Notes: generated from the sequence alone by a model not told the origin. A stretch of DNA of 52,009 bases, filler included, from Sphacelaria rigidula (GCA_964200075.2; 4 parts of 4 records of this genome joined end to end with filler, not necessarily neighbours in it), one strand, 5' to 3'. Numbered from the whole stretch's first letter, positions 1 to 52,009 are shown. Program-made: numbers and translations.

Positions 1-204
1 GTACCCCCCGGTTGCCCGCTTTTCAAAGGGATTCGTGGTCAATGGTTAAATGACTAAGCCAAGCAACAAAATATGCCCCCCCCCCCCCCGCGCGCGCGCC
101 CGGTACACGCGATGCTCCGTCTCGCAAGGGATGCATGATCAACGGCCAAACGACTAAGCCCACCCCCCCCCGGTACACGCCTTGGAATTTGGTATCGGGA
201 ATTG

Positions 205-470
205 AACAAGAACTCCCGCACCGCACCGCACCGCACCGCACCGCACCGCCTCGCGTCGACTCTCGTCAACAAAAACATCCTGGTGCAACTCACGATCTCA
301 TGCTCCCTGCCACGGAAATCAGATTCTCTTCCAGAGAAAAACCCACGTGCTGCTCACGATCTCACGCTTTATCCTAGAGAAATGAGGTACTCTGTCAGAG
401 AAATACCCAAATGCACGTGGCGAGAATCGAGCTCGCATTTTTTCAATCGATTAGTGCCCGCTGTTCCAGT
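205..470 (-). mobile_element. Degenerate family A SINE containing a (GCACC)6 microsatellite
   Basis: ACTCCCGCACC..., GCGTCGACTCTCGTC, GGAAATCAGA, AGAAAAACCCA and GAATCGAG occur in the same order as in the other copies. Confidence 0.6.
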
Positions 471-958
471 CGACCTCCCGGGCGGGGAGCTTCACAAGTG
501 AATACCAAGAAACACGTTCCAAATCGATGCAGTCCTATTAATCTGGTCGCTCTGGGCTTCGGTGCCTAGAGGCATATCGGCTACCGGGCTAGGGTTGTTG
601 AGGTTGGCCCTGGGGGTTGTAGAGAATTTGCTCACCAGACGTGAATGGGGGGACCAAGCGTTCCCTCGTTGACATTTGCATCCACCACTTTGTAGCCACT
701 GTCCTCCAGCTCGCGCTCCTGTTCCTTTGAAGTTGATACCTTTCTTGCAGGAATGTCCGTTGTACTCACGTTCAGTTCATCGTGTACATCTTTCAGGAGA
801 TAAATTTCCTCAATTTTGTTTTCGGCCTGTCTTTTCCCTCGTTCTCTTCGTGTCTCCTCAGAGTAAACTCGTGTTTCTCTGCCTTCTCAACAAAAATACT
901 CTGCCGCGAGCGAATGAGTCCTGAGAATGATGGCCGACACTACTCCAATATATCAACA

Positions 959-989
<31 letters not shown>

Positions 990-2042
990 TGTCGATCTCG
1001 AGTAAGTGGTACATGATCACCTGCACCTCACGGCCGCAGGGTTGATTAGCGCCCATCGTGATGAATCCATGGTTTTCGGATTTGTCTGCCACCTCGAACG
1101 TTTCAAAGCGATAATATCAACACGGTTGCCTAGGGAATGAGACACCCAGCCCTTTCCTCGGGAAATGAGTCATGGAAGAGGAAACTCACGAGTTCCACAG
1201 ACGGTGACACACTCTGAACGCTGGTGGTTAACATTACACGCCTTCGTCAGTTACATATCCAGGTATCCCGCGACTATCACAGCATCCCAATTTGTCCGTG
1301 TCCAAGACTGGTTGCGCCAGGAGAGCGAGTGCCTCATGCTCACGGCGAAACGAATGATACCGAAAAAAAACATACCTCACGCGCGATTAGAATAGTCCAC
1401 CTGAGCGCTTGATCAATATCATCGAAAGTGCCAAATTTCTTCTCGCCCAACCTCCATCAGCCACCATGGGCACGATCCGTAGCTACGAGTATATTCCGTA
1501 GTGCATCTATAAGCGACGAATATATTCCGACCTCGTTGATGCCCCTACTTTTATTCATGGTAATTGCGGCAGCCTGTGTGGAGGCCCCGATGCTAGCGAT
1601 GGCGGTCGCCGAAATCCGTGCGGAGCACGGACCTATCATAGTTGCTGACCACGGTGTTATAAATTTTCCGATATGAGCTGCCATGCCTTCCACTCCTCGC
1701 ATGCGTAAATGGGATACTGTTTTTTCGTGTTCGATTATCGTATTTCGTTCTGCAGGTGCGTGCCTCACCTCGATGTCGACGATAGCTGACCCAAGCCGCG
1801 CCGCGATGCTCGTCGCCTCCACCACCTCTTCCCCCTGTGGTCCCATGAACCCCTGCATGTCGCCAGACAGAATCGCGCACACCGGACATCCTTTGATTCA
1901 GCAATCACTCATGAGTCACCACCAAAGATATATCTGTGGTGGTGAATCCTTCGATGTACCACTTATATAAGACACAAGGACACCAGAATGCGGTTTGAAC
2001 TCAGAAACTCATACTCCGATTGAGGATGCCTTGTTGGAGTGG

Positions 2043-2172
2043 TTCTACGGTATAAGTGTATAATTTTTATCTGAGGCTCTGCACTTCAGAAGTTTCTCGA
2101 TGACAAACATCTGGGCCTTCGTGCGTAGCCTCAGAAAACGTTCGGACTACAAAGTGCACCCCTACCGTATAA
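2043..2172. mobile_element. ~130-bp MITE (inverted copy of 3721-3850)
   Basis: Termini TTCTACGGTA...TACCGTATAA. Core GATGACAAACATCTGGGCCTTCGTG is the reverse complement of the core in the 3721 copy. Confidence 0.75.
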
Positions 2173-3720
2173 TCACCCGTTGGTTCTGATGTATCTGTCA
2201 TATGCTTTTCATCATATATATGATGGAACCAAGCAGTTGATACTACAATCACATCAAGAACAGCCTGATACGCCACCCTAAAATCATACGCTATACTACA
2301 ATCAAGTAGGTTTTGAGTCCGCACTAAATTCTACCATCATTACCAAGTAGTCCTAGGATAGTAGAGACCAAGAACTGGAGAACTGGACACACTTCGAAGG
2401 CAACGATGGCTTTTACTGAAAACTCGGGAATGAGACAGATCTGTCCCCCTGGTCAACAAACGTCAACCTTGGGGGCTTTGGTCCTTTATAAACTTTACCG
2501 TCTTAAACAACATATGTTGTTATTGTTGTTGTTGTTGTCCTCACATTAAAGACCGTTCCGATATCTGCGCGGTACATTCGCACTGGACATCTGATGCGGA
2601 CGTCTTCCGTGGTCACAGGCTAGCTGCCGACAATGAGGTATGAGGAAATCAAATAAACCCAAAAAAAACATATGTGCTTAACATGAACTGAACTATACTA
2701 CTGTATATAATCCGCACAACTTGCCATGAAGTCGTCCACCGAGACCATGCCATCCCGGTCGAGGTCCATGAGGTCCAGTATTGTGTTTATCTCCACCTCG
2801 GCAAGGTCCTCCTGCCGGACCAGTGCGTGTTGAATGATTCGCGAGAGATACAGTCAATATGCCGCTGCCAAACACCGCCATCAGGTGATGTCAGCGATAA
2901 CGGAGACGAGGATGACGGAGAGCACCAAAAAAGGAGCAGCGCGAGATACAGGACCACCACCTCCAGCGACAGCAACAACAGTAGCAGCGGTAGCAGCAGC
3001 AATGTCAGCTCTACTACTATAGTCCCGGTTACAAATGGGACTTCATATATTTGCTATTCCCAAAAGACAATTCTGAGAGTGCCGTGGTCCGAAGGCAAGA
3101 AGATGATGATAAACAAGACGAGGAAACATGATGATCCCCTCGACAATGGTGATTATAAGGTAGGGTGTACTCATGATCATGCATGTCATAGTCATCAGAC
3201 CATTGACCTCTCATCCCTACAAAGCCGGGACGGAGCACGCCGGGTTTTCGCCGGACCAGGCTCGCACTCAATCACCAAGCGCGAAGCGCCGTGGTGTGTT
3301 CGGCGAGTCGCATGAAGGGTGAGCTGCTAAGATTGTTCGGCCCGAAGCCTACTGATTATCTTGTATTTGGATGACAGCCTCCAATGAGTTGCTATATTTT
3401 CTGGTATCACCACTACCAGGGACAGCCACGGGTTATACACTGCCTCACGGGTATCTCACCATGTAAACACTACGTGGTACGATCATCCCCCTTGTGCGGA
3501 GTTGAGGATATCCCACGCCGCAAAACATTATCTAGCTCGACTATCATCATGGTTACCGTAAAAAAACGCAAGCGCGCGAAACAAACGGTGACCTGGTTGC
3601 CTAGCTTACGCAGTGAGTGGCGTGTTTTATGTGTCATCGCCAACCGAAGCCAACCCGATCGGGGGTCCGCCCCTACAAACCGGGACGGAGCACGCCAGGT
3701 TCTCGCCGGGCCAGGCTGAA

Positions 3721-3850
3721 TTCTATGGTAGGGGCACACTTTTTAGTCCGAAACGTTTCTGAGGCCGCACACGAAGGCCCAGATGTTTGTCATCGCGAGG
3801 CTCCTAAAGGGCGGAGCCTCAGACAAGAAGTATGCCCCCCTACCGTAGAA
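3721..3850. mobile_element. ~130-bp MITE
   Basis: TIR TTCTATGGTAGGGG...CCCCTACCGTAGAA. Related ends (CACGGTAGGGGTGCAC) at ~15123 and ~28302. Confidence 0.8.
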
Positions 3851-4654
3851 CCATTCACGAACTATTCCTGTATTCATACACCTTTAGCCAATCATCCACG
3901 ACTTCGCACAGCATTCTGGCACTCGCGCCTTCCCCTCGATTAGGCTCCGCCAGTAAGTCGAAGAGCTCGCGTAACTGGTTATCCCTGATACATTCCAAGG
4001 TCAGCATTCCACACGCCAAAGTTAACTGGTGGTAAAATATTGCATAACCAGATGTAAGGTGTGGAGGTTTGTTCTATACGATACTCTATGCAGTCACCGC
4101 ACAGGGAGAAACTACCGAATGCACCGGCTGAAGACACTTCCATAATAAGGAGCCACCAAATCTCGGACGACATCGCGGCGACACGAGAACTATTAGCCTG
4201 CACGCTTTTGTTTTCCCAATGGAGACGTACACTCACGAAGGATAGTTTTTTTTCAACTCCAACTTTCTCGAAAATGACCACTGCCACCCCCCGCCAAAAC
4301 CCGTGTCGTCGGGAACCTGGGAAGATCTCCTCGAGGTTTCTCGACGATCGGAATTTCTCGTCTCGTGGGAGTGCGGGGTGACTCGGGAAAGCAAAGTTCC
4401 AAAGTATTTGTCACCCCGCGGTCGTCGTGTTCGAGATGGCGTTGCCCTGTGACACAGTATCTCCCTTCCACGCATGAACAAAGCATTCAACACTTGTCGA
4501 TCCCGTTCCCAGTAATCAGTTCCGGAAAGTAAACGATGGTGCTCTTTCACCGCGCACAAAATTGTGGGTCAGCCAAAAGAAGACACGCAGGAAACAGTCA
4601 CGTCCGGTGAATGCATACCCAGCTGTCCCTCATTTGTTGTTTATGTCGCACTTT

Positions 4655-4940
4655 TGAACTCCTCCCCTTCCTCGGGACGAGTCCGCGGTCTCAAGGGATC
4701 ATCCCATCTCTCCTCCGGCACACGCCTTACATTTTGGTCTCGTGGATTGGGTCAGCACTCCCGCACCGCGTAAACTCACGTCAAACAAACGCAGTCGACT
4801 ACTTTGTTCACCCACATTCTTACGCTTTCCACGATGAAAATCAGATACTGCGAAGAAAAAACCCAACGCATCCGGAATCGAACCCTCGTTCTCTCCACCT
4901 TAATGGCGACAGTCGGACCATTTCACCACCGGGGCGCGGC
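4655..4940 (-). mobile_element. tRNA-headed SINE, family A
   Basis: Minus-strand head with A-box-like TGGTGAAATGG and B-box GGTTCGATTCC. Its 3' end (plus strand TTGAACTCCTCCCCTTCCTCGGGACGAGTCC...CAAGGGATCA) is shared with copies at 5782 and 19093. Confidence 0.8.
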
Positions 4941-5781
4941 GACGCTACATGTACCGTGTTTAGCTGGCATGTTTCAGGCACTTTCAAACGGGTTATCCAA
5001 CTGTTGTCATTACTATACTGCAAACGTTTTTGCAAACTTGGACGATTTTTCGTGTTTCATGAGATTTTAGACAAACGATGGAGTAAATTAATTGCATGGT
5101 CGAAAGTGTTGAAACATCTAATCAAAGACTCGAAAGTACGCAATCAGTCACGAGTTGTCTCGTCGACCTTTCTGACATCTCAGCTCAAAGCAAGCTCCGC
5201 TGATTTCCGACCTGGAGCGTAAAGTAGGAAATGCATTTCGTCATCCCTCAGAATCTTCGTTAAACGTTTTTTGAGTGTTCATGGAAATATTGCCTGGAAC
5301 ACGTTGCAACTGCCGAAATGGTGCTTGTTCTAATACGTTTAACCTTGTCAACAAACATCATGCACTAGGTGACAGTAAAGTCGGGCATCGTCGGGAAGCT
5401 TAGGACTTCACCTCAACATCGATACATGCCACGCCTTATGTACATCAGTGGCCATCGCAACGCAAATGGGCAACCATGTATATTTTTATATGTGCGTGAA
5501 GAGGGGTCAACAATCGTCGGAGAGACGTAAGAAACAGCTGTGCCACTGAGCTGTGTTCCCTCGTCCAGCCTTTTCTCTTCTCCCTTCTCTCCGCAACTCC
5601 TTCTGCCGTGGAGCGTCCGACGGCGTTTTGTCACGATGAGCTGGCGAGAAACCTCAGCAGCGCGACTGAGACGTTTTTGCCGGTCAAATGTCTTATCGCT
5701 GCCGACTTTATTGTGCCTTTTGAACCTACGAGTACACCACACATATCTTGCGAGGTATTTCCCCCCTCTGCGTCTCACCAT

Positions 5782-6066
5782 CAACCTTTCCCATTCCTCG
5801 GGACGAGTCCGTGGGCTTAAGGGATCAACCATTACATCTCTCCTACATAATAACACGCCTCACATATTGATATCGCGGAATGGATAAGCACTCCCGCTCA
5901 GCGTCGACTCTCGTCGAATAAACTTTCCATGCTACTCATGCCCTCATGTTTCCCACAACGGCAATCAGATGCTTCACAGGAAATAACACAAATGGACCTC
6001 GTAGGAATCGAACATGCATTCTTCCGACCTAATGGCTTCAGTTACACCAGATAGATCGCCGGAGCG
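5782..6066 (-). mobile_element. tRNA-headed SINE, family A
   Basis: TTCCTCGGGACGAGTCCGTGG..AAGGGATCA, body GCGTCGACTCTCGTC, B-box complement GGAATCGAAC at ~6004. Confidence 0.75.
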
Positions 6067-6262
6067 CTGCGGCTGACTAAACATACACATTGTACAAGTA
6101 TATATATATATATATATATATACATTCCAACTTTTGTCCCGGGGTAAGGCTTTGCACCGACGAAACATGTTAAACGTAGTTTACGTCCCCCTCCTGCCCC
6201 CACCCATCTCCCCCTCGTACCGTCTACAGGGTCATGATGAGTATGCCACTCCCTTGCCTCAC

Positions 6263-6372
6263 CTCTTCCCGAAACTTTTGCGGAGCTTATCCCGAAGCTT
6301 TCTTGCGGTATCCCTCCGCTCCTCTTCGTTCATCAGTACGCCTTCGAGGAACGCATCCGCGGAAATCGCCCC
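6263..6372 (-). CDS. Candidate exon of an unidentified gene or pseudogene
   Basis: ATACAG| acceptor and AAGAG|GTGAGG donor. Encodes GAISADAFLEGVLMNEEERRDTARKLRDKLRKSFGK; no compatible neighbouring exon found. Confidence 0.35.
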
Positions 6373-7125
6373 CTGTATCATGCAAAGAGGGCAAGCACGC
6401 CGGGGTGGACTACAGTACAGTCCCGAAGTTTTTTTCTTTCCCAGGAACGCTGTTGGTTCCACTCCCGCTACTGGATGCGTGGATCACCTCGCGGCACCAC
6501 GTGGCTCCTGAGACTCAACTTTAAGGACGGCATGGCGTGAGTGCTACAGCGTTTCCCCGAGGTGATGAGCAAAAACGTTTAGCTTGATCCCCCCACCGGC
6601 GTTGAACGATTTTTGGGTCCACCTATATATTCTAGAGTTTCCTTATTTCTCTCGCAGCGCACTTACCTGCTCTGTTTTACTTGTCTACCCATCAGCCTTT
6701 GTCGCTGACGGAGAGTTTTGGTAGAGAACTAGACGAGCGAAACAAGGAATTAAGCTCGCTGTAGGAGAACATTTCGGCTCTTGGACACAATTTCAAGCAC
6801 ATGCCCCAATCCTTAAGCCTTTTATGCCATGCGTTTATCTTGAGAAATTTCCATGCTATGGAATCGCTTGAATGTCGAACCTCAAATCGCATCCCCAAAC
6901 GTCGGCCAAGCTATTGTCATGTTCCGTTACTTTGAGCGCATTTTAGGCACTCTTTGATGCGGCTTGCCGATTGAGGCGGGGCGCTCTTCGAACAATGAGC
7001 ATTATTTGACAAAATATAGACTTCGCTTAGAAAGTGGAACCTACTACCCAGGCGTGTGTAGCAGTTCCGAATATATATATATATCACAACAGAAACAACC
7101 ATACTACTTGTCAGCAATGTTTACC

Positions 7126-7652
7126 CACGTCGGACGACTCAACTCAGGGAATCTCGGCTTTCCTCTTTTCCCCACGACTCACCTGTGAGGTTTAGCAACA
7201 TAGCTCAACGGTGCAGATACTGGTCGGGTGAGTCATTCAATATAACTTAGATATGTACATTCTGGCCAAGTGCGTTGTAGAACGTAACTCAGCGGTGCAT
7301 ATTCTGTCCGGATGAGTCATAGAACATAACTCATCGGCGCATATCTTGGTCAGGTGAGCTACACCGCATACCTTATCGATGCATCTTGGTCGGGTGAATT
7401 ATAGAACATAACTCAGCGGTGCACATTCTGATCAGGTAAGCTATAGAACATAACCCAGCGTGGTGCATGTTTTGACCGAGTGAGTCATAGAACATGACTC
7501 AGCGTTGCATATTCTGGCCGGGTGAGTTATACAACGTGACTCAGCGGTGCATATTCTGGCTGGGTGAGTCATAGACCATGACTCGGTGGTACACAATCTT
7601 GGCGGGTGAGCTACAGAACATAACTAAGGCAACTCATGAGTTATCCGACGTG
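7126..7652. mobile_element. Non-autonomous TIR element filled with ~11 tandem 42-bp palindromic units
   Basis: TIR CACGTCGGACGACTCA (7126) versus TGAGTTATCCGACGTG (ends 7652), 14/16 match. Unit consensus TGGTCGGGTGAGTCATAGAACATAACTCAGCGGTGCATATTC over ~7185-7630. Confidence 0.75.
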
Positions 7653-10600
7653 TGAAAGTTTATACTTCGGATGCTTACAATGAACAATACGGTTTATTCT
7701 GATTTATGATGTCGGCACGTGAGTTAATACATTGATATGCCATGTTGAATATCGTATCGGGACACTTTCCGTGGTTTACCAGCAGGTAATTCTTGTCGTG
7801 ATTTCGGGTTTTTGAGTGAGAGATATGGATATATCACGATATCAAATATCCAAGAAGGTTATTCCTTATGCTCTATATTCCCAAGTTTGGCCCATAATAT
7901 CGGTGCACCTGCGCAATGCGTCGATGCTTAACACGTGCTGAACTATTCTCAACGCATCTCTAGTTTCTGCGTACATGAATGGCGTAGCGACAAGTCTCTG
8001 ATGAATCGAGGGATCTTCAAAGAAGGCGCCAGATGTAAACTGGCCGATGACACTTGGACTTTAGTTCATAAATGCGTCAACCGTGCAGTTGAACGACGGC
8101 CGTTGGGTTCGGCGAATCGTTTCTTTGGCATCAACACTTGACAAGCCAACAAGCCCTCCGAACCGTGCGAAATGTCGGCTTGCATAGTGGCGTCAGCACA
8201 CCGCGAGCGCCTCATTTTCCAAAAGAATACTTACGATCAGCGTGCCATAATCCTTGAAAGCGTGCTTCTGCAAACTACAGGCCTTTCACCCGAATTGGAG
8301 TGTCCCGAGTGTTTTTCCGCCTTCGCATGTGTATCATGTATTTTATTTAGATCATATATTTGCGTGATGTGGGCAATCAATACCAGCGATCGACCTCCCA
8401 CGAGCCATCTGCTTCGTGAAGAACGTTTGGACATTAAGGGGTCAACGGCTTTTTCAATATTAACATAGTCGTGTTCTCACCGGAGCACCGGAGACCTCTT
8501 CGAACCAGCCAAACGCCACGTCCACCTCCGCTGACGTCATCCCATCATCTCCCCGTAGCTCCGCGATCACCTTTTCGAATCGAATGGCGTGATGAAATCA
8601 ATATACCCACAGAGCATTCTGATGTGTTGACCTGATATTTCACAAATCTTTGCCGGGTGTCCGATGTCTTCGTCAGGTGTCTGATTCCTTTGCCAGGTGT
8701 TTGATACAATTTTAAGTCAGGCAAAAGCTGAGGAATGATATCCGATGCCCACCACATACAGCAACGAAGCCACTAGACTGTCGCACAGCGCTCCTCCAAA
8801 TGCCACGGCAATACGACTGCAATGCGCGCTGGTTCCGTTGATCCAACAGGGACCGCATGGTGTGGGTCGTATTTTTATACACCCTGATACGATCATACTT
8901 GCACCACAATAACCAGTGAATGGTGATAGAGTATTGCTATTACAGGGCAGATCGAATCCGTTCGCGCAGGTTGCAAAAGATACTGCCTGCGAATCATTAT
9001 GGGCACAAACCCATTCTTACCAGGTCCCTACTTATAAACATTACGCCTTGGATGACCATCGCACATTGACTGATCCGCTACGGATATAGGGGTGGTCACA
9101 AGATAGAGGTACCCGAGGTAACTGAACGGAAACGCTCGCTGGGGGAAACTCAAGAGAGACGGGAAGTGCAAAGGAAACCAAAAGAAAGTACACGGAGTAG
9201 AATGATGTAGAAAAAGAAAGGAATAGGAGACGCCAGGCTAAGAAATGGTACAGCAAAAAATAGGCCGCACAGATGGTAGGGCCGTGGAAGTAGGCTGCGA
9301 CTCAGCTATTTCGAGGCTGCACTATCATGGATGGAACCCCGGACTGCCGACTTCTACCTCTGTAGGAAGGGAACACAAACACTGATAAAGCTCGGAACAG
9401 AAGAAGAAAGGGAGAAGGGGGGGGGGAGAAGAACAAGATTATAAGAAGGGAGGATAGAGAGAAGAAATCCCGAAAGAAAGCAGAATAGGAACAGAACCAG
9501 GAAACGCCGCTAAACTAACAAGCTGAAGGAAAATGGCGCCTTGTTACAACCGATAGGATAAAATAGGGGTATCAATTTCCGTCTTACTCCTGCCCTCCTC
9601 ATATCAGTCAGATGTAAGATGAGTGGCCCTGAGCCATTCACATCTTGGATTCCTCGTGGTTTGTTGTTGTTGTTCTTGTGCCAGTGATGACGGCTCTCCT
9701 CGGTTCGGGTCTCTACGACGGAAGAATCAATCTCTACATGGTACATCAGCATGCCGTGTGTGCGTTCAAGACTCTCACAAGTGACAGCGTGCACGGCTCG
9801 GAGCTGAGTGAGAGCAACAGGCAGACCGAAAACTAGCGGTTGCTGTCGACTTGTTCCTGCTACACTGCACATGCAGTGGTTCAAAGCTACATAGGGAAAA
9901 TCGATGAGCAGTATGCATGGTCAGAGAGCGTTCACAACCGATGCGAGATCACCTGTATTTCGAACGTGTTGTCTCCATTTTGGGCTGCAAAACATCTTTT
10001 CGACTACACCTGCCTGTGTTATATATCGACTTTCGGTGAACATCAGAGAAACGCGGTGAATTTGGGCTGACGGCGTGACACAGTCGTAGGGGTGACGGGC
10101 AGGTGCAATTAATGTGGGAAACATTTGAGAAAGTCACATGAACAGCGCCGAAGGTTTAGAGACAGTATTGGCACAACAAAAACACCCGCATCCATCGACT
10201 GAAAAACCTACGATGAAGTAGGAAGCCTAGTGATGTACCTCTTGTACAACAGACCTGGCCAAAGTTTCGCTTGGGAAGGACCCCTCCCTCGGCGTACTTG
10301 TCGTACAGCTGCACCACGTATTCCTCCACTCCCAGAAAACTTGGTGGCGGTGCATTATAGTGGAAAGCATCGGGTAGTGAGAAGATGACGTTAATACCAC
10401 AGCGGGTTTTCCCGCACAGGGTACCTCAACGTGAAAAGACATTGAACTTCTTTTGGATGTTGACCCCAGCTACACTCGACATTTTGGAACCAATTTGCGA
10501 CTTGCCACTACGGTATAATATCGCCTGGCCGCCCCGATTGTGCTAGGACCACATGTCCGGTATCAACAACTCACGTCGCAACGGAATACTTGGTGCACGC

Positions 10601-12301
10601 AGCAAGGAGTAGATTTTACTAAATGGGCATCGGTTTGTTTTTGAGGATATGTTATGGTATTTGAAGGGATTAGCGTCGATAAGGTACAGCAACGTTTTGG
10701 ACATATATCTCGGAGTAAATCAACGTTTGGATATGAATCTTGATTTGCCGTCGAGAGATGTCAGCTTGTTGGAAGACCCAATTTGATGTTCTGGATAGCC
10801 GATATGAGATGCAAGTTGCATGGTTGATTTTCTTGCCTGTTGCACATTGAATGTTCATGTGCACAACAAGTAGCGTTCTCGGAACGTTCCTTGGACTGAA
10901 GGGATGATACGATAAAGGTAGTATTCGCCGCTTCGGACGAACTGTTGGCCAGCAACGTCCCGAGTACCTACCGTTGGCTTTTTATTGTGCTATGACTATG
11001 TGTGGATGTAATTCTGGCGTAGGATAATGGGTACGGTGGTACGCGCGGCCAAAGCCCTCCGAGCTCACTCTACCTCGGGCCCAGGAGATCGTCAGCTTTT
11101 ACCACCGTTGCTCTGAGTTCTAAGTGAGCCCTTACCAGTGAGCTTTGTAGTCGGGGGGAAACTATTCGCTCTGGCTCGTATTGTAAACTACAAGGAGATA
11201 ATTTATTTCTGTGAACATCTTGATTGGAACTGCTACTACTGTGGTTCGGATCGTATTTATTTGTTACTGCGCAGCTGTGCATTGCAATCTGGCACACACG
11301 GCTTTAGTCTCTGTTCGTGAGAACATATCAGGGCAAAGGTGTACTGAGGCTGCCTTCTCGGAGGCGACTAGGCCAAAGTACATAATAGATAAGCCTTGGG
11401 AATCTTCGTAAGCATAGGAATATTTTCGGAAGAAATATCAAATCTACTCCTCGGCCGTGATGTGTGGCCTCGCTCGACCTCTAAAACATTCCATCCGCAA
11501 TGAATGTGTAAGATCTCGCGTTAACAGAGGGTTCTGATGAATCTGAACGAGAGTTTTGCACAGAAACCGACGGAGGTCGGAATTTGTCGGCATATACACG
11601 GATTTTTACTAAGTGCGGGCGGATGTCTTAAGATGAGCGAGACCACACGAAATAGCTGGAGGGTGTATTTGCACTTTTCAACAATATTCGGTGCTTGTGG
11701 AAGTTCTTCAGTCGGATCCTCAAAACAAATCCATCCGCAGTTTGTGTAATCCTGTGTTTGCACCTTACGCAATAATGTTCGAAATTTATTTTCACTGTAC
11801 GATGAAATACATGTCACCGGCCGCAAGTCAGGTGCTGTTGGAGGTACGAGCGCACTTTTCCTCTCGACAATCGTTGGAACTATGACATCTTAAAACAACA
11901 CCCCAAACTCGACAAGAAAGCACATCGTACATTTTCATGTGCCTTTGTCTCGGGAGCTCTAGATATGTAACAACAGAGGGATGATGCATACACCGGCGGC
12001 TCGAAGTGTACTTTGAGGTGCATACGCAACGCTCTTCGCATCAGGCGGGTTGTCAGCGTGTACACCCCGAAACAGGACATTGCCCTGAGCTTGTCTATGT
12101 GTCAGACTGATACCCTCAAGCGTATTTTATAACCTCCATGATACAAGATATGTGAGTGTGTCTGCAATGTGTTCGGACGTTTTGGTACAGTTGGTTGAGA
12201 AGTGTTTAGCACTGTGTGCACGCTACTACCTTTGCCGAAACGTGAACGCTATGATACAATATGCGCCTCAATACACTTCCCAAGGCACTCATGACCACCG
12301 A

Positions 12302-12815
12302 GTCTTTCTACGGTAGCCCCCTCCCCCCCTCAGAACAAAGTGGCTGGTTCGATTGATTAATTGATTTTGATTGATTGATTGTCGCACTTTACCTGTTCCC
12401 CCAGGGATCCAGCCGTGGGCATATGATAGACGTACCCAAGACAAAACAAACTGAAACTGAAACACTCGCTGAAAATAAGGGCGAGTTTTTGCTGTTCCGA
12501 CTCTTCTTTGGCACGTCTATCACGGTACTTGCCTTGCTTGTTGGTTTGGGAAGGCAAAATCTACGGTCAATCAAATGAAAAATGCCGAGCACAACGAGAA
12601 GCTGGGCATTCCTTGTTCAGGAAGCGAACAGTTTACCCATTGAACCAGTGAGCGCTTACTGGTTCAATGCGTAAACGCTTGAGCTCGTTATCGCCAATGT
12701 CGCCCATATAAGGCGCTTCATCCAGCCTCAAACCAAACATCAGGCGCTGTGTGGCCATTTTCTTCGTGACGGTTTTGGGCTGGTTGTGGGGGGGGCGGGC
12801 CATCGTAGGAAGACC
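12302..12815. mobile_element. MITE of the same family as 45297-45531, with nested insertions
   Basis: Termini GTCTTTCTACGGTAGCCCCC ... GGGC..CATCGTAGGAAGAC. Contains a (GATT)n-tailed fragment and a 46-bp palindrome. Confidence 0.6.
12351..12420 (-). repeat. (AATC)n-tailed retroposon 3' end (second copy at 17862-17917)
   Basis: GATTGATTGTCGCACTTTA.CTG..CCC.CAGG.ATCCAGCCGTGG occurs at both loci. Confidence 0.65.
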
Positions 12816-12931
12816 TCACCATGCATGTGAAATCGTCAAAGCGCAGGAAGGACCCCTGCCCAATCAAGACTTGAAATGTTGCGAGGATGGATGTATATCC
12901 GACTCATCCTACGATAGGGGGGGGGGGTATT

Positions 12932-13031
12932 NNNNNNNNNNNNNNNNNNNNNNNNNNNNNNNNNNNNNNNNNNNNTTAATTAATTAANNNNNNNNNNNNN
13001 NNNNNNNNNNNNNNNNNNNNNNNNNNNNNNN
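12932..13031. other. Artificial contig spacer N44-TTAATTAATTAA-N44
   Basis: Six-frame stop linker inside Ns. Confidence 0.97.
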
Positions 13032-13302
13032 AGGTGAGTGTTGGGTTGGGTTTCCTCCTTCCATCAAGGAAAAAAAAAATAACAGGTTTTTGTTACCACG
13101 AGATCCCCTACTCATCCCCAGCCGGGTACAATTCCATTCTAGACGCGTAGCGAGCAATTGCTGTCACCGATGGCGGCTCTCCTGGTCGCGGCTCTCAAAG
13201 CAACAGCCTCTAACTTGTAACGTAGGTCGGATTTACGGAGGTCTTCGCATCGCCGTGTCTCCTGGCATGTGGATCCAGGCGGCGTGTTTTCCCTGCCCGC
13301 AG

Positions 13303-13428
13303 CGGCACCTCCAGCGCCTTCCTACATCAGGAGCGACATCTACCTGGTGACAGTAGCCGAGGTTTCAGACAGCTTCACGCTTCACGTTTACGACGATTTA
13401 CGGTACCCGTCCGAGGCGCGCTACGAGG
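13303..13428 (+). CDS. Candidate internal exon of an unidentified gene
   Basis: TTTTCCCTGCCCGCAG| acceptor and GAGG|GTGTGT donor, 126 nt, phase 1-1. Open frame APPAPSYIRSDIYLVTVAEVSDSFTLHVYDDLRYPSEARYE. Confidence 0.45.
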
Positions 13429-13879
13429 GTGTGTGTTGTTTACTTTAAGCCCGAAACCGTGATATTTCGGTGATCAGGGGTTTTGGCGTCGTCTGATTTC
13501 CACTGATGATACGCACGAAAGACCAAGGAGGTCTCGTGACGGTTGCCCGCATTTCTGTTGTCGAACAGCTCAGATCGCCGTCAAACTTGGCCTGTTCCGT
13601 ACATATTGATGGTAAAAATGAAGAACAAAAGTTGCGTCCTACATATTTCAATTTTTCTCCGTTCTCCACTGGCTTCCGGGGGTCCCAGTCCGAAGACCTT
13701 CGGAAGGCCTACGCAATGCCTCGAAACAAGAACAATTCTCTGTGAAATAATGCACAGGGTTTGGCAAGACACTCAAGGGCCTCGTACAGCTCTTCCTGTA
13801 TTGACGTAAAATTCTACTAGAAAAGGCGGTTTAAAACTAAAAACCAACGAATTGGGAGCTTGCACGTTTCAAGCTCACG

Positions 13880-14400
13880 TCATCCCACAATACGCCGGTT
13901 CTAGGAGTTGGACCCTGAAACTTTGCACGAATGTGCTATGGGTCAATACGCAACATTTTGATGAAAGAGATCATTTTTTTATAACTTTTTCACCGTTTTT
14001 GGGGGTCCAACGCAGTCCAAGTCGTTTTGCGAAGTTGCCTCCATTCTGGCACCCTGGAAACTGGCAGAGCGAACCTTTTTTTCATTTATTTCGCAAACGA
14101 GCTGTCGGTGCATAACCGAAGGGAGGTCTCCACAAAGGCTTGTGGCCACACTCGAGTAGCTGATGTTCGTTTTTTATTTCCACGTCAAAGAAGACTGAAA
14201 AAGGCCATATTCAAGCTAAAATCAAGTAGTTTGCGGATTCACCGTGGCACGGAAACGTTCATGGCACAAACGCGCCAAAGTTCACACCGTTTTTAGGAGG
14301 TTAGATACTGAAATTTTGCACAAATGTGCTATGGGTCATGGCGCAACTTTGGTTGAACAAGACTTTTAATTTTTACATGACCGTTTTTCTGGGAGTCCGA
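13880..14400. repeat. Diverged direct repeat (~13890-14010 and ~14280-14400), probable TE subterminal region
   Basis: CTGAAA.TTTGCAC.AATGTGCTATGGGTCA...CGCAAC occurs twice. Confidence 0.65.
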
Positions 14401-17400
14401 CGGTATCCCGGTTTCCCCGGAAGATCTGAGACCTCCGAAAAACGGTGAAAAATATCAAGAATTCAAAAAAACGACCCTCGAATGTAGCGTAATGATCCAT
14501 GGCACATTTTCGCGAAATTCCAGAGTTCAACTCCTGAAAACGACGGAAACGTTTGCCGATGAGCGTTTTTCTTTGGATAAGCGTGAACCAGCCTGTAACA
14601 CCTTCACACGTCGGACAAATCAACTCGTAATAGATCTGGGTCAGCTCATTTGGGGCATAGATCGTGATCTGTCCGCGGTGTGCCGTCACATGTGCACTTT
14701 TGTACGGTGGTGATCTGTAGGAACCGCTTGATCCGTACATATTTACCGGCCGACGATCTGTAGGACCAGCTTCACACACACGCACTTTCGACCACAAGTG
14801 ATCTGCAGAATTGTGTCATCTGTACAGCGTCACATAGTTGCATTATATAACTTGGCTCAGGCAAACGCAGCAGCTTGTCATCGACCCGCGCGAGTTGAAT
14901 CTCATATTTACCAAGAGCTACCCCTTCCCCGTGGAATCCGAATCTACTATACAAGAAACACTTTCCCGCACCCGTAAGATCCGGATCAAGTAATCAATAT
15001 TCTTCACCCGCAAACCAGTATGACCTGGGTACAATGCATGTTCACAAGTCCGTAGGTCGACTATAGCAGCCTGCACATGGAACATGCATGACGTACGTAT
15101 ATGTATTTATTCCGAGTGGTTCCACGGTAGGGGTGCACATTTTTTTCTGAAGCTGTGCACTGTCGGAGCATCCTTTGAAAGTATGAAAAAACAGTATTCA
15201 GCATTCCTCACCTGCTAACCTTTATGACCCGGGTACAGTGTGCATATTCGCAAGTCCGTAGGTTGTAGGTTGACCGTAGCAGCCCGGCATATTGGACATT
15301 AGTTACTTATATTTATTGGCACTTATCATATCATGTCAGAATTTTGTGACATGCGAAACGTTGAGCTTCGGGTCAGGGCAGTACTACGGTGGGAGGCCAC
15401 GTATGAAGCCCTGATTTGAATATACTTTCATTTTGTGTTTTCACTTCGAACAGGGCCTCCCACGTAGTACCCCACCGAAGCACTAGGCTGGCCCGACGGT
15501 TAATGTTCCGCATGTAACGAAGCTCTGACATGTTACTGCGCCCTGAAACCATTCCGAGTCGTCCCATGCGCTCATTTTTCCCGAGTCTGTGCACTCACGA
15601 GAAATTTGATTTGCTCGCATGCTCAACACGTGGTAGATCTGTGGACGAAACGGGACGTGTCGTGAGCTTAAAGAGCGAAGTCATCTCGCAAAACGCCCAC
15701 CATTTTGCTGATTGCAACACCTACTCGGTTCACACCCAATTAGTAACTACAGCAGCGGCCTCTGAGCATTAGCGTTGACTGCCGTCAGACACGTTTTTGC
15801 TCAACAATGTCAGCAACAGTAGGGGGCCAGCCCATGGCCCTCGTAGGTGGACTTCACTCCGGTAGCAGTTGCAGTAGTAGTGAGGAATAGTGGTTGTGAT
15901 TTGATTAGATGTCACGTTTGTTCAGGTGTGTCAGAGGCAGTAAGGGCGACTGATTTCGTATTTCCTCGTTCAGGGTGCGCACTTTGCGCAGCGGGAAGAG
16001 GTAGAAAGAAGATACAGCTAAGTATGCTCAAATGACTCATCATAACGTTGTTCGGCCAGTGTCCGACGAAACATTCTGGAGAAGAGTCATCGACGTGTAC
16101 ATTGCCGGCGTTGATGAATCACGGGTACCTCCCGCAAGCCTGTTCGATAATCAGCCGTATGACCTTTGCGATCTGCGAACGATCTCAATCCGTATGGCCC
16201 GTTTGACCTGTACTCATTTCTCGTATCGTGACCTGTAGAACCCGGTTGCTCTGCACACTTGGCGTGATCAATGATCTGTATGACCCGTGTGATTCGTACA
16301 AGTCTGCCGTATGGTGATCTGTATGACCTGATCATTTGTACAAGCTTGCCATGGTTGATTAGTATACTCTGTGTATCCGTACATCATCTCCTTGGGCGCA
16401 CCGATGTAATCCCAATCAGGTGAACTTGAAACGTCTACAACAACCTGTCTGTCCTCATAACTCGTACAAGATACCTCCCTCGTGATCGATGATTCCCGGA
16501 ACACGAGTACCGTTCCATAACTAGTTGAACTGCGTCATTCGAATTGTGTACACAGATGTGTTCACGCTCCACTTGTATGACTTGCGTTCCATTGAAAACG
16601 ATGTGTTCAACGTGTGAACACTTGCGACCAGTACAGAGAAGAGGTTTGCGAAAATATCCCTCTTTGGTGGTTTCTCGACACAGACGCAACCCATGTATTG
16701 GTCTTTGATGCTGGGTGGAATTTGGCCCCTGTAAGCGCATTGGGTATGTAAGATTTACGGAAACTATTCGAGAGAAAAAAATGTCTAATTTCAGACATTA
16801 GATTCAGAGCTTTCACGACCTATCCACACGGTGTCAATGCATCACCACGCACCGAACGATCGTGAAGCTACAGGCATCAGCAAGTGCCATGTTGTTGATG
16901 TGCCAATGCGCGTGACTGCAGGGTTATTTCATAACCCTTCACCCTGGGATAAGAGTAAATCAGCTGAATATGTTTAATCGATAATCCGATATTTTCCGCG
17001 TTTCAACCTTTCCAGTCGAGGCTTTTGCATCCTACTGTCTGACGTTACAAACGTACAGGTGCAATGCGAAGGGAGAGACCGTAGCTCATTGGACCTCGGT
17101 CTCATCTCGAGATGCAGATGCCGTTTAAAAAAAGGAAATTGTGACGAACCAAGTCATGCTGCGTATTTTCACTGTGGAGAGTATTTTTACAAGGCGAACT
17201 GCATTCGTTCGGCACACAACGAATGGTGTCCATGAACTCCAGTGAAAGACTACCCGAGAAAAGTTTAGAACAGGTGTGTTATTTGGATAAGGCAGACCAA
17301 CCAGTATCTGGCCTGGCGCGAGGCACGCACGGTCTGCTGTTGCTTATGAATTGCAAACGTGTGACACACACCCGCATGTGAATATTTTTCTACTTCATAT

Positions 17401-18517
17401 GGTTTGTTAATCGGTGCGTTTTGCTGATGCGGCGATTTTGAGCTGCATCGCTTCTTGTACGGACTTCACTATCGGGCGAAAAAATGGCGGAATACGTCTT
17501 GGTCGCTTCTGAACAAAGGATATGTTGTATGGTCCGTCCCGGCATGACACATCAGTAATCTCCGGAGCTTCCTGCCCCTCGCAAGCCTCACTATTCACAT
17601 GCCAAACCTTCCTTCAACGCTTGATCATGCCGGGACTTGAACCGAATATCTCTTACTAGACACTGTTTGCGGTAGAAATCCCGGAGTACGCTTCCGTGGA
17701 CGAACTTGAGATTCCTCTTCACCCTGATTTTCCTGGAATTCCACTCGTCTGTGAGATCATTTTCTACCATCTTTTGTTAAGTGACTCAATATAGGGGGGG
17801 GGATCTGAGAGTCTGAAGCCCAACGCTGCCGGAATATTCGACTTTTCTTTGTACATCGGGTCGATTGATTAATTGATTGTCGCACTTTAACTGACCCCTC
17901 AGGCATCCAGCCGTGGTGACATTCGTCTTTCATTTGTAGTAATTTTACCCATGACTTTGTTGGATGGGTCAAAGCATATTGGTCGAGACTAGGCCAGGTC
18001 GTAATCATTTGTTCACCACGTCTATCATACGAAGTTCGCAGTAACAGCCGTTGCTTTATGATCAATTGGGGCTGTCTGTTAGTTCTCCGCTTTTCCTCTG
18101 CATCAAATTTCTTGAGCTCTTTTCGAGCATTTTTCATCCAATAGTGTCACACCTACGCCCAGGAAATTGCATGGTGAAAGTTTTACCATATCTCAAGGTT
18201 AGATGTTGGCCCAAATTTTGGCGGAGGGAGGGTACTCAGAATCCTGAATATAAGGCCGCCAGACGTAGTCATTCCGCTTCAACTGAAGTTTGTTCACGTG
18301 TCAAAAATATGGCACCGAAGTCAGACAACATGTTGAGCGAACGGTCACACTGTTTCCGAGAGATTGCAACGAGCTAACCGCAATTAAAAAATATCGAACT
18401 GATCTATTGCTTGAAAATACACTAGTACAGCGGCTGGGTTATGGAGTTGCCTCGAGACTGTGCCGCACCTCACAGAGGGGGTGTTGGAGGACTTCAGTTA
18501 ATCCAAACACTGTTTTC

Positions 18518-18850
18518 TTTTATCTTTATCTTCTCAAAATTTGAACCCCTCCCTTTCCTCGGAACGAGTCCGTGGTCACAAGGCATCAGCCGTCTCTCCC
18601 CGGTACTGGTTCGTGTACGTTACCCACTTTTGCAGCCAGTACCGCTGCTTACAGAGGCGTCCGTACTGCTATCAGTGTGGCTTCTGGCCGAAGTGTTAAA
18701 ATCCTTATATCGGGCCAACCGCGGAGGGGGCAAAAGGGCGGCCGCGATAGTGAGGGACTTGCCACCTCTTGCCCAGGTGTTGAACGAAACGTCTATTCCC
18801 GGCGCATATGAGTCGAGCGCCTACAAAACATCTGCGGTGGAAGTACTCCT
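18518..18850 (-). mobile_element. Probable 5'-truncated LINE 3' end sharing its terminus with SINE family A
   Basis: Same ~55-bp terminal block at 18541-18600 with a short (GATAAA)n tail. Upstream on the minus strand is a mostly open frame ending in TAA, instead of the SINE body. Confidence 0.45.
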
Positions 18851-19092
18851 GTAAAGCATCTGCGGTGGAAGAACTGCTCGGGACTGAAGTATACGTTCGC
18901 AGGAAATTACGTGAAAGACGACCACGAGAGGTTTCGGAACAGCTTCGAGGACTCTTCGCCGGAAGAATATTCCCAAAAAGCTAGTTTCACGGAGATTTTA
19001 GCAAGGATGGCAAAGACTGTCCCCGCGGAGAAAAGTGTCATCCCGTTTGATCTGCTACGCTGGTCTTTTCTTCATTCTTTTGGCCACACCTT

Positions 19093-19384
19093 CGACCTCA
19101 ACTCCTCCCCTTCCTCGGAGCGATACCGTGATCTCAAGGGATCAGCCCGTCTCTCTCTACGTGCCTCGCATTTCCGTCTCGCGGGTTGGATCATGACTAC
19201 CAGCACTCCCGCACCGCGACGACTCTCGTCGAAGACTCCTTTTGATACTCTTTTCCTCATGCCTTTAAAGCGGAAATCAGACACTCCTGAGAAAAACACC
19301 GAACGCATCTGCCGGTAGTCGAACCCGCGTTCTTTCACCCTGATGTTATCAGTTGTGCAGTTACACCACTGGGAAGCGGGGGTG
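19093..19384 (-). mobile_element. tRNA-headed SINE, family A
   Basis: CAACTCCTCCCCTTCCTCGG...CTCAAGGGATCA, body CAGCACTCCCGCACCGCG, B-box complement TCGAACCC at ~19319. Confidence 0.75.
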
Positions 19385-20739
19385 TGAGTTACGTCCACCT
19401 GAACCCGTCTTAGCAATCCATGGTAGACTCGCAAGTACATTTATTGGGTTGGAAATCTTACCCTGGACCAAAGCCCAACCAAAGGCATGGCGAAAATGCT
19501 TTCACAGGAAATGCATGGCGTATCTGGCAATGTCCATCTCAAATCAGTGCCCTCGGTGCCGTGTTGGCAAAAACGCGTGATGCGCGCTGGCAAGCGCCTG
19601 GGATTGGTCGTCCCAAGAGGTGGGAATGTAATAATTCTCACTGAAACTAAGTAACGACCAGCCACCGGATTTGGCAACAGGTTGGTATAGCCCCTACTGA
19701 ACAACAATAAAGGGTCCTTGGACATACACGTAGAGTGCGATGAATAGTTTTTGTAGTAATGATCTTTCTTGTTACATGCTCGAGCTGTAGTACAGGTTAT
19801 GTTTTTCAATGGTGCCTTCGATACCAAGAAGTATTTTTGGTGTAGTACAATGAGCTGTGTCCGGTTTTAGCCTTCCGACCGAACCCAGCCACTCCATGTA
19901 CGCCGCGTAACTGCCGGGGTTTGAACTTTTGACGGATCTCGCGTATCTGGCTCCCGCCCATACGATACGAATACGCCCTACAGGCAGTACCGTACTGTGC
20001 GGGTGCGCACTGATGGATTTCATGTAAATTATTACCATGGAGGAATAAAGAGGCAGCTGATTCACCTTACTTGCTTTCACGCCATTGGCACTTGCGCTTC
20101 GTAAAAACCAATGAACCAGTAGGATGCACGATGTCCACTCTCAATATTTCGAGGATGGTGTGAGCCACGTGTGAGTAATCTGAATCCCAACATAACGCTT
20201 GCGCGGTTTCTCTCTATACCAGACACGTGCTATTTTCTAGAATTTTCAATCGTTCCAAAGCGAGGCTTTATACTTATTTGGCCGGCACTACTCGCCATTC
20301 GTTTCTATGGTACTGCTGCATCACCGTTTAAACAGTGTTACAATCGACAGCGGGAAGCAAGTGGGCGGACTTTCTACTCGAAACCGCTGGGTAAACCCGT
20401 TCTAGAACCCCAGCTGCGATATTGGCATTTCCCCGCAAATTTTCACGCGAACATTTCACTTTGCCAGAACAAGGGGCAAGGCTGATCCTCATGCATATGT
20501 TTGTCAGTGCCGTGCTAGAGTTTGCGGCCTATCGTAGGTGAAACACAAAATACAAATGGTCTCCCGCTTGGGCATGCTGAGGCCGATGTGGGCAGCAGCT
20601 CCAGGCGCCTCTCAACATTCGATGGTTTCGTAAAACGTGGAACAACAACCCTACCGCGGCCCTATCTCTATTACGGCGTTCATCCAGTCTTGAAGCAATA
20701 TTTCCTTTTTGGGGACGACGGGATTGTTCTATAGCTTAG

Positions 20740-21540
20740 ATGATCTGTATGGACGAGGGTGTCACGCAGGAAAAAAAACGAAGCAAAAATATTTCGGTAA
20801 TGTGTTGTGCCATAATATCCGTGCTTCTGGACGTTACCCTTGGACTGGCTCGGGTAAAAGGTCTGAACAAATATCCGATTGTAGATTCGTCAATTTTGAT
20901 TGGAATATCTACAATGATGGCTCAACAGAACTGCATGGATAAGGGTGTCACGAAAAAAAAAAAAAATCTTATCGAGGTCGTGCCTTAATCATGATTTTGG
21001 ACGTTACCCTTGGGCTGGCTCGGGTAAAAGATATTTGAACGAGTATTGGTCTGTAGAACCGTCAATTTTGATTGGAGTAAAACAAACGATGGCTCGAACG
21101 AATCGCGTCAACAAGGATGTCACGCAGAAGATGAAACGGAAAAAAAACATTTTTTTCATGATTTGAGAACGTTACCCTTGGGCTGGTGCGAGATAAAAAA
21201 TGAAGGAATATTTCACCGTAGAATCGTCAATCGTTGTTGGAATGTAATAAACGACGTTTTGAAATAACCGCATCAAAAACGGTGTCACGCAAGAGGACGC
21301 CTGAAGCAAACAGATTTCCGCAATGAGCTATGGTGTCATATCTTTGATTTTGGACATTGCCCTTGGCTCGAGATGGAGAACTGAACGAATATCCCACCGT
21401 AAAATCGTCGATTCTGGTTAGAACATAACAAATGATGGCTTGAAAAAAACGTGTAGATGAAGGCGCCACGCAGGAAAAAAACAAACGAAACCTATGTATT
21501 CGTAATGCGTTATGCCTTGATATCCACGTTACCCTTAGGC
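20740..21540. repeat. Diverged tandem repeat, ~175-bp unit, about 4.5 copies
   Basis: The anchor ACGTTACCCTT recurs at ~20830, 21001, 21168, 21353 (variant) and 21526, with GTCACGCAG and TCGTCAATTTTGATTGGA in register. Confidence 0.85.
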
Positions 21541-22284
21541 CGAATCAGGTGCTCATTTATCCGTTGTGCCCCTCTTCAAATGTTCATATCTCGAGATTGC
21601 GGGCGCTGCTTCAAAATCTGAATGGATCGTTCAAACCTTCTGGTTCAGGGTTGTCTATCGAAAGTGGTTGTACAGTGTAATGCTCAAAAATGGATTCGAA
21701 AAACTCTACCCCTCTTGTTTTGAAGTGCTCGTCTTCGACGTGCGCTACCGCAACTTGTATTTGCTTTTCGGCATATGCCGCTTGCACCTGACGAAAGCTA
21801 CACTCTGGAGGTTTTATTCGATATATCCACGTTACCCATGTGTTGTGGTGAGAGTGTCTACAGCTGGCTTGAAGTTTTTGTTAGCGCTACGAAACAGGTG
21901 TTTTTGGGGGGTGTCACACTCGTGTGCAGTTTTTTTCTCCCTTTATATGCATTTACTTCTATCACCTATACACCAACGTGCTAGTCCTCAGTGAATAATG
22001 TCTGCTTTCGCATTGCTTTCGCAGTAAACGCTGGTAGATGCTACTCATGGACAGTATCATGGTACGTGTTGACATCGCCCAAATTAGGTGGGTCACAACA
22101 AAGCCCTATTGTGGGGTCGCATATGATTTCTCTGGTTGCATTTGTCTTGAACGCAGATTGACTGCTGTGGCTCACGAGATATTTACTACGAGGTGGGCTG
22201 GACAAAGCGGTCGCCAGCAAACTCACTGGCACTCGCGTCTAGGAGCGAGGGTCACTACATGTAGCTCGTGAACGTGACGACGAG

Positions 22285-23508
22285 ATGGAGGGGCCATCGA
22301 AGACAGATGAACTAAAGCGTTCGCAGCGACCCACGCTTGTTGCGACGAGCAACAGCCGTGAGGAGGAGCGTTGGGGTCACTTAGCCTCATGTTGCGTTTG
22401 CGGTGTTGTGGCGCCGAATGAGCATGCCATTTTCTGCCGAAGCTGCCCTCGCACTGTGTGTTTATCTTGTGTCAGGAGTAGTGCAGGGGATGGGATGAAA
22501 CTCGTGCAAAATAGCTTGAACAAAGGCTGCTTCGATCTAGAAATGCGAGAATGCCCTCTATGTCTACGTGCTAGCGACAAGTCCCTACCTGCCCCGCCAA
22601 CCGTGGCCATGCCGACAGAGGATCTACTCAGGCATCTTCTTCAGGCGCTTCTCCAGCACGACCTTTCGCGTGAATTTCGGGAACCGGTGGACGTCACCGT
22701 TCATCCGGACTATCTGTATAAAATTGGCCGTGGTAAAACGATGGATCTCCAAACAATGATGGCCAAATTGGCAGGCGGGAAGTACTCTACACGAAGAGGG
22801 AGACGGACATTCAAGGAGGATCTTCGCCGAATATGGCGGAATTGCAGATACTACGCGGAGTGTGATGAACAAGGTGTCCCACTAGACGGTACAAGTACGC
22901 CGGCCATAGTGCGGTGCGCTCTTGTCCTGGAAAGGATGATATCCAGGTTCTATGCGCTATATATGCCGGATGACGACGACGTCCTCCTTCCTGTCACGTC
23001 GTGGGATGGCTGGCGCCAGGCAAAGCAACTGGAGGATCAGCGGGCGAGACTACAACTATCCGAGCACCAAACACGAGCGATCGAGGCAAATGGCGGCGGC
23101 GAAACCCCCGATGAAGTTGTGTGTACTACTCCTAGATTACCTTCGACTTGGTCACGGATGGTGAACAGCGGCAGTGGTACAACCTCTAACAGCGGGAAAA
23201 ATGAGGGAGCTATGACATGCACTGGGGAACACGACAATGCTTTTGGTGATGCACCCGGACCTGTACAATCGAGAATCGGTTTAGGAGGAAACACGTTGAA
23301 AAGATGGAGCGACAATGACACGTCGGCGAATGCTCTTGCTACGAGCGAATGCACATCGGCGAGCAGGGAAGAAATACCGGAATGGGCGCTTTGGTATCAG
23401 CTCTGTGAGGTATCAGTCGAATTTAACGAAATAGGCACCTTCGAGCTGGCCACCAGGCCTCCAGGCCTCAGGGGGCAGGACACAGGTTGCGGTCCACCGG
23501 TAGGGTAA
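22285..23508 (+). CDS. PHD/ADD-like C4-C4 zinc finger plus bromodomain protein
   Basis: 407-aa uninterrupted ORF. Contains C-x2-C-x11-C-x2-C-x4-C-x2-C-x27-C-x2-C, then the bromodomain signature F.EPVD....PDY..KI....MDL.TM..KL..GKY......F..DL..IW.NC..Y, then a low-complexity C-terminus. Confidence 0.88.
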   Translation: MEGPSKTDELKRSQRPTLVATSNSREEERWGHLASCCVCGVVAPNEHAIFCRSCPRTVCLSCVRSSAGDGMKLVQNSLNKGCFDLEMRECPLCLRASDKSLPAPPTVAMPTEDLLRHLLQALLQHDLSREFREPVDVTVHPDYLYKIGRGKTMDLQTMMAKLAGGKYSTRRGRRTFKEDLRRIWRNCRYYAECDEQGVPLDGTSTPAIVRCALVLERMISRFYALYMPDDDDVLLPVTSWDGWRQAKQLEDQRARLQLSEHQTRAIEANGGGETPDEVVCTTPRLPSTWSRMVNSGSGTTSNSGKNEGAMTCTGEHDNAFGDAPGPVQSRIGLGGNTLKRWSDNDTSANALATSECTSASREEIPEWALWYQLCEVSVEFNEIGTFELATRPPGLRGQDTGCGPPVG

Positions 23509-24982
23509 TCGTACGTCTAACGACAATATGACGAGCGAGACTTGTGTGCGTTCTCGAGCTCAACTAGAGACACGTCTCCACGCTTGTCCAGACTTGCGCA
23601 CATAACGAGTCGAGATATGAACCTCACGCCACTGGCTGAATGGATCTGGCTGGTGTACGCAGCGAATGATTGATGACGGAACTTATTCTGTTCTCGGCGG
23701 CCCCTCTGTGTGCCCAGTCAATCCTACAAGAATGCTTGTGTGCGAGGAGGTGCGAAAGCTGGGGAAGTGGGCCCCACGATCAAAAGGAATATATCGACTG
23801 CTGTTTATGTACGTGGGTGTGTAGGCACGCGGTGGTCGGTATCTGTGTTTGTGTGGGGGGAAAGTGAGCAGGGCGGATACGTGTGTTCGCATTATGAGCT
23901 TGTATGAGCTTGTATGGTGGTGGGGCAGGGAACGCTTGTGTGCATGTGTGTGTGTGTCCCGTGCGTTTATGTCAGTAGATTCATGTGCGAGTTTTGTAGA
24001 TGAGGTGGGCAGTGTTTTGCGTGTGATTGTTACAGAGAGCACAAAGATGATACGGAGTGGTGGGCACACGAAGTCATGTTGCCAGTCAAAATGCCATGGT
24101 ACACAAGTACAGGTCAGCCGCCTGCCGTACAATGATATAAATGATTAATTTTGCATAAGTAACAATAAATGAAGATGGCCACATGCGCGAAGCAGGGGAC
24201 TCTATGATTGTTGGTGCAAGACACCGAATAACACCAAGCGCTTTATAATCAATGTCATGTCACCACGAACAGTCCGCTTGGTGTGCGATAGCACACACAG
24301 ACTTTGCAATTCTGGTGCATTCCAAGTTCACTTGGTGAAATTGGTTCTTGCTCCGGGTGAACAATTCGACTCACCATGTGTTCGTGACTCGATTTTTGCG
24401 ACTTATTTATTCCTACATTTTCCACTCTGAAACCCCTATTGATTTCGGTTTTTTGGGTACAACTTTGTCAAACAGGAACCAAGCGCATCCTGCTCCAAGG
24501 AGCACCTGGACACACAGCAGTTGCTGCTGTCTACCTTGTATCACCCTCAAGACTGAAGTCTTGACTGAGAATGCCCAGCGTGGAGCTGCTCGACGCGACC
24601 ACTGCGTTCTGCCATGGACCCTTCTCCACGTAGCTGAAAAGGGGCCAACATCCCCCTGCAGGCAGTAGCAATGCTAGCGGATCCTACGTCCTGACAGTCT
24701 GGCAGCCGGCAAGGTGGTGATGGTAGTGTCCTAGCGATATCAACTTACAGTGCACTGGAGCAGAGGTTGCAGGTGAATATTTTGGCGATCGCCTCACCTA
24801 CAGTCCGCCCAGACGTTAGGATCTCACTGACACTGACAACATTACATTCGGAAACCTACCAGACCGTGCATTATAAGTGGAAATGTACTAGACCCTGCAT
24901 TGTATGTGGAAATGTATCAGACCCTGGATAAAGATTTTTACAGCTAGTATGAACACGATGTTGAAAATGTACTGTGCACAAT

Positions 24983-25070
24983 GTGTTGTGTGTGTTATCG
25001 TCCCATCTACTCTGGACAACGGTCTCCACCTTCCGGTATATGTGGGCGCACCAGCCGCGACTGTGTCACC
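24983..25070 (-). mobile_element. SINE family B 3' fragment
   Basis: TGTGTGTT.TCGTCCCATCTACTCTGGAC...CGGTATATGTGGGCGCACCAGCCG. Confidence 0.7.
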
Positions 25071-25958
25071 ATACAGCTTTGCCCAGGATACAGACAGTGA
25101 TTACAGCGGCGGAGGCAGCCCTTCACTCCTGTGCCACCTGGGGTGAACGCACGTTATAGCTGCAATACGAACACCTTCACAGAATGTGGCGTAGCGATAT
25201 AGCGGGTAGCGAGGGGTAATATCCCGCGTACAAGTTGGTCGCAGGTACAAGCGGCTGAGTTCCTGATGTTGCGAGCTGCATAGGACAGCGCGGAATCTAT
25301 GCAGGACAGAGATATGCGAAGGATGTGACGTCCTGCGGTGTGTTTTGTCACCCTGCACCCTTCCGGTGTAAGGTGAGCAGGTAGTGACGCCGAAGGTGTC
25401 ACGCTGCAGTTGGTACGCAGTGCACGCAGTGTCGAAGACAGCAGCAAGTAGCATATTCTATGTGCAGCAACTACTATCGCCATCATCCATCGATCACGGG
25501 GGTACCCTGCCTCCTCATATAGGGCACCCGGGGTCCCCTCCCTCCCTTCCCTTCTACGGCCCCAGAATGAGGCTTTAGCGATCTGGGGGGTAGTGGTGCC
25601 GTCATTTTCGTACATGAGGCCTATCTTCCTGGCGTTCAGCTGCTTGACGCTTGACGCTGTCTCCTGTCTGCTCGAGAAGCAGCAGCTTGCAACTTATAGT
25701 ATATGGCATACCGGGAAGCAAGTCCTGTACGTGTACTTGAAAACAGTCATGGTACTGGCTGGGACTAGTGCCGGGCGACCTAGCGGGAATTTGCCGGGAA
25801 ACGGCTCGCGTCTCAGCGTCGGCTTGCTGCGGACCCCTGCGAATGTTGAGCGAGGACGATCATACGGACACGATTTATGCTTCAGTTCCAATTTTCCAAC
25901 TGGTTGTTGTCTCAGGCTATTCCAGATTCGGCTCTAGATTTCTGTGACAGAAAACACT

Positions 25959-26058
25959 NNNNNNNNNNNNNNNNNNNNNNNNNNNNNNNNNNNNNNNNNN
26001 NNTTAATTAATTAANNNNNNNNNNNNNNNNNNNNNNNNNNNNNNNNNNNNNNNNNNNN
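25959..26058. other. Artificial contig spacer N44-TTAATTAATTAA-N44
   Basis: Same linker as at 12932. Confidence 0.97.
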
Positions 26059-26260
26059 GGAGGGTCAACACCAGGGCGGAGGGGGGGGGGGGGCAGAGGG
26101 GGGGGGGAGTTGGTGGCGGGGGGGGGGGGGGGGGGGGACCTCCGGACGTGTTAATCCCAATGTTGGACGGATTTTTTTGCCATATTGCGGGATTGCATCG
26201 AAAGACACCGGAAACCTCACGTTACCAGATTCGACGCAAACACGGCATCGATAATCTCAC

Positions 26261-26787
26261 CTACTGCCTGACGCTAGCTGCTCAAGAACCTCGAGGGCGA
26301 GTACATAGCTCTGCGGGAGATCCATCGTAACAGCTCTCGCGTGGCCGTCTGGGTTGTGCGTGATGCGATGAAGAAGCCCCGGCTCATTCTTGTGCTCATT
26401 TTTGTCGCACGGCCAGCCTGTTCCCCGGCCGAACATCTGTGCAATGCCACTTCCCCCAGACGGCACACAGCTGACACAACTTACGCCGTACTCCAATGAA
26501 AGCTCGTGGGGTTGAAGTCCGCGCGATTTCTCTTTCCAGGCATTCAGCCAATCGCGACTCCGATCTTTCACATTACACGCTGCTCCAAACCCCTCCACTC
26601 GGTCCCACTTGTTTCCCACAAGTACCACACTCGCGTCCGGCACACGGAAGGATAAATGCCTCAGCCAGGAGGCAATTCCAAGGTCTTCTAGGTCGATGTT
26701 GATGGTGCTAGCTTTCCCCGCATCAAATACCAAAAGGTACACAGCACGAGGAGTGAGGAACAGCTGGAGCAGCCCGTAGTACACAAC
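26261..26787 (-). CDS. LRR-ROCO gene, ROC C-terminal/COR-start exon (later exons lie beyond the contig end)
   Basis: TTTCATAG|GTT acceptor (phase 0) and AG|GTGAGA donor (phase 2). Encodes VVYYGLLQLFLTPRAVYLLVFD...WLRHLSFRVPDASVVLVGNKWD (G4 NKxD)...LPQSYVLALEVLE. Confidence 0.93.
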
Positions 26788-27279
26788 CTATGAAATGGTC
26801 GCAGTGATTGATCAATGCAACGGCGGAGTCAAATGGCAACAACTGAGTGAGCCACAGAGCGCAGATTCATAGATAAGACGACCATATCAATATACTGACC
26901 GTGTCCAAGATGCTGTGAGGTAGCAGTCAATTTTGTCATGGAGTCGTAGGGGTGACCCCCGAGTTGGAGCCAAAATATCGCCCGCGAGCTTTTGGGGAAA
27001 CGAGACCGGCTCATTGACGATGAGGTCAACCGAAGAGTCAGCGTTGTGAGCTTGGAGGCACTAATGGCAGTGAGTGTGCTCGAAGAGAATATCGAAACTT
27101 TTGCCCATGCTGTAGAGGCAGGATAAGTCACGCGACGAGCTACGAGTTAAAATGCTGCGGCCTTTCGCATCGACGAGTACCACAATAAGGAAGTACGTCG
27201 ACATATCATGTAAGCGGACGGGCTGCGGTAGACCAAGCGCGACAGAACTAATGCTCACGGGAACGAAAATGTGCCTCAC

Positions 27280-27412
27280 CTGACCAGCACAATCAAATAT
27301 CCGAATTGCATGACCATCGACTTCGTGATCTTCAACATCCACATGAACCGTGCTGTCCTCACCACCCTCTCTTGTGGTGCACGGCTTCCCGGCCTTGATG
27401 CTGTGACGTAGG
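27280..27412 (-). CDS. LRR-ROCO gene, ROC switch I/II exon
   Basis: CTCGCAG|C acceptor (phase 2) and GGTCAG|GTGAGG donor (phase 0). Encodes SLRHSIKAG...DSTVHVDVE...IRIFDCAGQ, with G2 Thr and G3 DxxG. Confidence 0.93.
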
Positions 27413-27865
27413 CTGCGAGAGAGCATGTATCACATGACAAGAGACAAAGTTCAATCCAGTTGACCATCAATGATCACACGGTATCTGACGTCGGTCAAGT
27501 CTCCCGAGCGCCTGGTCAGAAACCATTTTGAATCCCATGACGCTCAGTCTCAACAGCATCTCCCCGTCAAGTGACGTCACGTCTAATTTTGATGACTGCA
27601 ACTCGGTTCCCATTAGACACTAGGAAAATCAGACTTGGTCGTGCCGCCGGGAGGGCATGGTCCTACCACGTCTTGGATGCGATATTTCGGTAAGCCGCGG
27701 ATTAGCTCCCACAGTAAAAACAGTGTCAACAGCACGGTCTCTGTGTGACCAGTCTACATGGGTACAAGTTCAGTGCGCAAATGTCGGTGGGATCATTCCG
27801 CAAAACGATCGCGGAATCCCCTAAAACGTTCGGAATCCACAACAGGAGAAATAGCTAGTTCGTAC

Positions 27866-28088
27866 CTCGTCTTCCCGACAGTCTCCTTTCCAACGATGAC
27901 AACCTTAAGTGGTCGGGTTACCGTGGAAGTTCCGCCCCCGATCATGGCTTTAAAGTATCCTCTCACCGCTGGTATACCACCCGTCACGATCGACTCGGGA
28001 GGGTGCTCCCACGGATTTTGATGAAGGGACAAGGAGAAAATTCTTTCAAGGCAGTCCAGAAGAGAGGCCAATTTCACCGGAAGGCTAC
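27866..28088 (-). CDS. LRR-ROCO gene, LRR C-cap/hinge and ROC P-loop exon
   Basis: TTCCAG|GT acceptor (phase 1) and ACGAG|GTACG donor (phase 2). Encodes SLPVKLASLL...QNPWEHPPESIVTGGIPAVRGYF...LKVVIVGKETVGKT, containing the NP..PP hinge and the G1 motif GxxxxGKT. Confidence 0.93.
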
Positions 28089-28600
28089 CTGGAATACACC
28101 AAAATGAAACGCGAGACATGCAGTAGGGCGGAAACATGAAAATTGCGTTGTCAACAGCTAGGGTGGCGCGCATCGCGCACTACCCACGTCCCTATACTGT
28201 CCGGGTCACTCGTCTTTCGTCTACACTGCACGTTTTTAGTTCGGAAGGGGCTGCAATATCTCGGGCATGAACTTGGTGCCTACAGCCAACTCGAGCGATG
28301 CCACGGTAGGGGTGCACTTTTTCCGCCAAATCTCGTCTAGTTCAGGAATTCCGCACGGTTTTAAATGCCCGAGAATATGGGACAGGGCCAGTTCACAATG
28401 AGACTACCTGGAATATGCCAAAATAAAACGCGTGACATGCGGTAGGGCGGCAAGATGAGAATTGCCTCGTTGACGGCCAGGGTGGCGCGCTTCGCACACG
28501 ACCCACACCTTTACACTGTGGGAGTCACTCGTCTTTCATTTGCTTTGCATGTTTTCAGGTGGGGAGGAGCTGTCGCGTCTTCGGTCGGAACTTGGTGCCT
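28060..28600. repeat. Diverged ~318-bp tandem duplication of the intron 3' end, acceptor and start of the ROC-entry exon
   Basis: CTACCTGGAATA..CCAAAAT.AAACGCG.GACATGC.GTAGGGCGG at 28085 and ~28404. Similarity continues through GGGTGGCGCGC, GTCACTCGTCTTTC and ACTTGGTGCCT. Confidence 0.85.
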
Positions 28601-28955
28601 TCGAACCCAGAATTCCAATGAGGGAAAAGATGGTGCAATGTCTCAAGTCGGGGGGTAGCATTGCGTCCACACCACGCACGGTATAAAAATATAGCAGTGG
28701 ATAGTCGCGTGACGTCTCTTCACGGTTCTCGAAGACATTTGAGGTCACGCCGCCTGTTATAAGCGTACTAAACTGAACACGGAGGCTCTACAGATATTTT
28801 TCCAATTACTCAATGCTCTACAACGGGACCTTCGAGTGTAATCTTCCTCAAAACTCCACTTCATGTCCCGAACATGAGCGAGAGCGTCTCGGAATGCCGC
28901 GAATCATCGACAGAAACCAACCCACCCGGTTGGGCTGCCGACGTCCTGGCCTTAC

Positions 28956-28979
28956 CCTGACGGAGTGGATGCCACAGCC
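28956..28979 (-). CDS. LRR-ROCO gene, probable 24-nt linker micro-exon
   Basis: GTGCGTGCAG|GGCTGTGGCATCCACTCCGTCAGG|GTAAGG, strong splice sites, phase 1-1, encodes (G)LWHPLRQ. From memory (unchecked), brown algal ROCOs have a 'GLW' linker after the last LRR. Confidence 0.6.
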
Positions 28980-29587
28980 CTGCACGCACACGTGGGATGA
29001 TCGGCGGAAATTGTAACGTGGAAACTTGTGCACCGAGCAGGAAAACAAGTCTACGTAGCGCCCAGCATGAAAACTTCAATCGTGTGCATTCCGACAACAT
29101 GACGCTGTAGAGGATATTCAATGTCGAGCCCCACGGAGATCTGTCAATTTAGGATTTCGTGCATTGTTGTTGGAGGCACAAGTGAGGCAAGCGGATTGAA
29201 CTCTTCAGCCTTGGCTGGTCACGACTTCCGTACCCTGTGAGTGCATGAGTGTATAACCGCCACAACGATGAGAATGATTTGATGCTGTACCGTGCTGGAC
29301 AGCACCCTAAAGTGCTTGTATACGTGCAGTGCATGATTCGGCAGTGAGCGCGGCATATACGCCACTAATGGCTGGAAAAAAGGGGTATACGATGCTTTCT
29401 AGAGGGTACTTTTATCCTCCCATCAGTCACTATTTCCCCGGGATGAGAATCGCGATGGACGATTCAAACTGGAGTGACCGACGGCCGCGTGTGGGGCCAG
29501 GAGCGTCTATGACAGAACGATGAAACACTCGGGTGAACTGCGAACCGTATCCCTCGTCCCATACAGTCACTCCTGGAAGGAGCTCGA

Positions 29588-29631
29588 CGCCTCGCCGATT
29601 GCTCGAGACGTCCAGTTCTCAGGTTGCTAAG
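29588..29631 (-). pseudogene. 5'-truncated LRR pseudo-exon
   Basis: CTTAGCAACCTGAGA-A-CTGGACGTCTCGAGCAATCGG translates as LSNLR/LDVSSNR with a frameshift, followed by a dead donor-like TCGAGCTCC. Confidence 0.65.
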
Positions 29632-29658
29632 ATAACATCAGTTCCATCAGTTACATCG

Positions 29659-30074
29659 GTTCCCCACCTCCACGACAAGGCGTCCCGCCTACCCGGAGCC
29701 TACCCGGAGACGAGACACAGTTACACAACACAACAGCCGACCACAACTTGACGCTATAGCGTGACCCTCCAATACTACCCCTGCTTACATACACGTTTAT
29801 TTGTCCCGAGGAACTCACCGCTTAGCTGGTTGAAGGAGAGGTCAAGCGTCTCGAGGTTGCTGAGCTGACCGAGGGTGTCCGGGATAGCGCCTGCGTGGTG
29901 TCCAAAACACGCGTGGATTGCAGTGCCATCAGTTCCCCACCTCCACGACAAGGCGTCCCGCCTACCCGGAGCCTACCCGGAGACGAGACACAGTTACACG
30001 ACACAACAGCCGACCACAACTCGACGCTATGGCGTGACCCTCCAATACTACCCCTGCTGACATACACGTTTATT
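29659..30074. repeat. 143-bp intronic direct repeat pair (29659-29801 and 29932-30074) flanking the intact LRR exon
   Basis: Offset 273 bp, 4 mismatches in 143 bp. Each copy contains CCTACCCGGAG twice in tandem. Confidence 0.95.
29819..29890 (-). CDS. LRR-ROCO gene, intact 72-nt single-LRR exon
   Basis: CACGCAG|GC...AGCG|GTGAGT, exactly 72 nt, phase 1-1. Encodes (G)AIPDTLGQLSNLETLDLSFNQLS(G), matching the 24-aa plant-type LRR consensus GxIPxxLGxLxxLxxLxLxxNxLS. Confidence 0.95.
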
Positions 30075-30122
30075 GGTTCAACAGACACATGGCGATACCC
30101 TACATTCGTTCAGGGAACTCGT

Positions 30123-30192
30123 CGCCTTCCCGGGTTTTGTAGAGGGAAAACTTTCCTAGCCCGCCCAGCTGACCCAAAAATCGGAATTTCAT
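30123..30192 (-). pseudogene. Decayed LRR pseudo-exon (70 nt)
   Basis: Reads EIP-FLGQLGGLGKFSLYKTREG after allowing a 2-nt deletion. Acceptor reads CGG instead of CAG; donor reads ACGAGTTCC versus GTGAGTTCC at the intact exon. Confidence 0.75.
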
Positions 30193-30263
30193 CCGAAGTG
30201 TTCGAAACGGATAGACGTACATCGGATGTTTGTATTTCCACAGTAGTTTTTTGTCCGTGCGCT

Positions 30264-30310
30264 CGGTGAGAGTCATAGATGCCTCCAGGAGTCCGAGGTT
30301 TCCGGGAACG
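30264..30310 (-). pseudogene. Possible highly decayed LRR pseudo-exon
   Basis: After CTTCAG it reads VPGNLGLLEASMTLT (IPxxLGxLxxLxxL-like); no donor visible. Confidence 0.3.
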
Positions 30311-31354
30311 CTGAAGTAGCGTCATCATACACCGAGTGTGCTGAAACTTGTGTTGGGTAGATCATAACCTCGCGAAACAGAGGAAGGCTAAATATATACA
30401 GCGTTCGCCACGTTTCCCCAGGCAAGGCTAAAAAGAACGAGAGCGGACGCATGATAGCAATGAAGCCGTTCACCAAGCCTACTGAACCCTGTCGACACAT
30501 CGGAGTCCCGCAGACTAAGCGAAGGCGGACGTTAGCCGCGTAGCAGAGGCATGTGGAATTCCGAAATGTCTCATGGGGTTTGGGTGGCGCATGTTCAAAG
30601 AGCCTGTGAGAACATGGGATACAAACAGGTACCGACAAGCTTTGACAAGTACACTCACGGTGAACGGACAGACCACGTGCCGATACGGTGTGTCTACCTG
30701 ACTAACACGACGTGAAAATGCCCTCCTCGAGCATCCCGATATGGTCACAAGATAGACGTACGAGAGATGAAACACGCATCAATCCTGGCTGAAGCGAAGT
30801 GGAGAAAAAACATGCGGGGTCGACACATCACACAAGTCTAGAGGGCGAAAAAAACCGTCCTCAAAGAACAACTGCAAAAAGTCCGCAAAGGACAACTGCA
30901 ATTGCCCTGCCCCGGAAAGGTGACTTCAGGTGGAGACGATCTTTCGGAACAGCACATGCATTTCTCCTCGAGATGAGGCAGTCAACACCATGGGAACACA
31001 TTACCGTCCATCTATTCCGGCGGCATAATGTTGAGGGTGAGCTCCCATACCGTAAGTAGAATCAACAAACGGGAACACATGTATATCGGTAGAGACTCAA
31101 CAAGGGAACGACACAAGTTAAGGAGGCTTGAACGCCAAACGATACGGCGAACGATACAGTACAATCAAGTCGCTGAAACACCACAGGAAGCACCCTGGCA
31201 ACACTATCAACGACAGAATCAACATTCAACGCGTACACGGGGGTACTCGAGTTCAAGTGACCGCTCGTATCTCCAACTTCATCGCTGGTCGGCTACCAAG
31301 CGGGCCACTCTCACGACCACCTCAATCCTGGATCCATGGTAAGGCTCACAGTAC

Positions 31355-31523
31355 CTTGGATGCGATGGTGTCGAAGAAAAAGCTGGACCACACGACTTTC
31401 ATCGTTAAGTTTTACTCCTTCCCAATCCGAGAGGTCGACATTCGTTCCCCAGTTACGCAAGGTAACCCCAGGACCGGCCGACAGATACAGAGTAAGCAGG
31501 AGGTCACTATCCGTCGGTGCCAT
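31355..31523 (-). CDS. LRR-ROCO gene, first coding exon (LRR N-terminal cap)
   Basis: ATG at 31523. Encodes MAPTDSDLLLTLYLSAGPGVTLRNWGTNVDLSDWEGVKLNDESRVVQLFLRHHRIQ(G), which resembles the LRRNT_2-like cap (TD..L..LY...NW.T...LS.W.GV..N...RVV.L.L) of brown algal LRR-GTPases. Ends at phase-1 donor CAAG|GTACTG (169 nt = 56 codons + 1). Confidence 0.9.
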
Positions 31524-32369
31524 TTCAGGAAGAACCTGTGTAGTTCAAGAGAGGGAAAACGGTATCTCAGGTGATCGAAAGAGCAAAACCAACTTGAGTG
31601 GGACGAGTCACCCCCTTTATATGATGGGACCAGTACGTTGGGATCATCGCAAAATGAAATCGTCAAATACTCTACACCGCGAACGACACACAGCTTCGGA
31701 CTTACGTATGGACCGCTTCGCGGCGTGGTAACCACTCCGGGGAGGATATCCAAATTCGACGAAAAATAAACCACAGCGACAACCACCTGGGTCGTACTTG
31801 TGGCTCTTAGCAACGACACTCACCCGACGACACACATCTCAACTTGATACATATCAAAACCTGAGACGTCCGATGACGCGCTTACATGGCTGCGGATTTT
31901 GCCGAGATGTGCTGACGAGAACCACAGCGTTGTGGCCAACCGAGTAGTAGACATGTCCGATTGAATACATCCTACATAACCGACACAGGAAACTATACTT
32001 CCGCTGTGTCATGGCACCGTCATGTTTGCACGGTACCTCGATCATCTCCGGTATCATGAGCGACAATATTTTCGCGCATCACCCTGGATGAGCGCGAATA
32101 CCAAACCATCAATCCCATTTATTTTTCTCCGTGAGTTGTTGGCATTTCTGTTCCAAAAAACTGTTGTGAAATGTTCCGTAGCCGATAACTCACGGCGAAA
32201 AAAAATGGGATGAAAGGCTTGGTGTTCGCACATGCGTCCTGGGCGGGGGGGGAGGGGGGGAATGTTGGTGATGATGGCGTTTTTTGCGNNNNNNNNNNTT
32301 TTTGTTAAAAGCTGAGGAACAAGAAGGAAAAAGAAAAAAAAAGGGGGGGGGGGGGGTGGGGTGTCCCCA

Positions 32370-32400
<31 letters not shown>

Positions 32401-32456
32401 ATGTTGGTGATGATGGCGTTTTTTGCGCCGGGCCTCATGTGTGAAATTCGTCCCAG

Positions 32457-32757
32457 GATGCCTGGAGAAGGGCTCGCCATGGAGGGAGGGGGCGCAGTGG
32501 CAGCGGCGGCAGGAGTCGTGGGAACGGGAACGGATGAGGCGGTGGTGGCTGCTGGGGGTGTGGGCGAGGACGATGGAGGGTCAAACTATTTGAGCGAGTC
32601 CGGCATGGGAACTACTCGTCCACAACGTGAAGGAGGACGGACTCCACGATCTCTGCGTTTGATACCTCAGGCGTACGGCGGGATTGAACTCGTGAGTCAA
32701 GCAGCGTACTTCAGAAATTATGCACATCTGCTCGAACCGTCGTCCAACAAGCTGTAG
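32457..32757 (+). CDS. Candidate terminal exon of an unidentified gene
   Basis: CCCAG| acceptor, Gly/Ala-rich open frame ending GGIELVSQAAYFRNYAHLLEPSSNKL-stop; upstream sequence is poly-G and a gap. Confidence 0.3.
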
Positions 32758-33471
32758 GTGAAAATATCGGGTCGGAATCGCCTCGAAATAGTGTGTTCGC
32801 TTCGTGTGTGAACGTTCAGTGTTTGATATGCCCCTCGGCACTCGATTCCGTTTCGACGATTTGGGGAGGCGAGGGGGAGAAGATGGCTGGGTCATTTACG
32901 AAGTTGTTGGGAAAAATATCAGTTCAGATTGACTTGGGTATTTTTTGCAATCAAGGCTTCAACATGAGCGTCTTAGTTTGGCTTGCATCATTTCGAGTAT
33001 TTTTTGTTCGGCGACATGTTCATAATTCAACAACTGGAATATTGCGATAAATATCGGAGCGAGATTCGCGACTTTCGCCCAAAAAGTAGTCTACGGTACA
33101 CTTTTAGATCGATCGGTACACTTCCAGAGAAACGGGTGGTGTTTTTGGATCGGCCCCGCCTCGTGCGTTTTGCTCGATATTGCCCAGAGGTACCAGTGTC
33201 ACCATCTGAAATTCGGCAGTAACAGGCTTAGCAACTAGAGAAGAAAGCACTGCTTTAATATCGTGAGGCAGTCTATCAGGAGTTCACGTGAGTTGCACAA
33301 TGGCCCAGCTTCATCGCGTATTTGGGTGCAGGTCAAGGTGAAACTAATCGCATGCGGAGCGAAATTCGTGGAACGGTGCGTCTTGACCTACATACAATAT
33401 ACAATATGGAGCAGACAGCACAGACAGTACAACAGTGGCGGACTGTACGGTCTGTTTTGTTGTCCACGTGG

Positions 33472-36400
33472 TGTGTTTCGCACAGCGTGCGGGCGCGATG
33501 TGGATGAGAAGCGGGCGACGCGACACACGGCAAATTTGACAGAGACGCTTTTGGCCTCTTTGCATACAGGAGGATGCACAGCAGATTTGAACCACGTGCA
33601 GATTTTCATCGCCTCAAGACTAAAAGCGCGTTGGTAATTCGATCCCCCACCTCGAGACGCAACTCTGTCGGTGGACCCTGCCACAAAATTAGCTGCCCAA
33701 GTCTTTGCCAGCAAGAAGAAACACCCGCCGAAGGTTTGGTGGTGCCGGTTTCCTATTATCGCTGCACTATCTATCCCTGTGCCGGGTTCGTGATTTGTGC
33801 CGCAGGGGTGGGTAGGTAGTCGGGAATGAACGGTTCGGCTCTCGCATGATTCTGCGGAAGGGCAGATAGTATCTGGCACGGCTGTCTGCAACATGGGAGT
33901 CACGTGCCGCTTCGTTCATTCCACCGCTCGTTGCGCTCGAAAAAGCCAAGCTTCTTGTTCTCGACCCTGCCCGTCGCGCCCAACCTATTATAAAATGAGC
34001 TCGAACCCAACTTGGAAAATGAATGCCGTAGACGTATCAGATTCGGTCTCGCGAAGACCATTTCGATTCGACCGCATGTTCCCGACTGGGTAAAAATCTG
34101 ATACGTCTACTGTACGTCATTTATGTTCCTCGATGGCCCTGACTCCATTTCAGAATTAGTTAAGCGCGACGGGCAGGTCAAAAGCAAGAAGCTTGGCGTT
34201 TTCGAGCGTAACGAGCGGCGGAATGAACGAAGCGGCACGCTACTCCCCCATGTTGCAGACAGCCGTGCCAGATACTCCCTTTCGCAGAATTATCCAAGAC
34301 CCAAACCGTTCATTCTCGACCACCTACTCATCCTTGCGGCACAGATCACGAACTGGGCGCAGGGATACACTGCAGTGAAGGGAAACCGAATCACTGTTCA
34401 AGCATGATATGTTCGTTTTGTTGGCGAGAACTTGGGATCTGCTTTCGTGACGAGGTCCACCGACGGACATGTGTGTCGGGGTAGAGGATCGATTTGCCAA
34501 TGCGCTCATGGACAGTTCGTTCACCTCTAGACCGCGAGTAACTTTCTTGTTGATTTGGCATCAATTTCAAGTGAAAAAAGTATGTATGATCCAGAAGGAC
34601 TGATCTCGCGGTCCAGGGGTTGAGGCGGTGAAAAACTACACGGTTAGGACAAATCAAGATTCACGGTTAGGACAAATCAAGAACAAGTCGACTCGCCATG
34701 ACGCGCAAGCAGTCATGCTGTATAAACCGGAGGTCCCGCGGAGTCGAGGGTGAATAGCACAGATGCACTGCAGCCATCTTGCGCGCAGTACAGCTGTGAA
34801 AAATATGCGCGTGGTTCAAGGCCCATCAATAGTGAAGAGTCGACCTGTATACAACTCGTCAGTCTTGCATCAGCCCGAAGGTGGGACAAATGTGCGGGCG
34901 CTTATCCCCAACAAGTTAGCCAAGCAAGTTGTACATGACGTTCCCGACCCATGATAATAAAAACGCGTGACATGTACAATCGATGCATCCATATTTTCAT
35001 CGCAGGGTTGACTCTTTTGCCCATTATTTACCCCCAAGTCATGGAAGGTATGAAGCGAGGACCCTCGGGTTAGACCAAGCCAGGCACAAGCCAAGGAGAT
35101 GTATGATTTACAAATGATGTACGACTATTATGATCTTTCCAATGAAATGATGGCTCTGAGTTGACCACGAGTCATCATGTCATATCGCCAAAAATTCTGA
35201 AAGCATCGTGTGCACAGTCGGTACCGTTACCGTTCACGGTACGGCAAGGTATCACAGTGATGTTTCATGTTATACTGATGTGCTCTGCGTTGGCCTCGTT
35301 TTGGTGTGGTGAGTGTAGTGAGCCCGTGAATGTGTAGTGCAGCGTACAGTGTCGTATTGTGGGAGCACACGGTACGCTGCCGTGCTGGTTTGTACGGAAC
35401 TGTGTCGTGATGTGCTGTAGTGTATTTTGTTGTAGTCTAGTCTATTGTAGTGTGACCTAGCCTAGCCCAGCGTAGTGTATCCGTGTTGCTGTGCTATGCT
35501 TTGTTGGGCCCGGACAAGGAAACTCCGAGTGGGTTCTGTCAAGGTCCGTTCATAAACAGCAATTGCCAGCTGCGGTGAACCACCGTACATCACTGCGCAT
35601 TTTTTTTTTACGATACGCAATCTACAATATCCTCCATGTTTATTCCTTGTCCCATGGTACCGGCCACATCCCCTTCGCTGTCGGTTAGTCCCAAGCACAG
35701 AAAAGTGAAAAGTGCTTCGTGTACCGGCACGGCGGAGCAATTTGTACAGGTGCCTTCAGTACAATATCGCGTGCTTCCTCCCTGTGAGATCTCAAGACAA
35801 CAGCATTCGATCACGCCATCGATGGTTTTTAATTGGAAGAACGCATATTTTCACCATTACGCGGAGGAACCACTTGTGCACGGTACCAAACAGCCGCGGC
35901 GAACTGACGCGCCTCCTCCCACCTGCCGGGTGTAGTATCATGTTGACTCGCCATGATACGCAAGCTATCATCCTGTATAAACCGTAGGTCCGCGGAGTCG
36001 AGGGTGCATTACACATGCAGCACATTACCCACGAGAAAAAAATGTGCGAGATACAGGCCCCATCAACACGAAATGGCAGAATTCACCCCTTTGCCAAGTG
36101 TTTGTCCCACTTTCACTCGAGGGTGGATAACATATAACATTTTGTGCAGTGCCGGCAACTTGCGCGTTTAACAGGTTTGAGAAAAGTGTGTGTGGTTCAG
36201 GCCGCATGACTGCAGATTGATTACCGTTATTGACTTGGGTAGGTCCCGCACCATCACCAAGAAGGGTTGACAGCGTGAATTACATCTCATGTACGAACCG
36301 CATGATTTTTTCATTGAGATGATTGAGTTGACTCTCGATTTGATTTGTTCTAACCGTGAAAAACTACACGTGGTTCAAATCTGCTTCGCATTCTCCTGTA

Positions 36401-36496
36401 TGCCGAGAGGCAGAAAGCTGTGGTATCCGTCAAATCTGCCGTGTATTGCGTTGCCCGCTTCTCGTCCGCGTTGCGCTCGCATGCTGTGCGAAACAT
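33472..36496. mobile_element. Foldback (long inverted repeat) element interrupted by the hAT-like insertion
   Basis: Left arm ~33472-33979 is the diverged reverse complement of 34164-34638 plus 36359-36496, e.g. GTATCTGGCACGGCTGTCTGCAACATGGG versus CCCATGTTGCAGACAGCCGTGCCAGATAC. Confidence 0.8.
34639..36358. mobile_element. Non-autonomous hAT-like DNA transposon
   Basis: TIR CACGGTTAGGACAAATCAA ... TTGATTTGTTCTAACCGTG (18/19 match) with a perfect 8-bp TSD AAAAACTA at 34631-34638 and 36359-36366. No transposase ORF recognised. Confidence 0.85.
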
Positions 36497-38094
36497 GGAA
36501 CTGGCACCGAAGTACATTGGCCCAACCCAATACTGTTCAGCAACTTTGTTTCAAAGTATAGTTGCGGCCCGCACTTAGAAACCTGGTGGGTAAGAAATCA
36601 AGAGTTCGACTTTCACGAAATTTAAGAACTCAGATCTCACCTATACTAAAACCCACAGAGTAATTGTGATGACCCACAAAAAAAATAAGAACTCTCAGGG
36701 ATGCGCAAAATGGAAGCTTCTCACTCAAGTGCAGGCCGCAACTGTACTTCGCCAGTCATTTCAAATTTCAAAACGGGGTGTTTGCCCACGGAATCCCTGG
36801 GAAAGGCGATAATCGGCGGAAAAGTGAAAACCCCATCCTCTGATGTGAGTTTCACACTTCACCTCAAGTGCGTCCGTGCTTACTTCCTGAGCCTGAGGTT
36901 GAACCAACCTGTATTCGAGTAGCATTTGCGTTCTCAGAAAAAGCGGCCTAGGGCGTCTCTTATCCACACGAAGCGGGCGAAAGGAGCATGGCGATCAGTC
37001 GCTGCGATACCGATACCCCACCCCGAGGTACACGAAGCGGCGGCACTCACACTCAAAAATTCATCACCGACTCTCTGCATTTGTTTGACCCATGCGCCGA
37101 AAAGAGCAACATATACCAGCAGCACAACAACTTCAACTGTGACACGCACTTGTCACGAAAGCCCGGACCAGAGGCACAAGCGCACAACATCTAGTACTTC
37201 AGTGTCCCAGGATAGACGAGGAATGGCTCAAGCTGTGGCTTTCCATCATTGAGTACGACCTTTCCGGCTCGAAGAAAATCGGTTCAAAATTGACGACACG
37301 ATAGTTTGTCAGACGGCCACCGTGGAAGACTTACCGAACATGACATAAAGCTGCTTTGACGTATAAGCTCCTTTCAGCTCTCAAAAGCGGCCAAGGATTC
37401 CGTTGCGAGCAAATTTGGTCGCACAAACACCATCGGTCCTCCCCCAACAATGGACCGAGGTGCCTCCAAAGGTATAGGAACTGGATATGAACGAGCCAGA
37501 GCTATTATAGGTGCCTCGGCATGTTCGTTCGGAACAGTTGTGTAGATGCATAAGTGTTTCGGTCAGGTCCGCTGGGATTTCAAGGCCTACTGGTTCCAGC
37601 CGTGTCCAGTGCGGACAAAATCATCGCTTTTCGCAGGACGTCCGTTTTGAGTTTCTCCGGTAGTCACCAAAGCGGGGGTCGTGGGTAGGCAAGTTGCCAT
37701 GCTTGTCTCCCCTCATTCCGTTTCTCACCGGGACTCAAGAGGACGCTCGACACGGCTACGCCACACTGGCCACACGCTGCTTTATTTTCGAGGGTGAGTA
37801 ACAACGGACTTCTTTTCGGGAATGATCACGAGCTGACATGCCCTGTCACCAGGTTGTGCAACCCCATACAGTATTCTCCCATATCTGGATCACGCATACT
37901 TTTCTCAAGTGAAATGGGTGCCGACTCAGCAGGGGACGTACCCTCGCGTTCAATGCTTCGGGCAATCACAACAGTGTGTTAGTACCCCCATATTATTTGG
38001 TTTTAACTACGTTATGAAGCCCTCCAACCAGGTGCTGCGGCTTTGGAGCCAAGTCAGCGCCGGCCAGTGAGCAAGCTTCGCTCCGCAACGCGGT

Positions 38095-38200
38095 TTCAAC
38101 CCCTGGACTGCGAGATCAGTCTCCCTAGATCATGCATACTTTTTTTCACTCGACATTGATGCCGATTCAACAAAAAACCGAGCTCGCGGTCCAACGGTTA
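38095..38200. repeat. Inverted copy of segment ~34525-34625
   Basis: TCAACCCCTGGACTGCGAGATCAGTC...CATACTTTTTTCACT is the near reverse complement of AGTGAAAAAAGTATG...GACTGATCTCGCGGTCCAGGGGTTGA. Confidence 0.75.
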
Positions 38201-38985
38201 AATCCGATCGCACGGCCCGAATTGGCAGCAAAACTCAAGACGGCTTCGGCGGGGAGGCAACAGCAATGGTTCAGGACAAAATGCAGAAGACTTCGACCGG
38301 ACAACGGGGAAAAGTGGGATACAAACACAACACCTCGTCAGGGAAAGGGCTGAACTTTACGGGCGTTGCGCATAACTCGTCTCTCGGATTCACCAGCGGC
38401 GTGTTACATGCTAAATAAACGGCATCTGAGGGACCACACAAAAGTTGCGAGTACGGTGGGATGATCTCTCCGACTCTCGTCGGATACGACGCCTGACTTT
38501 CAGACACGGTGTACGTGTGGAGGAGCCGGAACCTAGGTTTCTCGGATACAATGAGCGCACTGGCTACTACTGCTGTTACCTGTGTGCGGTCATCCAGCGT
38601 CAGTATCTACCCCTCCCATCAAACACTCCGAAGTCGCTATTCTGGAAGGTTGGGCATTCGAACACGGCGCACCTTGGGTTCGATGGTGCTACAGCTTCAC
38701 GTGTGTGTAGTAGGTCGATGTCGCAGGTAGGTGTTGTCGTACGGGTACCAGCTTTGGTGGTCCAAGGCGTTGTGTGCGCTGGGAGGAGGTAGTGGGGTGA
38801 AGAATAATTGTGAGCTGGGCGCAACCTCACCTAGAGAAGGCACCGAGTTCATAGGTACCGGTCGTTATGGAATAATTAAACTGAAATCATCGAGTTTTTC
38901 GTCGTTTTCCATGATTCTTGTCGGGATTATCCGTTGGGGCAATGGCCTAGAAAAGGTATACCTTCTCGTTTTTTGCCTAGGAAAG

Positions 38986-39085
38986 NNNNNNNNNNNNNNN
39001 NNNNNNNNNNNNNNNNNNNNNNNNNNNNNTTAATTAATTAANNNNNNNNNNNNNNNNNNNNNNNNNNNNNNNNNNNNNNNNNNNN
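38986..39085. other. Artificial contig spacer N44-TTAATTAATTAA-N44
   Basis: Same linker as at 12932. Confidence 0.97.
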
Positions 39086-39249
39086 TGATCCCCACCACGA
39101 GAGAAGATGCGCCAGTTGTCGCCAACAAAAAATAGAGAAAGCACACCCGATTACTGTAGCGTATCTATCCCTGTGTTCAACCCATGCTCTAAATTATGCT
39201 GCAGAGTTGCGGCAGTAGCCAAGAATGACTTGGATGAGATTTGCATGGT

Positions 39250-39251
<2 letters not shown>

Positions 39252-39285
<34 letters not shown>

Positions 39286-39500
39286 GTCGTCCCATCTATT
39301 CTGGACGCCGGTCTACACATTTCGGTATATATATGTAGGCGCATCAGCCGGGGTCACACAGGAGGAAGGTCAACACAGGAGGTTTTTCTATTTCATTTGT
39401 TTTTAGTACCCCAACTTCCTCCTGCGGTGCTTGCCTTTTTTCTTCATCGCGAGAGGGGTCCAGCAATCCCTTTCCCTCGTCAACCGTTGAGTCGAATTTT
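39252..39500 (-). mobile_element. SINE family B copy lacking the tRNA head, long (CA)n tail
   Basis: (TG)n then TCGTCCCATCTATTCTGGAC...GTGCTTGCCTT...CATCGCGAGAGGGGTCCAGCA. Confidence 0.75.
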
Positions 39501-40899
39501 GTGAACAGGTGCTATTTGGAGTGGTGGTCTGTAAGATAGGAGTCAAGTGCGGTCTCGTACCAAGCCTACGAACGTTGCCTTGAGACGTGGGAAGCGCGTG
39601 AGACGAGAATATCGATATTTCGCAATACTGTCGACCTGATCCGCGCGGGCGAAGGAGGGGGGAGGGGGGGTAAACACCACAGCAGCGACAAAACCCCGTC
39701 TTCACTCTACTGAGGGTAACTCCTTTTGAGGTAAAGTCTCGTTTAACGTGCCCCTGACATACGTAACATGCTTCAAATCGTTCTCACAGTCGATCATATT
39801 CGAAGTATGCTGTCGTCAGTTCAAGCGCACAGCCTGAAAACCCGCGATTTCTTGTCGTGTACAAATATAAGGAGGCGTTTGAAACTGACGGATATTTGTT
39901 CAAAATAGCAGACCAAGAGTTATCAGGCGCTGGGTGAGCGGTGAGAAATCTGCATTTCGTTCTGTACCAACCGGAATGAACAGGGAGGGAGAACTCCAAA
40001 TTTTGCCCAGGGCAATCATGTATGATGCCCAGGCGCTACCTAGATTTCGGACTATGCGAGACCCTGTACTCGGCTGGGTGAAAACAGCGGTGGAAATCAC
40101 GCATTTCGTCTGGGAACAACTTGTTGGAAATCCGCATCTTGCTCGAAAAATCGGCGTGCGGGGACGTAAGGCTCTCAGTGGGCAAGTTGCAGGCCCCTGT
40201 GATCAAGGTGAACGAATACAGCTCCAGCAAAGATGCATGTCTATAATTTGGATGGCATGTGCTTGTGAAAAACTAAAACTACAAGAAAAGGAGGATTTTG
40301 ATACAATCGCCCAGACTGTAATCCAATATATAGGCCCCTTGCACAATGGGACTTCGGGAAGTTTCAACGCCTGGCTCCGGATAGAAAGTTCCGTCTGGAG
40401 CTCTTCCTCAACAGAGGTTGTTGGCACTGTAGGGTGCTGTGGTGTTGTGCTTCAACCGCCCGTCCTCCCAACCGCGTCTACTTGTTAGAATCAACTGGTC
40501 CACAATACAACTACACATACTACTTGTGTGGGATACTGTAGAGAGGTGACGTGCACAATTTTGAAATTCCGATACGGAGCTATGAAGTATGTACCGAACA
40601 CGTATACTCGTACTCCTGCATCGAATCTAGAAAACCCTATCGGATCCGTTTGAAACGCAGGTCGGAAACGCCTGCGGGAAACCAGATCTGGCAACAGCGG
40701 CTTCGGTTTTCTCTCGATTAGTATCGCACCCAAACCTGCGCTGCATTTCGTTTGACCTGGGAAAAATAGGAGGAAATGAACTGATGTTCCAAAGAGGTAT
40801 CACAAACTCAGCTCAAACTCCAGGTTTCTGGCGTATGTGACAGGAAGACACCTCTGAGAACATCCCGGGAACCTCGAGTTTCCACACACAGATCCACAG

Positions 40900-41705
40900 T
40901 CAGTCGACGGCAGTCAGCGGCATCCCATGACACGACCTCGGAGCGTGTCCTGTCCACATGTGTACTCCACACGTTCTATTTTTTGTATCATGAATATCAC
41001 CTGACCCGTGGCGCACGTCGCATTCGAAATGTCCCGTGTACGTGGCCCCGTCAGCGTATCGCAAAGAACCTTTGCCGCTCCGCCTTCCGGCCCTGTACCA
41101 CCCTTCATAGCGCGATCCGTCTGCCCAGACAAACGTCCCCTCACCGTGCTTCAGGCCATTGGACCAGGACCCCCAGTAGGCATTCCCATTTGGCAAGCGC
41201 AGGGCGCCTCGCCCATGCAGGCAACCCCTCACCCAGTTTCCTTCGCACACCGCGTTTTGCTCCGCGTCGCCGGCGGGCAAGACGAGGATACCCCACCCGT
41301 GCGGCGTTCCATCGGGACCCAGCGGGCCTTCGTACGCTCTGCCGTCTGCAAATTCTACGCGACACAGCATCGTGCTAGATTCACCACCATTCGTGCTTTT
41401 CCGCGCCTCCGGAGGGATGGTGGAGGCCACAGTAAAGGCACCAGCACTCGGTCTTGCAGTTGATGCTGATTTGGCCGGGCGGTGAATCTCGAGGAAGTTT
41501 TGGAGAGCGGTCGGTCCCCGTCGTGCAAAGGTCGCAAGTGAACGAGAGCGCTGACCAAATGGAATTCGCTCTACAGGATCGTCGCTGCTGTGGCGCCGAT
41601 GCCGGCGGCGCCGGTGCCGGCGCCGTTGCCCTCGCGCGCTCCTGCCCGTCCCGATCGTCGAACGCCGAGAGCTTCTTTTGGATCTCGTGTCGCGGCTGCC
41701 GGGTT
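40900..41705 (-). CDS. MORN-repeat protein, probable last exon
   Basis: Five MORN-like units (e.g. YWGSWSNGLKHGEGTFVWADG, YEGWYRAGRRSGKGSLRYADG). Phase-1 acceptor ATCATCAG|AA at 41705, stop at 40900; a weak alternative donor near 41000 is possible. Confidence 0.85.
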
Positions 41706-42599
41706 CTGATGATATTATTGGTTGGGCAGCAGAGCACACCATAACGAAGACACATGAGCGTGGTCAATGCTGAGGTACAGGAGTTGAAGGGATTTATCGA
41801 GTTGTCACCGCACCCGGCGGGAAAAGACGCCACGGCGTGGCTCTTGAGCGCGTTGAACAAAAAACAACATAAGGCCGCGCAACAAATATGACACAACCGT
41901 CGAAAAGAAGAAAGATACAACAGGGGCTGTCAAATCCGCTCGAACTTGGCCGGTTCGCGAGACACTTTCCATTAAAAGCCACTTCGTCGCCGGAAACCCC
42001 ATGAAGATCCAGTGGGATAGTCAAGCCCGAGAGCACGTGCTGGTGTACACGATCAAACACCGAAATTCGGAGGCGAACTACAACGAATTCCACGTCTTCA
42101 CACTGTTCTGTCGCCAAATTAAAGGACATCAGTATGTATATATCAGCCCTTCGGCCGCCAGGGTGGGCCACCTTTCTGGCCTGACCTAGAGATTCAGCGA
42201 GTGTAGTGCCGATTCAAGGAATTACCCTCCATAGCAGATGAAACCTCCAACAGTAGTATGAGGGTCCTCGACGCCAAATTTGATGTGTCACAACGCATTC
42301 AGTATGAGGGTCCCAACGACATGCATATCGTGCGGCGCCGCAGCATATTGAATGGCGATGCATCTACACAACGCGGCACCAAGCACAACTCAGTATCCGA
42401 AATACGGGAAACAAGTTCAAGGGGGATCTCAAGTACGCGGCAATGCGGTCGCTGTGGCCGATGCCATACGACCGTATATCTCCACGGTTTGAATGTGTAC
42501 GAAAAGCGCATGCACCACACACCGAAATTTTGAGAAATTTGGCGTCTTCTGCAAGCACATACACTGCTGCTGTTGCTTTCTTCCCATGACTTATCTCAC

Positions 42600-43128
42600 C
42601 TGCATCCTTGCTTCTATCACAACCCATCACTCCTTCCACAACAACCGGCTTGCTTCCCGTCGCTCCACTCTCGTCTTTCCTGTATCCAGCTCCTTCGCTC
42701 TCCTTGCTACCGCCTCCTCTCACCGGCGCATCACCATCACTCACACCGGAAAGGTCTCTATCGGTTGCGCTGGAGCATCGTGAAGTCGCACCACAGTCAT
42801 CATGCACAATCTTCGAAACTGGGGGCGCCAACAATTGATCAGAGTTACGCGGAGTCATTTCGGGCGTGGGGGATGCCGTGTGTGACCTATGCGCGTGCAG
42901 CAGGTGCTTTTTTGATGCAGAGCGATAGCAATTGCTGCATTTTCCGTTTCCATCACGATTAACCCTGGGCTTGTCCTGAGGGTGACGGCAATTCTTACAA
43001 GAAACGATGCCGTATCTGTTGTTGCCGGTTTGAGGATCCAGCTGGGATACGCTGTTGTCACCGTTCTTTGCTTGAGCGAAGCCATGTGGCATGGGAGTTC
43101 CATTGCTTCTGCTGCTTGAGCATCCCAT
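42600..43128 (-). CDS. Probable first coding exon of the MORN gene (MGCSSSR start, CxxC-x16-CxxC)
   Basis: Lies inside the 368-aa ORF. ATG at 43128 gives an MGCxxS motif; the donor GCAG|GTGAGA is phase 1, matching the acceptor at 41705. Confidence 0.6.
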
Positions 43129-44779
43129 GACGTTTAGCGTAGAATTGTGTGGTCCCCGGAGACAAGCTGGCTGTGTCCTTTGCAGGTGCGCGCTAAGAGC
43201 TGAAGGTGGCAAAAATAAACAGGCAAAAACCTCAGACAGACTTTCTATCGGCAGAGTAGGGTCCTCGGGCGAAAAAATCAACGGAATAGAGATTATGACA
43301 ATGGTCAAAAATGTAATATTTATACATGACAAAATATACGCGTGGTAGGTGAGTTTTGTCCCGGGGCCCCGCATTGTGCCCGAAGCAGAAGCTGCATCAT
43401 CACGTTTTGGAGGCCGTCGTAATGGTTGTGGAGATGGTGTTTGAGGCCCTTGGCTTGGGGAAGCTCCCATCTACCCTGCAGTATGTCATCATCGGATTGG
43501 TAAGTGCCAAGTCAGTAGTTTTTTGTGAAGTACGATACAGTATAACTAGAGCCGTTTTTGTCATGGCTTCATTGATGGTACGGTACAACCGTCCAGTGCA
43601 CGGCAGACAGCAAGTAGTATAGCGCACGGCAGCACAGCGCGGCACGTTGTACAGGCGAATATGGTTCCAAGACTGCACACAGGCGCAACGAGGGTTGTCC
43701 CATGAGGTTTTATGTACTGTAACTATAATGCAACTACAATAGTGGGCATGTTTCAGGAAAATGGATCTCCGGCATGTTGGCTACATTCTGCCCTCTTGAT
43801 GCAACGAATGATCTGCCTTTGCCATCAAATATTCAAATATTCAACCTCTTCGGTTCGTCCCTTTGAATTCAGACATGCCAATGCACCAGGTTTTGTCGCG
43901 AGGTACGGTTTGCACAAGCGAGTTGTTCCGAAGTCAACATCCCGAACTTAGCGGTCAAAGGGTTGCTCCTGTGACCTCGACCCCCGCGCAGATTGCCCAA
44001 TATTGCTGGGCTTCTTTTTTGACGGGGCAACAGTGCCTGACGGATCGGAATGGCCCGTTTCGCGGCAACTATCGCGACGAGAAAATTTATGCTTTGCAGG
44101 GTTGGGATGAGGCGGGTGCTTTTTCCGTTGCTGAAAAAATGACGCGCTGGGAAGGAAGTCTGGGAGTATTTCGGGACTGGACAGAACGGAGTGGCTCTTG
44201 CCGTCTCATCCCACTGCGCCCTCACAGCCGATACGAACGCCGTCTATCGTGACATCTAGGGATGCCCTCCGCTCCGCATTTGACGGATTTAGTACGGGTT
44301 CGCCAAATCCGTGTACCCTTCCCAGATGGTCGGATTCTCCTGTAATAAACCGGATTGGTCGTTGCCGTCGGAACTCCGGATCCGGCTGTTTGGATCTGGC
44401 GGATTAGCGGATTAGATCTCTTGTGAGGCCGCCAGACCATCCCGAGTCCAGGAGTTTCAGTGCATTAGTACAGTACACATCAGGGAAACGTACCACACGC
44501 TAGAGCCCGCCAAGTGACACTCGGAAACATTGAAGCGTCTCCAGTATGCGCATTTGAATAATCGTCCCAAAATCCATCAGTCAGGTCCATCATGACCGAA
44601 ACTGTTGTTTACTGTTTTTTCGGGGATCTCCGAGGATGTCGGGACTGGCATGTACCTGATGATTCTCGAATGCTTGCGAGCGCCTCGGTGTATTCACAGG
44701 GCAGCTTTCGGACGTGCTGCAGTGCAGTCCGAATTTTTCAAGGGTGTACATATTACACGTGCCACAACGTTACACGTTA

Positions 44780-46148
44780 CACGTCACGTCACGTCACAGT
44801 AACGTATTTAGAAACGGTTCCGTAACGTGTAACGAATATTTACGTTAAGCTGTGACATGTAACTTAAAATGAAACGTTACACTTCGACCGGGTTGAGGGC
44901 AAATGAAGGAAGGCTACGTAAGACTTTGTGAGGTTTCATGTACCACAACTTGGTACGGTAGGTTCACGGTGGCTGCCTTGTTCGAGCATGAGGCGCGTTC
45001 TGCTCGCTATTTTGACATTCAAGAATTTCTTTTCAACTAGTGTATCGCTCATGCATCCCTGACTCACACGTTGCAATTTAAAAGAAATACATGACTGCGT
45101 TATTGATGATTGATGCACGATAATCAGATAGTGAGATACCAAGATGCGCGCAGGCCATGATCTACACATACAAACGCATGTACAGATCATACGTTGGTGA
45201 TTCCTGGTAGCCGGTTGCCATTTCGTAGGACACACATAGCAATCCAATTCTGTATTATAATTATTTGCTCTTTCAGCAGGGCATGTATGCAGAAGAGACA
45301 CTCTCTACGATACTGCCCCCCCACAGCCAGCCGAAAACCGTCAAACAGCATTTGATGTTTGGTTTCAGGCTACATATAACGCCTCCTATGGGGGACATCG
45401 GCGAAAATGAACCCAAGCGTCGGAATTCCCAGTTGCTCGTTGTGCTCGTCTTTTTTTTATTTCGATATACGTACAGATTTTCCCTCCCCAAACTAGCCAC
45501 CTTTCGGGGGGGGGCTATCGTGGACAGTGTCAAAATCTATAATCCACATGTATAATACACATGCAGTGATGATCCGGTACGAATCCAGCCGCGTTCGCAC
45601 GGCAGACATCATGAAGGTAGAAACACATGATGACTCATTGTGCCAAGACGAGCGGCAAAAATTTACACGAAACCGTTCGAATAGAGAAGAACGACAGAAA
45701 TACACACTAACACCAACATGGGAAAACAAAGCAAAACTACAGAACAGCAGTGGAGCCACCGAATTCGTCCACGAGGTGACAAGTTCGTGTCACCTCCGCA
45801 CTTCTTCAGGCGCAAGGTCTCTGATTACTTCGTAATTCATATTTTGGTTGGGTGTGGTGTGGCGGTGCATGCTGCCCTGGCGCTGAACTTGCGCTTACAT
45901 CGCGTGCGTGTTATGATGACGTATGGAGACTCTTCTTGAACCCATGTATCATATCATGCGAGTATCACGTATGCTAATCTCACATTAATTGTGGTACAAG
46001 TTGAGCGTGTGACGGTTGTGACATTCATTCGGACGTCACAACCCACAACCGTATAGTAATGTGACGTGTAACGCTTATTGTGATGTATAACGTTTTTTAT
46101 ACGTCACACGTTACAGAAGAAGTTTCGAAATACGTTAATGTGACGTAT
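44780..46148. mobile_element. Non-autonomous TIR element with ACGTCAC/GTAACGT-rich ends
   Basis: ACGTCACAGTAACGTATTTAGAAAC..TTCCGTAACGTGT (44791) versus the reverse complement of ~46105-46147 (ACGTCACATTAACGTATTTCGAAAC..TTCTGTAACGTGT). Confidence 0.65.
45297..45531. mobile_element. MITE with GACACT.TC.ACGATA-poly(C) termini
   Basis: Left GACACTCTCTACGATACTGCCCCCCC, right GGGGGGGCTATCGTGGACAGTGTC. Internal sequence resembles the reverse complement of 12675-12810. Confidence 0.75.
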
Positions 46149-46914
46149 AGAATAAGCCTTACCTTCTTGTGTGCATTTTTTTTGGTTTGGGGTCGCTGAG
46201 TGGTGATCGCGTGGACATTGTGGTTTATCTGAGCTTCAGTTTGTTGAATGTGACGTCAACACGCCTTTGATATAGCATGCCATATCTCAACCCCTGATTC
46301 ATGATCGGAGCGAAAATTTCAGGGAAAACTCACGGAATGGGCCTCAACTTTTTGTTTATTTTTTTTGTTATTGTTGGCCATTGTCCGCGTGGACCTTGCG
46401 GTTCATCCGAGCTATTGTTTGTTGAAATCGATCCCAAAATGCTCGAGTTACGTCCTTTCATGCATCCATTCCTATTAACAATGTTCCCCCGTAGTACCAT
46501 GATGACATTTATGGGATCACGTTCCGTGTCGTGTGCCTCGACTACCCATCACTAGTTGTCCGGGCAAATTTGGCAAGGCGTGAGATAATGTTGCTTCCTT
46601 GGCTACAGGCTGTCACTGCCGTGCGCTCGTGTATTGTACATGGATGTGTCTGTGTGAGGGTTGCCGGCATCCGAGATCATCGGGATAGGGTGGGCGAGGA
46701 GCAGAAGCAAATATACGAACCTCGCAAAGCCCGCCAGACTTTTCGCTTTCTGTCAGTGCTCGCTGATCAATTTCTTTCAATAATTTCAAAAAAATGAAAA
46801 AATCAGGAGAAAAAAAGTGTCGAAAATCATGACAATTTTACAAAAAGTATCCTCTGGGGGGGCGGCGGTCTCCGTGTCCGAAAATTTTCTCTCAACAAAC
46901 CCTTGATTTTAGGG

Positions 46915-47350
46915 GAGTTTTGAGAAAAAATGAACATTGCTCTTGGGCCTTATCTCAATTTTTGAGCTCAATATTTAGAGATGTGATTTTAAACTTGGTA
47001 TAGAGAACCACAGAGGTCTGCTGAATTAAAAAAATAAACCCTCAATATTTTTTGAGAGGTTCGGACGTTCTCGTGAAAAATGGTCGTTACCATACTAAAA
47101 AGCTCTAAACCAGATGAAAAAAAAAAAGCTGACCCACTTTTTGTGGTTTACTATGCCCTAGCGAGGTCCCATACAAAATTTCAATACACAAACACCAAAC
47201 ATGGGCCGGTAAGTTGCCTTCAAAATACTGTTCCGAATCACTACCGACCCGGTTTCTCAACGGCCCATTCGTTGGCCAATATTTAGAGTTGGACCCGAAA
47301 ATTTGGTATGGGCAATGTCACTGCCCGTACTAAATTTTAGGGTCCAACTC
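46915..47350. repeat. Dispersed AT-rich repeat, probable DNA-transposon end (second copy ~51085-51450)
   Basis: Shared blocks in the same order: AAAATGAACAT.GCT.TTGG.CCTTA.CTCA, GCCCTAGCGAGGTCCCA, AAATTTCAATACACAAACA, CGGCCCATTC, GAGTTGGACCC. Confidence 0.75.
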
Positions 47351-50300
47351 GGATACCATGGCACGCGGGGGTGCTGCAGGGAGCGGAGAGGTTCATGACC
47401 TCTTCGCACAAGATCGAGGAAGGAGGCCAGCCGACAGCGGTTAAACGCGAGATCTGAGAAGAGGAGGGAGATGCAAGAATGCGCAACCAGCTTTACCGAA
47501 CTGGAAATGGCGCAAGTGGCAGGACCCCCATCATCCCTCATTGCATATTCTTGTACTAACTGCTGACTTGAAGGTACCCCTCCCTCCCTCCGAGGTGGTG
47601 TGTGTTGTCATGTGGTGCTTTTCCTCTTATGCGTAGTATATTCGTACGCATAGCTGTCCCTTTAGAGGTACAAGGTTAGAACCCTGCGACTCGTATCGCT
47701 TTGGCTGGTGATCGTGGCTCTCGAGTTTGGTTTTGCTTGTTGAATGTGCCAATGGGCCCTGCCTGCCCGAATGGTCGCATTTGCCATCGGAACTTGGAGG
47801 GTTAGCAGTAGTCCTTTTTATCAGTCCTGCGCCAAAAAAACAAACAATTATTTCGGAAGATAATTGGAGCTCTTTTCATCCCCTCACGCACTGCTGCAAC
47901 GCCAAACCTCGGATCTAGACGCATGGACTTCTTGATTGTTGTCTACATGAGATGTCAGCAAAGTTTTAGGACATGAAAGCGACAACAGCGCGCGCATGAC
48001 TGTGCCTCCTGCCCTGAGCATCTCTACAGTTACCGGAATGTGTTTTTTACAGATTGTCATCATCCACCGGCGGCGGCAGAAATGATCCATGTTTGTTTGC
48101 GAGCGCGTCAGCCTCCCAGATGGTTACGATGCGGAAGTGAGTGCGCTACCACGTCCACATGTGCATTCACTCACGGTACACAGCATCTCGGCCGCCAGGT
48201 AATCGTTTTGTGGCCATACAGACGGTATTGCCCGAAACTGGAATTCGCTTTGTTTTATTTGCTCGCAGAAGGAAAGTGGCTGCGCTCCGGTGCATACACT
48301 GGCTGTGGTGTGCCCAACTGGTGCACCAAGTTTCACGTTGGAGCCTTGAGCAGCGGTCGAGAACTTTACAATCAAAAATGAAGTGCAAAAGTCGAAAATG
48401 GCACCGGTCAACCGTTGAAAGATACACCGGCTGCAGTTACGCCGCATAATCTTCGTACGAAACCATACTGGCGCAACCGCTGCGCCCCTGCGGTAGCACA
48501 GGAGAGATGGGGACGAGCGCACAACCGTACTTGCCAGCACTGTGGATTCGGCTTCGCCACATCACCCCGCCAACCGATATGCCTTCAATCATGTCAGCAT
48601 TAGCAGGGCATCTAGTGTTGTGTGCCTAATTCACGCCGTATTGAACTGCAGGCGACAGAAAACTGTACACGATTGCACTGCCGAGCATGGTACAGACAGT
48701 AGCGTTGTACAGTAGTAGTACTCACACATCAGAAAAAAGGGTGCAGCACATCACACATTTTCATACTGTAATTTATGTGAAGTTTTCAGTGTTGAAGGCG
48801 CAAGGCATGCATGCACAAAAGTGTGTCGTGTTACTTGCTCGTTGAAGCAAATGACCTAATTTCTTTTCATGTGGATTGAATACATCATGCACTAGCCGGA
48901 ACGCGTCCTTTTGGCCTGTTGCCCTGAGCTTGGTCGCTACTATCGGCGAATCGTTGTGCACGAGATGCACCATTGAAAAGCACAACTATTCAGACCACCC
49001 CACGCGGGAAATCATCACTATTTCAGCCAGATATCTATACCCATGATCCCGCCTTGAGCGAAGCTTGCAACCGATGCCACGTGCTGGGCCGATGCTCTCT
49101 TGTGTCGGGCCCGCCGCTCGTGTGAACTTTGTCTACTTCACGGCTGATATCAGCCGAATGCTTGTCGAATGGTTCTTCTAAGCGGGCATTCCGGTATTGA
49201 ATTTTTTATTTTTTTGGCCCAGGACTGTTATTTCCTTTTTTTTCTTGTCTTTTTTCTTCTCTTTTGAGTGTTTCATTTTATTTCCAATTCTCTTGTATCG
49301 CGTCTGTGTGAATTGTTTCTGGGTCCGCTTTATTTTATGATTTATTTATTTTACCCTAGCTCGGGGTAGTTAACCTGTGACCACGGAAGGCGTCCGTATC
49401 ACATGCCCAGTACAGGGTACTTACTGCGCAGATATCGGAACTTTTTTGAATGTGAAGACAACAACAACTCAAAATATTGGCCGGCGGATGAACCTGCAAC
49501 GTACAAATTCGTTTTTAGGCTGGCCCAGCTCGTACTGGGCTACCTGTATACGCGTACTGTACAGGAGCGCTGCGAACTGTAAACCTGGAAAAAACGTTGC
49601 AATCCTAACAACATGATGTCTCGCACCGCGTGAATATCCAAGTTACACATGACATCCGTAATTCTGTGTCGAAATTTGGATTTGATGGGGAAAACCCACC
49701 CCATTTGTGAGATGTTCTGTAAGGACGGTATGGGAGCTCCCGTAGTGTATGGTCCATGGAATACAAGTTTTCCACTCTGTCATACACTACATAGGTTGTT
49801 CCGAATTTCAAAAACACCGGTAACCCTTAGACCGCCAGGGTAGGTCACCTGCTGAATCGGCATCAAGTTTACTTTAAAAAAATATGTGTGGCCCAGATGA
49901 ACTGCACGCACCGCGGTCTAAGGTTCAGAGTCCTATCCCCAGGCAGAAACATCTGTTGATTCGATTTTGATTTGATTTTATAGTTCTTCGCGTGTTCATG
50001 TAAAAAATCCGGAAATATTGTTCGCTTTTTCTCAGAGCGTGTACTTTTCGGAAGGGGGAATCTGACGCCGGAACCATGTAGCTCTTGGTATTTACCCGAG
50101 GGCCTTTGCTTTTTTCCTAAAAAAAATCAGGAAGTGAAGTTAGGCCGCTCCTTATAGCAAACAAAAAAAAGTGATGAAAAAGTGTTTTTTGGTTCTTCTT
50201 TGTCGTTTTACGCCCTGAAAGAGCTGGGCGGAGTTTGACACCCTGGAATGACTTGCTCTACGAGTGTTGCGCTGAAAGAAAGAAAAAGTGGAACGTGTGC

Positions 50301-50610
50301 CCATTTTCGCACACAAGCAATATCTCGACGACACAGACGACTTGGGTCGTGATCTGTACATCCCATTAATCGTCCAATCAAGGGGAAGGTGCCCATCTGC
50401 TCAAACCCTGGGGCAGTTTTTTCTCATTGATTCAACCCAAGTCTAGTCATTTCTACACGGTAATAAGATAGCCCCCATACTAAAATCTATTTGAAACCCC
50501 GGACAATGTATGCAGTGGATGATGCCGAGTGTTGGTGTGGACATTCCCTGGAGCACAGGTAGGCGGTAGATACCCACCGTCATCTTCACCTGATTCATCT
50601 ATATCGAGAT

Positions 50611-50879
50611 ATGTGTGTGTTGATGACCCGTTTATTTTGGGCACCAATCTACGCTTTTCGGTATATGTGGGCGCATTAGCCGGCGTTACACAGGAGTTTT
50701 TTCTTTTTATTCCTTCTGCAGTGCTTGCCTTTATTTTTCATCGCGAGAGGGGTCCAGCAGTCGCTCCCCACTGTTGGGCATGGTGTGAGAAAAGATCACA
50801 GATCGCTCCGGGAATCGAACCCTCCTACTCAACCATTAGAAGGCTATGTGGTCACCATCTGAGCCACCGGGGCAACCGG
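50611..50879 (-). mobile_element. tRNA-headed SINE, family B, with (CA)n tail
   Basis: Head GCCCCGGTGGCTCAGATGG...GGGTTCGATTCCC. Body (CGGTATATGTGGGCGCA, CATCGCGAGAGGGGTCCAGCA) is shared with 39252-39500 and partly with 24983-25070. Confidence 0.8.
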
Positions 50880-52009
50880 TAGTTGTGGCGCACAAAATTT
50901 ATATTCTAAGATCAATGTATTACGAGCATGGACACTAAATACACTAAATCTGAATATCGCGTCTCGGTTTTTGAGAGTTGTGCGTTGAACTTTTGCGTGG
51001 AGAATCGCTAGCGCAGCGCATTATATGATTAAAATTAAAATAAATCTTCGGTAGTTTCTTCATTTGTGTCGTCTTTTTAGGGGAGTTTGGAGGGAAAATG
51101 AACATCGCTGTTGGACCTTACCTCAGTGTTTCAGCTCAATTTTCATCAGTGATTGGAAACTTGGCGTGAAGAATCGCAAAGTTATGCTGAATAAAACAAA
51201 GATGGGGCATCATTTTTTTCTTGGAGAGCTCAGGGCGTTATCATGATGAAATGATCGTTGCCACACTAGAACACCCTGAACCAGTGAAATATGTCTATAA
51301 AAACAAATCTGACCCGCTAATTTCGCTTCATACCGCCCTAGCGAGGTCCCACATGAAATTTCAATACACAAACATCATGCGTGGGCCGGTTACTATTATC
51401 ACGGCCCATTCTCGCCTCGATTTGAAGAGTTGGACCCTAATTTTTGGCTGACTTGAGTAGAGCATATATACATTCCGTATTTTTTTCCTCATTTAGACCC
51501 GAAGATTTTTTTTTTCATTAATTGAAAGCCATACTCACTCTTCAGTTTCCAGTGAAATGCAATCAAATCATGGAAGAAAGAGGAAATGGGTCTTCAAATT
51601 TTTTTTTGGATTTTGCCCTACTTATTGTCCATACCAAATTTTAGGGTCCATCTCTAGAAATTGGGGTGAAAATGGCCCTGCAAACTACAAATCCGCTTCT
51701 GTGGTGGCCCAGCTCGTAGGGAGCGGCCTTACTGAAAAAAACGGATCTGAAAAGTAATTTCGTTCGCTTTTTTATGCGATAGCCAACCGGTTGATTTCAA
51801 AATAGAGTTCGGCAAGTGATTTCTCTTACCAATATCCCAATGAGTTTTCTTCTCAAAAAAAGCGAAATTTCAAGAGATATCGTGCTTTTTGCTTTGCCCC
51901 TCAGTAACCCCCCCCCCCCCCCTACCAGAAAATATAGCAACTCATTTGAGGCTGTCATCCAAATGCAAGATTATCAGTAGGCTTCGGGCAGAACAATCTT
52001 GGCAAGATG

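Follow-up and report, generated by a model that had tools for sequence, protein, structure and literature searches.

How a single intact LRR exon came to lie between two nearly identical intron blocks, with decayed LRR exons on either side, is the question raised by this locus of the brown alga Sphacelaria rigidula. The original prediction read the arrangement as the footprint of an exon cassette inserted into a ROCO gene. The window, that is, the whole stretch of DNA that was analysed, is 52,009 bases long and consists of four pieces of 12,931, 12,927, 12,927 and 12,924 nt, separated by three spacers of the form N44-TTAATTAATTAA-N44 at 12932-13031, 25959-26058 and 38986-39085. It is four separate contigs placed end to end and no single stretch of chromosome. 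Because the spacers split the window, no feature should be followed from one piece into the next, and genes that reach an edge are truncated there. The gene and the repeat discussed here are located on the 12,927-nt contig at 26059-38985, and the gene runs off the end of that contig at 26059. Upstream of the gene, the region 32241-32427 holds a 10-N gap (32289-32298) between two 48-nt copies that are 95.8% alike, with long G runs adjoining the gap at 32343-32399; this region is probably a scaffolding or low-complexity assembly problem. On the same contig, about 880 nt at 33625-34506 align with their own reverse complement at 72.8% over 917 aligned columns and form a large imperfect palindrome.

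The gene lies on the minus strand. Exon 1 (31355-31523) supplies the start codon, an N-terminal cap and a first LRR-like motif (RVVQLFLRHHRIQG). It is followed by a 1464-nt GT..AG intron (29891-31354), which contains one of the two blocks (B) and a decayed exon (E0) and is matched by paralogue-like contigs over 30196-31354. Next comes the intact 72-nt LRR exon (E1, 29819-29890), then an 839-nt GT..AG intron (28980-29818) with the other block (A) and a further decayed exon (E2), and then a 54-nt linker exon (28926-28979; LWHPLRQGKARTSAAQP). The remaining exons encode the last LRR-like cap together with the Roc P-loop GKETVGKT (27866-28088), the Roc motif DCAGQ (27280-27412) and the Roc domain from NKWD onward (26260-26787), so that all three Roc GTPase motifs are in the gene. 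The last of these exons ends at a donor-like AG/GTGAGA about 200 nt from the contig end. A truncated gene with a stop after Roc was considered and rejected, as the stop overlaps this donor-like site.

Several comparisons bear on the identity of the gene. An unnamed, partial protein product of Sphacelaria rigidula (P0001) is 100% identical to the minus-strand exons 28083-27868, 27414-27277 and 26787-26260, and it matches the Pfam Roc family PF08477 at 7.2e-15 (55.7 bits, cut-off 27). Exon 1 can be aligned with the N-terminal part of two brown-algal homologues, P0006 and P0010, both reached via the Roc exon. With a Roc GTPase domain and N-terminal LRRs both present, the gene is predicted to be of the LRR-Roc (ROCO) type, and the assignment to the brown-algal ROCO genes made in the original prediction is borne out by the identity to P0001 and the Roc match. 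No match was found in the window to residues of P0012 beyond 543; the COR part probably lies off the contig and is not deleted. When P0001 was compared with a metagenome collection, none of 550 pattern matches was confirmed by tblastn.

To place the gene in independent sequence data, contigs from four (X1, X3, X4 and X9, from three studies) of the nine public runs with the 5-kb stretch were compared over 27250-31600 at 80% likeness. Among the four, X4 is the only one in which contigs skip parts ending in CT..AC, that is, GT..AG on the minus strand, and they do so exactly at exon borders. The skipped parts are 29891-31354 (1464 nt, contig depth 73.9), 28980-29818 (839 nt, 57.4), 28089-28925 (837 nt, 46.2) and 27413-27865 (453 nt, 90.5). 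The other three runs, which are DNA-like, have no depth at any of these four joints. No run with this stretch is recorded as RNA; X4 is taken to be RNA by a guess and is used here for its GT..AG joints. The splicing is thus seen in one run, and three of its joints have short sides of 27-28 nt. The contig of depth 73.9 carries the window's own exon 1 letters at sites where the paralogue-like contigs differ. When the exons are joined at the X4 sites, the reading frame remains open for 393 codons, beginning with the ATG at 31523 and passing E1, the linker and the Roc exons. Since the joints fall at exon borders and the frame stays open, the gene is expressed, as observed in this one RNA-like run.

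In the spliced transcript, E1 is the sole canonical LRR exon and sits between exon 1 and the linker exon. Skipping it would preserve the frame, and no such isoform is found among the 15 joints listed of 31. The exon, read from 29890 to 29819, has AG directly ahead of it and GTGAGT directly after it; two codon bases stand at its start and one at its end, and it encodes the peptide (G)AIPDTLGQLSNLETLDLSFNQLS(G). As had been claimed, it is the only intact 72-nt LRR exon in the window, a point on which a frame scan and a profile agree: no other 72-nt frame in the window has both an in-register LxxLxLxxNxL core and the flanking AG and GT, and an LRR profile built from 47 homologue units and run over the whole contig scores E1 at 24.2 bits and the next hit (30151-30177) at -4.7 bits. 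Pfam searches of single ORFs of the locus returned weak LRR matches for E1 alone, and no LRR exon was found on the non-coding strand. Its length of 72 nt, its pattern GxxPxxLxxxxxLxxLxLxxNxLx, its equal end phases, its intact splice sites and its junctions in X4 agree with the type I LRR exon; the earlier identification with the exon type of brown-algal ROCO genes holds against the accessible parts of the published descriptions (PMC3341825, PMC11378527). A 65-aa ORF across E1 matched 36 proteins from 57 candidates, with a best identity of 73% over about a third of the query; most of the named matches are land-plant LRR proteins, in a search where the word-based choice of candidates crowds out relatives. 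The intact state of this exon need not be a sign of recent arrival, because E1 is the LRR exon in use, as the X4 splicing shows, and purifying selection explains its state.

The decayed exons on either side differ in how clearly they can be recognized. E2 (29578-29632, minus strand) is a 5'-truncated LRR exon remnant that begins some 16 nt beyond the outer end of block A. It aligns with the 3' two thirds of E1 and the donor region at about 66% identity, with a score of 28 that none of 500 shuffles reached. Its first 26 nt or so and its acceptor are missing, its frame is lost, and TC replaces the donor GT. E0 (30123-30194, minus strand), 45 nt from block B, is a heavily decayed remnant. Its local alignment to E1 is not significant, as 124 of 500 shuffles reached the score. 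At an offset of 304, an ungapped comparison of E0 with E1 gives 43 matches in 101 positions, more than at any other of the 12,133 offsets compared along the contig (mean 25.4, sd 4.4). E0 retains GGTCAGCT and GAGTTCC at the spacing found in E1 and has lost both splice sites, with TC for AG and AC for GT. The claim that the neighbouring exons are diverged and have dead splice sites therefore stands firmly for E2 and weakly for E0, and in those same degrees the two appear to be truly dead remnants.

Blocks A and B are the most similar direct repeat of their size in the window. A repeat search delimits them as 157 nt with 95% identity and a spacing of 273, at 29648-29804 (A, in the intron downstream of E1 in the gene sense) and 29921-30077 (B, in the intron upstream of E1). 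The two 143-nt cores, 29659-29801 and 29932-30074, align without gaps at offset 273 with four mismatches, at 29727, 29749, 29758 and 29786, and identity falls to the random level within a few bases of both core ends. These values agree to the base with those given before. One of the four differences is in question: at 29727 the window has A, yet every covering contig in all four runs and three studies reads G, as does block B. The A is probably an assembly consensus error, and since all runs read G here the true difference between the blocks may be 3 in 143. By BLASTN, the window holds two copies of the block, and the 116-nt piece between them (29805-29920, minus strand), in which the exon is preceded by the last 30 nt of one intron and followed by the first 14 nt of the next, occurs once in the window. 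A full 273-bp tandem duplication does not describe this arrangement, since at offset 273 the likeness covers 157 of the 273 positions and drops to random on both sides; nothing beside either block matches the cassette at that offset. The earlier exclusion of a simple tandem duplication is thereby upheld.

Within each block, as had been noted, the 11-mer CCTACCCGGAG is perfectly doubled, at 29687-29709 in A (register GCCTACCCGGA) and at 29960-29982 in B. All four of its exact matches in the window fall in the blocks, and one further match with a single mismatch lies at 31735-31745; with up to one mismatch allowed, shuffles lead one to expect 0.48 matches. Three tandem 9-mers resembling CATCAGTTC occupy 29636-29663, where block A meets its outer flank; block B has a single copy of the 9-mer.

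No inverted repeats were found in 28500-31500, no Rfam family matched 28000-30400 at E values up to 1, no tRNA-like element was found at the locus, and no target-site duplication is evident at the edges of either block or of the pair. Hallmarks of MITE, SINE or LTR-type transposable elements are thus missing at the locus. A 147-aa ORF across block B had no match in a word-indexed protein library and none among 1.84 billion representatives, no annotated or predicted protein in the libraries searched reads through a block copy in the frame of that ORF, and a 22-base block pattern had no match in the metagenome collection. A stable intronic RNA such as a snoRNA was rejected on the missing Rfam match and on X4 depth, which over the blocks equals that of the rest of the intron (4.3-5.8). 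Introner-like elements have ends that coincide with splice sites. This class was also rejected for the blocks, which end 14-45 nt and 30 nt from splice sites and not at them. As two near-identical direct repeats, the blocks are a ready substrate for gain or loss of a 273-bp unit by unequal exchange, a role that is putative only.

The sequencing runs contain more block-like sequences than the two in the window, and the block is not confined to this locus. Position 29727 is covered by 5 distinct contigs in X1, 5 in X3, 2 in X4 and 4 in X9, and position 29963 by 7, 4, 0 and 6 in the same order. In the DNA-like runs, the summed word depth of the block is 234-784, on a scale where contig word depth neither equals copy number nor tells whether other copies adjoin LRR exons; contigs identical to the window in the flanks have depths of about 26 (X1), 9-15 (X3, three contigs) and 14-30 (X9). 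Blocks A and B share T at 29690 and 29963, and at 29963 most other block-like contigs read A, so that the perfect doubling of the 11-mer is common to A and B and is not general; its role as a signal, suggested in the original prediction, is putative only. One contig tracks a B-like block as far as 30048, continues with 12 other letters and resumes at 29788 towards the exon, thus going back 261. With a depth of 24.7 in X1 and 12.9 in X3 it appears single-copy, and at least 51 nt are covered on each side. It is either a third block beside the same exon-side flank at another genomic site or one more unit at the present locus. The outer junction into block A is bridged in all four runs (X1, 29071-29688; X3, 29154-29688; X4, 29104-29702; X9, 29229-29682), and the junction out of block B is bridged by one X3 contig (30024-30307), so that the outer structure is no assembly chimera. 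No circle was seen, and none of the 15 joints listed of 31 corresponds to a 273-bp length variant, in contigs whose 31-letter words are too short to span the identical core of 68-90 nt and from which rare variants are dropped. Since the same outer junctions occur in contigs of four runs from three studies, the arrangement is probably inherited.

The contigs also point to a mosaic around the segment. Contigs about 12% different from the window (for example, 37 other letters in 296) also cover 30196-31600, which takes in exon 1 and, of the 1464-nt intron, the 5' two thirds, and they stop at 30196, the edge of E0. Depth over 28418-29585 is near single-copy in most bins. The front of the gene thus seems to have paralogues, and 28418-29585 seems mostly not to; with paralogue-like contigs stopping at 30196 and near single-copy depth at 28418-29585, the locus is a mosaic. 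Farther into the gene, 28082-28281 and 28401-28600 form a direct duplication (76.5% across 200 nt at offset 319) by which the acceptor and the opening codons of the Roc-side exon (GSLPVKL vs GSLIVNW) recur in the upstream intron; it is a second, older trace of local duplication in the gene. In the intron ahead of the Roc exon, about 54 nt at 28293-28346 have an enormous summed contig depth: the bin 28272-28417 reaches 159,101 in X1, against about 26 beside it, and 5,310 in X4. Many loose contig ends occur there, diverging on one side and sharing a common consensus on the other. This piece looks like a fragment of a very abundant repeat, and Rfam has no match to it.

The explanation that best fits these observations, with a probability of roughly 45%, is that the 430-bp segment 29648-30077 represents 1.57 units of a young 273-bp exon-plus-intron repeat lying in an older, decayed LRR region. 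The unit would consist of the 72-nt exon, 14 nt, the 157-nt block and 30 nt, which sum to 273 nt and give an intron of 201 nt, with blocks A and B being successive introns of the repeat. A fragment that exceeds one period would always carry an in-register end repeat equal to its length minus 273, and 430 minus 273 is 157 bp. Since a 430-bp fragment by itself would yield 157-bp blocks, no special signal would be needed. The third block on the same exon-side flank is what would be expected if block and exon form one repeated unit.

The contrast between young and old sequence is sharp. The blocks differ at 3-4 of 143 positions, whereas E2 is about 66% and E0 43% like E1; a repeat tract set beside flanks as decayed as these calls for some recombination event. 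The edges of the segment may hold traces of it. In the intact unit, the block starts 14 nt past the donor and ends 30 nt ahead of the next acceptor. At the B edge, 45 nt separate the dead donor of E0 from the block, so that 31 extra nt lie right at the edge. At the A edge, the block gives way after some 16 nt to E2 from about its 27th base, which leaves no intron end, acceptor or exon start. This junction also has the first 9 nt of the block in two additional tandem copies, which may reflect junctional templated copying. Judged from such features, both outer edges look like non-homologous junctions. The fragment could have been pasted from another LRR array by illegitimate recombination, through end-joining or template switching, or two deletions could have left it as the remainder of a once longer young array at the same place; insertion and deletion remnant cannot be told apart from the present structure. 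We infer from the sequence of a single locus that the donor was periodic and the outer junctions non-homologous, and likewise in which order the events took place. No donor array or second cassette was found in the other sequence collections and protein libraries searched. The contig that goes back 261 could come from an unrelated paralogue or reflect a collapsed extra unit at this locus.

Other origins for the pair of blocks have to be weighed against a fragment of a 273-bp repeat. The block could be a small dispersed repeat unrelated to LRR units, such as a TE fragment or a non-autonomous element, two copies of which flank the exon by chance or carry it. The high word depth and the several distinct block contigs in the three DNA-like runs would agree with this, as would the sharp, in-register ends of both copies. 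However, the element would have to be one without terminal inverted repeats, tRNA-like part, Rfam match or evident target-site duplication, and taking the blocks out would leave introns of about 75 nt and about 30 nt with E2 still truncated. Two insertions in the same orientation 116 nt apart are improbable given the handful of distinct contigs, and the third block adjoins the same exon-side flank. In the available part of their text, Zambounis et al. also state that a role of TEs in exon shuffling finds no support in their initial observations (PMC3341825). A dispersed repeat is therefore regarded as an unlikely source of the blocks. Conversion in place is somewhat less easily accepted still: an intron tract of 143-157 nt would have been copied onto the neighbouring intron of an old E0-E1-E2 array, or both tracts would have come from a block family elsewhere. 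A length of 143-157 nt is typical of gene conversion, the two blocks take up similar positions in neighbouring introns of an array with a period of about 270-300 (E0 to E1, 304), and A and B have in common the T at 29690 and 29963, for which A is the reading of most other block-like contigs. Conversion nevertheless needs homology at the edges, and no older block homology is detectable elsewhere on the contig. The indels lie exactly at both edges, and the truncation of E2 beside A would have to be a coincidence. Edge indels added later to a conversion tract would look identical to non-homologous joins.

The mechanism put forward in the original prediction, in which one homologous crossover, in a block resident between E0 and E2, brought in a 273-bp unit of exon plus intron from a circle or out of a misaligned paralogue, gains little from these data and is quite improbable. 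Its topology is exact, with one period inserted and the blocks in register; other block-like sequences are available as partners; and the accessible text of PMC3341825 reports that LRR exons recombine between genes at the ROCO loci of Ectocarpus. It requires, however, a young resident block about 97% like the donor's between remnants that are 34-57% diverged, which it leaves unexplained, and a crossover inside the block would yield neither the 31-nt spacer at B nor the truncated E2 and the 9-mers at A, where the edges look non-homologous. A bolder version, in which the block is a dedicated recombination substrate of brown-algal LRR arrays, 273-bp units are exchanged among ROCO loci by way of the block, possibly with excised circles or template switching and possibly somatically too, and a near-dead receptor is re-armed with one new LRR exon, would supply the long-missing mechanism of ROCO exon shuffling, and we consider it very improbable. 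Least probable of all is that the duplication or its copy number is an artefact of short-read assembly, an outcome that had been named as a danger to the cassette reading. In its favour, the contigs are about 12.9 kb long with a 10-N gap, all four runs have G at 29727 where the window has A, and the contig that goes back 261 could mean one collapsed unit. For its short-read assemblies, the brown-alga genome project used SPAdes with k up to 127 (bioRxiv 10.1101/2024.02.19.579948), the inclusion of this strain not being established. Against it, contigs identical or nearly identical to the window bridge the junction into A in four runs and the junction out of B in X3, the splicing of E1 to exon 1 and the linker in X4 means that E1 sits between them here, and the longest identical stretch of 68-90 nt is shorter than k = 127. 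What the original prediction described thus holds, and how it was interpreted finds partial support. The segment is a real and fairly young trace of the known reshuffling of ROCO LRR exons and not proof of a special insertion mechanism. With its single used LRR exon, clean boundaries, junction features and repeated intron block, the locus offers a compact test case for whether whole exon-plus-intron units are moved, which sequence is used, and whether the joins are homologous or end-joined.

Known systems give this reading its context. In the available text of Zambounis et al. 2012, the ROCO (LRR-Roc-COR) genes of Ectocarpus encode one LRR per 72-nt 'type I LRR exon', inactivated LRR exons lie in introns, the LRR domain is a recombination hot spot and many loci have decayed; intra- and intergenic recombination can be traced, with the mechanism left open (PMC3341825). 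The present gene shares with those described there the 72-nt LRR exon, the dead intronic LRR exons and a recombined LRR region; unlike them, it belongs to another species, has one canonical LRR exon in use and has no LRR exon on the non-coding strand. Teng et al. 2024, in the part of their text that is available, confirm this picture and describe for the ROCO genes of four brown algae a 72-bp exon in which nucleotides 3-71 encode the LRR, a uniform intron phase and 4-49 LRR motifs per gene, and they favour alternative splicing of LRR exons over somatic recombination (PMC11378527). As far as that account goes, the likeness extends to the 72-bp LRR exon, the same-phase introns and a skip of E1 that would preserve the frame, whereas the gene described here, in place of 4-49 motifs, has a single canonical LRR exon and, in exon 1, an LRR-like motif, and its introns are phase 1 by the usual convention where Teng et al. 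call the phase '2'. The accessible text of PMC3341825 and PMC11378527 contains no mention of a flanking intron direct repeat of 143-157 nt.

Receptor genes outside the brown algae offer looser parallels. In plant R genes, tandem arrays of LRR exons evolve by unequal crossing-over or gene conversion. By analogy, the present segment resembles such arrays in its apparent exon-plus-intron units, in a change of copy number that could arise through misaligned introns and in its mosaic of ages; unlike them, its outer edges look non-homologous and it holds 1.57 units only. The assembly of lamprey VLR genes is somatic and relies on short coding homology and dedicated deaminases. A resemblance may be drawn in that LRR-coding cassettes would be copied into a receptor gene; the arrangement here, in contrast, is probably inherited, as runs from three studies have the same junctions, and no sign of somatic change was observed. 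The available text of PMC3341825 itself draws the analogy to the lamprey, where VLR genes are assembled from flanking LRR cassettes. Among these systems, the locus is a further instance, in another brown alga, of the known shuffling of ROCO LRR exons and no new system; what is unusual about it is the combination of a single LRR exon in use with clean boundaries between young and old sequence.
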